NCBI GenBank assembly: GCA_963742735.1
Contig: CAVUMN010000004.1
Span: 672,001-736,000, forward strand
Length of the DNA: 64,000 nt
Direction of reading: 5' to 3'
Source of the DNA: an uncultured Actinomycetes bacterium
GTDB taxonomy: Bacteria > Actinomycetota > UBA4738 > JBBDTT01
In this document: in pieces, positions 1 to 64,000 of the stretch
Layout of the letters: every line of letters begins with the position of its first letter
Position numbering within the stretch: the stretch's first letter is position 1
Translations under genes and position numbers: made by a program
The notes under the pieces: generated by a model
The model's input: the letters and a program-made list of their open reading frames with translations, nothing else
Database searches by the model: none
What the model was told of the DNA's origin: nothing

Positions 1-180
1 CCCCGGGACCACGACGGCGCCACCGAGGTCCACCGCGTTCTTCGGCGCGCGGCCGGGAAGCTCGTCCCGCCGGCCGGCCCACTCGATGCGGTCCCCGTCC
101 AGGACCAGCGCGTCGGCGTCGGGGAGCGGCGGGTCGCCCGCCCACACCGCGGCGGCGGTGAGGAGCGTCCGGTCGGCCAT
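1..180 (-). CDS. Amidohydrolase family protein, N-terminus only (runs off the window edge)
   Basis: Translated by hand from ATG at 180: MADRTLLTAAAVWAGDPPLPDADALVLDGDRIEWAG...AVDLGGAVVVPG, the typical N-terminal beta domain ending in DLGGxxVxPG just before the metal-binding HxH; starts 6 nt after the LLM stop. Confidence 0.7.
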   Translation of the reverse strand, partial: MADRTLLTAAAVWAGDPPLPDADALVLDGDRIEWAGRRDELPGRAPKNAVDLGGAVVVPG

Positions 181-186
181 GCTCGC

Positions 187-1125
187 TTAGGCCACCGCCG
201 GCCCGACCTCGTTACCGAGCCACTCTACGGTCGGGAGCAGCTCGTCCATCGTCAGGGCGAGGTCGATGGACAGGAAGTCGGCTTCGGCCTTCGCGTAGGC
301 GGCGATCTGCTCGAGCATCTCCGGCCGCGACCCGCGGATCGCCGGGCGATCGGGGGTGAAGTCGGCGGCGCCCTCCGGCGCCAGACCGACGCGGACGGCG
401 ATCATGATCGCCGCCGGGTCGCGTCCGGCCACGCTCGCCTGGGAGCGGATCCGGTCGGCGCCCTCCCGGACCTCCTCGGGCGTCAGGTCGAACGCCAGCC
501 AGCCGTCGGCGATCGTCGCCGTCCGCCGCAGGGCGGCCGGGGAGTTCCCGCCGATCAGGATGGGCGGCCCGCCGGGCGTGAACGGCCGCGTCGCGAGCTG
601 GACGTCGGTGAAGTTGACGAACTCGCCCTCGAACGAGGTCGGCTCGACGTTCGTCCACAGATGACGCATCGCGGCGAGGTACTCGTCGGTCATCCGCCCG
701 CGCGTCTTCGGGTTCACGCCGAGGGCCTCGAACTCCTCGACCAACCACCCCGACCCGATCCCGAGGAGCACCCGGCCCTCGGAGAGGCGGTCGATCGTGG
801 CGATCTCGTTCGCCAGGACCAGCGGGTTCCGGTACGGAAGGACCAGGATGCTCGAGCCGACCCTGATCCGCTCGGTGGCGCCGGAGACGAAGGACATGAC
901 CGCCACCGGGTCGAGCCAGTCGATGCCCGGCTCGTAGGCCCACCACAGGCCCTTGTCCGACTGGGGGAACGGGTAGGTGCTCCCGGTGCGTTCCTTGGGG
1001 AGCACGACGTGGTCGGCCGTCCACACGCTGTGCAATCCGGCCTCCTCGGCCGCGCGAGCGACCTGGATGACGAACTCGCGGAACGCGACCGGCCCGATCG
1101 TGGGCAAGGAGATGCCGATCTCCAT
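187..1125 (-). CDS. LLM-class (luciferase-like), probably F420-dependent oxidoreductase
   Basis: 312 aa; SVWTADHVVLP, LDPVAVMSFV, LPYRNPLVLA, GRVLLGIGSGW..EEF, PILIGGNS..ALRR...ADGW. Confidence 0.85.
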   Translation of the reverse strand: MEIGISLPTIGPVAFREFVIQVARAAEEAGLHSVWTADHVVLPKERTGSTYPFPQSDKGLWWAYEPGIDWLDPVAVMSFVSGATERIRVGSSILVLPYRNPLVLANEIATIDRLSEGRVLLGIGSGWLVEEFEALGVNPKTRGRMTDEYLAAMRHLWTNVEPTSFEGEFVNFTDVQLATRPFTPGGPPILIGGNSPAALRRTATIADGWLAFDLTPEEVREGADRIRSQASVAGRDPAAIMIAVRVGLAPEGAADFTPDRPAIRGSRPEMLEQIAAYAKAEADFLSIDLALTMDELLPTVEWLGNEVGPAVA

Positions 1126-1131
1126 CGCGGC

Positions 1132-1147
1132 AGCCTAACGGTAGGGT
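1132..1147. promoter_or_regulatory. Divergent leaderless-type -10 boxes
   Basis: Minus strand TAGGCT (1137-1132) lies 6 nt before ATG 1125; plus strand TAGGGT (1142-1147) lies 7 nt before GTG 1155; no Shine-Dalgarno in the 29-nt gap. Confidence 0.65.
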
Positions 1148-1154
1148 CCGCGGG

Positions 1155-2492
1155 GTGCGCACCCTGATCCAGACGGTGGAGGCGATCGCGTCGGGGTCGA
1201 TCGGGCCGGCCGAGGCCGTCGGCGACGCCCTCGACGCGATCGAGGCCTGGCATTCGGTCACCAACCTGGCCAGCCAGGTGTGGGCGGACGAGGCCCGCGA
1301 GCTCGCCGCGACGCTGGGCGACCGCGCGGTGGGGCCGCTCCACGGCGTGCCGGTGATGGTGAAGGACCTCTACGACGTGCAGGGCCACGAGACCACCGGG
1401 TGCTGCGACGCGTTCGCGGGCGTCGTCGCCCAGGGGACCTCTCCGCTCGTGTACCGGCTGCGCCGCGCCGGGGCGATCGTAATCGGCAAGACGAACCAGC
1501 ACGAGCTCGCCGCGGGTTCCTCGAACCTGGTCTCGGCGTGCGGCGCCACGCGGAACCCCTGGGACCTCGAGCGGCTCACCGGCGGCTCGAGCGGCGGTTC
1601 CGGCGTTGCCGCCGCGGCGGGCTGCGTGCCGCTGACGCTGGGCTCGGACACGGGTGGGTCGATCCGGATGCCGGCCGCGCTGTGCGGCGTCACGGGGCTG
1701 AAGCCGACCCACGGGCGGCTCCCGCTGCACGGCATGATGCCGCTCAGCCCCTCGATGGACTGCCCGGGGCCGATGGCGCGGACCGCCCTGGACGCCGCGT
1801 TCGCGTTCTCGCTGCTCGACGGCGAGCGACCCGACCGGGTGCCGGGCCCCGTGAACGGCCTGCGCGTGGGCGTGCCGCGGGAGGGTCTGTTCGCGGGCCC
1901 GATGGAACCGGACCTGCGGGCGGGGCTGGCCCACGTCGAGGAGGTCCTGACCTCGGCCGGGGCGACGATCGTGGACGCGCCGCTCGGCGGGCTCGAGGAC
2001 GCCCCCGACGTGTGGACCGACGTCGCGTGGCCGGAGTTCGCCGAGGCTTACCCCGACCTGGACCTCGACCGGGTCTTCCCGCAGACCCGCCGGTCCTACG
2101 AGTTCGGCCGCGACCTGCCGGAGGAGCGCCGCCGGTCCGCCCGGTTCCGCCGGGCGGAGATCCGGACGACGTTCGCCCGCGCCCTGGAGGCCTGCGACGT
2201 GCTCCTGCTTCCCGCCACACCGGTGACCGTTCCGCGCGCGGACCGGGACGAGGTCGAGGTCGAGGGCACCACGATGCACGTCTCGAAGGGGGCGCTGGCC
2301 TGGTTCACGCGCCCGGTCAGCCTGGCCGGCCTGCCCGCGCTCTCGCTGCCCGCGGGGTTCGACGCCGGGGGGCTGCCGCTCGGCGTGCAGCTGGTCGGCC
2401 GCGACCGCGACGAGTGGACGCTGCTGCGCGCGGGGGCCGCGTTCCAGGAGCGCACCGACCACCACCTGCGGGAGCCCGTCCTCCCTAGGTGA
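1155..2492 (+). CDS. Amidase signature family enzyme
   Basis: PLHGVPVMVKD, GKTNQHE, GGSSGGS, GSDTGGSIRMPA (Lys-Ser-Ser triad motifs), GLPLGVQLVG. Confidence 0.92.
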   Translation: MRTLIQTVEAIASGSIGPAEAVGDALDAIEAWHSVTNLASQVWADEARELAATLGDRAVGPLHGVPVMVKDLYDVQGHETTGCCDAFAGVVAQGTSPLVYRLRRAGAIVIGKTNQHELAAGSSNLVSACGATRNPWDLERLTGGSSGGSGVAAAAGCVPLTLGSDTGGSIRMPAALCGVTGLKPTHGRLPLHGMMPLSPSMDCPGPMARTALDAAFAFSLLDGERPDRVPGPVNGLRVGVPREGLFAGPMEPDLRAGLAHVEEVLTSAGATIVDAPLGGLEDAPDVWTDVAWPEFAEAYPDLDLDRVFPQTRRSYEFGRDLPEERRRSARFRRAEIRTTFARALEACDVLLLPATPVTVPRADRDEVEVEGTTMHVSKGALAWFTRPVSLAGLPALSLPAGFDAGGLPLGVQLVGRDRDEWTLLRAGAAFQERTDHHLREPVLPR

Positions 2493-3162
2493 GGCGCGCC
2501 CGCACCGCCTCGCTCTCCAGCTCGCGCAGCGCGTCGCGGGCGATCCACCGGGCGGCGTGCGTCCCCCGGCTCTCGATCCGACGGGCCACCCGGATCGCGC
2601 GGACGTTCAGGGCCGGGTTGCGCTTGCCGATCTGTCGCAGGGACCAGTTGACGGCCTTGCGGACGAAGTTCCGGTCGTCGTCGGACTCGCGCTCGATCGC
2701 CCGCAGGAACGGGGTGAACGCCGGATCCTTCGCCCGCTTGTCGTGGACCGCGAGGGAGGCCATCAGGGCGAACCCGGCCCGCTTCTCGAACTCCGGCTCG
2801 CGGCCGCCCCATTCGAGGGCCTTGGCCCACGCCCACGGCGTTCGGTCGAACAGGTTGCCGCACGCCACGTCGCACACGTCCCACGCGTCGAACGAGGCGG
2901 CCCAGCGATCCGCGAGGGCCTCGTCGGTCAGGGCCGGGTCGGCCACGAGGACCGCGAGCAGCCGCCCCTCGTGCACGCCGGCGTCCCAGAGGTTGAGGGC
3001 GAGCGCGTGGTCGCGCTTGATCCGGCGCGCGAGCACTCGCAGCTCGGTGAGGGTCGTGCCCACGATCTCGGTCTCCGGTCGGATGCCGAACCGCCTGAGG
3101 CCATCGATCCCGCCAGGCCTCGCCAGCGAACGGATCTCCTCGAGGGCCTGCGCGACGTCCAT
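2485..3162 (-). CDS. DNA alkylation repair protein (AlkD-like HEAT-repeat family)
   Basis: C-terminal part of ORF 2485..4149 from ATG 3162: LWDAGVHEGR, FDAWDVCD, EFEKRAG, DDRNFVRKAVNWSLRQIGKRN. Confidence 0.85.
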   Translation of the reverse strand: MDVAQALEEIRSLARPGGIDGLRRFGIRPETEIVGTTLTELRVLARRIKRDHALALNLWDAGVHEGRLLAVLVADPALTDEALADRWAASFDAWDVCDVACGNLFDRTPWAWAKALEWGGREPEFEKRAGFALMASLAVHDKRAKDPAFTPFLRAIERESDDDRNFVRKAVNWSLRQIGKRNPALNVRAIRVARRIESRGTHAARWIARDALRELESEAVRARLT

Positions 3163-3183
3163 GGCCCGATAGCATCGCCCGCC

Positions 3184-4089
3184 GTGGACCGGCGTGACGA
3201 CCTGATCGGCGGCGGGTACGCCGTCGTGGCCAGCGTGGCGTTCAGTGGCGTGACCGTGATGGGCCGCAGCCTGGCGGTCGCGGGCGTCGACGTGACGAGC
3301 ATCCTGGCCGTTCGGTTCGGCGTCGCCTCGCTCGTGCTGTTCCTGGTCCTGCCCGTGGCGCGCCAGCCGGTCCGTCCCCCCGGCTCGGAGTGGCCGAAGC
3401 TCATCGCCCTGGGCGTGTTCGGCTACGCCGTGGAGGCCGGGTTCTTCTTCGCCGCCCTCCGGGAGGGGACGGCGACGGCCGTCACGCTGTTGTTCTTCAC
3501 GTACCCGGTCGTGGTCACCATCGGGTCGATGCTGCTCGGGCGGGGGATGCCCGGATGGCTGGTCGCCGGCTCGCTGGTGGCGGCCCTGGCGGGGACGGCG
3601 ATCGTGGTCGGCTCCGGCGGGGGGATCGACATCTCCACCGTCGGGATCGTCCTGGCGCTGGCCTCCTCGGTGATGTTCAGCGCGTACTTCCTGGGCGCCG
3701 AGGCCACCCTGCGCGAGACGCCCTCGCTGACCGGGGCGGCGTGGGTGGCCGGGTCGGCGTCGGCGGCGCTGGCGGCCACCGCCCTCGTCACGGGGAACGC
3801 CGAACTCCCGGAGTCCTCCGCCCAGACCCTCACCCTGCTGGCGATGGGCGGGCTGACGGCCGTGGCGTTCGTCACGCTCTTCGGTGCGCTTCGACGGCTG
3901 GGGGCGGTGCGCACCTCCGTCGTGATGGCCACGGAGCCCGTCGCGGCGGCCGCCTTCGCCATCGCGTTCCTGGAGGAGCCCCTGCGCGCGCTGATGGTGC
4001 TGGGGGGCGTGCTGATCGTCATGGGCGCCGTCGGGGCGAGCGTCGCCCGCGGCGCGCCCGAGGGAGAGATCCCGGTGGGGGAGCACTAG
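3184..4089 (+). CDS. EamA/DMT family transporter
   Basis: Hydrophobic protein of about 10 TM segments from GTG 3184; LAVRFGVA, LFFTYPVVV, TEPVAAA...FLEEPL; TAGCAT 8 nt upstream. Confidence 0.88.
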   Translation: MDRRDDLIGGGYAVVASVAFSGVTVMGRSLAVAGVDVTSILAVRFGVASLVLFLVLPVARQPVRPPGSEWPKLIALGVFGYAVEAGFFFAALREGTATAVTLLFFTYPVVVTIGSMLLGRGMPGWLVAGSLVAALAGTAIVVGSGGGIDISTVGIVLALASSVMFSAYFLGAEATLRETPSLTGAAWVAGSASAALAATALVTGNAELPESSAQTLTLLAMGGLTAVAFVTLFGALRRLGAVRTSVVMATEPVAAAAFAIAFLEEPLRALMVLGGVLIVMGAVGASVARGAPEGEIPVGEH

Positions 4090-4099
4090 GCTGGAGCCC

Positions 4100-4996
4100 A
4101 TGGGCGAGGTTCGCGTCGGGATCACCGCGTGGACGGAGAAGACCCTCATCGAGGGCTCGGACTTCTACCCGCCGGACGCGAAGTCGGCGGAGGCGCGGCT
4201 GCGGCACTACGCATCCCAGTTCCCCGTCGTCGAGGTGGACTCGACGTTCTATGGGATGCCCTCGGAGCGCAACGCCGTCCTCTGGCACGAGCGCACCCCC
4301 GCCGAGTTCGACTTCCACGTCAAGGCGTTCGCGCTGCTCACCGGGCACCCGACCCGGCCCGAGGCGCTGGTGAAGGACGTCCGCGACGCCCTCCCCGAGG
4401 CCGTACGCCAGAAGCGAACGGTCTACCCGAAGGACCTTCCCGAGGAGCTGCTGACCGAGGTGTGGGAGCGGTTCCGGCAGGCCCTGATGCCGCTGCACTC
4501 CGCCGGCAAGCTGGTGGCGATCCTGTTCCAGTTCCCGCCGTGGTTCGTCATCTCGCGCCGCGCGAAGGAGGACATCATCCGGGCGACGGAGCGCCTGCCC
4601 GACTACCGGATCGTGGTCGAGCTTCGGCACAAGACCTGGATGGAGGAGCGCAACCGGGAGGAGACCCTCGAGTTCCTGGCCCAGAACGACATCCCGTACG
4701 TGGCCGTGGACATGCCCCAGGGGTTCGACAACTCGCTGCCTCCCGTCGCGGAGGCGACGTCGAAGGAGCTCGCGGTCGTCCGGTTCCACGGCCGCAACGA
4801 GGAGACGTGGACCAAGCGCGTCGAGACCGCGGCCGAGCGGTTCAACTACCTCTACGAGGAGAAGGAGCTTCGGGAGTGGGTTCCCAGGGTGAAGGCCCTG
4901 AAGGAACAGGCGATGGAGACCCACGTCCTGTTCAACAACTGCTACCGGGACTACGCCGTGCAGAACGCCCGCCAGCTCGCCGCGCTCCTCGAATAG
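4100..4996 (+). CDS. DUF72 (YecE-like) TIM-barrel protein
   Basis: VRVGITAW, YASQFPVVEVDSTFY, LFQFPPWF, VELRH..W, VRFHGRN, FNYLY, VLFNN; TAGGCT 7 nt before the ATG. Confidence 0.92.
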   Translation: MGEVRVGITAWTEKTLIEGSDFYPPDAKSAEARLRHYASQFPVVEVDSTFYGMPSERNAVLWHERTPAEFDFHVKAFALLTGHPTRPEALVKDVRDALPEAVRQKRTVYPKDLPEELLTEVWERFRQALMPLHSAGKLVAILFQFPPWFVISRRAKEDIIRATERLPDYRIVVELRHKTWMEERNREETLEFLAQNDIPYVAVDMPQGFDNSLPPVAEATSKELAVVRFHGRNEETWTKRVETAAERFNYLYEEKELREWVPRVKALKEQAMETHVLFNNCYRDYAVQNARQLAALLE

Positions 4997-5008
4997 GCTA
5001 CGCGGGCC

Positions 5009-6085
5009 GTGGCCGACACCGTCCCCACCCCCGCGCCCACCGACGACCTCTCGAGGCCGCTGGTCGACCCGGACGCGCTGCGCCGCTACCTGGACGAGCG
5101 CCTGGGCGAGGGTCCGCCGATCGAGGTCGAGCGGCACCAGGTCGGCCACTCGAACGAGACGTTCTTCATCACGCGGGGCGACGCGAGGTGGGTCCTGCGC
5201 CGTCCGCCGCGGGGCGCGTTCCTGCCCACCGCGCACGACGTCAAGCGCGAGTTCACCGTCCTCGACGCGCTGAAGGACACGCCGGTGCGCACCCCTCGCC
5301 CGATCCTGCTCTGCGAGGACACCGAGGTCATCGGCGTGCCCTTCTACGTCATGGATCGCGTGGACGGGGCGGTGATCCGCGCCGAGCTGCCGCCCGCGTT
5401 CGCCGCCGACGTGGCCGCCCGTCGGGGGCTGGGTGAGGAGGTCATCGACGCCCTGGCCGAGCTGCACGCCGCGGACTGGCGGGCCGTCGGCCTGGAGGGC
5501 TTCGGCAAGCCGAGCGGCTACCTGGAACGGCAGCTGCGCCGGTGGGCCGGCCAGCTCGAGCTGACCGAGCCGTTCTCGCGACGGGTGGACGAGCTCCACG
5601 AGATCAGCGACTACCTGAGGTCGAACGTTCCCGCTTCAGGCGACGCCACGATCGTCCACGGCGACTACCGGCTCGACAACGCAACGTTCGCCACCGAGGC
5701 CCCCGCGCGCCTCCTCGCGATCTTCGACTGGGAGATGTCGACCATCGGCGATCCGCTGGCCGACGTCGGCTGGCTGATGACGTCGTGGGTGGAGCCCGGG
5801 GACCCCACCGACCCGGTGTTCGCGTCGCTGGCGCAGGTGACTCGGGAGGAGGGGTTCCCCACGCGCGCCCAGATGGTGGCCCGCTACGAGGAGCGCACCG
5901 GACGCGAGGTCCACGCCCTCGCCTGGTACATGGTCCTCGCCATCTGGAAGCTGGCGATCCTGCTCGAGGGCTCCTACGCGCGGCATCTGGCCGGGCTCAC
6001 CGACGACCCGTTCTTCGCCTCGCTCGAGGTCGGGGTCCCCACGATCGCCCGCCGCGCTCTCGACGTGGCCCGGGGCGGCGCCTGA
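5009..6085 (+). CDS. Phosphotransferase (APH / ACAD10-11 kinase-like)
   Basis: [51 protein letters not shown]. Confidence 0.92.
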
Positions 6086-6735
6086 TGGCCGAGCACGAGG
6101 CTCTGTTGGTGGACTGGGGCGGGGTGCTCACGACCCCGATCCTCGAGTCGTTCCAGGCCTTCGTCGAGGAGCACGGCGTCGACCCCGAGGCCCTGCCCCG
6201 GCTGTTCAAGGACGCGTACGGGGGGGACGCGGACGCCGATCACCCGGTGCTGGCGATCGAGACCGGACGCATGTCCGAGGAGGAGTTCGGCCGCAAGCTC
6301 GCCGAGGCGCTCTCCGAGGGGCTGGAGACCCCGATCGATCCCGAGGGCCTCCGAGACCGGCTCTTCGCGACGATCCGCCCGGACGAAGCGATGATCGAGG
6401 CGGTCCGGCGCGTGCATCACGCCGGCTTCAAGACCGCGCTCGTCTCGAACTCGTGGGGCGGCTCCACCTACGCGCCCGACCTGATGGAGGACCTGTTCGA
6501 CGGGGTGGTCGTGTCCGGACGGGTCGGCCACCGCAAGCCCGACCCGGAGATCTACCGGATGGCGGCCGAGCTCATCGAGACGCCGCCCGACCGGTGCGTG
6601 TTCGTCGACGACATCGGCGCGAACGTGAAGGGGGCCGAGGCGGTGGGCATGACCGCGCTGCTTCACCGGACGGCCCAGGAGACACTCCCCGAGCTCGAGC
6701 GGCTGTTCGGGGTCTCGCTCAACGACGGGAGGTAA
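6085..6735 (+). CDS. HAD family hydrolase (ACAD10 / epoxide hydrolase N-terminal-like)
   Basis: ATG overlaps the upstream TGA; DWGGVL motif [25 protein letters not shown]. Confidence 0.9.
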
Positions 6736-6740
6736 GGCCG

Positions 6741-7955
6741 GTGGACTTCGAGCACAGCCCGAGATCGCAGGAGCTCCAGGCGCGGCTCCTGGAGTTCATG
6801 GACTCCCACATCTACCCGAACGAGCGCGTCTACGAAGAGCAGCTGATGTCGCAGGACGACGTGCACGTGACGCCCCCGATCATGGAGGAGCTCAAGGCCG
6901 AGGCCCGAACCCGCGGCCTGTGGAACCTGTTCCTCCCCGACCCCGAGCTCGGCGCCGGCCTGTCGAACCTGGACTACGCGCCGCTGTGCGAGATCATGGG
7001 CCGCAGCGGGATCGCCTCCGAGGCCACGAACTGCTCGGCGCCCGACACCGGCAACATGGAGATCCTCGCCGAGTTCGGCACGCCCGTGCAGAAGGACACC
7101 TGGCTGAAGCCGCTGCTCGAGGGCGAGATCCGGTCGTGCTTCGGGATGACCGAGCCGGACGTCGCCAGCTCCGACCCGACGAACCTGCACTCCACGATCA
7201 CCCGGGACGGCGACGACTACGTGGTCAACGGCCGGAAGTGGTGGACGAGCGGCGCCGCCGACCCGCGGTGCCGGGTCTGCCTGTTCATCGGCGTCTCCAA
7301 CCCCGACGGCGACAAGTACCAGCGCCACAGCCTGGTCCTGATCCCCATGGACGCGCCGGGGGTGAACGTCCTGCGGACCCTGCCGGTGTTCGGCTACGAC
7401 GCCGGCCACGGACACTGCGAGATCGCCTTCGAGGACGTGCGCATCACCGTCAAGGACAGCCTCCTGGGCGTCGAGGGCGGCGGGTTCATGATCGGCCAGG
7501 CCCGCCTGGGGCCCGGTCGCATCCACCACTGCATGCGGGCGATCGGCATGGCCGAGCGGGCGCTGGAGCTGATGATCAAGCGAGCGCAGTCCCGGGTGGC
7601 GTTCGGGATCCCCCTGGCGAAGCAGGGCGTGATCCGGGACTGGATCGCCGAGGCCCGAGTGCGGATCGAGCAGTCCCGACTGCTGACCCTGAAGGCCGCG
7701 TGGATGATGGACACGGTGGGCAAGGACCGTGCCCGGACCGAGATCTCCGCGATCAAGGTGGCCGCGGCGGACCTGGCAACGTGGGTGGTCGACCGCGCGA
7801 TCCAGGTCCACGGCGGAGGCGGCGTGTCGAACGACTTCCCGCTCGCGCAGATGTACGCCTACGCGCGCACCCTGCACCTGGTGGACGGGGCGGACGAGGT
7901 CCACAAGATGGTCATCGCCCGCGAGGAGCTCGCCCGCTTCAAGCCCGAGGCCTAG
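6741..7955 (+). CDS. Acyl-CoA dehydrogenase (ACAD10/11-type, FadE2-like)
   Basis: [71 protein letters not shown]. Confidence 0.95.
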
Positions 7956-8467
7956 CCCGGCCTTCCCGCCCGCTCGATCAGCTCGTCCAGGAGCTCGGCG
8001 TTCACCGTGCCCAGGACCCGGTAACGAAGGTTCCCGTCGGCGTCGGCGATCACCGTGGCCGGCAGCCCCGGGATCGAGAGCTCACCCAGGATGCGACCGG
8101 GGAAGTCGACGATCGAGGGATACGTGACCCCGAACTCGTCCAGGTAGGCGCGGGCGGCGTTCTCGTCGTCGCGGTAGTTCACCCCGACGAACGCGACGTC
8201 CGCGCCCCCGAGCCGCTCCCACGTCGCCTGAAGGTCCGGCTGCTCATCCCGGCACGGCGCGCACCAGTTCGCCCAGAAGTTCAGGACGACGACCTTCCCC
8301 CGGTAGTCCCCGGGCTCGACCCGCCCCCCGGCGAGGGCGGGGCCCGACAGGTCGGGGAGCGTGCCCGAGATCTCGACGACCCCCGTCTCCACCTGGCTCG
8401 AGCCGGGATCGCCGGTGGTCAGGGCGACGGCGAGCGCCACCAGCGTGATCACCACTGCGGAGATCAC
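7952..8467 (-). CDS. TlpA/ResA thiol-disulfide oxidoreductase
   Basis: N-terminal hydrophobic anchor; [17 protein letters not shown] (CxxC), GLPAT; last gene of the cytochrome cluster; start uncertain. Confidence 0.88.
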
Positions 8468-8507
8468 GAACGACCCGAGGTACGGCTGCAGGCGTGACCT
8501 CGCCGGG

Positions 8508-9521
8508 CTACTCGACAGTCAGCGTCCCCGTCATCTGCGTCGGGTGGGCCTGGCAGTAGAAGAAGTAGTCGCCGGGATCGGGCGCCTCGAACGTGTAGGT
8601 CACCGTGTCGGGACCGGTCACGAACTCGCCCTCGAAGATCGCCGGCGCCGAGGCGTCGTTCCCATCGGTCACGGCGACGTTGTGCGCGACCCCGTCCAGG
8701 TTCTCGAACACGATGGACACGTCGGCCCCGTGCGTGTGCACGGTCAGGTCGGTCGGGTCGAACGCAGTGTTCTCCGCGGTCAGGTCGGGCTCGCCGGACG
8801 GCTCCTCGGTGGGGGGCGGCTCGCCCGACGGCGGCGGCTCACCGGACGGCGGCGGGCCCTCACCGGTCCCCGGCTCGGCGCCCTCCTCGGCGTGGATCGT
8901 CCCCTCCATGTTCGGGTGCACGTCGCAGATGAACCCGTACGCCCCGGGGGGGAGCGGCTCGACCTCGTACGCGATCGTCGCGGGACCGGTGAGGAGCGCC
9001 CCCACCAGGTGGCCGGGGTCCCCGGGCGCCGGGTGCTCGGCGCCCTCGCCGATGTGGACGTTGTGGTCGGTGGCCGCGTCGCGGTTGTCGAACTCGATCT
9101 CGAACGCCTCGTTCGCGGGGACGGTGACCTCGGGGGTGGTGAACGCGACCCCCTCGGCCACGATCGTCACGCTGGGGAGCTGCTCCTCCGGGGGCTCGGT
9201 GAACGGCAGCGCCACCGCGCCGCCGGCGACGACCAGGGCCGCGGCGATCACGATGAGCGGGAACGCGGCGGGCCGGTTGCGCACCCAGCGTCCGGCCGAG
9301 ACGAGGGCCGCGCCGACCAGGACGTTCAACGACAGGAACAGCGCGATCATCACGGCCGAGGTCTTCGAGACGGCGAGCAGCATCCGCGACGTCGAGAACA
9401 CCAGGACGAGCATCAGGACCAGCGAGACGAGCGGGATGGCCACCGGGGGCAGCCCCGTGGGGCGCTTGGGGGCCTCGGGCTGGGGAGCCGGCTCGGTGCG
9501 CTCGTCCACCGTCTCGCTCAT
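8508..9521 (-). CDS. Membrane protein with two cupredoxin domains
   Basis: From ATG 9521: 3 TM helices, then HNVHI...YGFICDVHPNMEG, a Pro-rich linker, and HNVAV...YFFYCQAHPTQMTG. Confidence 0.8.
   Translation of the reverse strand: MSETVDERTEPAPQPEAPKRPTGLPPVAIPLVSLVLMLVLVFSTSRMLLAVSKTSAVMIALFLSLNVLVGAALVSAGRWVRNRPAAFPLIVIAAALVVAGGAVALPFTEPPEEQLPSVTIVAEGVAFTTPEVTVPANEAFEIEFDNRDAATDHNVHIGEGAEHPAPGDPGHLVGALLTGPATIAYEVEPLPPGAYGFICDVHPNMEGTIHAEEGAEPGTGEGPPPSGEPPPSGEPPPTEEPSGEPDLTAENTAFDPTDLTVHTHGADVSIVFENLDGVAHNVAVTDGNDASAPAIFEGEFVTGPDTVTYTFEAPDPGDYFFYCQAHPTQMTGTLTVE
8788..8866 (-). repeat. Imperfect 18-bp tandem repeat encoding a GEPPPS linker
   Basis: Protein GEGPPPSGEPPPSGEPPPTEEPSGEP; + strand units ggcggctcgcccgacggc and ggcggctcaccggacggc. 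Confidence 0.7.
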
Positions 9522-10366
9522 GGCCTGCGGGAGCCTACCCGGTTGATCTCGCGCTCGACCGACTGCCACTCGACGGTGTTGGGACCGCCGCTGCGCTCGG
9601 CGCCGGCCCACTTGAAGAACACGATCGTGAGGACGCCCCACAGGATCGCCCCGCCTCCCAGCTTCATGATCAGGCCCGCGATGCGCATGTCCTCGAGGGC
9701 GGAGAGACCCCACAGCCGGGGGAACGTCTCGTAGACGTGGTACAGGGGCGCGCTCCCGAACGTCAGGAACGAGGCCGGCACCGTCGGCAGGATCGACTGG
9801 AGGAACAGGTAGAGCATCTGGCCCGGATACGACAGGCGGGGGAGCTCGGCGAGCGGGCTCAGCACCGGCCACCACATGATCAGCCCCGACAGGACCAGCA
9901 CGAAGTGGATCGCGAAGTGCAGCGGCTCGGAGTCGACGGAGGCCTCGACCACCGCGGGCCAGTGCGTGGTCACCAGCACGGCGTTGAACACCACGAACGC
10001 GACCGCCGGCTTCAGCACCACCCGCGCCACCGGCATCACCGGGCGGAGGAACGCCCGCAGAAGCCAGTCGGGCGTCCCTCGGATGAGCAGCGGCGGCGCG
10101 ATGAGCGTGAACAGCAGGTGCTGGGTCATGTGTGCGCTGTAGAGGTAGCCCTCGGAGAGGTCGTGCATCGGCCACTCGGCCCCGACGAGCATGACCACGA
10201 CGCCGGTGACGAACAGCGCGATCTGTCCGCGCGTGGCCGCCGGCTCGCCCCGGCCCACGTACCGCGGGCCGAGCCACCGCAGGGCCAGCCCGTAGAGCAC
10301 CAGCACGCCCGCCATGACCGCCCACACATCGGGGTGGGGATGCCAGGCGGGGAACTCAGCCACCAA
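9518..10366 (-). CDS. ctaG: Cytochrome c oxidase assembly factor, Caa3_CtaG family
   Basis: YLYSAHMTQHLL...APPLL, H..HF..LV..G..MWWP, DMRIAGLIMK; multi-TM; inside the cta operon. Confidence 0.88.
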   Translation of the reverse strand: MVAEFPAWHPHPDVWAVMAGVLVLYGLALRWLGPRYVGRGEPAATRGQIALFVTGVVVMLVGAEWPMHDLSEGYLYSAHMTQHLLFTLIAPPLLIRGTPDWLLRAFLRPVMPVARVVLKPAVAFVVFNAVLVTTHWPAVVEASVDSEPLHFAIHFVLVLSGLIMWWPVLSPLAELPRLSYPGQMLYLFLQSILPTVPASFLTFGSAPLYHVYETFPRLWGLSALEDMRIAGLIMKLGGGAILWGVLTIVFFKWAGAERSGGPNTVEWQSVEREINRVGSRRP

Positions 10367-10712
10367 GCACCGTTCCGCTCGACCGGTTCGCCAGCGTGAG
10401 GAACAGCACGATCGCGTACACGGACGCGGCCAGGATCAGCCCGGTGACGAACAGGCGCTTGAGGATGGGGGCGTCGAAGCGCAGGTGCATGAACCACAGC
10501 ACGACCAGCGCGAACTTCAGCCCGGAGAACGCCACCAGCAGGCCGATGAGCGGCCCGTTCGGCAGGTCGATGTAGTACAGGCCGACCTCGAGCGCGGTGA
10601 TGATCGCCAGGATGACGGCGACCTTGATGTACTCCTTCGGACTGGGGTGAGGCTTCGTGTGGGGCGCCGGGGCGCCGGCCGGTCCGGCCTGGTGACCGTG
10701 CTGGGTGTCCAT
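10356..10712 (-). CDS. ctaF: Cytochrome c oxidase subunit IV
   Basis: 118 aa, 3 TM; YIKVAVILAIITALE, KFALVVLWFMHLRFD. Confidence 0.88.
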   Translation of the reverse strand: MDTQHGHQAGPAGAPAPHTKPHPSPKEYIKVAVILAIITALEVGLYYIDLPNGPLIGLLVAFSGLKFALVVLWFMHLRFDAPILKRLFVTGLILAASVYAIVLFLTLANRSSGTVLGG

Positions 10713-10715
10713 GGC

Positions 10716-11354
10716 TCAGCCCCCTCCGGGCCGGGCGGGCGCCGGGACCAGGTACACGAGCGTGAAGATCACGATCCACACGACGTCCACGAAGTGCCAG
10801 TACAGACCGACGAGCTCCACGGCCTCGCTCTTCTCCGGCGGGATCTTGCCGGCCAGGCTCATCTGCTGCAGCGAGAGCAGCATGAGGATCCCGATCGTCA
10901 CGTGGGCCCCATGGAAGCCGGTGAGGACGAAGAACGCGGTGGACGCGACGTTCGTCCGAAGGGTCAGCCCCTCCTCGACGAACGTCGTGAACTCGTAGAC
11001 CTGGCCGGAGATGAACACCATCCCCAGCAGGGCGGTGGCCACCAACCACACCCGCAGGCGGCGCTCGTCGCCCCGCTGGATCGCGGACAGGGCCAGCACC
11101 ATGGTCAGCGAGGACATCAGCAGTACGAACGAGGACACGGAGGTGAACGGGATGTCGTAGACGTCGTGGGGGATCGGGCCGCCCGAGGTCCCGACTCGCC
11201 CGCGGTAGAGCAGGTACGTCGAGATGAGCGCCCCGAACAGCAGGCACTCCGAGGCGAGGAAGGTCCACATCCCCACCTTGGCGTGGGACATGCCGGTGTT
11301 CGTCGGGGGGTGCTCGGCCTGGACCGCCGCCTCGGCGTGCGCCTCGACGCTCAT
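10716..11354 (-). CDS. ctaE: Cytochrome c oxidase subunit III
   Basis: From ATG 11354: GMWTFLASECLLF, FFVLTGFHGAHV, GLYWHFVDVVW. Confidence 0.95.
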   Translation of the reverse strand: MSVEAHAEAAVQAEHPPTNTGMSHAKVGMWTFLASECLLFGALISTYLLYRGRVGTSGGPIPHDVYDIPFTSVSSFVLLMSSLTMVLALSAIQRGDERRLRVWLVATALLGMVFISGQVYEFTTFVEEGLTLRTNVASTAFFVLTGFHGAHVTIGILMLLSLQQMSLAGKIPPEKSEAVELVGLYWHFVDVVWIVIFTLVYLVPAPARPGGG

Positions 11355-13237
11355 TCGCTCGAGGGCTCCATGGCCCAGCCGTACAGCCCGGTCAGCAGCA
11401 GGGCCACCCCGATCACCAGCATCGCCGGGGAATAGATCAGCCCCCACCCGAGCAGGGGGAACCCGAGCGACGTGAGGATCGGGTAGTAGGAGGGCGACGG
11501 CATGTGGATGCTCCCGTGTCCCTCGCCGTTCGCGTCACCGTGCGCCTCGGCGGCGCCGGCGACCGCCGGCGCCAGCCGGCCCTCCTCGTCCTCCGCGTAC
11601 TTCTTGTGCCAGAAGTCGTCGACCTCGTGGACCTCGGGGATCTCGTCGAAGTTGTGCGGCGGGGGCGGGGAGGAGGTCGACCACTCGAGCGAGCGCCCGT
11701 CCCAGGGGTCGTCGCCGGCGACCTCGCCCTTCCTTCGTGTGCGGACGACGTTGTACATGAACACCAGGATCGAGACCGCGATCAGGAACGCGCCGACGGT
11801 GGAGACCATGTTCCAGAAGTCGAACCCGTAGTTCGCCGGGTAGGTGTGCGTCCGCCGGGCCTGGCCCCTCAGGCCCAGGATGTGCATCGGCGCGAACGTC
11901 AGGTTGAACCCGATGAACATCAGCCAGAAGTGGAGCTTGCCGATCCGCTCGTTCAGCAGCCGGCCGGTGATCTTCGGCCACCAGAAGTAGATGCCGCCGA
12001 ACAGCCCGAGGATGGCCCCGCCGAACAGCACGTAGTGGAAGTGGGCCACGATGTAGTAGGTGTCGGTCTGCTGCGCGTCGCTGGGCACGATCGCGTGGGT
12101 CACGCCCGACAGCCCGCCGATCGTGAACATGGCGATGAACCCGATCGCGAAGAGCATCGGCGTCTTGAACCGCAGGTCCCCGCCCCACATCGTCGCCAGC
12201 CAGTTGAAGATCTTCACCCCGGTGGGCACGGCGATGAACATCGTCGACATCGCGAACGCGGAGTTCGCCACCGGGCCCAGCCCCACCGCGAACATGTGGT
12301 GGGCCCACACGCCCCATCCCATGAACCCGATCGCGATCCCCGAGAACACCACGACGGAGTAGCCGAACAGCGGCTTGCGGCTGAACACGGGGAGGATCTC
12401 CGAGACGACCCCCATCGCCGGCAGGACCAGGATGTAGACCTCGGGGTGGCCGAACAGCCAGAACAGGTGCTGCCACAGGACCGGGTCGCCCCCGGCCGCG
12501 ACGTTGAAGAAGTTGGTCCCGAACAATCGGTCGAACATCAGCTCGAACAGCGCGACGGTGATCACCGGCAGCGCGAACACCAGCAGGAACTGCACGACGA
12601 AGGTCATCCACGTGAACACCGGCATCCGCATGAACGTCATGCCGGGCGCGCGCATGTTGATGATCGTGACGAGCAGGTTGACCGCCGAGACGGTCGAGGC
12701 GATGCCCAGGATGATCAGGCCGATCGCCCAGAAGTCCATGTTGTGGTTGCGCCCGAGGGTGTCGAGCACGCCGCCCTGGGTGCTGTTCGGTGCGTAGGCG
12801 AACCACCCACCGTTCGGCGCGCCGCCCAGGATGAACGAGGAGTTCATGAAGATCGCCCCGCTCAGGAACACCCAGTAGCTGAACGCGTTCAGCCGGGGGA
12901 ACGCGACGTCGCGCGCCCCGAGCTGCAACGGCAGGAAGTAGTTGAAGAACGCCGCCGACAGCGGCATGACGACCAGGAAGATCATGGTCGTGCCGTGCAT
13001 GGTGAACAGCTGGTTGTAGGTCTCCGCGGAGATGAAGGCGTTCTCGGGCTTGGCCAGCTGGATGCGCAGGATCAGGGCCTCGATGCCGCCGAGCAGGAAC
13101 AGGAAGAACGCGCTGTACCCGTACAGGATCCCGATCCGCTTGTGGTCGACCGTCGTGATCCACGACCACCAGCCGGTGGTGGCCGCCGGCCGCCGCAGGC
13201 TCCACCTGCGGGCCGCCGGCATCGTCTCGGTCGCCAT
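11351..13237 (-). CDS. ctaD: Cytochrome c oxidase subunit I (A1-type heme-copper oxidase)
   Basis: TVDHKRIG, FTMHGTTMIF, LFWLFGHPEVY, WAHHMF, AHFHYV. Confidence 0.98.
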   Translation of the reverse strand: MATETMPAARRWSLRRPAATTGWWSWITTVDHKRIGILYGYSAFFLFLLGGIEALILRIQLAKPENAFISAETYNQLFTMHGTTMIFLVVMPLSAAFFNYFLPLQLGARDVAFPRLNAFSYWVFLSGAIFMNSSFILGGAPNGGWFAYAPNSTQGGVLDTLGRNHNMDFWAIGLIILGIASTVSAVNLLVTIINMRAPGMTFMRMPVFTWMTFVVQFLLVFALPVITVALFELMFDRLFGTNFFNVAAGGDPVLWQHLFWLFGHPEVYILVLPAMGVVSEILPVFSRKPLFGYSVVVFSGIAIGFMGWGVWAHHMFAVGLGPVANSAFAMSTMFIAVPTGVKIFNWLATMWGGDLRFKTPMLFAIGFIAMFTIGGLSGVTHAIVPSDAQQTDTYYIVAHFHYVLFGGAILGLFGGIYFWWPKITGRLLNERIGKLHFWLMFIGFNLTFAPMHILGLRGQARRTHTYPANYGFDFWNMVSTVGAFLIAVSILVFMYNVVRTRRKGEVAGDDPWDGRSLEWSTSSPPPPHNFDEIPEVHEVDDFWHKKYAEDEEGRLAPAVAGAAEAHGDANGEGHGSIHMPSPSYYPILTSLGFPLLGWGLIYSPAMLVIGVALLLTGLYGWAMEPSSE

Positions 13238-13262
13238 CTCCCTCAGTCCGTCCTTCCCACGT

Positions 13263-14339
13263 TCACTCGAGCGACAGCAAGAACGCGACCAGCGCCTCGA
13301 TCTGGTCTGGGGTGAGCCCGTAGTCTGGCATCCGCGAGCCTGGCTTCATGGCGGCGGGGTTCTCGAGCCACCGCGTCAGCTCCTCGGCGTTCATGTCGAA
13401 GAGATTCGCGCCGAAGGTCTCCCGCGAGGCCAGGTGGGTGAGGTCCGGGCCGATCCGCACGTCGGCACCCTGCAGGCCGTTGATCGCGTGGCACTGCATG
13501 CAGGACCGTCCGTCGCCGAAGTCCCTGAACAGCTCCATCCCGCGCTGGGCCAGCGGGTCGCTCGGGGCCACGTTCGCCGCCGCCTCCTGCTCGTCGAGCC
13601 ACGCCTCGTAGTCCTCGGGCGACTCCGCGACCACCGCCATCCGCATGTACGCATGGCTCAGCCCGCAGTACTCGGTGCACTGGCCGGGATACCGGCCGGG
13701 ATGGTCGGCCTGGAGGATGAGATGGTTGACCCGCCCCGGGACCACGTCCTGCTTGCCGCCCAGCTTCGGGATCCAGAACGAGTGGATCACGGGGATCTCC
13801 GCGTTCTGGTTCCGCGCCTCGAGCGTGAAGTAGACCGGCCGCCCGGTCGGGATGTGGATCTCGTTCGCGGTGACCAGCCGCTCGTCGATGTACTCGACCT
13901 CCCACCACCACTGGTGGGCGATGATCCGCACGTCGACGCGCTCGGCGGGGTCCGGCTCCTTCGCCAGCTCGAAGATGGTGGCCACCGTGGGGACGGAGAT
14001 GGCCGCCAGGAGCACGGTGGGGATGAGGGTCCAGCCGATCTCCAGCCGCTTGTTCCCGTGGACCTGCTTGGGGATCGCGTCCACGCCCTCGCGGTGGCGG
14101 AACCGGTACGAGATGAACAGGACCAGCCCCTCCACGAGCACGAACACGAACGCCGCGATCCACATCACCGGGATCAGCAGGTCGTACTGCTTCTGGGCGA
14201 CCGGCCCCTCGGGCTTGAGCGTGTCGAGGGGCCCCGTGTCGGAGCACGCCACGAGCAGGAGAAGCGCGGCGACCCCGGCGAGGAGCGCGCCGGTTCGGGT
14301 CCAGCTCGTTCGTGGGCGTCGCGCGGTCATGTCCTCCAT
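13263..14339 (-). CDS. ctaC: Cytochrome c oxidase subunit II with fused cytochrome c (caa3-type)
   Basis: Lipobox LLVAC; HQWWW; VIHSFWIP; CuA motif CTEYCGLSHAYM; C-terminal CMQCH...GPDLTH...KPGSRMP; start may be ATG 14330 after GGAGG. Confidence 0.95.
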   Translation of the reverse strand: MEDMTARRPRTSWTRTGALLAGVAALLLLVACSDTGPLDTLKPEGPVAQKQYDLLIPVMWIAAFVFVLVEGLVLFISYRFRHREGVDAIPKQVHGNKRLEIGWTLIPTVLLAAISVPTVATIFELAKEPDPAERVDVRIIAHQWWWEVEYIDERLVTANEIHIPTGRPVYFTLEARNQNAEIPVIHSFWIPKLGGKQDVVPGRVNHLILQADHPGRYPGQCTEYCGLSHAYMRMAVVAESPEDYEAWLDEQEAAANVAPSDPLAQRGMELFRDFGDGRSCMQCHAINGLQGADVRIGPDLTHLASRETFGANLFDMNAEELTRWLENPAAMKPGSRMPDYGLTPDQIEALVAFLLSLE

Positions 14340-14403
14340 CGGGGGGTTCGTCCGTGCGGCGGGCGGAACGATATCAGTTCCCCTTCGAGCACCCCGCCGC
14401 GAG

Positions 14404-15351
14404 TCATACCCCCGCGTAGGAGTGCAGTCCCACGATGAACAGGTTCACCGCGTAGTAGGTGACGAGCAGCGCGGCGAATCCGCCCACGCCGACCCAGGCG
14501 GCCTTCCGCCCTCTCCACCCGGCCGTGGCTCGCGCGTGGAGGTAGCCGGCGAACACCACCCAGGTGATGAACGCCCACGTCTCCTTCGGGTCCCACCCCC
14601 AGTAGCGGCCCCAGGCGCGCTCGGCCCAGATCGCCCCGGCGATGATGGCGAAGGTCCAGATCGGGAACGCCACGGCGATCGTCCGGTACGCGAGCCGGTC
14701 CAGGGTCGCCGCGGACGGCAGCAGGCCGCGCCGCCGGGTGCCGGCGGCCGTGGCCGGCTCGTCCGCGCCGGCGGCGTAGTCGGGGGGCGCCGTCTCGTCC
14801 AGGTCCTGCGAACCTCCGGCGATCGGCACGAGCTCGGCGGCCTCCCGCTGCTCGCGGCGGTCCTTCACCAGGTACAGGATCGAGAAGATGCCCCCCAGCG
14901 TGAGCAGCGACGAGCCCGTGATCACCGAGATCACGTGGATCTCTCGCCAGTAGCTGTTGAGCGCGGGGACGAGCGGAGCGGGGTAGGTGTACAGGGCCAT
15001 GCTCGCCACGGCCATGGTGAGCGCCGCGAACCCCAGGACGAACGCGCCGGTCGTGCGGACCTTCGCGCGGACCTCGACGAACAGCAGGTAGCCGGCCACG
15101 ACCAGCAGGGAGAGCAGCGAGGAGTACTCGAACATGTTCCCCCACGGGCCCCGCCCGGCGGCAACGCCCCGGGCGACCACCGAGCCGGCGTGGACGGCCA
15201 GGCCGGCCCACGCCAGGCCGCTCGCCCACCGTCCGATCGGCTCGCGGCGCGTGCGCAGGTGGAACGCGTACAGGGCGGTGGCCACGGCGTACGCCGCCAG
15301 CGCGCCCCCGAACAGCCATCGGGAGAGGCTCGCCACCTGCTCGGACGTCAT
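14404..15351 (-). CDS. ccsB: System II cytochrome c biogenesis protein ResC/CcsB (WWD domain)
   Basis: From ATG 15351: PWGNMFEY, LVPALNSYW..IHV, GAIWAERAWGRYWGWDPKETW, GLHSYA. Confidence 0.95.
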   Translation of the reverse strand: MTSEQVASLSRWLFGGALAAYAVATALYAFHLRTRREPIGRWASGLAWAGLAVHAGSVVARGVAAGRGPWGNMFEYSSLLSLLVVAGYLLFVEVRAKVRTTGAFVLGFAALTMAVASMALYTYPAPLVPALNSYWREIHVISVITGSSLLTLGGIFSILYLVKDRREQREAAELVPIAGGSQDLDETAPPDYAAGADEPATAAGTRRRGLLPSAATLDRLAYRTIAVAFPIWTFAIIAGAIWAERAWGRYWGWDPKETWAFITWVVFAGYLHARATAGWRGRKAAWVGVGGFAALLVTYYAVNLFIVGLHSYAGV

Positions 15352-16862
15352 CGGCGTTCCACCTTCCCCAGCTCCTCCACCAGGCGGGTGAACTCCTCCT
15401 CGAACTGATCTCGGCGCTGCAGGGCGAAGCCGCCGACCTTCAGCACCGTCCCCCCCTCGCCGGGCTCCGCCCGAACCCACAGCTTGCGCCGGGAGTCGTA
15501 CAGGGCGGGCAGCAGGCCGGCGAAGATGAGGATGGCCGCGGCCAGGATAATCCCGAGCCCTCGATCGCGGCTCACCTGGAGCACCGTGTACTCCCCGAGG
15601 TCGGGGAACGCGAGCGTGAGCCCCCCGATCTCCTCGGTCTCGCCCTCGCCCACCAGCCCGTCGGCGAACGGCTCCATCCCCGTGGTGTCGAGCGTGGTCA
15701 GGGTCTGCGACGCCGTGGTCGGCAGGTCGCCGCGGTACGCCGTGTACGTGATGAACGGGTCCCGGGCGATGAGCATGGGGAGGGCCTGGCCCGTCTGCAG
15801 GCCCCGGGCGAAGGCGCGGGAATCCGGGAACAGCCTGAGCTCCAGCGCCACCTGGGGCCGGAGCGAGGGCAGCCGCAGGACGCCCCGCCACGGCAGCGTG
15901 GCGGGGTTCGCGCCCTCCCGGGCCGGCGACGACACGAACACCAGCGGCGCCGACGCCAGGAGGCGGTCGCCGTCGCGGATCTCGATCACCGGCGCCCACC
16001 CGTAGCCGGCCTGAAAGATCTTCACGCCGAGCGCGCTCGCGGGGTGGTTCACGCGGATGTCCACCGGGCCGATCGGGTTCCCGTCCGGTGCCAGGAGGTC
16101 CGCTCGCGTGACGAACTCGCGGGGGGAGCCGTCGGCGCGGTAGTCGACCTCGAAGTCGCGGACCTGCACCTGGAGCCCCGAGTGGTCCTCGCGGAAGAAG
16201 CGGCCCTCGCGGGCCGACCCGTCGTATCCGGCGTGGACCTCGGCCCACGTCTCGCCCTCGGCGATCACCGCGGTCCCCGTGAATCCCGTCCCCTTGCCCC
16301 AGATCACTCCGATCAGCAGGAGGAAGAACGACCAGTGGAATACCAGGCTGCCGGCCTCACGGAACACGCCCTTTTCGGCGGCGATCGTCCCTCCCCCCCG
16401 GTCCGGTCCGCGGACGCGGAATCTCCTCCGGCGGAGGATGCGCCGGGCGCGGGTGAGAGCGGGGCCCGGCTCCTCGGATACCGTCCGCTCCGCGTAGTGG
16501 CGGAAGCCGTCGAGCTCGCGGACCAGCTCGGGCCGGGCGAACAGGTTGCGGACCAGGGCCCGGGTTCGCGGGAACAGGCACGCCGCCAGCGAGATCAGCA
16601 GCAGCGTGTAGATCAGGGTGAACCACCACGACCCGAACACGTCCAGGAGCCCCAGCTTCCGGAACAGCTCGGCCCGGAACGGATGGTCGCGGACGAGCTG
16701 CGCGATCTTCCCGTCGCCCAGCCCCACCTGGGGGACCAGCGACCCGGCGACCGCGGCCAGGGCCAGCAGCAGCAGGAGGATCAGCGCGGTGCGCATCGAC
16801 CGCAGCGTTCTCCACGCCAGGGCCAGCGACGCGCGCAGGCGGTTCCCGGGTCCGGCGGGCAT
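15348..16862 (-). CDS. resB: Cytochrome c biogenesis protein ResB
   Basis: From ATG 16862: LRSMRTALILLLLLALAAVAGSLVPQ, DVFGSWWF, SLAACLFPR, GSLVFHWS, IRVNHP. Confidence 0.92.
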   Translation of the reverse strand: MPAGPGNRLRASLALAWRTLRSMRTALILLLLLALAAVAGSLVPQVGLGDGKIAQLVRDHPFRAELFRKLGLLDVFGSWWFTLIYTLLLISLAACLFPRTRALVRNLFARPELVRELDGFRHYAERTVSEEPGPALTRARRILRRRRFRVRGPDRGGGTIAAEKGVFREAGSLVFHWSFFLLLIGVIWGKGTGFTGTAVIAEGETWAEVHAGYDGSAREGRFFREDHSGLQVQVRDFEVDYRADGSPREFVTRADLLAPDGNPIGPVDIRVNHPASALGVKIFQAGYGWAPVIEIRDGDRLLASAPLVFVSSPAREGANPATLPWRGVLRLPSLRPQVALELRLFPDSRAFARGLQTGQALPMLIARDPFITYTAYRGDLPTTASQTLTTLDTTGMEPFADGLVGEGETEEIGGLTLAFPDLGEYTVLQVSRDRGLGIILAAAILIFAGLLPALYDSRRKLWVRAEPGEGGTVLKVGGFALQRRDQFEEEFTRLVEELGKVERR

Positions 16863-16869
16863 CCGCGCG

Positions 16870-17781
16870 CTAGGCGCCGGCGCGCGCGACGGTGTCCACC
16901 GCGACGGCCGCGAACAGCAGCCCGAGGTACCAGATCGAGTGCCGGAACATGGCCATAGCCATGGCGGGCCGGCCGTCGGAGCGGTGCAGGCGAACCGCGT
17001 CGGCGACGAACCAGGCGCCGAGCAGCCCCGCGGCCACGGCATAGCCGGGCCCGACGTCGCTCACCGGGATCAGTGCGATCGAAGCGGCCGCGGTCAGCAC
17101 GGCGTAGACGAGGCTCTGCCGCGTGGTCTCCGCGACGCCGGCCACGACCGGGAGCATCGGCACGCCGGCGGCCTCGTAGTCCTTGGAGTAGCGCAGCGAG
17201 AGTGCCCAGAAATGCGGAGGCGTCCACAGGAACACGACCAGGAACAGGATCACCGCCGGCAGGTCGACGCGTCCGGTCACCGCCGCCCACCCGACCAGGG
17301 CCGGAGCCGCGCCGGCCGCCCCGCCGATGACGATGTTCTGCGGGGTTCGCCGCTTCAGCCACAGCGTGTACACCAGGACGTAGAAGAGCAGGGCGCCGAG
17401 CGAGAGGGCGGCAGCGGGCAGGTTGACGGTGGCGGCCAGCCACGCGAACGACGCCACCCCGAGGATCACCCCGAACGCGAACGCGCTGGCCGGGGTCACC
17501 CGGTGGTTCGGGAGCGGGCGCCGGCGGGTCCGGGCCATGACCTCGTCGATGTCGCGGTCGAAGTACTGGTTGAGGGCGTTGGCCCCGCCGGCCGCGACCG
17601 TACCCCCGAAAAGGGTTGCGAGGATCAGCCAGCCCGACGGCATCCCGCCCTCGGCCAGGACCATGGCCGGAACGGTGGTGACCAGCAGCAGCAGGATGAT
17701 CCGCGGCTTGGTGAGCTCGACGTAGGCGCGGACGACCTCGGTCACCGACCGCCGCAGCGCGACGTTCGCGGCCACGCTCAT
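16870..17781 (-). CDS. ctaB: Protoheme IX farnesyltransferase (heme O synthase)
   Basis: LTKPRII, NQYFDRDIDEVMARTRRRPLP, LKRRTPQNIVIGG, WTPPHFWAL, DYEAAGVPMLP. Confidence 0.97.
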   Translation of the reverse strand: MSVAANVALRRSVTEVVRAYVELTKPRIILLLLVTTVPAMVLAEGGMPSGWLILATLFGGTVAAGGANALNQYFDRDIDEVMARTRRRPLPNHRVTPASAFAFGVILGVASFAWLAATVNLPAAALSLGALLFYVLVYTLWLKRRTPQNIVIGGAAGAAPALVGWAAVTGRVDLPAVILFLVVFLWTPPHFWALSLRYSKDYEAAGVPMLPVVAGVAETTRQSLVYAVLTAAASIALIPVSDVGPGYAVAAGLLGAWFVADAVRLHRSDGRPAMAMAMFRHSIWYLGLLFAAVAVDTVARAGA

Positions 17782-18737
17782 GCCGGCTCCTCACGCGTCG
17801 TCCGCGAGGCGGCGGCGGTACCGACCAGCGCGGCCCACACCAGCGAGGCGAGCACGACGTGGGCCATCGCCGCGGGGATCGCCAGTCCCGACCAAACATT
17901 CGCGGCCCCGACAACGATCTGGACCGCCAGCGCGGCCGCCGCGACCGCGGCGAGGGCGTAGGCGGCCGGACGCTGCCCCCGGGCTCGGGCCGCGGAGACC
18001 GCCACCCACGCGACGAGAGGCACAGCCGCCGCCGCGAGCAGACGGTGAACGAACTGGGAGACACGGTCGGTCGAGTACACGTCGGGCAAGACGCGCCCGT
18101 CCATCAACGGCCAGTCGGGGAACGCCAGGCCCGCCCCGCGGCCACGCACGTACGCCCCCGCGAGGACGACCAGGAGGACGGCGCCGGCGGCGAACCACGC
18201 CCGCCGGGCCAGCCCGTCCACCGCTGGGGCCCCGCCCGGGGACCAGACGAGGACGGTGAGATACACGAGCGTCCCGACCAGGGCCATCGCGGTGGCCAGG
18301 TGGAAGGTGACCAGCACCGGGCTGAGCCCGTGCTTCACGACCAGGGCGCCCAGGGCGGCCTGTACGAACAGCAGGCCGAACGCGACCGTGGCGGGCACAA
18401 CGATGTGCCGCTCACCGCGGTGGCGGCGCCTCGCGGTCCAGGCAAGGCCGCCGATCAGCACAGTCAGCACCGGCGTGGCCAGGCGGTGGACGTACTCGAT
18501 GAGCACGTTCGCGTCGAGCTCGGGGATGATCCGGCCGTTGCAGACGGGCCAGTGATCGCCGCAAGCGTCGCCCGAGCCCGTGGTCCGGACGAGCGCGCCG
18601 AGGGCGATGGTCACCAGCGCGGCGATGGTCGCGGCGAGGGAAAGCCGGCGGAGGGCCCGGCCCGGGCGCGGGACGTCGCCCGCCTCCGGAGGGCGCGTTT
18701 GGTAGCGTGCCGAGAGGAGCGACTCCCTTCGAGACAT
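17778..18737 (-). CDS. ctaA: Heme A synthase (COX15/CtaA)
   Basis: GSGDACGDHWPVCNG, IEYVHR, QAALGA, FHLATA, FPDWPL, FVHR, AHVVLA; start uncertain. Confidence 0.92.
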   Translation of the reverse strand: MSRRESLLSARYQTRPPEAGDVPRPGRALRRLSLAATIAALVTIALGALVRTTGSGDACGDHWPVCNGRIIPELDANVLIEYVHRLATPVLTVLIGGLAWTARRRHRGERHIVVPATVAFGLLFVQAALGALVVKHGLSPVLVTFHLATAMALVGTLVYLTVLVWSPGGAPAVDGLARRAWFAAGAVLLVVLAGAYVRGRGAGLAFPDWPLMDGRVLPDVYSTDRVSQFVHRLLAAAAVPLVAWVAVSAARARGQRPAAYALAAVAAAALAVQIVVGAANVWSGLAIPAAMAHVVLASLVWAALVGTAAASRTTREEPA

Positions 18738-19608
18738 GCGTTCTCCAGTATCGCTCGCGCGCCTCGTCTCCGTCTGCCTCGCCGTCGCGCTGACGGCGTG
18801 CGGCGCGACGAACGGCCGTCCCGTCCCCGGCCCGACACCCAGCGTCGGGCCGGTGGCAGTCGTGCTCTCCGGCGACCTCGCCGTGGGCCAGAACCGGTTC
18901 CTGTTCACGCTCGTGGATGCGCGAAGCCAGCGCAACGTCGCCGTCCCGGAGACGCGGGTGAGCGTGGAGTTCTTCGACCTGGCGTCGTCGCACACGTCCC
19001 CGGTCGCCCGCGGCGACGGAGTCTTCGTCTGGGCCGACCCCGACCGAGAGGGCGTGTTCGTGGTCCCGGTCGTCCTCGGCGCGGCGGGAGCGTGGGAGGC
19101 CGTGGTCCGGCCGGAGGGGGCGCCCGCGTCCCGGGTGGGGTTCGAGGTTCGGGACGAGCCGTCCACCCCCAGGATCGGCTCGAAGGCGCCGGCGTCGCCC
19201 ACCCGCACACTCGCCGACGTCGGGGGGCGGGTCGGGGAGATCACCTCGGACCCCCGGCCGAATCGGCGCTTCTACCAGCGCTCGATCTCCCAGGCGATCA
19301 GCATGGCGATCCCTTTCGTCGTGGTGTTCGGGAGCCCGGGGCACTGCTCGGGGACCGGATGCGCGCACATGCTGACCGTGGCCAAGCGGGTGGCCGCGAC
19401 CACCAGTGAGCTGACGTTCATCCACGTCGAGGTGTACCGGGATCCCCAGGCCCCGACGCCGCAGTCGGTGCACCCGGCGGTGGGGGAGTGGGGCTTGCCC
19501 AGCGAGCCGTGGCTGTTCGTCGTCAACGCCCGCGGAAGCGTCGTGGCGAAGTTCGAGCGCGTGGTCTCCCAGGAGGAGCTCAGTGGGGTGATCGCCTCCC
19601 TGTACTGA
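18736..19608 (+). CDS. Lipoprotein with C-terminal thioredoxin-like domain
   Basis: Lipobox LTAC; VVVFGSPGHCSGTGC (Cx4C), FIHVEVY, EWGLPSEPWLFVV. Confidence 0.7.
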   Translation: MRSPVSLARLVSVCLAVALTACGATNGRPVPGPTPSVGPVAVVLSGDLAVGQNRFLFTLVDARSQRNVAVPETRVSVEFFDLASSHTSPVARGDGVFVWADPDREGVFVVPVVLGAAGAWEAVVRPEGAPASRVGFEVRDEPSTPRIGSKAPASPTRTLADVGGRVGEITSDPRPNRRFYQRSISQAISMAIPFVVVFGSPGHCSGTGCAHMLTVAKRVAATTSELTFIHVEVYRDPQAPTPQSVHPAVGEWGLPSEPWLFVVNARGSVVAKFERVVSQEELSGVIASLY

Positions 19609-19634
19609 CGCCGAGTGCGAGGTAGCGTTCGTGC

Positions 19635-20705
19635 GTGCGTTCTCCGTTCCTGATCCCACGATTCGACGACGCCACCGTCGAGCTCCAGGCCCGCGTGGAC
19701 GAGGTCCTCGAGATGGCCGTCGACGGCCTCGCCACACGGCTCGAGCCCGACGCACGCGGAGCGCTCCCGCTCGTGGCGGCCTTGCGCGAGGCGGTCCTGT
19801 CCGGAGGCAAGCGGTTCCGGCCGATCCTGTGCGTGTGGGGGTACCGGGCCGGTGGCGGCGAGGACGAGGCCGCGATCGCGCGGGCGGCGGCCGCTCTGGA
19901 GCTCGTCCACGTCTTCGCGATCGTGCAGGACGACCTGATGGACGACGCGCTCATCCGCCGCGGGCGGCCTGCCCTCCACGTGCGGCTGGCCGAGATCCCC
20001 GGGGAGGAGAGCCAGGGCGCCGCCCTGGCGCTCCTCGTGGCGGACCTGGCCATGTTCCTGGCCGACGAGCTGCTGGCGGGCGCCGCGTTCCCGGCCGAGC
20101 GGATCCTGCAGGCTTTCGCGCCGTTCAACCGGATGCGCGTCGACGCCGTCGCCGGGCAGTACCTGGACCTGATCGGCAGCGACGACCTGGCCGACCACGA
20201 CGAGGCGGAGGCGGCCAAGATCGGCGCGCTGAAGACCGGGGGCTACACGGTCGAGGGCCCGCTGTCCGTCGGCGCGGCGCTCGCCGGCGCGGACCCGGCG
20301 GTCTCGGACGCGCTCTCGCGCTACGGCCGGGCGGTGGGACGGGCCTTCCAGATCCGCGACGACGTTCTGGGCGCCTTCGGCGACGAGGGCGACACCGGGA
20401 AGGACGCCGGGGCCGACCTGCGCCGCCGCAAGCCGACGGTGCTGCTCGCGAAGGCGCTGCGCGCGGCGTCGGAGGCGGAGCGCCGGTTCTTCGAGGCCCG
20501 CCTGGGCCGGCCCGACCTGACCGAGGGCGAGCTCGAGCAGGTGCGACAGGTGATCATCTCGAGCGGGGCGCTCGAGGAGACGCTGCTGCTGATCCGCTCG
20601 CTGCTTCGCGAGGCGAAGGGTGCGGTCGACGTCCTGGCCATCCCCTCGCCCGCCCGCGACGGCCTCCGCGCGCTCGCCGACCTGCTGGCGCTGAATCCCG
20701 CCTAG
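19635..20705 (+). CDS. Short-chain polyprenyl diphosphate synthase (FPP/GGPP)
   Basis: GGKRFRP, FARM QDDLMD..RRG with Phe five residues before the DD, GQYLD, KT, FQIRDD..G; TAGCGT 6 nt before the GTG. Confidence 0.92.
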   Translation: MRSPFLIPRFDDATVELQARVDEVLEMAVDGLATRLEPDARGALPLVAALREAVLSGGKRFRPILCVWGYRAGGGEDEAAIARAAAALELVHVFAIVQDDLMDDALIRRGRPALHVRLAEIPGEESQGAALALLVADLAMFLADELLAGAAFPAERILQAFAPFNRMRVDAVAGQYLDLIGSDDLADHDEAEAAKIGALKTGGYTVEGPLSVGAALAGADPAVSDALSRYGRAVGRAFQIRDDVLGAFGDEGDTGKDAGADLRRRKPTVLLAKALRAASEAERRFFEARLGRPDLTEGELEQVRQVIISSGALEETLLLIRSLLREAKGAVDVLAIPSPARDGLRALADLLALNPA

Positions 20706-20712
20706 CCGCGGA

Positions 20713-21654
20713 TCAGGCCGTGGCCTTGATCCCGCTCCGGCGGTCGATCTGCTCGCGGACGAAGGGGTCGGCGAGCCACGCACGTGTCGCCTCCAGCCAG
20801 CGCCCCGGCGCCTCGAGCTGCGGGACGTGGCCGACCCCGCGGACGATGCGAAGCGTCCAGTCGGGCCTCCGGCGGATGAGCTCCTGCGCCGAGCGGACCG
20901 GGACCAGCCGGTCGGCCGCGCCGTGGATCACCAGGGTCGGCGCCTGGACCGCCTCCACCATCTGCCAGGTCCGCTTCGGGGCCAGGGTTGAACGCACGAG
21001 CGTGCGCGCGGCGCGGAGGAACGCGTGCACCGCGTAGCCCATCTCGGCTCGCTCCTTCGCCAGCTCGATGTGGGCGTCCAGCACCGCGGGGTCGATCCGC
21101 GAGGGATCGACCGTGCACAGCTTCATGGTCTCGCGTACGAGCCCCTCGGGGCCGGCGCGGCGGGCGCGCCGCCGGGCCACCAGCTCGCCCAGTCCGGGCA
21201 CCACGTTCGCCGCGAACAGGGCCACGACGAGGGGATCGATGCGCGACCCCGGGGCTCGGGGGACCGCGGGGTCCGTCAGGATCAGCCCGGCCACCGACGA
21301 TCCGCCGATCGCGCCCTCCATGATCGAGATCCATCCGCCCATGGAGTTCCCGACGACGACCGCGGGACGGCCCACGACCTCCTCGATGAAGCGGTGCACC
21401 AGCTCGCGGTTCGCGTGGGGGGTCGCCGAGCGTGCGTCCAGCGGGGTGCGGCCGAACCCGGCGAGGTCGAGGGCGTGGACGGCGCCGTGCTCGGCCAGGC
21501 CGGGCGCGATCGGCAGCCAGTTCAGGAGCGATCCGCCCAGGCCGTGAACCAGGACGAAGACCGGCCCGTCCGCGGGACCATCCCAGAGGACGTGATGCAC
21601 GGGGCCGTTCAGGTCGGCCCACTGCGAGGGCGGCACGAGCTTCCTGCGGACCAT
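20713..21654 (-). CDS. Alpha/beta hydrolase
   Basis: VHGLGGS, DLAGFG, nucleophile elbow GNSMGG, HGAADRLVP, GHVPQLE. Confidence 0.9.
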   Translation of the reverse strand: MVRRKLVPPSQWADLNGPVHHVLWDGPADGPVFVLVHGLGGSLLNWLPIAPGLAEHGAVHALDLAGFGRTPLDARSATPHANRELVHRFIEEVVGRPAVVVGNSMGGWISIMEGAIGGSSVAGLILTDPAVPRAPGSRIDPLVVALFAANVVPGLGELVARRRARRAGPEGLVRETMKLCTVDPSRIDPAVLDAHIELAKERAEMGYAVHAFLRAARTLVRSTLAPKRTWQMVEAVQAPTLVIHGAADRLVPVRSAQELIRRRPDWTLRIVRGVGHVPQLEAPGRWLEATRAWLADPFVREQIDRRSGIKATA

Positions 21655-21697
21655 GTCAGCCGAAGCGTACCGGGTCGGGGGCAGAATCCGGCGCGAG

Positions 21698-21703
21698 TAC
21701 ACT
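21698..21703 (+). promoter_or_regulatory. Leaderless-type -10 box for cphB-cphA
   Basis: TACACT 7 nt before ATG 21711; no Shine-Dalgarno. Confidence 0.6.
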
Positions 21704-21710
21704 GGCTCGA

Positions 21711-22676
21711 ATGACCCCCGAAGCGGCCCGCGTGGGCGTCGTGATGGCCATCGGCGGCGCCGAGGACAAGCTTCGTGATCGCGCGATCCTCGAGCGCTTC
21801 GTGCAGCTCGCCGGCGGGACCAGGGCGCGGATCGCGATCATCAGCACGGCGTCGTCGCTCGGCGACGAGGCGACGGAGCTCTACTCCGCCCTGTTCGCCC
21901 GCGAGGGCGCGGCCGAGAGCTTCGGGTTGCGCCCCACAACGCGCGAGGAGGCCAACGACCTCGGGCTCGCCGAGCTGATCGGCGTCGCCACCGGCATCTT
22001 CATGACGGGCGGCAACCAGCTGCGGCTGGCCAGCATCGTGGGCGGGACGATCCTCGGCCAGGCCCTGCTCGACGCGCACACCCGCGGCGCGGTGATCGCC
22101 GGGACCTCCGCGGGGGCGAGCGCGATGTCCTCGCACATGATCGCCTTCGGCCGCGCCGGCGCCAGCCCGAAGCACCGGATGGTCCAGCTGGCTTCCGGCT
22201 TCGGCGTCCTGCCGGGCGTGGTCATCGACCAGCACTTCGAGCAGCGCAACCGCCTGGGCCGGCTCCTGGCCGCGGTCGCGCAGTCGCCCGGCCTCATCGG
22301 GATCGGCATCGACGAGGACACCGCGATCGTGGTCGACGACGGCGTGCTCGAGGTGATCGGCAAGGGCGCGGCGACGATCGTCGACGGGTCCCACGTCGTC
22401 ACGGACGCGTTCGTGACGAAGGGCCATCGGCCGATGATGGTCTCCGGGGCGAAGCTGCATTCGCTTCCCTCTGGGTGGCGCTACGACCTCCGGTCCCGGA
22501 CCCTCGTGCACGAGGACGGGACCCTCGAGCCCCGCGAGGCGGCGCGGCTGACGCTGGCCGGCGAGCGAGCCCGGAAGCTGGCGCGCCGGATCGCCGCGGA
22601 GGGAGCCGACGACCGGGCCCCCGAGCGCGCGGAGAAGCGCCGGGAACGGGAGCGCCGCCGGGAGGCCTCGGAGTGA
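21711..22676 (+). CDS. cphB: Cyanophycinase (peptidase S51)
   Basis: IGGAEDK, FMTGGNQLRL, AGTSAGAS (catalytic Ser), IDQHFEQRNRLGRL, GIDEDT; overlaps the cphA start by 4 nt (GTGA). Confidence 0.95.
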   Translation: MTPEAARVGVVMAIGGAEDKLRDRAILERFVQLAGGTRARIAIISTASSLGDEATELYSALFAREGAAESFGLRPTTREEANDLGLAELIGVATGIFMTGGNQLRLASIVGGTILGQALLDAHTRGAVIAGTSAGASAMSSHMIAFGRAGASPKHRMVQLASGFGVLPGVVIDQHFEQRNRLGRLLAAVAQSPGLIGIGIDEDTAIVVDDGVLEVIGKGAATIVDGSHVVTDAFVTKGHRPMMVSGAKLHSLPSGWRYDLRSRTLVHEDGTLEPREAARLTLAGERARKLARRIAAEGADDRAPERAEKRRERERRREASE

Positions 22677-25501
22677 GCGCGGTCCGCAAGGAGGACGTCC
22701 CCGCCCCCAAGAAGCCGGCGAAGAAGCGGGCGCCGAAGCCCACGCCGGGGCCGAAGGTGGCGAAGCTCCAGCCCGACCTGACGATCCTCGAGTCGCGCGT
22801 GTACCGAGGCCCCAACTACTGGTCGTACGAGCCGTGCATCCGCCTGCTGGTGGACCTCGGCTCGCTCGAGGAGTGGCCCTCGAACACGATCGCCGGGTTC
22901 ACCGAGCAGCTCCTGGACCTGTTGCCCGGCCTCCAGGACCACGCGTGCTCGCTCGGCCGGCGGGGAGGCTTCGTCAAGCGGCTCCGGGACGGGACGTGGG
23001 CGGGCCACGTCGCCGAGCACGTGGCCCTGGAGCTCCAGCGCGAGACCGGGACGGAGATCCGCCGAGGAAAGACGCGCGGCGCCGACGCCACCGGCCAGTA
23101 CAACGTGATCTACGGCTACGCCGAGGAGACCGTCGGCCTGACCGCCGGCCGGCTCGCGGTGAAGCTCGTGAACCATCTCGTCGAGGCGGATCCCGGCTTC
23201 GACTTCGTCGCCGAGCTCGAGTCGCTGATCCTGCTCGCCGAGCGGGCCGCCTTCGGCCCGTCGACCCAGGCGCTGATCGACGAGGCCGTCTCCCGGGACA
23301 TCCCCTTCATCCGGCTGAACGAGGCCTCGCTGGTCCAGCTCGGGCAGGGCGTCCATCAGAAGCGGATCCGGGCCACGATGACCTCGGCCACGCCGGCGCT
23401 CGCCGTCGACATCGCGGGCGACAAGAAGCTGACCAACAAGCTTCTGGGTGCGGCCGGCGTCCCCGTTCCCAAGTCGCAGGTCGTCCGGGAGGAGGACGAG
23501 GCCGTCCGGGCGGCGCGCGGGATCGGGTTCCCGGTGGTGACCAAGCCGCTCGACGGCAACCACGGCCGGGGGGTCTCCATCGACCTGCGGACCGACGCCG
23601 CCGTCCGCAAGGGGTTCCGCCTGGCCCGCGAGCAGACCCGCGGCGGGCGCGTCGTCGTCGAGACGTACATCGCCGGCAACGACTACCGGGTCCTGGTGAT
23701 CGGCGGCGTCATGGCGGCGATCGCCGAGCGCGTGCCGGCCCACGTGACCGGCGACGGGACGCAGACGGTCGCCCAGCTCCTGGAGGAGACCAACGCCGAC
23801 CCCCGGCGGGGGATCGGTCACGAGAAGGTCCTCACCAAGATCAAGCTCGACGACGAGTCGGTCGCGCTGGTGAAGGGGCAGGGCTACGCGATGGACGACG
23901 TGCCCCCCAAGGGCGAGATGGTGAAGCTGAAGCTGACCGGCAACATGAGCACCGGCGGGATCTCCATCGACCGGACCATGGAGGCGCATCCCGACAACGT
24001 GGAGATCGCGGAGGAGGCCGCGCGCGTGACCGGGCTCGACGTGGCCGGGATCGACTTCATCACCCCGGATATCTCGACGCCGGTCCGCGAGACGGGCGGC
24101 GCGATCGTCGAGGTCAACGCCGCGCCGGGCTTCCGGATGCACACCAATCCCACCGAAGGCGAGCCGCAGTACGTGGCCAAGCCGGTGCTGGACCTCCTGT
24201 TCCCGGCCGGCGCCTCCTCGCGCATCCCGATCGTCGCGGTGACCGGATCGAACGGGAAGACGACGACGGTGCGGATGATCGCCCACATCTTTCGCGGCAT
24301 GGGCCGCAAGGTCGGGATGACCTCGACCGACGGCATCTACATCGACGAGCGCCTGGTGAAGAAGGCCGACGCCAGCGGCCCGAAGTCCGCGCAGATGGTC
24401 CTGCAGAACCCGCGGGTGGACTTCGCCGTGTTCGAGGTCGCCCGCGGCGGCATCCTTCGAGAGGGCCTCGGCTACGGCCGCAACGACGTCGCGGTCGTCC
24501 TGAACGTGACCGGGGACCACATGGGCCTCGGCGAGGTGAAGTCGATCCGCCAGCTGGCCGCCGTGAAACGGGTGATCGTGGAGGCCGTCCCGCGTGGAGG
24601 GACCGCGGTCCTCAACGCCGACGACCCCCACGTCGCGGAGATGCGCAAGCACTGCTCGGGCTCGATCGTGTTCTTCTCGATGGAGCCGAACAACGAGCTC
24701 GTCGAGCGCTACGTCCGCCGGGGGGGCCGGGCGGCGGTCCTGGGTGAGGGCGCCCACGGCGAGATGATCGTGATCCGCGACGGGCGGCGGACCATGCCGC
24801 TGGCCTACACCCACCTGCTTCCCGCGACGTTCGGCGGGCGGGCCCGGATGAACGTCCAGAACGCGCTCGCCGCCACCGCCGGCGCGTATGCGGCCGGCGC
24901 GCACCTGCACGACATCCGTCAGGGGCTGCGGACGTTCTCCACCAGCTACTACCAGGCGCCGGGGAGGCTGAACCTGTTCGAGCTGGATGGCGTGAAGGTC
25001 GTCGTGGACTACGCGCACAACCCCGCGGCGCTGCAGGCCGTCGGCCAGTTCGTCGACTCCATGACGTCGTCGCTGGGCGAGTGGCAGGCCGGTCTGCGGC
25101 TGGGGGTGATCGCCACGCCCGGCGACCGGCGCGATCAGGACGCCCGCGAGATCGGCAAGATCGCCGCCCGGTACTTCGACGAGATCATCGTGCGCGAGGA
25201 CCGCAACCTCCGGGGCCGCGAGCCCGGCGAGACGGCCGGCCTGATCGTCGAGGGGATCCGCCAGGAGATGAAGAAGGGCGCCCGCTGCGGGTCCGTCCAG
25301 GTGGTCCTCGAGGAGATGGAGGCCACCCGCACGGCGCTCGACCGGAGTCGTTCGGGCGATCTGGTGGTGCTCTGCATCGACTACGCGACCGACGTGTGGG
25401 CCGAGCTGCAGGACCGCCTCGAAAACGCGAAGGCCGGCGTGGGCGGCGTGCCGCCCGGGGCCGGGCGCGAAGGCGACCCCGACTTCGGCCGCCCCGTCTA
25501 G
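22673..25501 (+). CDS. cphA: Cyanophycin synthetase CphA1
   Basis: N domain RGPNYWS with Cx19HxxEH (CSLG...AGHVAEH); ATP-grasp FGPST, KPLDGNHGRG, NMSTGG, EVNAAPGFRMH; Mur domain VTGSNGKTT, EVARGG, PGRLN, DYAHN. Confidence 0.97.
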   Translation: MSAVRKEDVPAPKKPAKKRAPKPTPGPKVAKLQPDLTILESRVYRGPNYWSYEPCIRLLVDLGSLEEWPSNTIAGFTEQLLDLLPGLQDHACSLGRRGGFVKRLRDGTWAGHVAEHVALELQRETGTEIRRGKTRGADATGQYNVIYGYAEETVGLTAGRLAVKLVNHLVEADPGFDFVAELESLILLAERAAFGPSTQALIDEAVSRDIPFIRLNEASLVQLGQGVHQKRIRATMTSATPALAVDIAGDKKLTNKLLGAAGVPVPKSQVVREEDEAVRAARGIGFPVVTKPLDGNHGRGVSIDLRTDAAVRKGFRLAREQTRGGRVVVETYIAGNDYRVLVIGGVMAAIAERVPAHVTGDGTQTVAQLLEETNADPRRGIGHEKVLTKIKLDDESVALVKGQGYAMDDVPPKGEMVKLKLTGNMSTGGISIDRTMEAHPDNVEIAEEAARVTGLDVAGIDFITPDISTPVRETGGAIVEVNAAPGFRMHTNPTEGEPQYVAKPVLDLLFPAGASSRIPIVAVTGSNGKTTTVRMIAHIFRGMGRKVGMTSTDGIYIDERLVKKADASGPKSAQMVLQNPRVDFAVFEVARGGILREGLGYGRNDVAVVLNVTGDHMGLGEVKSIRQLAAVKRVIVEAVPRGGTAVLNADDPHVAEMRKHCSGSIVFFSMEPNNELVERYVRRGGRAAVLGEGAHGEMIVIRDGRRTMPLAYTHLLPATFGGRARMNVQNALAATAGAYAAGAHLHDIRQGLRTFSTSYYQAPGRLNLFELDGVKVVVDYAHNPAALQAVGQFVDSMTSSLGEWQAGLRLGVIATPGDRRDQDAREIGKIAARYFDEIIVREDRNLRGREPGETAGLIVEGIRQEMKKGARCGSVQVVLEEMEATRTALDRSRSGDLVVLCIDYATDVWAELQDRLENAKAGVGGVPPGAGREGDPDFGRPV

Positions 25502-25776
25502 CCCCCCTCCGAGTCCGCCTTCTTCCCTCGATGCCACCAGCGCGTCGCGACGACCCTCGTCTGCTTCGCCTTCTCCTTCGCGCGCTCGAGGGCCACCTGC
25601 GCCCATGTGTACTGCGTGGCGAGGACGGCCAGCCCCGCGATGATCACCAGCAGCCCCGGCCCGGGCAGGACCAGCATGGCCACCCCGGCCAGGATCAGGA
25701 CCAGGCCGACGATGGTGACGGCCACGGCCTTGGAGTTCCGGCCGATCCAGCGCAGGACGTCCATGGGCTTCACCAT
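25498..25776 (-). CDS. Small PGPGW-family membrane protein
   Basis: 92 aa, 2 TM; MLVLPGPGLL..GLAVLATQY.WA. Confidence 0.8.
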   Translation of the reverse strand: MVKPMDVLRWIGRNSKAVAVTIVGLVLILAGVAMLVLPGPGLLVIIAGLAVLATQYTWAQVALERAKEKAKQTRVVATRWWHRGKKADSEGG

Positions 25777-25783
25777 CGCGAGT

Positions 25784-27505
25784 TCATTCTCTCCCGCGCC
25801 CCCTGGCCGCGAGCGTCCGTACCCGGGCCGGGGTCAGGCGGCGCGCGCCCGCCGCGTCCAGCCACGCGAACACCTCCGGCCGCATCGCGAGGGCGGTGAC
25901 CGCGACCACGTCCCCCCGCGCCGACGCCTCGAGCATCGAGCCCAGCGCGACCACCTCGTCGGGGTGGATGTCGATCTCCTGCGCGCCCCCGTCCACCGCT
26001 CCGGCGCGCATCCGGTCGATCAGCTCCTGCCGGTCGCGGCCTCGCAAGTACCGCAGGAGCTCGGCGATGCCGACCCGGTCGGCCCTCCGCGCGGCGATGT
26101 AGCCCAAGCCGTGCAGGATCGCGTCGCTGCGGTCGCCCGCCGCGGCGATGGTGATCCACACCCGCCCCCCGGGCTTATGGAGCCCGGTGCAAACCTCCAG
26201 CAGTCCCTCCAGTCCGGCCTCGTTGTGCGCGTAGTCCACGACGACGACGCGGCCGTCGAGCTCCCACAGGTTCATCCGCCCCGGGTTGCGCTCCGGATCC
26301 AGGACGAACGTCCGCAGCCCGTCCAGCACCGCCGTCTGGGGGAGGCCGGCGCCCAGCGCCGCCGCCGCGGCCGCCATCGCGTTCGCGAGGTTGATCGAGG
26401 ACAGGCCGGCGATCGTCATCGGCACGTCCAGGGTCGGCATCAGGTGACGGACCCGGCTGCCGGTGAGGAGGGCCAGGTCCCCGTCGACCACCGAAAGGGC
26501 CCGGCCGCCCTCGTCGAGGGTGGCGCGGATCCACGGGTTGTCCGGGCTGAGCGCGAACGCGAACGCCCCGGCCGGGGACAGCCGCCCCATCGCGATCACC
26601 CGCGGGTCGTCGGCGTTGAGCACCGCCCAGCCGTCGCGCTTGGTGATGCGCGTGATCGTGGCCTTCACCTCGGCGAGCTGGTCGAGCGTCTCGATCCCGT
26701 GGAGCCCGAGATGGTCGGCCGACACGTTGGTGACGACCGAGACGTCGTTGTAGGCGGTGCCGATGCCCCGGAGGAGGATCCCGCCCCGGGCGGTCTCCAG
26801 GATCGCGAGCTGCACGCCCGGCTGCGCGAGGGCCATCCCCGCACCGCCGAACCCCGAGTAGTCGCCCTCCTCCACGCGTTCGTCGTCCAGATAGACGCCG
26901 TCGGTGCACGAGTACGCGGTGACCAGTCCGGCGGTCCGCCCGATGTGGGAGAGGAGGCGGACGACCGTGGTCTTCCCGTTCGTTCCGGTGACCTGGATCA
27001 CCGGGATCTTCGGGCGAGGGAGCGAGGGCCGCGCGCCGGGGTCGACACGGACCAGGCGCCGGGCGGCGTCCTCGACCGCGCGGTCGATGGGACCCCGGGC
27101 CGAGACGGCCCGCTCGAGCAGGCCCTCCAGGAGCGGGGCGAGGGCGGTGGCCGTCCCGCGGTTGCGCCACGGGTAGGCGAGCACGACCTCGTCGGCCGCG
27201 GCCCCGGCTCGCCACCGGACCCCCACGCGCACCTTGCGCGCGAGGGCGACGCGCCGCGCGAGGTGGGCGGCCAGCCGGGCCACGAACCGCCGGCGGTGAT
27301 CGGTCCCGGGCGGCCCGGGCGCGATCGAGGCGGGGAGGGCGGCGTTGCGGGCGGCCCTGGCGGCTCGTTCCTCGGTGAGGTCGAGCCAGCCGGCGACCGA
27401 CATCGTCAGCTTCACGGCGGGACGGGTGAAGTAGAGGTTCGGTCCGTCGAGGACACGAACCTCGGTCACCCGTGCGAGCGGCGAACGCGCCGGACCCCGA
27501 GACAC
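25784..27505 (-). CDS. CphA-derived Mur-ligase protein (degenerate N domain + M domain, no ATP-grasp)
   Basis: 573 aa from GTG 27505: EVRVLDGPNLYF (matches the CphA N-terminus), then directly IPVIQVTGTNGKTT, TDG, GDYSG, LETARGGIL, NVSADHLG, LNADD, PGRMN, DYAHN, GDR. Confidence 0.85.
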   Translation of the reverse strand: MSRGPARSPLARVTEVRVLDGPNLYFTRPAVKLTMSVAGWLDLTEERAARAARNAALPASIAPGPPGTDHRRRFVARLAAHLARRVALARKVRVGVRWRAGAAADEVVLAYPWRNRGTATALAPLLEGLLERAVSARGPIDRAVEDAARRLVRVDPGARPSLPRPKIPVIQVTGTNGKTTVVRLLSHIGRTAGLVTAYSCTDGVYLDDERVEEGDYSGFGGAGMALAQPGVQLAILETARGGILLRGIGTAYNDVSVVTNVSADHLGLHGIETLDQLAEVKATITRITKRDGWAVLNADDPRVIAMGRLSPAGAFAFALSPDNPWIRATLDEGGRALSVVDGDLALLTGSRVRHLMPTLDVPMTIAGLSSINLANAMAAAAAALGAGLPQTAVLDGLRTFVLDPERNPGRMNLWELDGRVVVVDYAHNEAGLEGLLEVCTGLHKPGGRVWITIAAAGDRSDAILHGLGYIAARRADRVGIAELLRYLRGRDRQELIDRMRAGAVDGGAQEIDIHPDEVVALGSMLEASARGDVVAVTALAMRPEVFAWLDAAGARRLTPARVRTLAARGRGRE

Positions 27506-27511
27506 GCGCGG

Positions 27512-27521
27512 ATCGTAGACT
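27512..27521. promoter_or_regulatory. Overlapping bidirectional -10 boxes (ATCGTAGACT)
   Basis: Minus strand TACGAT (27517-27512) is 6 nt before GTG 27505; plus strand TAGACT (27516-27521) is 8 nt before GTG 27530; the boxes share the central TA; the gap between genes is 24 nt. Confidence 0.65.
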
Positions 27522-27529
27522 CCGCGCCC

Positions 27530-28696
27530 GTGGATGCCACCGCCATGCTCCAGGCCGCGCAGCGCGGCTACGACCGCTTCCTCGACGACCTTCGTTCCCT
27601 GGTCGGTCTCGATTGCGGGTCGTTCACTCCCGAGGGCGTGAACCGAGTGGCCCAGTTCTGCGAGGACCGCCTGGGCGGGCTGGAGTTCGAAACGCGCCGC
27701 GTCCCGCACGTCCAGGCTCCCGGCGAGGCCGAGCTCGGGGACTGCGTCGTCGCCACCCGCGCCGGTGCCGGAGGCCCCCGCTACGTCCTGATCGGGCACA
27801 TGGACACGGTCTTCCCCGAGGGGACCGCCGCCGCCCGCCCGTTCAGAATCGAGGCAGACCGGGCGTTCGGGCCCGGGGTGTGCGACATGAAGGCGGGACT
27901 GCTCGCCGGCTTCCACGCGCTGGAGATCCTGTTCGAGTCCGGGTGGGACCGGTTCGGCGAGGTGGCGTTCGTGTGCAACCCCGACGAGGAGATCGGCTCG
28001 ACGTTCTCCGGGCCGGTCATCCGGCAGGTCGCCGAGGGGCGCGACGTCTCCTTCGTCCTGGAGTGCGCCCGAGAGACCGGCGCGATCGTCTCCGCGCGCA
28101 AGGGGACCACCGGGGGGCCCATCGAGGTGGTCGGTCGCAGCGCCCACGCCGGTGTGGAACCCGAGCGGGGCCGCAGCGCCATCCTCGCGGCGGCGCATCT
28201 CATCCGCTCCCTCCACGATCTGAACGGCCGGTGGCCGGGGGTGACCCTGAACGTGGGCGTCATCGAGGGGGGGACGCGCCCCAACGTCGTCCCGGACCGA
28301 TGCCGGATGGAGATCGACATCCGCGCGCCCGAGGCGGCGTCGTTCGACGCGGCCAAGTCCGAGGTCGAGGCGATCGTGGCCGGGGTGCCGCTCGAGTGCA
28401 CCGCGGCGATCCGCTGGTACGGCGAACACCGGCCCATGGAGCGGACGGAGGCGACCGCCCGGCTGGTGAAGGAGGCGCAGGCCGCCGCGCTCGAGCTCGG
28501 GATCGGGGACCTGCCGGAGGCGGCGACCGGTGGGGCCTCGGACGCGAACACGACGGCGGGGATGGGGATCCCCACCCTCGACGGGCTTGGGCCGGTCGGC
28601 GGTGCCCCCCACTCCGACGACGAGTGGCTGGACCTCTCGAGCGTCGTCCCCAGGGTCGCGCTGCTCGCGCGTCTGATCGAGCGCGTGGGCGGGTAG
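27530..28696 (+). CDS. M20 family metallopeptidase (glutamate carboxypeptidase-like)
   Basis: GHMDTVF, GPGVCDMKAG, PDEEIGS, VLEC, GRSAHAG, NVVPD, GGASDAN, GLGPVGG.PH. Confidence 0.92.
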   Translation: MDATAMLQAAQRGYDRFLDDLRSLVGLDCGSFTPEGVNRVAQFCEDRLGGLEFETRRVPHVQAPGEAELGDCVVATRAGAGGPRYVLIGHMDTVFPEGTAAARPFRIEADRAFGPGVCDMKAGLLAGFHALEILFESGWDRFGEVAFVCNPDEEIGSTFSGPVIRQVAEGRDVSFVLECARETGAIVSARKGTTGGPIEVVGRSAHAGVEPERGRSAILAAAHLIRSLHDLNGRWPGVTLNVGVIEGGTRPNVVPDRCRMEIDIRAPEAASFDAAKSEVEAIVAGVPLECTAAIRWYGEHRPMERTEATARLVKEAQAAALELGIGDLPEAATGGASDANTTAGMGIPTLDGLGPVGGAPHSDDEWLDLSSVVPRVALLARLIERVGG

Positions 28697-28705
28697 GCGA
28701 TCGCC

Positions 28706-29566
28706 GTGACCACCGTGGAGGAGCTCCTGGAGGAGGGCGCCCGCCGGATCGCCGCCTCACCGCACATCGATCACTGGCAGGAAGACGCCGACGTCTACGA
28801 CGCGGAGTCGTTCCTGCAGGAGGTGATCGGCGACCTCGATCCGGCCGCCGAGGTCCGCACGCGCGACGAACGACGGTTCCTGGAGATGATCGATCGCCGC
28901 GCGGCCGGGGAGCCGTCGTCGCGGATCCTCGGGTTCGTCGATTTCCTCGACATCCGGATCCCCGTCCACGAGGGCGCGTTCTACCCGCGGATCTCCAGCG
29001 AGACGATGGCCACCGAGGCCGGCAGGCGGCTCCGGAGGCGGAAGCAGCCGGTGCTGGTCGACCTCGCGACGGGCGTGGGCACCGTGGCCCTGGCCGTGGG
29101 CAGCGGCGTCAAGGGCGCGCGGGTCTACGGGGTGGACGTCCTCCCCGAGGCCGTCCGGGGAGCCACGTCGAACGCCAGGGGCCTGGGGTTGAAGCGGGCC
29201 ACGTTCCTGGAGGGCGACCTGTTCGAGCCCCTCCCGGACGACCTCCGGGGAACGGTCGACGCGATCACGATCCATCCGCCCTACGTGGGGGTGGACGAGG
29301 TGCGCGACCAGCCGAAGGAGATCGTCGACTACGAGCCGGTGGTCACGCTCACCGACGGCTCACCGGACGGGCTCGGCATGGTCCGCCGGGTCGCCGCCGA
29401 GTCCGTGGACTGGCTGCGCGCCTCCGGATGGCTCCTTATCGAGGTTGGCTCGGACATGGGCAGGAAGGTGGCCGCGATCCTCCGCAAGGCCGGCTACCGC
29501 GACATCACCACTGTCCCCGACGAGTACGGCGTCACCCGCACCGTCTGCGCCCGCCGCCCCCGCTGA
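28706..29566 (+). CDS. HemK/PrmC-family methyltransferase, atypical paralog
   Basis: RRAAGEP..RILG, FYPRISSE, SAM motif DLATGVG, GDLF, HPPY in place of NPPY, EP..L.G..DGL, IEVG. Confidence 0.8.
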   Translation: MTTVEELLEEGARRIAASPHIDHWQEDADVYDAESFLQEVIGDLDPAAEVRTRDERRFLEMIDRRAAGEPSSRILGFVDFLDIRIPVHEGAFYPRISSETMATEAGRRLRRRKQPVLVDLATGVGTVALAVGSGVKGARVYGVDVLPEAVRGATSNARGLGLKRATFLEGDLFEPLPDDLRGTVDAITIHPPYVGVDEVRDQPKEIVDYEPVVTLTDGSPDGLGMVRRVAAESVDWLRASGWLLIEVGSDMGRKVAAILRKAGYRDITTVPDEYGVTRTVCARRPR

Positions 29567-29573
29567 CCGCGGC

Positions 29574-30854
29574 TCAGGCGGTCGCCAGCTCGTCGTCGCC
29601 GGCGTGGTAGCGGGCCAGCGCCGGGGCGAGGAAGACCATGAGGCCGACGCCCGCGATGCAGGCCAGGCCGCCCGAGACGACCGAGAACACGGGCGAGACG
29701 AGCTGGGCCACCGCGCCGGCCTCGAAGTCCCCCAGCCGTGGACCACCGGTGACCACGAGCGTGTTGATGGCGGTCAGCCGGCCCCGGAGACGGTCGGGGA
29801 CGGACAGGACCAGGATGGTGCTCCGGAAGACCGCGCTGATCACGTCCGCCGCACCCGCCACGGCCAGCCAGACGAGCGCCAGCCAGAACCACCCCGGGGC
29901 CCAGGCTGCCACGGCCCCGAACGCGGCGATCGCCAGCCCCCAGAGCGCCACGGCCCACATCACGGCGCGCCCCTGGTGGCGGACGCGCTTGACCCAGCCG
30001 GACGCCGCCGCCCCGAGCACCGCCCCAGCGGCCGGCGCGGCGAACAGCAGCCCGGCGCCCGAGGGCCCCACGTGGAAGACCTCCGCCGCGAGCACCGGGA
30101 ACAGGGCGCGGGGCATCCCGAAGATCATGGCGATGAGGTCGATCCAGAACGTCGCCTGGATCGCCCGCCGTCCCTTCAGGTACGCGAAGCCCTCGCGGAT
30201 CGCGGCCAGCCCGGTCGCGTGCTCCTCGCCCGCCTTCAGCTCCGGAGGCAGGGGCGGCAGGAGGAGGGTGGCCACGATCGCGGCGGTGAACGAGATGACG
30301 TCGATGCCGTACGCCCAGCCCAGGCCGAGGCGGGCGATCAGCAGGCCGCCGATGGCGGGGCCGACCAGGCTCGTTCCGTTGTACATGATCTGCCCCAGCG
30401 TCAGCGCGGAGGGGATGAGCTCCTCGCCGACCAGCCGGGGGGTGGTGGCCACCCGAGCGGGCAGCTCGATGCCGACCAGGCCCGCGATGAGCGCGGCGAC
30501 GACATACACAACGGCCACCGACGGGTTCGGGAGGAGCGCGTTGAGCAGGAGTACCGCGCTGAGCGCGGCGAAGCAGATCTCGCAGACCAGGATGATCTTC
30601 TTCCGGTCGAGGCGGTCGACGATCGCCCCGGCTCCGACCGACGCCACGACCAGCGCGACCAGCTGGAACAGGCCCACGAGCCCCACCGCCGCGGCCGATC
30701 CGGTCAGATCGTAGATCTGCACGAAGAGCGCGACGACGGTGATCTGGGAGCCCGTGTGGGAGACGAGCTGGCCGAACCACACCCGGCGGTAGGCCTTCGA
30801 AACCCTCAGGGGACTGAGGTCGATGGCCAGTCCGCGGAGGCGCGAGGAGGACAT
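29574..30854 (-). CDS. MFS transporter (EntS-like)
   Basis: From ATG 30854: DLSPLR, motif A GAIVDRLDRK, AMIFGMPRALFP, PDRLRGR, GGPRLGD; TACCCT 6 nt upstream. Confidence 0.9.
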   Translation of the reverse strand: MSSSRLRGLAIDLSPLRVSKAYRRVWFGQLVSHTGSQITVVALFVQIYDLTGSAAAVGLVGLFQLVALVVASVGAGAIVDRLDRKKIILVCEICFAALSAVLLLNALLPNPSVAVVYVVAALIAGLVGIELPARVATTPRLVGEELIPSALTLGQIMYNGTSLVGPAIGGLLIARLGLGWAYGIDVISFTAAIVATLLLPPLPPELKAGEEHATGLAAIREGFAYLKGRRAIQATFWIDLIAMIFGMPRALFPVLAAEVFHVGPSGAGLLFAAPAAGAVLGAAASGWVKRVRHQGRAVMWAVALWGLAIAAFGAVAAWAPGWFWLALVWLAVAGAADVISAVFRSTILVLSVPDRLRGRLTAINTLVVTGGPRLGDFEAGAVAQLVSPVFSVVSGGLACIAGVGLMVFLAPALARYHAGDDELATA

Positions 30855-30960
30855 CAGCCGAGGGTAGCAGCGGCTCCCGAAGCGGCCGATCGGGCGGAAC
30901 GTTCCGCGCGGCCGGCGCGTCTTCATCTACGCCTTGACACGGAGGATTAGAGTGCCCGAG

Positions 30961-32583
30961 ATGCGTGCCCCTTCCCCTTCGTCGTTCCTCGTCTCGGCGG
31001 CGCTCCTGTTGGCCCTGATCGCCGGCGTCTCCCATCCGGCGGCGGCGGCCGACCCCCTCGTCGTGGAGATCGTCCAGCCCGAGGACGGCACGACCGTCTC
31101 GGGGAGCGTGGCGGTGAGCGCCACCACCGGCGGGCCCGCGGCCACGAGCGTCGCCTTCGACTGGTCCGACGACGACGGCGCGACGTGGACGCCGATCTCG
31201 ACCGACTCGAACGGCGTGAACGGCTGGTCCGCGACGTGGAACCCCGGGAGCTACGTGGGCGGCGCGCGCCTGCGGGCGACGGCCACGGATGGGGCCTCCA
31301 CCGCGGAGGACACGGTGAACGTGACCGTCGAGGAGGTCCCCCTGGACCTCAGCCTGACGGCGCTCCCGAACCCGTTCAGCCCCAACAACAACGGCATGAA
31401 GGACACCACGACGTTCACCGCGGTGGCGAGCGATCCGGCCACGATCTCGTTCAAGCTGCTCGACGATGGCGGCGCCGAGATGCGGACCTTCCCGGGCCTC
31501 CTCGCCGCCTCGGGGACGCGGACGTTGGTGTTCGGCGGCAACGCGGAGGGGGGCGGGATCCTTCCGGCCGGCTCGTACACGGTCGAGGCCGCGGCCGTTA
31601 CCGCCGCCGGCGGGTCGGCCACCGCGACCGCCCCGCTTCGCATCGACGTCGGGTTCCCCGACGCCTCCTGGGAGTCGATCTCTCCCGAGCCGATCTCGAC
31701 GCAGTCCTCGATGTCGTTCACCTACTTCGGCTGGGATCGGGCGGAGCAGCTGAACATCGAGCTGCACCTGTACGACCGCGTCGGCGAGGTCGGCCAGCCC
31801 CTGCTGGGGCTCGTGCGGGAGCGGGGGACGCGCACGCTGAGCTGGTCGCCCCGGTACCGGGGGGGAGAGCTGCTGTTCCCCGGCCGGTACCGCGCCCGCG
31901 TCCGGGTGGAGGACGACGCCGGGAACGTCACCTGGACTGGGTACAGGGCGTGGCGCGTGCACCGGGCCGTCAGCGCGAAGGTGTTCAAGCGCCTCAACGG
32001 CGCGGGGAACCGCGTCGCCCTGACCTTCGACGACTGCTACTCCTGGGCCGGCTGGGACGGGCTGCTGGACGTCCTGGGCAGCCGGGGAGTGAAGGCGACC
32101 TTCTTCTGTTCGGGCAACTACATCGACGACTTCTCGAAGACCGCACAGCGGACCCGGGACCAGGGACACACCATCGGGTCGCACGGGTGGGATCACGCCT
32201 CCATGCCCGGGCGCACGCTCGCCGACCAGGAGCAGCGACTGCGCAACGACCAGAACACTTGGTGGACCCACGCGCAGGAGACGACCGCCCCCTACTTCCG
32301 CCCGCCGTACGGCTCCTACGACTCGACGACGCTCAAGGCGGCCACCAACACGGGCCATCCGCGAGTGATCCTGTGGGACGTGGACCCGCAGGACTTCTCC
32401 ACCTCGAGCTCGTCGCTGATCGCCTCGCGCGTGCTGTCGGCCGTCCGGGCGGGGAGCATCGTCGTGATGCACGCCCTGCCCCAGACGGCGGCCGCGCTCC
32501 CCGCGATCCTCGACGGCCTCAGGAACAAGGGGCTCACGCCGGTCTCGCTGGCGACCCTGTTCCGCGAGGCCGGATTCCACTGA
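30961..32583 (+). CDS. Secreted polysaccharide deacetylase (CE4) with Ig-like/FlgD-Ig-like domains
   Basis: Signal peptide; Ig-like N-region, PNPFSPNNNG.KD; NodB motifs LTFDD, HGWDH, FRPPYG, WDVDPQD, VMH; TAGAGT 7 nt before the ATG. Confidence 0.88.
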   Translation: MRAPSPSSFLVSAALLLALIAGVSHPAAAADPLVVEIVQPEDGTTVSGSVAVSATTGGPAATSVAFDWSDDDGATWTPISTDSNGVNGWSATWNPGSYVGGARLRATATDGASTAEDTVNVTVEEVPLDLSLTALPNPFSPNNNGMKDTTTFTAVASDPATISFKLLDDGGAEMRTFPGLLAASGTRTLVFGGNAEGGGILPAGSYTVEAAAVTAAGGSATATAPLRIDVGFPDASWESISPEPISTQSSMSFTYFGWDRAEQLNIELHLYDRVGEVGQPLLGLVRERGTRTLSWSPRYRGGELLFPGRYRARVRVEDDAGNVTWTGYRAWRVHRAVSAKVFKRLNGAGNRVALTFDDCYSWAGWDGLLDVLGSRGVKATFFCSGNYIDDFSKTAQRTRDQGHTIGSHGWDHASMPGRTLADQEQRLRNDQNTWWTHAQETTAPYFRPPYGSYDSTTLKAATNTGHPRVILWDVDPQDFSTSSSSLIASRVLSAVRAGSIVVMHALPQTAAALPAILDGLRNKGLTPVSLATLFREAGFH

Positions 32584-32602
32584 GTCCCGCTACCATCGAG
32601 CC

Positions 32603-32935
32603 GTGAACGAGGACCTGACCGAGGCCCGCTCGGTCTACGACCGGCGCGACGAGATCCAGATCCTTGACGTCCGGGAGCTCTACGAGTGGGTCGCCGGACA
32701 CGTCGACGGGTCGGTGCACCTTCCCCTCAACGCCGTCCTCAACGGCAAGGAGGACCTCGACCCGGCGAAGCCCGTGGCCGTGGTGTGCACCGTCGGCAGC
32801 CGGAGCGAGGTCGGCGCGCTCATGCTTCGGGCCCGAGGCTTCGACGCCCACAACGTCGACGGGGGTCTGCACTCCTGGGTGGCCGAGGGCCTTCCCCTCG
32901 TCGCCGACGACGGGTCGCCGGGCCGGGTCGCCTAG
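32603..32935 (+). CDS. Single-domain rhodanese
   Basis: LDVRELYEW..GHV.G, active loop CTVGSRS, GG..SW; TACCAT 6 nt before the GTG. Confidence 0.9.
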   Translation: MNEDLTEARSVYDRRDEIQILDVRELYEWVAGHVDGSVHLPLNAVLNGKEDLDPAKPVAVVCTVGSRSEVGALMLRARGFDAHNVDGGLHSWVAEGLPLVADDGSPGRVA

Positions 32936-33453
32936 AACTCCAGCGAGCAGTTCTCGCAGGCGAACCGTCCACTCGCCTCGCGCTTGCTGTGGCCGCCGCA
33001 CCGGTGGCAGCGCCGGCAGCTCCCTCCGTAGGCGCACTCGATGGAGTCCGTGGTGGTCCCCGGCTCGTCCCAGGTGGTGGCGCCTTCGGCCGGTCGCGGC
33101 AGCTGGATCGAGAGCATGTGCAGGCCGTCGGGTCCCGCCACGAACCCGTGCGGGTGGGCGGCGCCGCGTCCGACCACCGACCCGGGGTGCAGGGGCACGG
33201 GGGTCGCGCTGAACAGCGCCCGGCCTCCGCCCGCGACGACGACCACCCACTCCTCCGAGTCGGGATGCGTGTGCGCGAAGGCGACCTGACCCGCGGCGAA
33301 GCCCTGAAGCGAGATGTAGTAGCCGTCGCCGGCGGTGATCGGGACCCGGCGGAACCCCGAGGGACACGTCCCGATCAGGTCCTCGGGGTGGGTGTGGAAC
33401 ACGCCCAGGTTGTTCAGGACCTCGTCCAGGTGGCCCACCGCGCGGTCGCTCAC
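32932..33453 (-). CDS. Cupin domain protein with Cys-rich C-terminus
   Basis: HTHPDSEEW and HPHGF cupin motifs; C-terminal CAYGGSCRRCHRC...CENC; start uncertain (33453 or 33489). Confidence 0.7.
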   Translation of the reverse strand: MSDRAVGHLDEVLNNLGVFHTHPEDLIGTCPSGFRRVPITAGDGYYISLQGFAAGQVAFAHTHPDSEEWVVVVAGGGRALFSATPVPLHPGSVVGRGAAHPHGFVAGPDGLHMLSIQLPRPAEGATTWDEPGTTTDSIECAYGGSCRRCHRCGGHSKREASGRFACENCSLEF

Positions 33454-33512
33454 GGCCGCATCGAACACGCACTCGGCCCGCCTGCGCAACCGCGGGTAGA
33501 GTCGGCGATCGC

Positions 33513-34226
33513 ATGACCGGGACCTTCATCAACGTCGCGACCGTGCTCGTGGGCACGGCCCTGGGGTCGTTCCTGGGCGACCGGCTCCCGGCCCGGATCC
33601 GCGAGACGGTCCTGCACTCCCTGGGGCTGGTCACGCTGGTGGTCGGCCTGGGGCAGGCACTCGAGTTGTTCCAGCCCCCGCTGTCGAAGTACCGGGCGAG
33701 CGTCGTGGTGATCCTCGGCGCCATCCTGGTCGGCGGGCTGATCGGCGAGGCGCTGCGGATCGAGTCGGCGCTGAACCGCGCGGGCGAGGCGCTCAAACGC
33801 CGGTTCGGCAAGGGGCAGGCCCGGTTCGTCGAGGGGTTCGTCGTGGCGTCGCTCGTGTTCTGCGTCGGTCCCCTCACCGTCCTGGGCTCGGTCCAGGACG
33901 GCCTGTCCGGCGACTACGACCTGCTGGCGATCAAGTCCCTTCTCGACGGGTTCGCGGCCATGGCGTTCGCGTCCGCCCTCGGATGGGGCGTCGGCTTCTC
34001 GGTGATCACGATCCTGGTCTACCAGGGCGGGTTGTCGCTGGGCGCGGCGGCGGTGCAGTCCGCGTTCACCCCGATCACCATCGCCGCCCTGACCGCGGCG
34101 GGCGGCATCCTGATCCTGGGGATCGGGCTGCGCCTGCTGGAGCTCAAGGAGATCCGCATCGCGAACCTGCTCCCGGCCCTGATCCTGGCGCCGGTCGCGA
34201 TGGCGTTGGTCGAGCGCTTCGCCTAG
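33513..34226 (+). CDS. DUF554 family membrane protein
   Basis: MTGTFINV..V..G..LG, FVEGFV.ASLVFCVGP, KSLLDG, YQG, IRIANLLP. Confidence 0.92.
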   Translation: MTGTFINVATVLVGTALGSFLGDRLPARIRETVLHSLGLVTLVVGLGQALELFQPPLSKYRASVVVILGAILVGGLIGEALRIESALNRAGEALKRRFGKGQARFVEGFVVASLVFCVGPLTVLGSVQDGLSGDYDLLAIKSLLDGFAAMAFASALGWGVGFSVITILVYQGGLSLGAAAVQSAFTPITIAALTAAGGILILGIGLRLLELKEIRIANLLPALILAPVAMALVERFA

Positions 34227-35276
34227 GCGGCCCGCGCCTCGCGCCGGCCGTTCGCCTCCGAGGTGTTTTCCAGGAGCCGGATCACGGCGGCCTCGATCGG
34301 GCCCTGTGTCGCGAGCGCGCCCGGCTCGGCGCCCTCGCCCAGGCGGTCGAGTGCTGGTTTGATCGTGGAGCCGCCCAGGTAGGCGTCGATCACCCGCGGG
34401 TCCAGGTAGGAGGCGCGGCACACGGCCGGCGTGTTGCCCAGGTACTGCGCGACCTCCTTGACCGCCCGGGCGACGGCGCGCTTACGGGCCGTGACGCTCC
34501 TCGCCTCGGTCGAGACCGCCAGCGCCACCGCGGCCAGGACCGTCGCGGACCACGTCCGGAAGTCCTTCGCGGTGAACTCGCCGCCGGTGAGCTCCCCGAT
34601 GAACGCGTTGATGTCGCCGGAGCGCACGTCGACCCACTCTCGCCCCTTCCGATAGGCGAGCAGCTCGGCGTGGCCGTCCGTCCGCCGCTTCAGCGAGCGA
34701 ACCACCGCGGCGACCTGCGGGTCCACCAACGACTGGACCCGCCGCTTCTGGCCCTTCGACACGTAGTCGAACGTCACGACGTCGCCGGCGACGTGCGCGT
34801 GGCGCCGGCGCATGGTGGCCAGTCCGTACGTCTGGTTCTCCTCGGCGTAGCCCTCGGTCCCGATCCGGAAGAAGCCCAGGTCGAGCAGCCGGGTCGCGCA
34901 GGCGAGCACCCGTTCGCGAGTCAGGCCCCGCCTCTCCAGGTGCACGCCGCACGCCGCGCGGAGGGAGGGAATGACGCGCGCGAACTCGAGCATGTGGTCG
35001 AACTTCTCGGCGTCGCGCCGGATCCGCCAGGCGTCATGGTACCGGTACTGCCGGCGGCCCCGGGCGTCGAGCCCGGTGGCCTGGATGTGGCCGTTCGGGA
35101 CCGGGCAGATCCAGACGTCCTCCCAGGCGGGAGGGATGGCCAGGTCCCGGATGCGGCCGAGGGTCGCGCGCATCGCGCACCCGCCGTCCCCTCGGATCCA
35201 GGTAGGTGAACCCGCGGCCGCGGCGGCCGCGCGAGATCCCCGGGCCGGAGCAGTCAACGCGCCGAAGTCTTGGCAT
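34223..35276 (-). CDS. DNA topoisomerase IB (bacterial/poxvirus-like), one +1 frameshift near 35170
   Basis: N-terminus [23 protein letters not shown] in one frame, then [56 protein letters not shown] in the next. Confidence 0.9.
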
Positions 35277-35287
35277 GGCGACCGGTT

Positions 35288-35313
35288 GTTCCCGTGGGGC
35301 GTGCCGCGGAAAC
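35288..35313 (-). promoter_or_regulatory. SigF/SigB-like promoter of topo IB
   Basis: GTTT-N16-GGGAAC, 11 nt before the ATG. Confidence 0.6.
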
Positions 35314-35334
35314 GAGCGTGTATCGTCCGCCGGC

Positions 35335-36331
35335 ATGACGCGCGTGCTCTCCGGCATCAAGCCGACCGGCGAGGTCCACCTCGGCAACTACGTCGGCGCC
35401 CTGCGCCAGTGGGCCGCCGACCAGGACGAGCACGACTGCTTCTACTCGATCGTCGACCTGCACGCGATCACCGTGCCGCAGGACCCGGTGGAGCTGCGCG
35501 AGTCGACGCGCCGCCTGGCCGCGATCCTGCTCTCGGTCGGGCATCGACCCCGACCGCTCCACCCTGTTCGTCCAGTCCCACGTCCACGAGCACGCCGAGC
35601 TGGCGTGGGTCCTGGGCTGCTTCACGGGCTTCGGAGAGCTGCGCCGCATGACCCAGTTCAAGGACAAGGCCGGGAAGCAGCAGGAGGAGCAGCTCACCGC
35701 CGGGCTGTACACGTACCCGGTCCTGCAGGCCGCCGACATCCTGCTGTACCGGGCGGACCGGGTGCCCATCGGCGAGGACCAGCGCCAGCATCTGGAGCTG
35801 ACCCGCGACATCGCGACGCGGTTCAACAACCGGCTCGGAGAGACGTTCGTGATCCCCGAGGCCGCGATCCCGAAGGTCGGGGGGCGGGTCATGGACCTGC
35901 AGAACCCCTCGGCCAAGATGTCGAAGTCCGAGGAGTCCCCCCAGGGGACGATCGACGTGACCGACTCCCCGGAGGCGATCCTGAAGAAGGTCAAGACCGC
36001 GGTCACCGACTCCGGCCGCGACGTCGTCGCGTCCGAGGACAAGCCTGCCGTCACCAACCTCCTCGGGCTGCTCTCGGTGGCCACCGGCCGCCCGGTACCC
36101 GACCTCGAGGCGGACTACGTGGGGAAGGGCTACGCGGACCTGAAGCGCGATCTGGGAGAGGCGCTGGTGGTCATGCTCTCCCCGATCCGGGAGCGGTTCG
36201 AGTCGCTCATGGCCAACCCTGCCGAGCTCGAGCGGCTGCTCGAGGTGGGGGCGAGCAAGGCTCAGGCGGTCGCTCGGGAGACGCTGGCGACGGTCTACGA
36301 GCGCGTCGGGTTCTTGCCCCGCCGGGGCTGA
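35335..36331 (+). CDS. trpS: Tryptophan--tRNA ligase, one +1 frameshift at 35539-35541
   Basis: SGIKPTG..HLGNY, VDLHAIT; removing one G from gtcGGGcatc restores GIDP..STLFVQS; then [31 protein letters not shown]; TATCGT 8 nt before the ATG. Confidence 0.95.
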
Positions 36332-37821
36332 TCCGCAGACTTCGCGTCGGGTTCCGAGGCCCACACCGCGCGGTCGGCCGCCCACTCCCGCAGGGCGAGG
36401 ACGTCCTCGACCCGGGCTCGTGACAGCGGAACGGTCGAGGCGAGCTCGGCGTCGATCTCTGCGGTGGTGAGCTCGCCCCCTCCCGCGTAGGCGCGGTAGA
36501 GCGCCCCGACGATGGCCGCCTCGATCTCCGCGCCGGTGAACCCCTCGGACGCTCCGGCCAGCCGCTCCAGGTCGAAGTTCTCCGGGTCCCGGTGGCGGCC
36601 GTTCAGGTGCAGACGCAGGATGGCGCGGCGCTCCTCGGCGCTGGGGAGGTCGACGAAGAACACCTCGTCGAACCGGCCCTTGCGCAGCAGCTCCGGCGGC
36701 AGCGCGCGCACGTCGTTGCACGTGGCCGCGATGAAGACGCCGGGGGGCCGGTCCTGCATCCAGCGCAGGAACGTGCCGAGGACTCGGGTGCTCACGCCGC
36801 CGTCGCCTTCACCGCTGGTGGCGAAGCCCTTCTCGATCTCGTCGATCCACAGGACCACCGGGGCCATCGACTCGATCGACTCGAGGGCCTCGGCCAGGCG
36901 CTGCTCGGACTCGCCCACGTACTTGGCGTAGATGCGGGCCGGGTCGAGCAGGACCAGTGGGTGCCCCCACGTGCGGGCGAGGGTCTTCGCGACGAGCGAC
37001 TTCCCGCACCCGGGCACCCCGGTGATCAGGATCCCCCGGGGAGGCTCCAGCCCGAACCGCTCGGCCTCGGCCTCGAGGCCCTTGCCGCGCAGGCGGAGCC
37101 ACGCCTTCAGCCCCTCCATGCCGCCGACGTTGTCGAGCGTCCCCAGGTCGGCCTCCACGAGCTCCAGGACGCCGCTCGACTCCACCCGCTCGGCCTTCGC
37201 CTCGCGGACGAACGCGATGTCCTCGGGGGTGAGGGCGCCGTCGCGGGTCGCGGCCTGCTCGAGCAATCGCTCGGCCTCGGTGAGGGAGAGCCCGCGAAGG
37301 GCCCCGGCCATCGATCCGATCGCGCCGTCGTCCAGGGTCACCGGGGTGCCGCGGGCCCGGAAGTTCTCCAGGCCGCGCCGGACCAGCTGCTCGATCTCGG
37401 CGTGGCCCGGGGGGTCGAGCTTCCAGGGCAGCGCGAGCCCGGTCAGCTCCGGCGGGACCGTCCGGTCCGGCCCGGTGAGGATCACGGTCCGGCCCGGGGC
37501 CGCCGCCTGCGCGAACTCCTTGATCCGCCGGAGCGCCACCGGGTCCTGGAGCACCGCGCCGGCGTCGGCGAACACGAACACGCCGGGCCCGCTGAGCTCG
37601 TCCATGAACTCGAACGCCTTCATGACGTTCACGGTGCCGTAGGTCGGCTCCCCGCCGTCGCGGCACAGGCCGCGGGTCACCGACCACATCCACAGCGGCA
37701 CGCCGAGCGTCCCCGCCGCCACCCGCAGGATCTGCAGGAACCGCTGCTCGTCGCGCATCTCCGCGATGACCAGCGGATACTTCGAGGCGAGGAGGATTCG
37801 GAGGTCCTCGGTCCCGTCCAT
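36295..37821 (-). CDS. AAA+ ATPase (Ycf46-like)
   Basis: From ATG 37821: degenerate N-terminal AAA module, [11 protein letters not shown], Walker A GVPGCGKS, Walker [30 protein letters not shown]. Confidence 0.9.
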
Positions 37822-37868
37822 GTGGCCCGGATTATCCCGCGCACACCGGCGCCGGCCGTGGTTGGTTC

Positions 37869-37894
37869 GTTTGGGCCGGTCCCAGAGCAGGTAG
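37869..37894 (+). promoter_or_regulatory. SigF/SigB-like promoter of the YihY gene
   Basis: GTTT-N16-AGGTAG, 11 nt before ATG 37906. Confidence 0.45.
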
Positions 37895-37905
37895 ACCAGG
37901 GTTCG

Positions 37906-38979
37906 ATGAAAGCGCTCATCGCCCGCATCGACGAGTACCAGCGGCGTCACCCCTGGCTGGGGTTTCCCCTCGCGGTCGCGAAGAAGTTCGGGGAGGACCG
38001 GGCGGGTCACCTGGCGGCGCTCATCGCGTACTACGCCTTCTTCTCGCTCTTCCCGCTGCTGATGGTGTTCACCGCGGTCCTGGCCTTCGTCCTGCGCGGC
38101 AACGACGAGCTGCAGAGCGCGATCCTGGACTCGGCGCTCACGCAGTTCCCGGTGATCGGCGAGCAGATCCGCACGAACATCGGGTCGGTGGCGGGCAGCG
38201 GGCTCGCCCTCGGCGTGGGGATCGCCACGGCGCTGTGGGCGGGCATGGGTGTCACCAACGCGCTGCAGGTGGCCCTCAACACCGTCTGGGACGTTCCGAT
38301 CCGCCGCCAGCCGAACTTCCTGATCGCACGGCTGCGGAGCCTGGCGATGCTGGGCGTGCTGGGTGTCATGACGGTGGGAGCGGCGATCCTGTCTGGGCTC
38401 GGTTCGGGGGAGGGGGCCATCGCCATCTCCCTGCGTGTCGTCGGAATCATCGGGGGGATCCTGGTCAATCTCGCGCTGTTCCTCCTGGCGTTCCGGATCC
38501 TCACCAACCGCAAGCTCTCGTGGCGGGACGTCTTCCCGGGCGCGGCGACGGCGGCCCTCGGCTGGGCGGCGCTGCAGCTCGTGGGGTCGTGGTACCTGAC
38601 CAACCAGCAGCGTGGGGCCGAGGCAACCTACGGCGAGTTCGCGTTCGTGATCGGGCTGCTGATCTGGCTCTACCTGGGATCGCAGCTGACGATGTACGCG
38701 GCGGAGATCAACGTCGTCCGCGTGGAGCGCCTCTCGCCCCGTGGCCTGCGCAAGGAGCCGATGACCGAAGCGGACCGTCGCGCGCTCCGCCGCCACGCCA
38801 GGATGGAGGAGCGCCGAGAGGACGAAGACGTCGACGTGAGCTTCGACGGATCCGACCCCGAGGGCCCGTCCTCGGCGCGGGCGGTCCGGCGCGCGCGGGA
38901 GGCCCTGGACGAGGCCACCGAGGCCGTGGAGGACGCCCGGGCCGCCGTCGAACGCGACGGCAAGGACGATCGCGGCTAG
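37906..38979 (+). CDS. YihY/BrkB family membrane protein
   Basis: KFGEDR...LAALIAYYAFFSLFPLL, ALNTVW, PGA, YG.F..VIGLLIWLYL, AEIN. Confidence 0.92.
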   Translation: MKALIARIDEYQRRHPWLGFPLAVAKKFGEDRAGHLAALIAYYAFFSLFPLLMVFTAVLAFVLRGNDELQSAILDSALTQFPVIGEQIRTNIGSVAGSGLALGVGIATALWAGMGVTNALQVALNTVWDVPIRRQPNFLIARLRSLAMLGVLGVMTVGAAILSGLGSGEGAIAISLRVVGIIGGILVNLALFLLAFRILTNRKLSWRDVFPGAATAALGWAALQLVGSWYLTNQQRGAEATYGEFAFVIGLLIWLYLGSQLTMYAAEINVVRVERLSPRGLRKEPMTEADRRALRRHARMEERREDEDVDVSFDGSDPEGPSSARAVRRAREALDEATEAVEDARAAVERDGKDDRG

Positions 38980-38984
38980 TTCGC

Positions 38985-39010
38985 GATTGCCGGGTGTTCA
39001 CAACGGGAAC
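38985..39010 (+). promoter_or_regulatory. SigF/SigB-like promoter of the hemerythrin gene pair
   Basis: GATT-N16-GGGAAC; shares ACGGGAACAACC with the topo IB promoter; AGGAGG RBS downstream. Confidence 0.55.
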
Positions 39011-39041
39011 AACCCCTGCGTCAGCCGACGAGGAGGCCGGA

Positions 39042-39533
39042 ATGGACGCGATCACGCTGCTGAAGGAAGACCACCAGAAGGCTCGCAAGCTGTTCGCGGA
39101 CTTCGAGGGACTGGGAGACACCGCCTACAAGACCAAGCGCGAGGTCGTGGACAGGATCATCGAGGAGCTCACGGTCCACGCGTACATCGAGGAGCAGTTC
39201 TTCTACCCGGCCGCCCGGGAGCTGGAGGCCAAGGACGGCGGCGAGGAGCCGGAGGAGCTCGTCAAGGAGGCCGAGGAGGAGCACGCGCAGGTGAAGACTC
39301 TCCTGGCCGAGCTGGAGGGCATGAGCCCGGAGGACGAGTACTTCGACGCCAAGGTGACGGTGGTCATCGACAACGTCCGCCATCACGCCGAGGAGGAAGA
39401 GGAGGAGATGTTCCCCAAGGTGCGGGACGCCATGGGCCGCAACGACCTTCAGGCGCTGGGGGAGCGGATGGAGGGGGCCAAGCAGGCGGCGCCCAGGCTG
39501 CCCTCCGAGGAGGCACGAAAGGGGGCGGCGTGA
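39042..39533 (+). CDS. Hemerythrin-like (HHE) domain protein
   Basis: MDAITLLKEDH, HAYIEEQFFYP, EEH, HHAEEEEEEMFP; AGGAGG RBS. Confidence 0.92.
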   Translation: MDAITLLKEDHQKARKLFADFEGLGDTAYKTKREVVDRIIEELTVHAYIEEQFFYPAARELEAKDGGEEPEELVKEAEEEHAQVKTLLAELEGMSPEDEYFDAKVTVVIDNVRHHAEEEEEEMFPKVRDAMGRNDLQALGERMEGAKQAAPRLPSEEARKGAA

Positions 39534-40066
39534 TGGCCGCCCGGTCGGTTCGCCGCGTCGCGGCCGTCTTCCGTCACCGGGCGCAGGCCGAGCGCGCCGC
39601 GCAGTCGCTCGAGCGGCTCCGCCTGGGCGACGACATCCAGGTGACCCTGGAGGACCGCCGCATGACCGACGATCCGCCGGACGAGCCGCCGGCGGCCGTG
39701 GAGGACTTCGAGTACGAGCGGGACCGGGAGGTGGTCGGGCACGTCTTTCGAACCACCGCGACGCTCTCGATCCTCTACGCGATCGGCGGGGCGCTGGTCG
39801 GTGGCGGGGCCGGCTGGGCCATCTGGGGCTGGTCCACCACCGGCTTCTGGATCGCCCTCGTCGTCGGCGCCGTCACCGGCACCGTCCTCGGGGCCATGCA
39901 GGGTGGCATTTCGGCGGCGATGGACGAATCCGAGAAGGAGGAGGGCACGGTGCTGATCGCCGAGACGCGCGACCCGCGCAGCGCGCGGTTCGTCGAGGAG
40001 GCCCTGCAACGCCACGGGCCGGCGAGGATCGACACGTCCGGGGCCCGCGGGAGGCTGGCCGGCTAG
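39533..40066 (+). CDS. Hypothetical membrane protein, general-stress-protein-like
   Basis: VAAVF....AE.A...L N-terminus, Gly-rich 2-TM hairpin, C-terminal LQRHG; coupled to the hemerythrin gene. Confidence 0.6.
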   Translation: MAARSVRRVAAVFRHRAQAERAAQSLERLRLGDDIQVTLEDRRMTDDPPDEPPAAVEDFEYERDREVVGHVFRTTATLSILYAIGGALVGGGAGWAIWGWSTTGFWIALVVGAVTGTVLGAMQGGISAAMDESEKEEGTVLIAETRDPRSARFVEEALQRHGPARIDTSGARGRLAG

Positions 40067-40072
40067 CGGCGC

Positions 40073-41302
40073 TCAGTCGCCGAAGAGCTCGACCGTGACG
40101 TCCGTCCCGGCGGCCAGCCCACCGGGGGGGATCATCGCGAAGCCGTCCGCCTCGAAGGCGTGGGACAGCGCCTGGCTGGAACGGCTGGGCACGGGCGCCG
40201 CCTCGTGTCCGTCCAGGACGACCGGGCAGTAGAAGGTTCGCACCGGGTCACCCGCCACCGCGTCCGTCAGCACCCCGGGCACGCTCCGCGACTCGGGGGA
40301 GCGGCCGGCCAGCCGGCGCAGGGCCGGCGCCACGAACACGTGCGCGCAGGCGAGCACGCTCCCGGGGTTCCCGGGGAGCCCGAGGACGGGCGTGCCCCGA
40401 ATCGTTCCGAACAACACCGGCTTGCCCGGCCGCATGGCGACCTTCCACAGGTCCACCTCGCCGGTGCGCGCGAGAACGGCGCGGACCCAGTCGTGCTCCC
40501 CGACCGACGCACCACCGCTCGTCACCAGGAGGTCGGCGGTGTCCGCGCTCGCCGCGAACCAGGCCTCGATCGCCCCCGGGTCGTCCCCGACCAGATCGGA
40601 TCCCGTGACCTCCCCCCCGGCCTGGGCGCACAGCGCCGCGAGCAGGGTGCCGTTCGCGTCGTGCACCTGTCCGGGCCCCGGCGGCCACCCCGGCGGCACC
40701 AGCTCGTCGCCGGTGGACAGGATCGCGACGCGCGGGCGGGGGACCACCGAGGCTTCGTCCCGGCCGAGCAGCGCGAGCACGGCGACGTGGGCGGGGCGCA
40801 GCCGCGTGCCCGACTCGGCCACGAGCGTGCCCGCGCGCAGGTCCTCGCCGGCCGGGCGGACGTGGCGTCCGGCGGCTGCCGGCACGCGCACGGCGACGGT
40901 GCCCGCGCCGGTCCCGGGGTCGGTGTCCTCCCAGGGGACCACGGCGTCGGCCCCCGGAGGCACCGGCGCGCCGGTCATGATCTTCGACGCGGTCCCGGGC
41001 TCGACCGCCCCGCCGGTCGTGCCCGCGGGGACGTCGCCGGCGACCGTCAGGACCGTCGGGCGCTCGGCCGAGGCCCCCGCGACGTCGTCCGCCCGCACCG
41101 CGTACCCGTCCATGGCCGAGTTCGCGAACGCGGGGACGTCGCGGTCGGCCACCACGTCCTCGCCGAGGACCAGCCCGGCGCAGTCCGCGAGCCGCATCCG
41201 CCGCGGCGCGAGCGGTTCGAGGGCGGCGAGGACGCGCGCCACCGCCTCGGCGGGCGGAAGCAGGGGCTGGGCGAGCTCCTCCGGGGTGACCTCTCGACGC
41301 AC
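40073..41302 (-). CDS. moeA: Molybdopterin molybdotransferase
   Basis: PAFANSAMDGYAV, IMTGAPVP.GADAVV, GED, STGDEL, TSGGASVG..D, MRPGKP, GLPGNP; TAGCAT 7 nt before the GTG. Confidence 0.95.
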   Translation of the reverse strand: MRREVTPEELAQPLLPPAEAVARVLAALEPLAPRRMRLADCAGLVLGEDVVADRDVPAFANSAMDGYAVRADDVAGASAERPTVLTVAGDVPAGTTGGAVEPGTASKIMTGAPVPPGADAVVPWEDTDPGTGAGTVAVRVPAAAGRHVRPAGEDLRAGTLVAESGTRLRPAHVAVLALLGRDEASVVPRPRVAILSTGDELVPPGWPPGPGQVHDANGTLLAALCAQAGGEVTGSDLVGDDPGAIEAWFAASADTADLLVTSGGASVGEHDWVRAVLARTGEVDLWKVAMRPGKPVLFGTIRGTPVLGLPGNPGSVLACAHVFVAPALRRLAGRSPESRSVPGVLTDAVAGDPVRTFYCPVVLDGHEAAPVPSRSSQALSHAFEADGFAMIPPGGLAAGTDVTVELFGD

Positions 41303-41312
41303 GACCGCGATG

Positions 41313-43913
41313 CTACTCGCGGGTGATCGTGACCTCGGACTCCATCACGGCGAGCGCCTCGTCCAACGTCGTGGGCATGGGCTTGTACCGCCACTCCAGG
41401 TACAGGGCGAGCTGGTCCTCGTAGTGCGCGGCCTCCTGCCCGAGCAGGTTCACGAACCCGCTCTGCCCCGGCGGGATCACGCTGCCCGCGCTCGACGCGC
41501 TCCGCCCGAGCGGACCCGAACGCCTCGGCGGGCTCAGGTACAGGACGACGTGGCCGTACGTTCCGCGGTCCATCTCGATGAGGTCCTGGACGTCGCCCGG
41601 CGTCCCCAGGTCGTCGGAGTTGTCCAGCCCCGCCTGGGCGAAGACCGTGTCGGCGAACAGGTCGGCGTTGAGGCGCTGGTAGTGCTCCTCCGCCACGGCC
41701 TGCCGCCAGGTCTCCGGCTCCTCGTTCTCGAACTCCGCGGCCAGCGAGGCGACGGCGGCCTCGAACGCCTCGGCCGCGAGCGTCCTCGCCGGCGTGGCCC
41801 CCAGCCACTCGAACCCCTGGGCCAGGCGGTCCTTCGTGGACGAGCAGATGCCACAGCAGGGTCTCGCTCGCCTGGCCGGCCTGGTCGCCGAGGTCGTCGG
41901 CGAAGGCCTGCGTCCGCATCGTGGCCACCCACCGATCCAGGATGGTCTTGCCGGCGTCGTACAGGCCGTCCTCGTCGAGGTCCGTCAGGAACCCGTCCCA
42001 CCCGCGGAGCACCGCCGCGGCGGACCTCCCCAGGTCGGTCTCGAGGGCCGAGTCCGCGTGGGAGGAAGGGGCGGAAGAACGCGTCGCGGTGGTGCCGGAA
42101 CGCGCGCGTACTTGAGGTTGTCCACCAGATCGTCGTGGTCGACCTGCTTGTCGGCGTTGATGTCGCCTCCCGTGAGCGGGTCGACGAGCTGCCGCCCGCC
42201 CGGGTCGAGGGCGTTCTCCAGGTCCTGGGCGTTGTCGACCACCGAGTAGGCGCGCTCGCGCTTCCAGCCGAGCGCCGGCTGGTTGTTCCAGTTCGCCAGC
42301 CACGAGCGCTTGAAGTTCACGGCGTGGGGGACCCGCTGGATGGGCAGGAGGCCCTTCCACTCCGAGCCGCCCCGCCCGTCCTGGGGCAGGCGGAGGTCGA
42401 CGCCCTTCGCGCGGACCGGGTGGTTGCCCGGGTGCCAGTACCCGAAGTTCCCCTTGTCGTCCGTGTAGAACATGTTGTGGTTGGAGGAGAGGTAGTTCAC
42501 GTACGTGGCGTAGTCCTGGAGGCTCCTCGACTGGTTGTAGCGGAAGAACCCCTCGACGGTCTGCTGCTCGCGGTTGAACCAGGCGTACCGGATCGAGTAC
42601 GCGACGTCGTTCTCCAGGTCGAAGCCGACGACCGGGCCGTGGCGGGTCCGGCAGATCTCGGACTCGTCGAACGGCACGCCGCGGAGCGAGAACGTCTCGG
42701 TCCGGCAGTCCATGTCCTCGTACGTCCCGTTGAACAGGTACTGCCGGTCGTTGTCGGGGTTCAGCTGCTCGACGTAGGTGTCGGTGAGGTCCGACGCGCC
42801 GGTGGTCGTCGTCCAGGCGAAGCCCCTGCCCCGGCCGATCAGGACCGCGGGGCCGGCACCGGCGAAGGTCATGCCGGTCGCGTCGAGCTTCCCGTCGGCG
42901 CTGTGCAGGCCGAAGTCGGCCAGCCACTGGGGGAGGAGATATCCGACCTGCGGCCCGCCGGTCTGTGAGGCGTTGCCGGCCTCGGACATGCGCGGCCCCG
43001 CGATCTGCGCGTTGGACCCGAAGCTGAACATGGTGTGCAGCGCGGCCCACAGCTTCTCGAGCGGCTCGAACGCCTTCAGGGCCTTCACGGGGTCGGGGAT
43101 CAGCGCCAGCTGCTCCAACGTGCCCCGGGCGCCCGGACCGGCCTCGGGGGCCGGACCCGCGATCGTGACGGGGCCCAGCCCGAGGCGGGCGTCGTCCTCG
43201 AGGACGCGCTTGGACTGCGCCTCCGCGATCCGCGCGTGCGTCGGGAACCGCTGGTACCGGTAGTCGCGGGGGATGGAGATCGGGCCGTCCGGTTCCTCGG
43301 TGACGACCAGGTCGTTGAACATCCGCAGGCCCTTGCCCGGGCCGTGACGGTCGACGAGCGTCGCGAGCAGGCTCGCGTAGGAGACCTCGTTCCCGCCGCC
43401 CGAGCCGAACGACAGGATCAGGACGTCGCCCAGGGCGACGCTGTCGGTGACGGTCCACTCCCGGATCACGGGCTCCCCGTACTCGACGAACTCGAAGGGG
43501 AGGAGCGATCGGGTCGGCCTGGGCCTGGGCGATCCACGCGTTGATGCCGTCGGCGAACGCCTGCAGGTTGTCGCGGATGTCCTTGGGATAGCGCGTTGTA
43601 GCGGGCGACGCGCTCCTCCTCGGTGTAGGTGAAGAACCGGACCTCCTTGTCGATGTCGACCACCAGGGGACCCAGCAGGTGCGGAGAGCTCGCCCCTGCC
43701 GATCAGGCGGAACACGTGCATCTGCCACAGACGATCCTGGGCCAGGGCGTAGCCCGCGCCGTAGGAGACGTCGGTGGCGGTCGCGCCGAACACGTGGGGG
43801 ACACCGAACGCGTCGCGGACGATCCGGATCTCCGAGGCGGCGCGCGCGGGGGTCGCCGGCGCGAGCGTGGCGGCGACCAGCGTGACCAGGATGACGGCGA
43901 GGCTGCGGCGCAT
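41313..43913 (-). CDS. Secreted penicillin acylase family (Ntn) amidase, about six +1 frameshifts
   Basis: Signal peptide; IVRDAFGVPH, GYALAQDRLWQM, beta-chain start GSNA, RTRHGPV, NMFYTD..GN, NWNNQP; shifts near 43683, 43592, 43507, 42105, 42060 and 41840 rebuild about 864 aa; error or pseudogene unresolved. Confidence 0.85.
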
Positions 43914-43952
43914 GGGTCCCCTCCTCGGGCGCGAACGGGGCTCGCTGTCGGA

Positions 43953-44009
43953 TTCGTCCTCGGGGGCCCGGCCTCCTGCCCGGGAGGAACGCGGCCGTCC
44001 GCCACCGAA
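43953..44009. promoter_or_regulatory. Back-to-back AGGA-N17-CGAA motifs (putative alternative-sigma promoters)
   Basis: Minus strand AGGA 43977-43974 with CGAA 43956-43953; plus strand AGGA 43985-43988 with CGAA 44006-44009. Confidence 0.45.
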
Positions 44010-44020
44010 CCCTCTGCCGC

Positions 44021-45817
44021 ATGACCCGTGCCCGCGTCCGTCGCCTGGCGCCGGTGGCCGCGATCCTGGCCGTGGCCGTGCTCGCCGCTCCCGCCGGCGG
44101 CGCGCCTCGACGGCGCGCGCCGAGGACCTATCCGCTTCGCCCCGTGACGCAGCCGGTCTACCAGGCCCTGGCGGATGAGCTCGTCCAGGTCCCGACCCGC
44201 GGAGGGGCGGTGTTCGTGCGGATCGTCCGGCCCGCCGTGCCGGCCGGGGTGCGGGTGCCGGTTATCCTCACGCTCACCCCGTACTCGACGGGGACCGGCT
44301 CCGCGGCCGACGGGCTCGCCGAGTTCTTCGTGCCGCGTGGGTACGCGCGCGCGGTGGCCGACGTCCCGGGGACCGGCCAGTCCGGGGGGTGCTGGGACTA
44401 CGGCGGCTCCCTGGAGCGTTTCGCCGGGTACGACCTGGTCGAGTGGCTTGGGACCCGGCCCTGGTCCAACGGCAAGGTCGGGATGATCGGCGGCTCCTAC
44501 GACGGCACCACCGCCAACATGGTCGCCGCCGACAACGCGCCGCACCTCGCGACGATCGTGCCCGAGGTCGCGATCATGCGGTGGTACGGGTACGCGTACC
44601 ACGACGGCGTTCGCTACTTCGTGATGGATCCGGGCCAGCGCCAGGGTGCGGTCATCGATGAGCAGGGGTTCGACACGCCGATCGGCTTCGACCTGGGGTT
44701 CGGCCTGGCCCCGCCGACCGACCCCGAGCATCCGGCGTGGCCCGATCGGATCGCCGCGCGGCTGTGTCCCGACGTGAAGGCGCGGCACCTGGAGCGCGCC
44801 TACGCCTTCGACTCGGACTACGACGCCTTCTGGCTGGAGCGCGACTACCTGAAGGACGTGGGCCGTCTCGCGATCCCCGACGGGATCGAGATCCCGGTCC
44901 TCGTGGTGGGCGGCTGGCAGGACTACAACGTGAAGCACTCGGAGTCGAGTCGCTGGTTCACGGCGATCCCGGCGGACGACCGCCTGACCCGGGCCGACGA
45001 GGGCGTCCCCATGAAGATGCTCCTGATGGACCAGGTCAGCCACGGCCTCCCGGTCCACGACGAGATCCCGTTCGAGAAGATCCTGCACGCCTGGTTCGAC
45101 CGGTACCTGCTCGGCCATCTGACGAACATCGCCCGCCAGCCGCGGTCGATGTCGGTGACCCAGGAGGGGACGCTTCGGGTCGACGCCACCTGGCCGCCGC
45201 CCGGCACCGCGGACGGCCCGCTGTACCTGGCTCCCGGCGGAGCCCTGACCTCGGACGCCCCGGACGCTCCGGGACCCCTGGCTGCCTACGCGGACGTCCC
45301 GCTGATGACGGAGTCGCTGGCCCTGGCCATGAAGGGCGGCGACACGATGGCGTGGTTCGAGAGCGAACCCCTCACGCGGGAGCTTCGGATCGCGGGGGTG
45401 CCGCGCCTGGACCTGCTCGCGTCGTCCTCGGACGTGTCCACCCACTACACGCCCGTGCTGTTCGACCTGGGTCCGCCGGCCAATCCGGAGGCCGCCCAGT
45501 GCGTCTTCGTCCCGCCGCAGGACGCGTGCGTGATCTCCCGGGGGTTCCTGAACTCACGGTATCGCCGGGGCCTCGACCAGAACGAGGACCTCGAGCCCGA
45601 CGAGCTCTACCGGGCGCCGATCCGGTTCATCGACAACGACTGGGTGATCCCGGCGGGACACCGGATCGGCGTGGCGGTCATGTCCTCGAACCTGTGGTGG
45701 GCCGTCCCCGACGACGTTCGCTCGACGAACGCGCTGTTCACCCACCCGGACTCGCCCTCGGTCCTGGTGCTACCGGTGGTGGGCGGCCCGGCCGCCCTGA
45801 CGGCGGCCGGGCTCTGA
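44021..45817 (+). CDS. Secreted CocE/NonD (S15-like) hydrolase
   Basis: Signal peptide; PVILTLTPY, RGYA...DVPGTGQSGG, WSNGKVGMIGGSYDG, GGWQDYNV, C-terminal GHRIGV. Confidence 0.88.
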   Translation: MTRARVRRLAPVAAILAVAVLAAPAGGAPRRRAPRTYPLRPVTQPVYQALADELVQVPTRGGAVFVRIVRPAVPAGVRVPVILTLTPYSTGTGSAADGLAEFFVPRGYARAVADVPGTGQSGGCWDYGGSLERFAGYDLVEWLGTRPWSNGKVGMIGGSYDGTTANMVAADNAPHLATIVPEVAIMRWYGYAYHDGVRYFVMDPGQRQGAVIDEQGFDTPIGFDLGFGLAPPTDPEHPAWPDRIAARLCPDVKARHLERAYAFDSDYDAFWLERDYLKDVGRLAIPDGIEIPVLVVGGWQDYNVKHSESSRWFTAIPADDRLTRADEGVPMKMLLMDQVSHGLPVHDEIPFEKILHAWFDRYLLGHLTNIARQPRSMSVTQEGTLRVDATWPPPGTADGPLYLAPGGALTSDAPDAPGPLAAYADVPLMTESLALAMKGGDTMAWFESEPLTRELRIAGVPRLDLLASSSDVSTHYTPVLFDLGPPANPEAAQCVFVPPQDACVISRGFLNSRYRRGLDQNEDLEPDELYRAPIRFIDNDWVIPAGHRIGVAVMSSNLWWAVPDDVRSTNALFTHPDSPSVLVLPVVGGPAALTAAGL

Positions 45818-45824
45818 CCCAGCC

Positions 45825-46682
45825 TTAGAGCGTCCCCGCCGTGACCAGCGTGTAGCCCACGCCGGTCACCTGCGAGGCCCGGGCGATCTGGGGTCCGACG
45901 CGAGTGATCCCGACCAGGCCGGCGTCCACGCCGCCCGTCCCGAGAGACGCGAGGTGGAGACCGGTGGTGACGACGATCCCCACCGCGCGACCGTCGGCCG
46001 AGGTCACCGCGCTCCCGGAGTCGCCCGGCACGACCAGCCCGAGCGCATACACATGGTCGGGGTCGGGCATCCCCAGGGCCAGCGCGGAACGCGCCGGCAC
46101 CAGCGAGCCGATCCCCAAGCCGTTGCCGAAGTACTGCAGGGTCGTCGTCGCCGATCCCTGGTCGCCGTTGATCCCGGTGGGCCCGCCGAAGTGGCACATC
46201 TGCGGGTTCACCGGCACGCCGGCATCGACGCGGATGAGCGACATGTCCTTCGGGTCCCCCAGGACGGCGTACGCGAACTCGCCGATCCGGTTCCCCTGCC
46301 CGTCGCGGGCCACGGGGCCGGTGCCCGGCGCCCACGAGGACTCGCCGTCGCCGTCGAGGATGCAGTGCCCCGCCGTCCCGATGTAGGTCCGTCCGTCGGA
46401 GCCGGCGTAGACGAAGTTGAACGTGCACTGCCCGACGTCGCTGTTCACGATCGCGCCGGGCCGGACCCCCGGACACGATCCGACGCCCACCGGCGCCGCG
46501 GTGCGAACCGTCGGCACCTCGATGAGGCGGCACGCCTCACCGCCCAGCGTCCAGCTCCCTGCGCTCGATCCGAGTCCGAGCCCACCGAGTGGGCCGGCGC
46601 TCGCGGGCGCGCCGAGGGAAAGCAGGACCACGGTCAGAGCGCACAGGACGAACGCCGTGCGCGAGAGACGTGGAGTCCTCAT
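45825..46682 (-). CDS. Secreted chymotrypsin-like (S1) serine protease
   Basis: From ATG 46682 (GGGAGG RBS): signal peptide, CTFNF, GTAGHC, DMSLI, PGDSGS. Confidence 0.85.
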   Translation of the reverse strand: MRTPRLSRTAFVLCALTVVLLSLGAPASAGPLGGLGLGSSAGSWTLGGEACRLIEVPTVRTAAPVGVGSCPGVRPGAIVNSDVGQCTFNFVYAGSDGRTYIGTAGHCILDGDGESSWAPGTGPVARDGQGNRIGEFAYAVLGDPKDMSLIRVDAGVPVNPQMCHFGGPTGINGDQGSATTTLQYFGNGLGIGSLVPARSALALGMPDPDHVYALGLVVPGDSGSAVTSADGRAVGIVVTTGLHLASLGTGGVDAGLVGITRVGPQIARASQVTGVGYTLVTAGTL

Positions 46683-46901
46683 GAACCACCTCCCATGCAG
46701 CAAGGTCCCGGGGCGTGCCGGGACAGCCAAGGGGCACTCGGGCTTGCCCTGTTCTACCTCGATTGCCGGGTTTGAAACATGGGGTCGGCGCAAAGTCGTC
46801 CGATGAGCACCGGAACGTGGGGGTTCGTCGGTTTCGTGCCGTCTTCTGGTGGTTGGGCGACCCACCATGGCACGCCCCGGTCGTGGGATCATGCGGCGGC
46901 G

Positions 46902-48428
46902 ATGGGGCTTGGTGAGCACAATCTCGCCGTCCTCGGCGACCGGGCGCACGTCCGGCTGGCCGGAGGAGGCGTGGTCCATTTCGAGGGCCACGCGCTGACC
47001 GGTGACGAGGCCTTCGCGCGAGCCAACCGCCTGGGCGAGGGGTTCCGGCAGCTGGGGATCGCCCCCGGCGATCGCGTCGTGGTCTTCATGGCCAACCGGC
47101 CCGAGGTTGGGATCGTGTACCAGGGCCTGTGGCGGGCCGGCGCGGTCATCACCCCCGCGATCTTCCTGCTCCCGCCTCCGGACCTTCGTCACATCCTGGA
47201 GGACTCCGAGGCGGTGGCCATCGTCACCACGCCGGAGTTCGTCGCGAACGCCCGCGCCGCGGCGGAGGGCGTTCCGTCCATCCGGTGGATCGTCCTGGCG
47301 GAGGAGCCGCAGGAGGGGACCGTCTCGCTGGAGGAGCTCGAGGGCTCGGCCGGCGGCGAGATCGTGCCGCGCGAGGACGCCGACCTGGCCGCGGTCATGT
47401 ACACGGGCGGCACGACCGGTCGCGCCAAGGGCGTGATGCTCTCCCACGAGAACCTCGCCCGCACGGCCGCGGCCGCCCACGAGGCAAGCAACGTTCCCGG
47501 CGTCAACCGGACCCTGGTGCCGATCCCGCTGTCGCACTCCTACGGGCTGATCGTGACGGTGATCGGCCTGCAGGCCACCGAACCGGGCGAGGTGGTCCTG
47601 CTCCGGTGGTTCGAGCCGCAGGCCTGCCTGGCGGCCATCCAGGAGCACGCGCTCCAGCGCGCGACGATGGTTCCGACGATGCTCCAGGTCCTGCTGGACC
47701 AGCCGCTCGAGGACTACGACCTCTCCTCGTTGCGATACGTCACGTCCGGCGCGGCCCCGCTCCCGATGGAGGTCGCGCAGGAGTTCGAGCGCCGCGTCCC
47801 CAACGCGCAGATCCTCGAGGCCTACGGCCTGACCGAGAACGCGGCCGCGCTGACCATCAACCGCCCCGGAAGCCGGCGGCTGGGTTCGGTCGGGCAGGTC
47901 ATCCCTGGTGGCGAGCTGGCGATCCTGGACGAGGACGGGAAGCCGGTTCCGACGGGGGAGACCGGCGAGATCTGCTACCGCGGCTCCGGCGTGATGCTCG
48001 GCTACTGGCGGGCGCCCGACGTGACCGAGGAGACGCTGGCGGACGGCTGGCTGCACACGGGAGACATCGGCCGGCTGGACGACGACGGCTACCTCTACGT
48101 CGTCGATCGCAAGAAGGACCTCATCCTGCGCGGCGGCTTCAACGTATTCCCCCGCGACGTCGAGGACGTGTTGGTGCAGCATCCGGCCGTCGCGATGGCC
48201 GGCGTGGTCGGGCGGCCGGATCCACGGATGGGGGAAGAGGTCGTCGCGTTCGTCTCGCTGCACCCGGGGCACGAGGTTTCGCCGGAGGACGTGATCGCGT
48301 TCGCGAAGGAGCGGCTGGGGAAGTACAAGTACCCACGGGAGGTGCGGGTGGTGTCCGCGATCCCGGTGACCCCGGTGGGCAAGATCGACCGCAAGGTCCT
48401 TCGTGGCCGGGCCGTGGCCGACGAGTAG
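46902..48428 (+). CDS. Acyl-CoA synthetase (AMP-forming, long-chain type)
   Basis: YTGGTTGRAKG, SGAAPL, AYGLTE, GWLHTGDIG, DRKKDLILRGGFN, GKIDRK. Confidence 0.93.
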   Translation: MGLGEHNLAVLGDRAHVRLAGGGVVHFEGHALTGDEAFARANRLGEGFRQLGIAPGDRVVVFMANRPEVGIVYQGLWRAGAVITPAIFLLPPPDLRHILEDSEAVAIVTTPEFVANARAAAEGVPSIRWIVLAEEPQEGTVSLEELEGSAGGEIVPREDADLAAVMYTGGTTGRAKGVMLSHENLARTAAAAHEASNVPGVNRTLVPIPLSHSYGLIVTVIGLQATEPGEVVLLRWFEPQACLAAIQEHALQRATMVPTMLQVLLDQPLEDYDLSSLRYVTSGAAPLPMEVAQEFERRVPNAQILEAYGLTENAAALTINRPGSRRLGSVGQVIPGGELAILDEDGKPVPTGETGEICYRGSGVMLGYWRAPDVTEETLADGWLHTGDIGRLDDDGYLYVVDRKKDLILRGGFNVFPRDVEDVLVQHPAVAMAGVVGRPDPRMGEEVVAFVSLHPGHEVSPEDVIAFAKERLGKYKYPREVRVVSAIPVTPVGKIDRKVLRGRAVADE

Positions 48429-48439
48429 GGGGCGGGCGG

Positions 48440-48907
48440 ATGTATCGGTGGTGGGTGTTCGCGCACGTCGTCGGGGCCTTTCTGTTCGTCGGCGCGCACG
48501 GAGCGTCGGCGTTCGTGTCGTTCCGGATCCGCCGCGAGCGCGACCCGAAGACGATCAGCGCGCTCTTGCAGCTCTCGCTCGCCAGCGTGAAGCTCGCCTA
48601 CCTCGGCCTCCTGGTGCTGATCGTCGCGGGCGTGGTCGCCGGGTTCCAGATCAACGCGTGGAGTCGGGGATGGATCTGGACCGCCATCGCCGTTCTGGTG
48701 GCGACCACCGGGTTCATGTACGCGGTCGGGACGACCTACTACAAGAAGGTGCGCACGGTCACCGAGGCGCTGGTCGGCGGCTCCGAGGCCGTGACGCCCG
48801 AGCAGTACGCGGAGGTCCTGTCCTCCCGGCGGCCGCACCTGCTCGCTGCCGTCGGCCTGGTGGCGCTGCTGGTGATCCTCTGGTTGATGCTGCTCAAACC
48901 CTTCTAG
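48440..48907 (+). CDS. DUF2269-like 4-TM membrane protein
   Basis: WVFAHVVG, GWIWTA, C-terminal LWLMLLKPF. Confidence 0.7.
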   Translation: MYRWWVFAHVVGAFLFVGAHGASAFVSFRIRRERDPKTISALLQLSLASVKLAYLGLLVLIVAGVVAGFQINAWSRGWIWTAIAVLVATTGFMYAVGTTYYKKVRTVTEALVGGSEAVTPEQYAEVLSSRRPHLLAAVGLVALLVILWLMLLKPF

Positions 48908-48917
48908 GGTTGGTCGC

Positions 48918-49970
48918 GTGAGCTACCAGACGATCATCGTGGCCACCGACGGCTCCGAGAGCGCGCTGATCGCCCAGCGCCGCGCCATCGGGCTTGCCCG
49001 CCCGCTGTGGGCGAAGGTCTTCATCGTCACCGCTTTCTCCGAGCCGGGGATCCCGCGCGACGTGGCCGAGGACGTCCTGCGCTACGCCGCCCAGGATGCC
49101 CGGCGCGGCGAGGTCGACGTGAAGACGCTGTTGGTGGAGGGACCTCCCGGCGACGCGCTCCCCACCGCCGCGGCCGACGGGTGGGCCGACCTGGTCGTGG
49201 TCGGGAGCGCCGGGATGGGCAAACCCGCCCGGCTGCGGATGGGGAGCGTCGCGGACCTGGTGGTCCGGGGCGTGCCCTGCGACGTGCTGGTGGTGCGGAC
49301 CACCGGGCCGACCCCGACCGATCCGAGCCGCGGCTATCGCACGATCGTGGCCGGGACGGACGGCTCGCCCACCGCCGGCGAGGCGGCGCGGCGGGCGTTC
49401 GAGCTCGGGGAGATCGTGGGTGCCGGCGTCACGCTCGTGTCGGTGGGCGATCCGCTGCTCTCGGCCATCGCCCTGGAGCGGACCGTCAAGGGCCACCCCG
49501 GAGGATCGGAGCCGACGACGGTGGTCCGGCAGGGTGATCCCGTGGAGGAGATCTGCGCCCTCGCCGCGGAGCGCGGGGCCGACCTGATCGTGGTCGGCAA
49601 CCAGGGCCTCACCGGGGTGAAGGGGCGCGTCCTCGGCTCCGTCCCCGGGGACGTCGCCCACCGGGCGCCGTGCGATGTGCTGATCACCCGGACGGGCGGC
49701 CACAAGCTCGAGGACCTGAAACCCGGCACGGCGTCGGTCGTCGACATGGACGGGCGGAAGGCGGCGGCGTACGTGGACGACGAGGGAACCGCACACGTGC
49801 TGTCCGCGCGATGCCGCCATCTGGGCTGCACCGTCGGGTGGAACGAGGCCGATCGAACCTGGGACTGTCCGTGCCACGGCTCGCGGTACACCTTCGAGGG
49901 AAAGGTCATCCAGGGCCCGGCGACGAAGGACCTGCCCGTGTTCGGAGAGTCCGAAGCCGCCGAGTCGTGA
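48918..49970 (+). CDS. Tandem universal stress protein fused to a Rieske [2Fe-2S] domain
   Basis: Two USP units (IIVATDGS...DLVVVGS.G...GSV; IVAGTDGS...DLIVVGN.G...LGSV), then CRHLGC and WDCPCHGSRY; TAGGGT 7 nt before the GTG. Confidence 0.85.
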   Translation: MSYQTIIVATDGSESALIAQRRAIGLARPLWAKVFIVTAFSEPGIPRDVAEDVLRYAAQDARRGEVDVKTLLVEGPPGDALPTAAADGWADLVVVGSAGMGKPARLRMGSVADLVVRGVPCDVLVVRTTGPTPTDPSRGYRTIVAGTDGSPTAGEAARRAFELGEIVGAGVTLVSVGDPLLSAIALERTVKGHPGGSEPTTVVRQGDPVEEICALAAERGADLIVVGNQGLTGVKGRVLGSVPGDVAHRAPCDVLITRTGGHKLEDLKPGTASVVDMDGRKAAAYVDDEGTAHVLSARCRHLGCTVGWNEADRTWDCPCHGSRYTFEGKVIQGPATKDLPVFGESEAAES

Positions 49971-51502
49971 CCCGCCGCGCCCTCCTCGCCCTGGCGAGCG
50001 CGCTGGCCCTGCTGGCCGTCCCGCCGGCGGTGGCGGCGGAGCCCCGTCCCGACCCCCACACCCAGCCGCTGCTGGACGGGTGCCAGCGCAGCAACACCTT
50101 CACCCTGGCCCGGACCACCCCCGAGTGGGTGTACGTCGACCGAGCCGCGGCGATGGAACAGCTTCTGGCGGGGGATCCGCTGCGCGGGGTGCGTCGCGCG
50201 TCGGGCCGGGTGGTGGAGAGCCGGCCGGCGGGCGAGGACCTGTACATCAGCCACGACTTCCACGACATGAACGTGATGTTCGTCCCGGACGCCCCGTCCG
50301 AGGGGTTGCTCGCTCAGGGACAACAGGTCATCGAGGGCGAGCTCGAGGCCTCGAACATCCCGTTGTGGGCGATGCCCGCGGCGGGAGACCGAGTGGTCAT
50401 GAGCGGGTCGTGGATCTGGGACTGCGGCCACTGGGGGAACTCCGCCGCCGACCCCACCGGGCTGTCTCAGTTCCTGGTGTACGACCCGGTCGAGACGGGT
50501 CAGGACCTGCTGCGGCCCGGAGCCATCCGCGGCGAGCAGACCGAGCTCCACCCCTTCCACGAGCTGGCCACCACCCGGCTCGACGCGGCCGGCCGGCTCG
50601 CGGGCCGCCGGGTGGCGACGGAGCTGTCGAGGCTGGACGTGTGGATCAACGGCGACGGCGGGCCCGCCCTCTCCGAGGAGGACTGCGCGCTCCAGGGCAT
50701 CCCCATGACGGCCTTCACCGAACGGCTCTGCTCGGATGTGCGCGACGTCGGCGGGGACTACCGGTACGTGCTCCCGCTGGGACCTCGTCCGTCGCGCGGC
50801 TCGCGCGTGGTCGTGAACCGCGTCCGGGTCCATTCCGAGACGCACCCGGCCGTCGCGAAGGTCCCGGTGAGTGTGCGGCCCGACGCGGCGCGGGGGCGCG
50901 TGACCGTCTCCTTCTCGCTCCCGCACTCGGCCACGGCGACGCCGTTCGGCGTCACCGTCGAGGCCGGGTGGACGGGAGCGCGCCGTGCGGTCCGGCATCG
51001 GGTGCGCCTGGACTCCATCCACATCTCCGGGGCCCTCGACGGCGACACCGAGCCGAACGCCAATCCGGTCTCGGCTCCCGAGCAGACCCCGGCGCCGGGG
51101 GAGTGGGCGCTCTACGCACAGGTGAGTGGCCGCTGGGCGCGGCTGCCGGTGGCCCGGGTCACCGACGGGCAGACCATCCCGCTCGGCGTCACCTTCGACT
51201 TCTGGCTGCCGCGGGGCGTCCAGCCCACCCTGTTCGTCTCCGGCCACGAGTGCGACGAGCCGATCATCACCTGCTCCGACGAGCGCTACGGCGCCGAGCC
51301 CACGGAGGTGTCCACCGAGCTCGGGTTCAACGACCGACCCGGCCGCATCGAGCTGATGAACGCGGGCGTTCCGCTCACCCTCGGCACCGCCACGTATGCG
51401 CCCATGACCAACCCCGCCGGCGCCGGCAACGAGGACCTCTCCGACGCCACCTGCGGCCCCAACGGCTGCTACCAGCTCAAGGTCACCTGGCAACGGGGGT
51501 AG
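49967..51502 (+). CDS. Secreted hypothetical protein
   Basis: GTG overlaps the upstream TGA; signal peptide TRRALL...AVA; SHDFHD, GSWIWDCGHW, TELHP; several Cys. Confidence 0.65.
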   Translation: MTRRALLALASALALLAVPPAVAAEPRPDPHTQPLLDGCQRSNTFTLARTTPEWVYVDRAAAMEQLLAGDPLRGVRRASGRVVESRPAGEDLYISHDFHDMNVMFVPDAPSEGLLAQGQQVIEGELEASNIPLWAMPAAGDRVVMSGSWIWDCGHWGNSAADPTGLSQFLVYDPVETGQDLLRPGAIRGEQTELHPFHELATTRLDAAGRLAGRRVATELSRLDVWINGDGGPALSEEDCALQGIPMTAFTERLCSDVRDVGGDYRYVLPLGPRPSRGSRVVVNRVRVHSETHPAVAKVPVSVRPDAARGRVTVSFSLPHSATATPFGVTVEAGWTGARRAVRHRVRLDSIHISGALDGDTEPNANPVSAPEQTPAPGEWALYAQVSGRWARLPVARVTDGQTIPLGVTFDFWLPRGVQPTLFVSGHECDEPIITCSDERYGAEPTEVSTELGFNDRPGRIELMNAGVPLTLGTATYAPMTNPAGAGNEDLSDATCGPNGCYQLKVTWQRG

Positions 51503-51513
51503 GCTTCCGCGCC

Positions 51514-52671
51514 GTGGACGTCACCGAGCGGACCGAGATCGAGCGGCGGTACCAGAGCGGCGAGAACGTGTGGCCCGTCGGCTTCGAGGACTGGCAGGGT
51601 GAGGCGGAGCGCATCCTGGATGCGCGGGCGTTCGACTACGTGGCGGGCGGGGCCGGGACCGAGTCCACGATGCGCGCGAACCGCGAGGCGTTCTACCGGT
51701 GGCGGCTGCGGCCGCGGATGCTCTCGGGCAACGCCGAGCGCGACCTGTCGGTGGAGGTCCTGGGGTTGCGAGCCCCGTCGCCCTTCCTGCTGGCGCCGGT
51801 GGGCGTTCTGTCGATCGTCCACCCCGAGGGCGAGCTCGCGGTGTGCCGCGCCGCCCGGGCCACGGGCGTGCCGTACTGCGTGAGCACCGCCGCGTCGCAC
51901 TCCATGGAGGAGATGGCCGAGGCGATGGGGCCCGACCACCCGAAGTGGTACCAGTTCTACTGGCCGCGGGACCGGGAGGTGGCGGCGTCGTTCCTCGACC
52001 GCGCGGCCGCCGCCGGCTACGGCGCCATCGCCCTGACCGTCGACACGCTCACCGTCGGGTGGCGAGACCGCGACGTTCGCAACGGCTGGTACCTGCCGTT
52101 CCTGGAGGGTGAAGGGATCGGCCAGTACACGGCGGACCCGGCGTTCACCTCGAAGCTCGCCGTCTCGGCCGACCAGGACAAGGCGGCGGCCGGCGCGACG
52201 ATGGCCGGCATGTTCTCGAACCTGGCGCTCAACTGGGACGACCTCACGTGGCTCAAGGAGCGGACGGAGCTGCCGGTGCTGTTGAAGGGCATCCTCACGT
52301 CCGAGGACGCGCTCCGGGCCCGGGACGCCGGCATCGACGGCATCGTCGTCTCGAACCACGGCGGGCGGCAGGTCGACGGGTCGGTCGGCGCCCTCGACGC
52401 GCTGGTCGAGGTTCGCGACGCGGTCGGCCCGGACTACCCGATCGTGATGGACAGCGGCGTGCGCCGCGCCTCGGACGTCCTCAAGGCGCTGGCCCTCGGG
52501 GCCGACATCGTCCAGATCGGCCGGCCCTACGTGTGGGCCCTGGGCGTGGGCGGGCAGGGGGGCGTCGAGCACTTCCTGCGGACGCTCATGGGCGAGATCG
52601 ACGTGACGGCCGCGCTCATCGGCATCCGTCAGACGGCCGACCTGGGGCGATCTTCGGTCGCGTACGTCTGA
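51514..52671 (+). CDS. FMN-dependent alpha-hydroxy acid oxidase (lactate 2-monooxygenase-like)
   Basis: DYVAGGAG.E, LRPRML, APVG, TVD, LLKGI, VSNHGGRQVD, DSGVRR, GRPYV. Confidence 0.93.
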   Translation: MDVTERTEIERRYQSGENVWPVGFEDWQGEAERILDARAFDYVAGGAGTESTMRANREAFYRWRLRPRMLSGNAERDLSVEVLGLRAPSPFLLAPVGVLSIVHPEGELAVCRAARATGVPYCVSTAASHSMEEMAEAMGPDHPKWYQFYWPRDREVAASFLDRAAAAGYGAIALTVDTLTVGWRDRDVRNGWYLPFLEGEGIGQYTADPAFTSKLAVSADQDKAAAGATMAGMFSNLALNWDDLTWLKERTELPVLLKGILTSEDALRARDAGIDGIVVSNHGGRQVDGSVGALDALVEVRDAVGPDYPIVMDSGVRRASDVLKALALGADIVQIGRPYVWALGVGGQGGVEHFLRTLMGEIDVTAALIGIRQTADLGRSSVAYV

Positions 52672-52711
52672 GCGCACCCGGGCCGGGATTCGTGTAGAAC
52701 GAGGCCCAGCC

Positions 52712-55700
52712 GTGATCCGCAAGCCCGCCCGCATCGTCGTCGTCAGCGCCCTGGCGCTTTCGCTCGCGCTGCCCTCGGCGCCCGCGCCGGCCGCCACCGG
52801 GACGGCCTTCCCGGCGCTCCACGCAACGCTTCGGGCCACGCCCGAGGAGGTTCGGCCGGGCGAGCCGGTGACGATCCGCGGCTCCGTCGCGAGGATCGAC
52901 ACCGCCACGGGGCGAGCGATCCGCGGGGTGCCGGCAACCTACGGGCTCCGGGTCGAGGGCCCGGGAGGCGCCCCGCTCGCCGAGCTCGGGCCGTTCACGG
53001 CCGGCCCGAAGGGGGAGGTCGCCGAAACCGTCCCGGGCGCGGTGACGCACGGGGTGACGGAGACGTCCACGCTGGCCGTGCGGCTCGTCGGCGCCCGGTT
53101 CGGCGCGGTGGCCGTGGCCGACGCCGGGGCGGCCGGCGTCTCCGTGTCGGTGCCGCCCACGACGCTCGAGCTCGAGAACCGCTTCGTGTCCTCGGTCGGC
53201 TGGGTGAAGCCGGGGGAGAGCTATCCGTTCCGGATCCTGGTGCGCAACCACACCTGGAGTCCCCGATACCGCGCCGTGGTACGAGTCCGCCCCGCGCGGG
53301 GGATGCGCTTCGTTCGCGCGGCCCCGGCGGGCCGGGCCGGGAGCGCCGCGATCGAGGGCGGCGAGATCGTGTGGCGGATCGGGAAGGTCCGGGCCCGCAC
53401 CGACGCGGGGGCCTCGGTGACCTCGCTCATCGCTCTGGCCCGGGCCGACTCGCTCCGCCAGGACCCGAAGATCTCGTGGCGCGATCTGTCGACCACCGCA
53501 ACCCTCACGTACCGGTACGGGCCCAAGCCGGGGATCTCCGACCGGAGCCACGGGCCGAAGGTCGTGCCGCCGGGCGGCGCGTACGAGACCGCCCGCTACG
53601 GGGACCGCCCCTTCCCGGTCGTCCCGGTCGACTACTTCGACCGCGCGCACGAGCCGGCCCACACCGCGGAGGGCCTCGCCGCGATCATCAACTCCGAGGA
53701 CATCGAGGGCTCGACCTTCAACCTGTACCAGGAGATGTCCTACGGGCAGCTCTTCCCCCACGCCACCATCCCGTCGGCCGGCGTCGGAACGGCGAGCTTC
53801 GACGTGGCGTGGAAGAGCGATCGCTACCGGGAGAGCGGGTTCCAGTTCACGGAGCTCGCGCCGGCCGGGACGTGCCACGGCGTGAGCGCGTCGGCCCTCG
53901 TCGCATCCCCCGCCTACGAGGAGCGGATCGTCGACGGCTGGTACCGCCTGCCGGGCACCACGGACTACTACGGCGACGACCGCTTCGGGTTCGCCGCGGT
54001 GGGCCAGATCGCCGGCAACGCCCTGCTCGCGGACATCGACGGCGCGTGCGGGCCCGCGGCGAAGGCGGTCTACGACGCCGCGCACATCGCCGATCCCGAC
54101 ATCGACTACTCGGACTTCGACACGGACAAGGACGGCGTCGTCGACTTCTTCATGATGGTCTTCGCCGGCGTCGGCGGGAACGGCGGCTCGCAGACCACCG
54201 TGCCGCCCTACGACAACATCTGGCCGCACTCGTTCAGCCTGGAGTTCGCGTACAGCGACCCGGAGACCGGCCTGGCCGGCTACATCACCGACGACCAGCT
54301 CCGGGACCTCGAGGATCACCCGCTCTACTACACCAACGCGTCCCGCACGGTCATGACGCGCAAACGCACCGCGTTCCCCGTCTACGTCCGGGTGGGGCCG
54401 TACAACGTGAACCCCGAGACCGCCGTCGAGAAGGCCAGCGTGATCTCCCACGAGTACGGGCACTCGCTCGGCCTGCCGGACTTCTACTCGAACGCCCGGA
54501 GCGACTACGGCGACTTCAACCTGATGGCCACCGACAAGAGCCAGAACATGGACGTGTTCGCCAAGCAGGAGCTCGGGTGGCTGATCCCCCGAGTGCTGCG
54601 GCGGGGGGAGTACACGATCCAGGACTGGCGGGACTCGAAGGTCAACTCCCACCGGATCCACTGGCGGACGCCGGACGGCACCCCGTACGTCCTGAAGGGG
54701 GGGAACGTCCGCAACGGGACGGCGTTCGCCGTGAAGCTTCCCGCGCGGCGGCTCCTGGATCTGGAGAAGATCAAGCAGGGGGCCTCCCCGAGCCACGTCT
54801 GGTGGTCGACGTCGGGGAACAACTACGGGTGCCCGCCGGGGGGCGGGCGGAACCTCGACGTGTTCCTGCCCGAGCTCGAGAAGCTGCCGGCGGGCACGCC
54901 CGTGACCCTGACGTTCAACCACTACTGGGACGTCGAGTGGGACTTCGACTACGGGTTCGTGCTGATGACCGGAGACAACGGCCAGTCCTACGACTCCGTC
55001 CCCTCGGAGAACGGCTACACGACCGAGGCCTCGTTCAACCCGCAGTCGATCCCGTGCCAGACGCTGTACGGGAACGGGATCACCGGCACGAGCGGGTCGT
55101 TCGAGGCGGGGACGGAGACCCTCGACCGTACGAACGGCGACTACCCGGACGGCCCCTTCCTGGCCGACCAGTACGACCTGAGCGCCTACGCGGGGAGCCC
55201 GGCGGTCCTGCGGTTCGCGTACTCATCGGACGGCGGCGTGGCCCACCCCGGCTGGTTCATCGACGACGTCAAGGTCACCGCGACGGTCGACGGGCAGGAG
55301 CGCATCATCTACACCTCGAACTTCGAGCGCGGGCGCGACGAGGCCCGGCTGTTCAACGGCGGGTGCAAGGGGGCCATCGCCACCGCGGCCGTCTGCACCA
55401 AGCCGTGGCTCTACGTGCAGGGCGACGGCGCCTCACCCTTCGACCACGCCTACTACCTGGAGATGCGAGACCGGTCGGGCTTCGACATGGACGGGCAGAA
55501 CCAGAACGACCGAGAGCCGATCGCGTTCGAGCCCGGGCTCCTCATGTCGTACACCGACGAGACGCACGGGTACGGCAACAACGGGACGGACGACCCGCCG
55601 GCCCAGTCTCCGATCGACGCGCAGCCGGAGGCCGGGAACAACAGCCCGAACCTGAACGACGCGACGTTCAACGTCGACGAGACGTTCTCGGACTTCGGCG

Positions 55701-55957
55701 ACGGGTACACGAACAGCTACCAGGACGACGCCTCGGACGACGGCAACTGGCACTTCGCGTACAACTGTCTCGCGCTGCGCGTGGTCCGCATGGCCGGGAC
55801 CGACGTGGGCCCGGACGTCAGTCCCGGGAACCTGATCGGCGACGTCCACTTCAGGATCGGCGGCGGCTGCGCGAAGTGGGATTACGGCTACGGCCTGTCG
55901 GTCACCGCCGGCGCCGGCCGCGCGGCGGCATTCCGGCCGCCCCAGCACCGTCCGTAG
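52712..55957 (+). CDS. Secreted M6 / immune inhibitor A-like metalloprotease
   Basis: Signal peptide; DFDTDKDGVVD, IWPH, zinc motif HEYGHSLGLPD with downstream LM turn, WDVEWDFDYG, GWFIDDV, YYLEMR. Confidence 0.88.
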   Translation: MIRKPARIVVVSALALSLALPSAPAPAATGTAFPALHATLRATPEEVRPGEPVTIRGSVARIDTATGRAIRGVPATYGLRVEGPGGAPLAELGPFTAGPKGEVAETVPGAVTHGVTETSTLAVRLVGARFGAVAVADAGAAGVSVSVPPTTLELENRFVSSVGWVKPGESYPFRILVRNHTWSPRYRAVVRVRPARGMRFVRAAPAGRAGSAAIEGGEIVWRIGKVRARTDAGASVTSLIALARADSLRQDPKISWRDLSTTATLTYRYGPKPGISDRSHGPKVVPPGGAYETARYGDRPFPVVPVDYFDRAHEPAHTAEGLAAIINSEDIEGSTFNLYQEMSYGQLFPHATIPSAGVGTASFDVAWKSDRYRESGFQFTELAPAGTCHGVSASALVASPAYEERIVDGWYRLPGTTDYYGDDRFGFAAVGQIAGNALLADIDGACGPAAKAVYDAAHIADPDIDYSDFDTDKDGVVDFFMMVFAGVGGNGGSQTTVPPYDNIWPHSFSLEFAYSDPETGLAGYITDDQLRDLEDHPLYYTNASRTVMTRKRTAFPVYVRVGPYNVNPETAVEKASVISHEYGHSLGLPDFYSNARSDYGDFNLMATDKSQNMDVFAKQELGWLIPRVLRRGEYTIQDWRDSKVNSHRIHWRTPDGTPYVLKGGNVRNGTAFAVKLPARRLLDLEKIKQGASPSHVWWSTSGNNYGCPPGGGRNLDVFLPELEKLPAGTPVTLTFNHYWDVEWDFDYGFVLMTGDNGQSYDSVPSENGYTTEASFNPQSIPCQTLYGNGITGTSGSFEAGTETLDRTNGDYPDGPFLADQYDLSAYAGSPAVLRFAYSSDGGVAHPGWFIDDVKVTATVDGQERIIYTSNFERGRDEARLFNGGCKGAIATAAVCTKPWLYVQGDGASPFDHAYYLEMRDRSGFDMDGQNQNDREPIAFEPGLLMSYTDETHGYGNNGTDDPPAQSPIDAQPEAGNNSPNLNDATFNVDETFSDFGDGYTNSYQDDASDDGNWHFAYNCLALRVVRMAGTDVGPDVSPGNLIGDVHFRIGGGCAKWDYGYGLSVTAGAGRAAAFRPPQHRP

Positions 55958-57217
55958 CTAGACGTCCCCGGCCGCGCGGCGCGACTCCTCGGCCGCCCAC
56001 CGGAAGATCCCCTTCGCCATCGTGGATCGCTCGCCGGCCGTGCGGGCCTCGAACACCTCCGCGTGCGCGGCGAGGACCTCGGGATCGCGGGGCGCGGCCA
56101 GCCGGGCCGCCTCGGCCAGGTGGCCCGCCAGCCGGTGTTCGCCCGCCGCCGAGAGCTCCCGCGCCCGCGCGGCCAGGCGCCCGGCGCCGCCGGCCAGGGC
56201 CGCGAGCTCGCCGGCCAGGGCGTCTTCGGGCGCCGGCTTCAGGGTCGCCGGGTTGCCGTCGTACCACCCGCCGTACAGGCGCCACACGTTGCGGACGATG
56301 AACTCGGGCTCGTCGTACACGGGCTGGAGATACGGGAGGTTCGCCAGGCGGTCCGGGACCTCCACCGCGTGGATGGCGTCGTCCAGGCGGCCGCCGGCGT
56401 TCATCACCGACATCGTCTGGACGACGAGCGACTCGAGCAGCTCGGCGGTGTGGGACAGGGCGTCCCGGATGCGGTCGGCGCCGATGATCGGCCAGCCGTG
56501 TCCCGGCAGGAGGACCTCGGCCCCAAAGCTCGCCATCCGCCGCAGCGCCGCGGCCCAGTCGTCGGGGTAGCGCTGGACCTTCTGGGGATTGCCGGCGTTC
56601 GGCGTGCACCAGATGAACAGGTCGCCCGCGCACAGCACGCGTCGCTGCGGCAGCCACGTCCACGTGGCGTCGTCGGTCTCACCGCGCGCATGCCTGAGCT
56701 CCACGAGCTCGTTGCCGACCGAGACCGCGAGCGACTCGCGGTACGTCTCGTCGGGATACCGGTACTCGGTGGGCCACTCCAGCCCCGAGGCGGAGAACTG
56801 CCGGCGGTTGATGATCGCGTTGTAGCCGGCCGTGAACCGGTACCGGTCGAACCGCAGCGGCACGTTCTCGTGCGCCACCACGTTTGGTGGCGTCCATCGC
56901 TTCGCGCGCGCTTCCTCCTCGAACGGGCCCAGGCCGAAGACGTGGTCGATGTGGCCGTGCGAGAAGACCGCGGTGTGCAGGCGATCGGACGTCCACCCCC
57001 GCAGGGTCTGGTGAACCCAGCCGGCCGACGCCGGGTTGCCCGAGTCGACCAGGAGCAGGCCGCCCTCGGTGCTCACCGCGGTGACGTTGGCGAACGCGTG
57101 CAGGAAGGCCACGCCCCCGCTCACCTCGACGAGCTCGCCCGATCCGGCCAGCGGGTGCGCGTCGTCGACGCGAAGCTCTCCGCGCCAGGCCCGCTCCGCG
57201 TCCTCCAGAACGCCCAT
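55958..57217 (-). CDS. Alkyl sulfatase-like metallo-beta-lactamase
   Basis: SHGHIDHVFG, HARGETDD, AGD, PNAGNP.K..RY, LLPGHG, YGGWYDGNP dimerisation region. Confidence 0.88.
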   Translation of the reverse strand: MGVLEDAERAWRGELRVDDAHPLAGSGELVEVSGGVAFLHAFANVTAVSTEGGLLLVDSGNPASAGWVHQTLRGWTSDRLHTAVFSHGHIDHVFGLGPFEEEARAKRWTPPNVVAHENVPLRFDRYRFTAGYNAIINRRQFSASGLEWPTEYRYPDETYRESLAVSVGNELVELRHARGETDDATWTWLPQRRVLCAGDLFIWCTPNAGNPQKVQRYPDDWAAALRRMASFGAEVLLPGHGWPIIGADRIRDALSHTAELLESLVVQTMSVMNAGGRLDDAIHAVEVPDRLANLPYLQPVYDEPEFIVRNVWRLYGGWYDGNPATLKPAPEDALAGELAALAGGAGRLAARARELSAAGEHRLAGHLAEAARLAAPRDPEVLAAHAEVFEARTAGERSTMAKGIFRWAAEESRRAAGDV

Positions 57218-57225
57218 GCGTTCTT

Positions 57226-57993
57226 TTACCCCGAGCGCCGTCCGGCTGCCGCCGTCTCGCCGCGGAGGAACACCGACCGCAACAGGTCGTCGCGCCCCCG
57301 GAGCTTCGACGAGGGGCCGGAGAACCGGATCTCCCCGCGCTCCAGGAAGTAGGCGCGGCTCGCGACGTCCAGGGCCATGTCCACGTGCTGGTCGACCAGG
57401 AGCACCGAGAGTCCGTCGGCGTTGAAGCGTCGAAGGATCTCCAGGAGCTCCTCGACGACCTTCGGCGCGAGCCCCAGCGAGAGCTCGTCGACCAGGAGCA
57501 GGCGCGGGCGCATCACGAAGGACTTCGCCAGCGTGAGCATCTGCTGCTGTCCGCCCGACATGCTGCCGGCCGACTGCCGGCGCCGGTCGGCGAGCTGAGG
57601 GAAGTACTCGAAGACCTGCTCCACGGCCTGCCGCCGGGCGGCCTTGTCGCGGCCGAACAGGAAGCCGCCGAGCTCGAGGTTCTCCTGGACGGACAGGCCC
57701 GGGAACACCCCTCGTCCGCCCGGCATCTGCACGATGCCGGCGCGCACGATGTCGGCGGGGCGGACCCCCCGCAACGAGGCCCCCCGCCAGGTGACCTGGC
57801 CCGCCACCGGCTTCAGGATCCCCGAGACCACCCGCAGGATCGTGGTCTTTCCGGCGCCGTTCGTCCCCAGCAGGGCGACCATCTCTCCCTCCCGGACCTC
57901 CAGGTCGATGTCGAACAGGACCTGGACGGGGCCGTAGAAGGCCTGGACGTCGACGAGGCGAAGGACCGGCTCGGGGGCGGGGACGCGCGTCAT
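57226..57993 (-). CDS. LivF-like ABC ATP-binding protein
   Basis: GTNGAGKT, MSGGQQQML, VDELSLGLAP, LVDQ. Confidence 0.92.
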   Translation of the reverse strand: MTRVPAPEPVLRLVDVQAFYGPVQVLFDIDLEVREGEMVALLGTNGAGKTTILRVVSGILKPVAGQVTWRGASLRGVRPADIVRAGIVQMPGGRGVFPGLSVQENLELGGFLFGRDKAARRQAVEQVFEYFPQLADRRRQSAGSMSGGQQQMLTLAKSFVMRPRLLLVDELSLGLAPKVVEELLEILRRFNADGLSVLLVDQHVDMALDVASRAYFLERGEIRFSGPSSKLRGRDDLLRSVFLRGETAAAGRRSG

Positions 57994-58766
57994 CCGGCCC
58001 TCCGCGTCCGGCCCAGGTAGGACTCCAGGACCCGGTCGTTCGAGACGACCTCGTCCGGCGTCCCCTCGGCGATCACCCGGCCGAAGTCGAGCGCGATGAC
58101 CCGTTCGGAGACGGAGAGCAGCAGCCGCATGTCGTGCTCGATGAGCAGCAGGGCGCACCCCTGTTCGTCGCGGACCCGGGTCAGGAGCGGCCCGAGAGCC
58201 TCGACCTCCTTCTGGGCGATGCCGCTCGCCGGCTCGTCGAGGAGCAGGATCCGCGGCTCCAGGGACAGCACCGACGCGAGCTCCAGGAACCGCAGCGTTC
58301 CGTAGGAGAGCTGCGTGGGATAGGCGTCGCGCCACGGGCGGAGGTTCACGACGTCGAGCATCGCCTCGACCCGCTCGCGGGCCACCCGCTCGTCCCGCCG
58401 CCACGACGGCAGCCGCAGCATCGCCGAGAACGACCCGCCCGACAGGTGCCGGTGCTGCGCGACGACCAGGTTCTCGTAGACGGTCAGGTTCCGGAACAGA
58501 CGGACGTGCTGGAACGTCCGCCCCATCCCGGCGGCGACACGCTCGTAGGGCAGCAGGTGTCCGACGTCCTCACCGTCGAGCAGCACCTGTCCGGCGTCGG
58601 GCTTCAGGAACCCGCCGATCACGTTGAACAGCGTGGACTTGCCGGCGCCGTTCGGGCCCAGCAGCCCCACGATCTCGCCCGCCTCCACCTGGAGGTCCAC
58701 GCCCTCGAGCGCGGCGATGCCGCCGAAGCGCTTGCCCACCTGCCGGGTCTCGAGGAGGGGAGTCAT
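57990..58766 (-). CDS. LivG-like ABC ATP-binding protein
   Basis: KRFGG, GPNGAGKS, RTFQ, LSYG, LDEPASG, IEHDM, SYLG. Confidence 0.92.
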   Translation of the reverse strand: MTPLLETRQVGKRFGGIAALEGVDLQVEAGEIVGLLGPNGAGKSTLFNVIGGFLKPDAGQVLLDGEDVGHLLPYERVAAGMGRTFQHVRLFRNLTVYENLVVAQHRHLSGGSFSAMLRLPSWRRDERVARERVEAMLDVVNLRPWRDAYPTQLSYGTLRFLELASVLSLEPRILLLDEPASGIAQKEVEALGPLLTRVRDEQGCALLLIEHDMRLLLSVSERVIALDFGRVIAEGTPDEVVSNDRVLESYLGRTRRAG

Positions 58767-59869
58767 GACAGCGACAGCACCAGCCAGGCGATCGCCACGT
58801 TCGCCCCAAGGACCCCGGCCGCCACCGCGATCCCGAGCACCGGTCGCCGGCGGATCAGCTCGAGCTGCAGCTTGCCGATCTGCATGAGACCGCCCGGGCG
58901 GAACATCAGGAACAGGATCACGGTGAACCCGGTGTAGATCCCGAAGAACGCGAAGAAGAACTCCGCGCCCTGGAAGACCTGCTGCTGGATGACCAGGGCG
59001 ATCGCCCCGAGGAACGCGCCGAGCGCCCGGTCGATGCCGCCGATCGCCACCAGGGTGATCAGCACGATCGAGGTGACCTCGGCGAACGGCGGCCGGAACG
59101 CCGACGGGCTCGGGTTCAGCAGCAGCGCGGCCAGGAAGCCGCCGCCGATCGCCGCGATCATCCCCCCGATGACGAGCGCCACCAGCTTCGTCTTGTAGAC
59201 ATTGATCCCCAGGGCCTGGGCCTCGAGCTCGTTGTCGCGCACCGCGAGCATCGCGCGGCCGGTCCGCGAGGTCCGCAGCCCCTCGACCATCCACAGCAGC
59301 AGCAGGACGACGACCAGGCACAGCCCGTAGAACATTCGGTCCGAGGCGAAGTCGACCGGCCCGAGCCGCGGCCGTTCGATCAGCCAGCCGGTGTTGCCGC
59401 CGGTCACGTCGCCCCACTGGAAGAACGTCTCGCCGAGCGCGTTGGCCATGGTCAGCGTGGCGATCGCCAGGTACAGCCCCTTCAGGCGGATCGATGCCAC
59501 CCCGACGAGCACCGAGAACGGGATGGTCGCCGCCGCGCCGAGCAGGATGGCCAGCCAGAACGGCCACCCCCACGACGCCATGGCCAGGCCGGTGATCATC
59601 GCGCCGATCCCCGCGAACGAGTACGGCATCAGCGAGATCAGTCCCGCGTAGCCCGTGACGACGGTGACCGACAGCCCGAGCATCGCGTACACCAGGGCGT
59701 ACTGGCCGGCGAAGAACCCGAAGTCGCCGAAGGGGATCGGCAGGAGCGCCAGGAGTCCGAGCAGGCCGAGTCCGATCAGGCGGGCTCGCCGCCCGGAGCC
59801 GGTCACCGCGGAGGGCACGGGCGGCTCGGTCTCCGGAGCCCTGGGCCGGGCCTCGACGTCGACGGCCAT
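58763..59869 (-). CDS. LivM-like ABC permease
   Basis: GYAGLISL, RLKGLYLAIATL, SRTGRAMLAVRDNE, FRPGG. Confidence 0.9.
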   Translation of the reverse strand: MAVDVEARPRAPETEPPVPSAVTGSGRRARLIGLGLLGLLALLPIPFGDFGFFAGQYALVYAMLGLSVTVVTGYAGLISLMPYSFAGIGAMITGLAMASWGWPFWLAILLGAAATIPFSVLVGVASIRLKGLYLAIATLTMANALGETFFQWGDVTGGNTGWLIERPRLGPVDFASDRMFYGLCLVVVLLLLWMVEGLRTSRTGRAMLAVRDNELEAQALGINVYKTKLVALVIGGMIAAIGGGFLAALLLNPSPSAFRPPFAEVTSIVLITLVAIGGIDRALGAFLGAIALVIQQQVFQGAEFFFAFFGIYTGFTVILFLMFRPGGLMQIGKLQLELIRRRPVLGIAVAAGVLGANVAIAWLVLSLS

Positions 59870-60795
59870 CACAGCTCCAACGCCTCGAGCTCCTGCTTGG
59901 TCGCGAAGAACCGCTCGGTTCGCAACAGCAGGAGTCCGACGATGAGGATCGCGGCGATCGAGGAACGCAGGTCGCTCCACGGCTTCGGCGCCAGCACCAG
60001 GAGCTCGCGTGCGAGGCCGAAGACGAAGCCTCCCACCACGGCCATGGGGAGGTTGACCAGGCCGCCCACGAGGGCGGCGCCGAACGCCGGGATGAGGAGC
60101 GTCCCGAACGGCGTCAGGTCGAAGGTGGTGATCAGCCCGCCCTCCTCCCCGCCCGCATGGGGCAGGACCATCAGCAGCGCCAGCGCGGCCAGCGCCGATC
60201 CGATCCCCCACGCGATCGTGGAGTGACGGGCCTCGTCGATCCCGGCGAGGGCGGCGGCCTCCCGGTTCTGGGCCACGGCCCGCAGTGCGCGCCCGGTCAT
60301 GGACGCGCGGAACCAGACCAGGAAGCCGAACGCGACGCCCACCGCGGTGACCGCGGTGAAGATCTCCGTGGAGCGAACGTTGACGCCGCCGATGCGCAGG
60401 TCGCTCACGGGGAGCCAGGGCGGGATCGAGGTGAACGCCTCGAACCCCAGGATCATCTGGGCCAGGGAGGACAGCAGGGTGGCCATCCCGATGGAGATCA
60501 GGATCACGATCAGCTGGTTGGCGCGGTTCAGCCGGCGGAACACCAGGCGGTAGGCGAGCGCCCCGATCATCACGGCCACCCCGAGAGACAGGACCGCCGC
60601 CACGGCCGCCGGCATCCCGGTCTTCGCCAGGAGGGCATAGCCGACCATCGACAGCAGGCCGATGGCCCAGTGCGCGAAGTTCAACACGCCGGTGGTGCGG
60701 TAGATCAGGACCAGCCCCAGCGCGAGCAGCCCGAAGACGGCTCCGGCGGACAGGCCGAACACCGTGACCTCGATGACGGGGGCGGACGAGGTCAT
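59869..60795 (-). CDS. LivH-like ABC permease
   Basis: LALGLVLIYRTTGVLNFAH, GRALRAVAQN..AA.L.GI, AALVGG. Confidence 0.9.
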   Translation of the reverse strand: MTSSAPVIEVTVFGLSAGAVFGLLALGLVLIYRTTGVLNFAHWAIGLLSMVGYALLAKTGMPAAVAAVLSLGVAVMIGALAYRLVFRRLNRANQLIVILISIGMATLLSSLAQMILGFEAFTSIPPWLPVSDLRIGGVNVRSTEIFTAVTAVGVAFGFLVWFRASMTGRALRAVAQNREAAALAGIDEARHSTIAWGIGSALAALALLMVLPHAGGEEGGLITTFDLTPFGTLLIPAFGAALVGGLVNLPMAVVGGFVFGLARELLVLAPKPWSDLRSSIAAILIVGLLLLRTERFFATKQELEALEL

Positions 60796-62192
60796 GTCTT
60801 CACGAACGCTCGATACAGCCAGTCGATCGAACGGAACGGACGCGTTCGCTGGAGCCGGCGACCCCACGGGAAGCGGCCGATCCAGCGGAACAGCAGGAGG
60901 AGCGCGACGAGCAGGCCCGCGGCGAGCGTGGCGGGGACCACCCACCGGCCGGTCTCGACGCGGGACACCGCGAACTCGGGCTCGGGCGGCGCCGCCACCG
61001 GGGTCGCCGACGGCGAGGGGCTCGTCGACGGCGTCGGCAGGCTGATGCCTGGGCCGATGGGCCCCGTGTCGATCCCGCCCGGATCCACGATCGGGCCCGG
61101 CGTCACCCGGTCCCGGCCCATCGTGGCGTGGAGCTCGGCCCCGCCGAACAGCACGGTCTGGTTGGGCACGGCGAGGTACAGGCCCGCCGCGACGACGTCG
61201 AGGCCTCCACCGTCGTCGGCGGCCTTCACGAACGGCGCGGCCAGGCCGACCTGCATCCCGCCGACCTCGATGGGCTGGCCGGGAGCCAGCGCGATGGGCT
61301 CGCCGCCCAGTCGCACGCCGACGGCCGCGGTCGTGACGGAGTACCCGAGCCCCTCAGGGGTCCCGTCCGAGGAGAACGACACCGTGGTCTCCAACAGGTC
61401 CATGGTGAGCTCGCCCCCGGCCCACACCGCGTCGTGGAGCGAGCTGTGCACCAGCCCGTGGACCCTGCCGCCGCGCTCGAACAGGTGCACGACGGTCCGG
61501 CCCTCCTCGGACTCGGCGCCCACGGCGATGCCGCCGAACGTGCACTCGCCCTCGCGACACTCGGCCAGGTGATAGGTCTCCGGCGTCTCCGCCGACCGGG
61601 ACAGATAGTGCGCGTACTCCTCCGGGTTGTCGGCCGGGGCACAGCGCTCCTCGTACACCGCTCGGTTGGGGCTGAACGCGTCGGACTCCGTGTGCATCGA
61701 CGGCTCCTGACGCCCGGAGAGGTCGACGTAGGAGTCGGTGGCCAGGCCGCCCGCCTCGAAGACGCCGCCGAGGTTGCTGAGGGTGCCGAGGGAGAGCTGC
61801 TCGTTCAGCGTGATGGGGCTGGCCAGGGGCGGCCGCTCCGCGGAGCCCGCGTCGTCGCCCGATCCGCCCGTCGCCGGCTCGACGCCGGCGAACGGCTCCG
61901 GCTCCGGCGCCTCCTCGCCCTTGCCGAGGGCGACCGCCGGCGGGCAGTTCGGCGCGTGGTCGTAGGCGGCGTCGTCGCAGCGGTAGGGGTCCGTCTCGGG
62001 GTCGCAGGGCTGGGCCGTCTGGGCCGCCTCGATCACCTCTCCGGACAGCGAGACCCGATAGGCGTACGCGCGGGCCTCCCGGATCGAGAACGTGAGGACG
62101 GTCTGCGTCGCCGCGGCGGCGGGCGTCGCGCCGAGCAGCGGCGCGACCAGGCAGGCGGCGACGGCCAGCCGGGCGAGCGCGGGAGCTCTCAC
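60792..62192 (-). CDS. Exported, C-terminally membrane-anchored hypothetical protein
   Basis: GTG overlaps the upstream stop; signal peptide, six Cys in the mature part, Pro/Ser/Thr linker, one TM, basic tail. Confidence 0.7.
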   Translation of the reverse strand: MRAPALARLAVAACLVAPLLGATPAAAATQTVLTFSIREARAYAYRVSLSGEVIEAAQTAQPCDPETDPYRCDDAAYDHAPNCPPAVALGKGEEAPEPEPFAGVEPATGGSGDDAGSAERPPLASPITLNEQLSLGTLSNLGGVFEAGGLATDSYVDLSGRQEPSMHTESDAFSPNRAVYEERCAPADNPEEYAHYLSRSAETPETYHLAECREGECTFGGIAVGAESEEGRTVVHLFERGGRVHGLVHSSLHDAVWAGGELTMDLLETTVSFSSDGTPEGLGYSVTTAAVGVRLGGEPIALAPGQPIEVGGMQVGLAAPFVKAADDGGGLDVVAAGLYLAVPNQTVLFGGAELHATMGRDRVTPGPIVDPGGIDTGPIGPGISLPTPSTSPSPSATPVAAPPEPEFAVSRVETGRWVVPATLAAGLLVALLLLFRWIGRFPWGRRLQRTRPFRSIDWLYRAFVKT

Positions 62193-63658
62193 AGGCGCGT
62201 GAGGGACTCGGGGACGCCGACGTCGTCGATCGTGATGAAGTCCCCGGTCAGGTCGTCGAACCAGGGCGAGCGGCCGGTGAAGCGGATCATCCACATGGCC
62301 TTGGCGCCGAAGTGGTCGCCGTCGCTCAGGTTGAGGATGGGCCCGATACCACTCGACCAGTTCCGGAGGTTGCCCACCGTCTCGGCGAAGGCCTCGCGCG
62401 AGAGCTCCGGTCCGGTCATGGCGAGCCACAGGGCGATGCCGGAGGTGATCGCGGCCGGCCCGTAGGTCACGGCGTCCTCGGGCTCGCCGCGCAGGTAGGT
62501 GTTCCGGAGGTCGCGGAGGTTCTTCACCGAGGGGTACTTGTTCTCGTCGGCCCACGGGATGCAGGGCAGCGTGGAGCAGTCGGTGATCATCCCCTCGCAC
62601 GCGGTCGTGCAGACCTCGGCGAGCGCCGTGACCCAGCAGGACGGCACGGTGCACGCCCACTGGACGCCGGCGTCCGCGCCGCGCCATCCCTGCCGGCGGG
62701 CCTCCATGGCTCCGAACACGCCCTGGAGGGCGTCGAGGGCGAGCACCGCGTCCGGGGCCTGGCCGTTGTAGCAGGTCCGCAGGCGGGCGATCTCCGAGCG
62801 CATCCCGTTCGGCGCCTCCTGCGAGCGCTTGAGGACCACGCAGTCCTCGGGGATGGGCCGGCCGAAGTGCTCGGCGATGTTCATGGCGACCTGGACGATG
62901 GTGTCGCGGGCGTACGGGTCGGCCAGGATGCCGATCCGCTGGCGGCCCAGCTCGTTGAGCAGGTATCCCATGTGGATCGCGACCTGCGTGTAGGGGTCGA
63001 TGCCGGGTGAGAAGTTCCACGGCGCGAGCGACGGCACCGGCATCTCGCCGTAGTGGCACCAGATCGCGGGGACCGCCTTCGAGTTCTGGTACTGGGTGGC
63101 CGGCCCCATCAGCGAGGTCTGCAGGTAGCAGTCACGAACCAGGAACACGTTCTCGACGTCGATGAGCCGCCGCATGCCCGCCAGGGCCTCCTCGGGCGTG
63201 GAGGACTGGAGCGAGAAGATCTTCAGGGAGACCTTCCGTCCGTAGATCCCCGGCCGCCCCGGACATCCCCAGTTGACGTGGGCCAGGTGGCCGTCGAAGT
63301 GATCGACCTTGTTCAGGTAGTCGACGGTGACCCGCATCACCCTGGCCGTCTGCTCGCCGAGCGGCCGGAGGGCGCCGGTCAGGGGCAGGATCGTCCCGAG
63401 CTCGATCGCGTCGGCGGTGAATCCCTCCTCGGGGTTCGAGTTCGTCGCGCACTTCGCGTTGGCGCCGGCTCCGCCCGTCGGCGTCGCGCCCGGCTCCCCG
63501 AGGTTCACGCCCTCGTTGCCCTCCGCGGTGGCCGGGGTGGGGGAGGTCCCGGGCGGCAGCGGCGCCCCCGCCACCGTGGTGACCTCCAGGCCGTGCCCGC
63601 CGCAGGCCGCCGCGAGCAGGGCCCACGTGAGGAGCAGGACCCACCGCGGGCGCCTCAC
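62189..63658 (-). CDS. ABC substrate-binding lipoprotein (LivJ/K-like class I), Cys-rich
   Basis: Lipobox LAAAC; EGFTADAIELGTILPLTG, GIYGRKV, GPELSRE; 12 Cys after the lipobox. Confidence 0.8.
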   Translation of the reverse strand: MRRPRWVLLLTWALLAAACGGHGLEVTTVAGAPLPPGTSPTPATAEGNEGVNLGEPGATPTGGAGANAKCATNSNPEEGFTADAIELGTILPLTGALRPLGEQTARVMRVTVDYLNKVDHFDGHLAHVNWGCPGRPGIYGRKVSLKIFSLQSSTPEEALAGMRRLIDVENVFLVRDCYLQTSLMGPATQYQNSKAVPAIWCHYGEMPVPSLAPWNFSPGIDPYTQVAIHMGYLLNELGRQRIGILADPYARDTIVQVAMNIAEHFGRPIPEDCVVLKRSQEAPNGMRSEIARLRTCYNGQAPDAVLALDALQGVFGAMEARRQGWRGADAGVQWACTVPSCWVTALAEVCTTACEGMITDCSTLPCIPWADENKYPSVKNLRDLRNTYLRGEPEDAVTYGPAAITSGIALWLAMTGPELSREAFAETVGNLRNWSSGIGPILNLSDGDHFGAKAMWMIRFTGRSPWFDDLTGDFITIDDVGVPESLTRL

Positions 63659-64000
63659 GACCGGGCCTCCCGGCGAAGGTCGAGCTCGCGGAGGAGGCCG
63701 GCGAGGACGCCGATCCCCACGACCACCGCCCCGACCAGCATCAGCCACGCCCCCCAGCCGAAGCCGGCGTGGAACTCCACGAACTCAGGCGAGGGCCGCT
63801 CCCGGGCGACCAGGCCCGCCGCGCGGGCGTCCAGCACCCGCAGGCGCCAGACGACCAGCCCGATCCCGGCGGCGGCGGCGGCCACCGGGGCGGCCGTGGC
63901 CAGACGCGACCGGGCCAGCCAGCCGAGGGACGCCACCAGGGTCACGGCGCCGACGATCGCGATGAGCCACCCCGTTCGGCTCGCGTAGCCGTAGCTCCGA
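63655..64000 (-). CDS. Membrane protein, C-terminal part only
   Basis: Frame is open to the window edge; about 3 hydrophobic segments, GFGWGAWL; stop overlaps the binding-protein start. Confidence 0.6.
   Translation of the reverse strand, partial: RSYGYASRTGWLIAIVGAVTLVASLGWLARSRLATAAPVAAAAAGIGLVVWRLRVLDARAAGLVARERPSPEFVEFHAGFGWGAWLMLVGAVVVGIGVLAGLLRELDLRREARS

What the first reader, a model, noticed from the sequence alone, without database searches (positions are those of the whole stretch)
25784..27505. CphA paralog lacking the ATP-grasp domain (N + M only) beside a complete cyanophycin synthetase
Seen: the N-terminus EVRVLDGPNLYF parallels ESRVYRGPNYWS of the neighbouring CphA1. After about 165 aa the protein goes straight into an intact Mur-like domain (VTGTNGKTT, GDYSG, LETARGG, DHLG, PGRMN, DYAHN). 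There are no ATP-grasp motifs, no Cx19HxxEH and no sign of decay. Known: in CphA1 the G domain extends the Asp backbone, the M domain adds Arg to the side chain, and the N domain binds polymer; CphA2 keeps G and loses M activity. Inference: this is the mirror image of CphA2, a stand-alone side-chain ligase that could add a different amino acid, fill undecorated Asp residues, or co-assemble with CphA1. I know of no characterised enzyme with this architecture.
Basis: partly seen in the sequence, partly recalled or inferred. Interest (0 to 1): 0.88.

Follow-up and report, generated by a model that had tools for sequence, protein, structure and literature searches.

The report
Cyanophycin synthetase paralog without ATP-grasp domain
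An intact gene beside the cyanophycin synthetase operon encodes only that enzyme's polymer-binding and arginine-adding parts; it belongs to a large uncharacterised family that travels with one particular branch of cyanophycin synthetases, which points to an undescribed extra enzyme in making this nitrogen-storage polymer.

Summary
Window 25784-27505 (minus strand) is an intact 561/573-aa gene. It has a diverged CphA-type N domain joined directly to a CphA-type Mur-ligase M domain, with no ATP-grasp G domain and no Cx19HxxEH peptidase motif. An AlphaFold2 model (pLDDT 94.8) superposes on solved CphA1 from chain residue 1 to about 872, skipping the G domain (Z 36-42). It is not an assembly artefact: thousands of 540-610-aa homologs exist. 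In 401 genomes sampled from the phylum, the same 41 carry a CphA1 and this N+M gene, and none of the other 360 carries either. In 40 of the 41 the two lie on one contig. A sister subfamily sits in cphB-cphA1-N+M operons in Gammaproteobacteria, Myxococcota and Planctomycetota. N+M proteins form their own old clade; a recent local duplication is rejected (p-AU 1.9e-116). Partnered CphA1s also form one clade. Conserved M-domain columns are almost identical in N+M and CphA1 (105 same, 2 different), so the most likely function is ATP-dependent arginylation of cyanophycin Asp residues in trans. A different amino acid is less likely. No biochemical data exist, and I found no description in the searched literature.

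The parts
25784..27505 (-). N+M gene: a CphA paralog without the G (ATP-grasp) domain. It is 573 aa from the GTG at 27505; the alternative GTG at 27469 gives the 561-aa database form.
   Evidence: Open frame; P0007, 561 aa, 100% identical; Pfam and NCBIfam; AF2 pLDDT 94.8.
27041..27472 (-). N domain (about residues 12-155). It has the CphA N-domain fold and the conserved RxLxGPN loop. The Cx19HxxEH metallopeptidase motif is absent: the Cys loop is deleted, and HxxEH reads R..AH.
   Evidence: hhalign 97.9%, E 3.2e-13, 140 columns; VIA alignment of model 11-556 to CphA1 chain 1-872; no Pfam hit at E<=10; invariant G21 and N23.
25871..27010 (-). M domain (about residues 166-545): Mur-ligase core and lid. 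It keeps the P-loop K178/T179, E237, D264-H265, R410, H427, G457-D458-R459 and R488.
   Evidence: (38% identity to the neighbour's M domain, E 1e-63). Residue roles come from PMC9427784 section 10 and passages of PMC9262961.
22673..25501 (+). Partner cphA1 (N-G-M, complete, with Cx19HxxEH). The start is uncertain: the longest ORF begins at 22475, and the family model matches from 22784.
   Evidence: TIGR02068 1169.6 bits, over the cut-off; motif read.
21432..22676 (+). Cyanophycinase (cphB, peptidase S51) directly upstream of cphA1. The coordinates are those of the longest ORF; the true start is probably later.
   Evidence: PF03575; TIGR02069 241.9 bits against a cut-off of 126.6.
25498..25776 (-). 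92-aa PGPGW-family membrane-protein ORF. It starts 7 nt downstream of the N+M stop on the same strand, and its 3' end overlaps the cphA1 stop by 4 nt.
   Evidence: PF09656 65 bits; codon-position GC. It is not conserved at this position in other loci.
27545..28696 (+). M20 metallopeptidase (glutamate-carboxypeptidase-like), divergent from N+M with a 40-75 bp spacer. The association is partly conserved.
   Evidence: PF01546 and PF07687; PRK06133 299.8 bits, below the cut-off of 349. It is adjacent to N+M in 5 of 20 actinobacterial loci and in L125.

Best explanation
The gene encodes a stand-alone cyanophycin side-chain ligase. It is a member of an old, widespread and uncharacterised family that descends from a CphA1-like N-G-M ancestor through loss of the G domain. 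The protein keeps exactly the two modules that in CphA1 hold a cyanophycin chain at the arginine-adding site, namely the N domain and the Mur-ligase core and lid, in the same mutual orientation.

Proposed mechanism, inferred from Mur-ligase and CphA1 chemistry: it binds a cyanophycin chain carrying an Asp residue without arginine. ATP at the P-loop/E237/D264-H265 site activates that Asp beta-carboxylate as an acyl-phosphate. The alpha-amino group of L-arginine then attacks and forms the isopeptide bond. It would work in trans beside a dedicated clade of complete CphA1 enzymes, encoded with cyanophycinase in the same cluster.

Shown here: the architecture, the fold, conservation of the catalytic residues, genomic linkage and co-phylogeny.

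Inferred: the activity, the substrates, and the reason a second M module is needed. One reason might be completion of Asp-ended or under-arginylated chains. Another might be provision of M activity for partner CphA1s, whose own M and G sites carry substitutions at otherwise invariant positions.
For: Architecture and fold:
- AF2 model pLDDT 94.8, pTM 0.92.
- Foldseek top hits are CphA1 7lgj, 7lgq, 7lg5 and 7wae, E 2e-39 to 1.5e-36, TMq 0.77-0.79.
- VIA gives Z 36.4-42.3 with 522-527 of 573 residues aligned, model 11-556 against chain 1-872, rmsd 3.2-4.8 A. MurE gives Z 26.9.
- hhalign of the N domain gives 97.9%.

Catalytic residues:
- The equivalents of TeCphA1 K499, T500, E558, R731 and H748 and of SuCphA1 D585/H586 are invariant in 31 family members. 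Residue roles come from PMC9427784 section 10 and PMC9262961 passages.

Same active site as CphA1:
- In 48 N+M rows against 32 CphA1 M-domain rows, 53 columns are conserved at 85% or more in both groups and all carry the same residue.
- At 60% or more, 105 columns are the same and 2 differ.

Linkage:
- The same 41 of 401 sampled genomes of the phylum carry an N+M match and a CphA1-type match. 38 of them are over the TIGR02068 cut-off; 3 are fragmented at contig ends. The other 360 carry neither.
- In 40 of the 41 the pair lies on one contig, 49 bp to about 11 kb apart.
- 20 of 20 fetched loci have a full CphA1 plus N+M. 18 of 20 also show cyanophycinase; the other two are cut at the region end.
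- All 7 full-length loci of the sister subfamily (Gammaproteobacteria, Plesiocystis pacifica, Planctomycetaceae, Thermoanaerobaculia, Luteimonas lutimaris) have cphB and cphA1 adjacent. 6 of them are a same-strand cphB-cphA1-N+M array.

Co-evolution:
- All 22 partnered CphA1s fall in one clade of 28 rows, support 99.
- N+M proteins form one clade of 48 rows, SH-aLRT 88.
- Holding actinobacterial N+M and actinobacterial CphA1 together costs 229 lnL units, p-AU 1.9e-116.

Structural logic:
Against: - There is no biochemical, genetic or expression evidence for any member.
- The partner CphA1 keeps all M-domain catalytic motifs, so the need for a second M module is unexplained.
- Amino-acid specificity may be set by less conserved positions. 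Two residues are conserved only in N+M: R246 at 88% and N407 at 92%. They could mean a different acceptor or substrate.
- Some N+M loci show no cphA1 within the DNA fetched (L079, L100, L111). In G196 the CphA1 is on another contig.
- The N+M clade has only moderate support (SH-aLRT 88, quick search), and the MurE/MurF root is weak (69).
- The group in the AU test was named after the tree had been seen.
- Genomes in the co-occurrence count are kin, not independent.
Confidence: 0.55

Rival explanations
1. The enzyme is a cyanophycin-modifying ligase with a different specificity. It might add another amino acid (Lys, Orn, citrulline, Glu) to Asp side chains. It might instead ligate onto a different carboxylate, such as the free alpha-carboxylate of the side-chain Arg, extending the branch as MurC-F extend a peptide stem. 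Either way the product is a decorated polymer.
For: - Mur ligases diversify mainly in substrate choice (general knowledge).
- R246 and N407 are conserved only in N+M.
- A glutamate-carboxypeptidase-like M20 gene lies divergent from N+M in the window, in 5 of 20 actinobacterial loci and in L125. It could remove such a residue.
Against: - No column is conserved in both groups with different residues at the 85% level, and only 2 of 107 differ at the 60% level.
- The GDR and RGR motifs of the lid are shared.
- The M20 gene is missing from most loci.
Confidence: 0.2
2. The enzyme is a primer synthase. It makes beta-Asp-Arg or very short primers from free Asp and Arg, so that the partner CphA1 can start chains de novo.
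For: - CphA1 enzymes are proposed to have only very low true de novo activity, and (beta-Asp-Arg)-Asp is the minimal primer (PMC9262961 passages).
- The N+M N domain lacks the primer-generating peptidase site.
Against: - By a regular-expression scan, most partner CphA1s carry Cx19HxxEH. That includes the window's own, where the motif was read directly. By the published criterion these enzymes already make their own primers.
- Retention of the whole polymer-binding N domain argues for a polymer substrate.
Confidence: 0.1
3. The protein is a non-catalytic or regulatory subunit that co-assembles with the CphA1 oligomer.
For: - Strict co-occurrence and co-phylogeny with one CphA1 clade.
- M domains take part in CphA1 oligomer interfaces (PMC9262961, W672A passage; PMC10273328 passage).
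Against: All ATP-binding and catalytic residues are invariant across a family whose members share as little as 30% identity. That is not expected of a scaffold.
Confidence: 0.06
4. The enzyme is a Mur-type ligase for a substrate unrelated to cyanophycin, and it lies near cphA1 by chance or through shared regulation.
For: Some loci show no cphA1 in the flank fetched (L079, L100, L111).
Against: - Co-occurrence in 41 of 41 genomes and 0 of 360.
- Operon position in four other phyla.
- CphA-specific residues that are absent from the genome's own MurE and MurF are shared: R183, D215, the ARGG loop and RGR.
Confidence: 0.05
5. The gene is an assembly artefact or a decaying cphA1 copy that lost its G domain.
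For: None found.
Against: - The frame is intact and the codon bias is as strong as in neighbouring genes.
- The fold is predicted with high confidence.
- The architecture is conserved in thousands of proteins and 35 full-length genomic copies.
Confidence: 0.01

Closest known systems
Cyanophycin synthetase 1 (CphA1; e.g. Synechocystis sp. UTEX2470, PDB 7LG5/7LGQ/7TXV; Trichodesmium, 7WAE)
   Same: - The N-domain fold and the GPN loop that packs on the M domain.
- The Mur-ligase M core and lid with all ATP, Mg and catalytic residues, and the same N-M orientation.
- 38% identity over the M domain.
- The gene sits in the same cluster as cyanophycinase.
   Different: - The roughly 320-residue ATP-grasp G domain, which extends the Asp backbone, is absent, so the protein cannot polymerise.
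- The Cx19HxxEH peptidase site in the N domain is absent.
- TIGR02068 scores 350 bits against a cut-off of 850.
- It belongs to a separate old clade.
Cyanophycin synthetase 2 (CphA2)
   Same: It is a reduced CphA paralog with one catalytic domain left and a non-catalytic N domain without the peptidase motif (PMC10273328 and PMC9262961 passages).
   Different: It is the opposite reduction. CphA2 keeps G and has a truncated, inactive M domain. This protein keeps a complete M domain and has no G.
MurE and other Mur ligases (MurC, MurD, MurF, FolC, pseudomurein ligases)
   Same: The middle and C-terminal domains (PF08245, PF02875), the P-loop and the acyl-phosphate ligase chemistry. Structural Z is about 24-27.
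   Different: - There is no UDP-MurNAc-binding N-terminal Rossmann domain; a CphA N domain takes its place.
- MurE family models score 102-104 bits, far below their cut-offs.
- CphA-specific residues that the genome's own MurE and MurF lack are present.
Tandem cphA pairs of Betaproteobacteria (a full cphA1 plus a copy with a shortened M domain)
   Same: Two CphA-family genes sit side by side in one cluster (L066-L069, L073, L075, L080, L081, L093; PMC10687191 section 3.3 'Group 1').
   Different: There the second copy keeps N and G and has a short M match (query positions 1 to about 238). Here the second copy lacks G and has a full M. Those CphA1s belong to a different clade.

Membership tests
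Cyanophycin synthetase 1 (TIGR02068 / CphA1) | ATP-grasp G domain that adds Asp to the backbone | tested here: not met
   No ATP-grasp Pfam family at E<=0.01, whereas the neighbour has several. The TIGR02068 match covers only model positions 477-848. The structural alignment skips the G domain.
Cyanophycin synthetase 1 (TIGR02068 / CphA1) | Whole-protein score over the curated cut-off (850 bits) | tested here: not met
   350.4 bits.
Cyanophycin synthetase 1 (TIGR02068 / CphA1) | CphA-type N domain | tested here: met
   hhalign 97.9%, E 3.2e-13; VIA alignment starts at chain residue 1. The Pfam PF18921 model itself does not match.
Cyanophycin synthetase 1 (TIGR02068 / CphA1) | Mur-ligase-like M domain with P-loop Lys, Mg ligands and the Asp-His pair whose mutation abolishes M activity | tested here: met
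   K178, T179, E237, D264-H265, R410 and H427 are invariant. Their roles come from PMC9427784 section 10 and PMC9262961 passages.
Cyanophycin synthetase 1 (TIGR02068 / CphA1) | Cx19HxxEH primer-generating peptidase motif (present in about 80% of CphA1s) | tested here: not met
   The motif is absent in every N+M ORF scanned and present in most partner CphA1s. By the hhalign alignment, H79 becomes R, E82 becomes A, and the Cys loop is deleted.
Cyanophycin synthetase 2 (CphA2) | Active G domain with a truncated, inactive M domain | tested here: not met
   No G domain and a full-length M domain.
Mur ligase superfamily | Mur_ligase_M and Mur_ligase_C domains over the Pfam cut-offs | tested here: met
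   73.1 bits (cut-off 24) and 39 bits (cut-off 28.4).
MurE (TIGR01085) | Score over the family cut-off, with a UDP-MurNAc-peptide-binding N-terminal domain | tested here: not met
   101.6 bits against a cut-off of 257.3. The N-terminal domain is of the CphA type.
Unnamed N+M clade (G-domain-less CphA paralogs; databases call them 'Mur ligase family protein' or 'cyanophycin synthetase') | Length about 540-610 aa, an RxLxGPN N-terminus, no HxxEH, a complete CphA-type M domain, and placement in the N+M clade | tested here: met
Unnamed N+M clade (G-domain-less CphA paralogs; databases call them 'Mur ligase family protein' or 'cyanophycin synthetase') | Genomic partnership with cphB-cphA1 | tested here: met
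   In the window, cphB-cphA1 ends 283 bp from the N+M stop.
Unnamed N+M clade (G-domain-less CphA paralogs; databases call them 'Mur ligase family protein' or 'cyanophycin synthetase') | ATP-dependent ligase activity on cyanophycin | not testable with these tools
   This needs enzyme assays.

The most novel reading that the evidence does not exclude
In a large branch of heterotrophic bacteria (Actinomycetota, Chloroflexota, Gammaproteobacteria, Myxococcota, Planctomycetota, Acidobacteriota), cyanophycin is made by an obligate two-enzyme system. One enzyme is a specialised CphA1 clade whose own G and M sites carry changes at otherwise invariant residues. The other is a free-standing N+M ligase that performs a step no single CphA1 performs. 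That step might be arginylation of internal or released Asp-ended chains, or addition of a second kind of residue. Either would give a polymer, or a control point, not yet described.
Probability: 0.3. Interest if true: 0.82.

Novelty: new variant of a known kind. Interest (0 to 1): 0.7.

Why it matters
Cyanophycin synthesis is taught as the work of one enzyme, CphA1, or of CphA2 acting on dipeptides.

A conserved third gene sits in cphB-cphA1 clusters of six phyla. In the sampled Actinomycetota it is present in every genome that carries cphA1. This implies an unrecognised step or division of labour in making this nitrogen-storage polymer.

- The finding gives a natural, soluble-looking 'M module only' enzyme for dissecting side-chain ligation apart from backbone extension.
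- It is a candidate tool for tailoring or completing cyanophycin in bioproduction.
- It warns that metagenomic counts of 'cphA' are inflated by these genes, because JGI names them 'cyanophycin synthetase'.
- It shows how the three-domain enzyme has been taken apart in evolution in both directions: CphA2 keeps G, and this family keeps M.

Tried and rejected
- **Pfam on the N-terminal 171 residues alone** (E<=10): no family. Homology had to be shown by profile-profile comparison and by structure instead.

- **Complex prediction** (collected), with the CphA1 M domain (A3 residues 577-985) and N+M (A1): 'no answer', best score 0.21 against a mark of 0.32. This is no evidence either way. Co-assembly remains untested. 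The N+M homodimer exceeded the size limit and was not tried.

- **The look-up of sequencing runs**: no RNA holder listed. Four soil-metagenome DNA runs held 0.05-0.10 of the words. Read laying was not used, because no run held enough of the stretch.

- **PGPGW ORF as a conserved partner**: tblastn at E<=10 found nothing significant next to N+M in other loci. One search gave empty output because of my malformed query file. I reject it as part of the system.

- **M20 peptidase as a universal partner**: it is adjacent in only 5 of 20 actinobacterial loci and in L125. I keep it as a lead only.

- **Recent local duplication of the neighbouring cphA1**: rejected by the tree and the AU test.

- **CphA1 arising from an N+M ancestor by insertion of G**: disfavoured. 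The sister subfamily keeps a vestige of the first ~40 G-domain residues. The rooting is weak, so this is not excluded.

- **Literature.** I found no description of this architecture in the following:
  - Full-text searches. 'cyanophycin' plus 'Mur ligase family protein' gave 0 papers. 'CphA3' gave only an unrelated resistance-gene paper.
  - Term look-ups in PMC10206079 and PMC9974463, which found no relevant passage.
  - PMC10687191 (passages and section 3.3). It reports a 'shorter copy' of cphA in two Tetrasphaera MAGs that is expressed less than the longer copy. Whether that copy is an N+M gene could not be checked, because its Supplementary Figures S4 and S5 are closed.
  - Not seen: supplements of the Sharon/Schmeing papers, the 2021 Nat Chem Biol structure paper, and Fuser & Steinbuchel 2007. 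Any of these may bear on priority and on Arg-binding residues.

- **Rfam and tRNA scans** of the window found nothing.
Full report
**1. What is at the coordinates**

The window has about 72% G+C, so six-frame ORF lists are full of spurious frames. Codon-position GC and translation show a real minus-strand gene from 27505, or from the alternative GTG at 27469, down to the stop at 25784. The same frame stays open up to 28612, but that stretch is antisense to a plus-strand M20 peptidase gene.

The database form P0007 has 561 aa. Pfam finds Mur_ligase_M (172-383) and Mur_ligase_C (409-537) and nothing else. Residues 1-171 alone match no Pfam family even at E<=10.

The best NCBIfam model is cyanophycin synthetase TIGR02068. 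It scores 350.4 bits but covers only model positions 477-848, far below the 850-bit cut-off. MurE models reach about 102-104 bits.

The gene context is:
- cyanophycinase at 21432-22676 (+), TIGR02069 241.9 bits;
- a complete cphA1 ending at 25501 (+), TIGR02068 1169.6 bits, with Cx19HxxEH;
- a 92-aa PGPGW ORF at 25498-25776 (-);
- the N+M gene (-);
- a divergent M20 peptidase at 27545-28696 (+).

The two cph genes are therefore convergent. The genome (3.08 Mb, 5 contigs, 88.9% complete) holds one CphA1 and one N+M gene.

**2. The architecture is N+M**

BLASTP against the neighbouring CphA1 gives 38% identity over the M domain (E 1e-63). It also gives a weak collinear match of residues 8-101 to the CphA1 N domain (E 0.01).

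An alignment of 31 family members (A1, identity down to 30%) has an almost invariant R-x-L-x-G-P-N loop at the N-terminus. In SuCphA1 the corresponding loop (Y14, I17) packs on the M domain (PMC9262961, passages).

An AlphaFold2 model built on A1 is very confident, with pLDDT 94.8 and pTM 0.92. Foldseek ranks CphA1 structures first, at E 2e-39 and TMq 0.77-0.79 over about 878 alignment columns, ahead of MurE at E 8e-21. VIA-align places 522-527 residues of the model (11-556) on CphA1 chains from residue 1 to about 872, with Z 36.4-42.3 and rmsd 3.2-4.8 A. The best Mur ligase gives Z 26.9. Both domains and their mutual orientation therefore match CphA1, and the G domain is simply missing.

A profile-profile comparison of the N domains (30 N+M rows against 16 CphA1 rows) gives 97.9% probability, E 3.2e-13, over 140 columns. 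In that alignment the Cys-bearing loop is deleted, and HxxEH is replaced (H to R, E to A), so the cryptic metallopeptidase site of CphA1 is absent.

**3. It is a large, old family, not an artefact**

The word-indexed search returned 7927 significant proteins among the 8000 candidates scored. All 120 listed are 540-614 aa, at 58-100% identity and 94-100% coverage. JGI names them 'cyanophycin synthetase', and NCBI names them 'Mur ligase (family protein)' from Actinomycetota.

The exhaustive search of cluster representatives found 9939 proteins at E<=1e-3 and 1175 at E<=1e-30. Many 530-590-aa proteins aligned end to end at identities down to about 35%. A second set of 560-610-aa proteins matched from the M domain only. 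No N+M protein scanned has HxxEH, apart from two short proteins that group with CphA1.

The language-model atlas gives only generic names.

**4. Linkage to cphA1**

I searched 401 genomes sampled from the phylum with an HMM of A1. 41 genomes have an N+M-type match: 35 are full length, and 6 are fragmented, split or at contig ends. Each of those 41 also has a CphA1-type match (query 156-545 inside a 900-1300-aa frame). Seven further genomes have only weak, MurE-like matches.

The same sample searched with TIGR02068 gave the same 41 genomes. 38 score over the curated cut-off, and 3 have CphA1 broken at contig ends. None of the other 360 has either gene. The counts include two unpublished genomes, G088 and G343; without them they are 39 of 399.

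In 40 of the 41, the two genes or parts of them share a contig, 49 bp to about 11 kb apart. Most pairs are convergent; three (G242, G294, G327) are tandem. In G196 the two genes lie on different contigs.

In 20 fetched loci, tblastn with the window's proteins found the N+G part of CphA1, its M domain and the N+M gene in all 20. Cyanophycinase appeared in 18; the other two regions end too early. An M20 peptidase lies next to N+M in 5 loci and an MFS transporter in 6.

The genomes are related to one another, so these numbers describe a pattern and are not an independent-sample statistic. Even so, the pattern spans at least eight family-level groups.

**5. Beyond the phylum**

A scan of one genome per species with the sister subfamily (A2) returned 80 loci. 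All seven loci with a full-length match also have cyanophycinase and CphA1 adjacent. They are a gammaproteobacterial MAG, Plesiocystis pacifica SIR-1, Steroidobacteraceae, Planctomycetaceae, Lysobacterales, Thermoanaerobaculia and Luteimonas lutimaris. Six of them form a same-strand cphB-cphA1-N+M array.

Kribbella, Terrabacter, other Actinomycetes and a Chloroflexia MAG have the actinobacterial type near cphB-cphA1.

46 of the 69 loci classified (L059-L127) have CphA1 without N+M in the flank. These are Bacteroidota, cyanobacteria, and Betaproteobacteria with their own tandem pairs.

**6. Phylogeny**

In an M-domain tree (82 rows, IQ-TREE quick, PMSF), 48 N+M rows form one clade (SH-aLRT 88) apart from all CphA1 M domains. 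Actinobacterial CphA1s sit inside the CphA1 part. Five short proteins fall inside CphA1 clades (P0190, P0221, P0255, P0238, P0262). They are either independent G losses or fragments.

Forcing actinobacterial N+M and actinobacterial CphA1 together costs 229 log-likelihood units, p-AU 1.9e-116. The group was named after the tree had been seen.

The sister subfamily's N-terminal region aligns to CphA1 residues 1-197. That range includes the first ~40 residues of the G domain, which are a vestige. This favours descent from an N-G-M ancestor by loss of G.

In a full-length CphA1 tree (68 rows, FastTree), all 22 partnered CphA1s lie in one clade of 28 rows (support 99). Of the 6 'alone' rows in that clade, two are cut at contig ends, and one of those (L086) shows a partial N+M match at its contig edge.

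Two actinobacterial genomes of family f13 carry the gammaproteobacterial type in both trees. The module has therefore moved as a unit.

**7. What it probably does**

All residues known to bind ATP and Mg or to be required for M activity are invariant in the family (PMC9427784 section 10; PMC9262961 passages). These are TeCphA1 K499, T500, E558, R731 and H748, and SuCphA1 D585/H586.

I compared 48 N+M rows with 32 CphA1 M-domain rows. All 53 columns conserved at 85% or more in both groups carry the same residue. At 60% or more, 105 are the same and 2 differ (G221 against S, A456 against P). Many of these residues are absent from the genome's own MurE and MurF.

[quoted passage not shown] N+M is therefore the complete substrate-binding unit for the arginylation step.

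The best reading is a free-standing cyanophycin arginine ligase that works in trans.

Why it is needed remains open. Partner CphA1s keep all M motifs. However, clade-P CphA1s differ from other CphA1s at several otherwise invariant positions:
- K to N/T, G to S/Q, D to W/F and R to Q in the G domain;
- the Gly of the GD motif changed to A/V/S in 24 of 35;
- the adenine-stacking Phe changed to M/H in 30 of 35.

N+M keeps the GD Gly invariantly. This hints at subfunctionalisation but does not show it. R246 and N407, conserved only in N+M, leave room for a different acceptor.

**8. Novelty**

No characterised enzyme with this architecture turned up in the searched literature; the searches are listed under Tried and rejected. 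One paper notes a less-expressed 'shorter cphA copy' in Tetrasphaera MAGs without describing it (PMC10687191). I could not check whether that copy is an N+M gene.

The family is a new variant within the cyanophycin synthetase kind: common in databases, generically named, and functionally unstudied.

**9. Verdict**

Function is inferred at a confidence of about 0.55. Interest is 0.7.

Noticed in passing
window 27545-28696 (+): A glutamate-carboxypeptidase-like M20 peptidase (PRK06133 299.8 bits, below its cut-off) is divergent from the N+M gene with a 40-75 bp spacer. The same pairing occurs in 5 of 20 actinobacterial loci (L047-L051) and in a Chloroflexia locus (L125). It could be a cyanophycin-related peptidase.
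   Followed up: partly
window 25498-25776 (-): A 92-aa PGPGW/TIGR02611-like membrane-protein ORF starts 7 nt after the N+M stop. Its end overlaps the stop of the convergent cphA1 by 4 nt. It was not found at this position in other loci.
   Followed up: partly
CphA1 of window (residues N321, S334, M502, Q565, A631, N670, M792 of P0003) and 34 other partnered CphA1s: CphA1s that have an N+M partner share substitutions at positions that are 92-100% invariant in other CphA1s. These include the Gly of the M-domain GD motif and the Phe that stacks on adenine in TeCphA1 (F692). This may reflect co-adaptation or a weakened site of their own.
   Followed up: partly
P0238 (611 aa), P0262 (599 aa): These are short CphA-like proteins with a typical CphA1 N domain, including Cx19HxxEH, the first stretch of the G domain, and then the M domain. 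They group inside CphA1 clades. They are independent G-domain deletions or fragmentary gene calls.
   Followed up: partly
P0129 (745 aa): An N+M family member with a C-terminal TPR domain (PF12688, residues 622-740).
   Followed up: no
L066-L069, L073, L075, L080, L081, L093 (Nitrosomonas europaea and other Betaproteobacteria, one Polyangiaceae): Tandem pairs made of an N+G copy with only a short M match (query positions 1 to about 238), followed by a full cphA1. No cyanophycinase or N+M lies in the flank. These CphA1s form their own clade.
   Followed up: partly
L053 (G294), L054 (G327): Two actinobacterial genomes of family f13 carry the tandem cphB-cphA1-N+M arrangement. Both their CphA1 and their N+M group with the gammaproteobacterial type. 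This suggests lateral transfer of the whole module.
   Followed up: partly
G376:C9:264212-265868: The N+M match is split into two adjacent pieces (query 2-183 and 184-552). This is either a frameshift or a sequencing error.
   Followed up: no
window 22475-22784: The cphA1 ORF extends about 100 codons upstream of the family-model match. The extension is an Arg/Pro/Lys-rich stretch. A GTG at 22673 overlaps the cyanophycinase stop (GTGA), so the true start and any N-terminal extension are uncertain.
   Followed up: no
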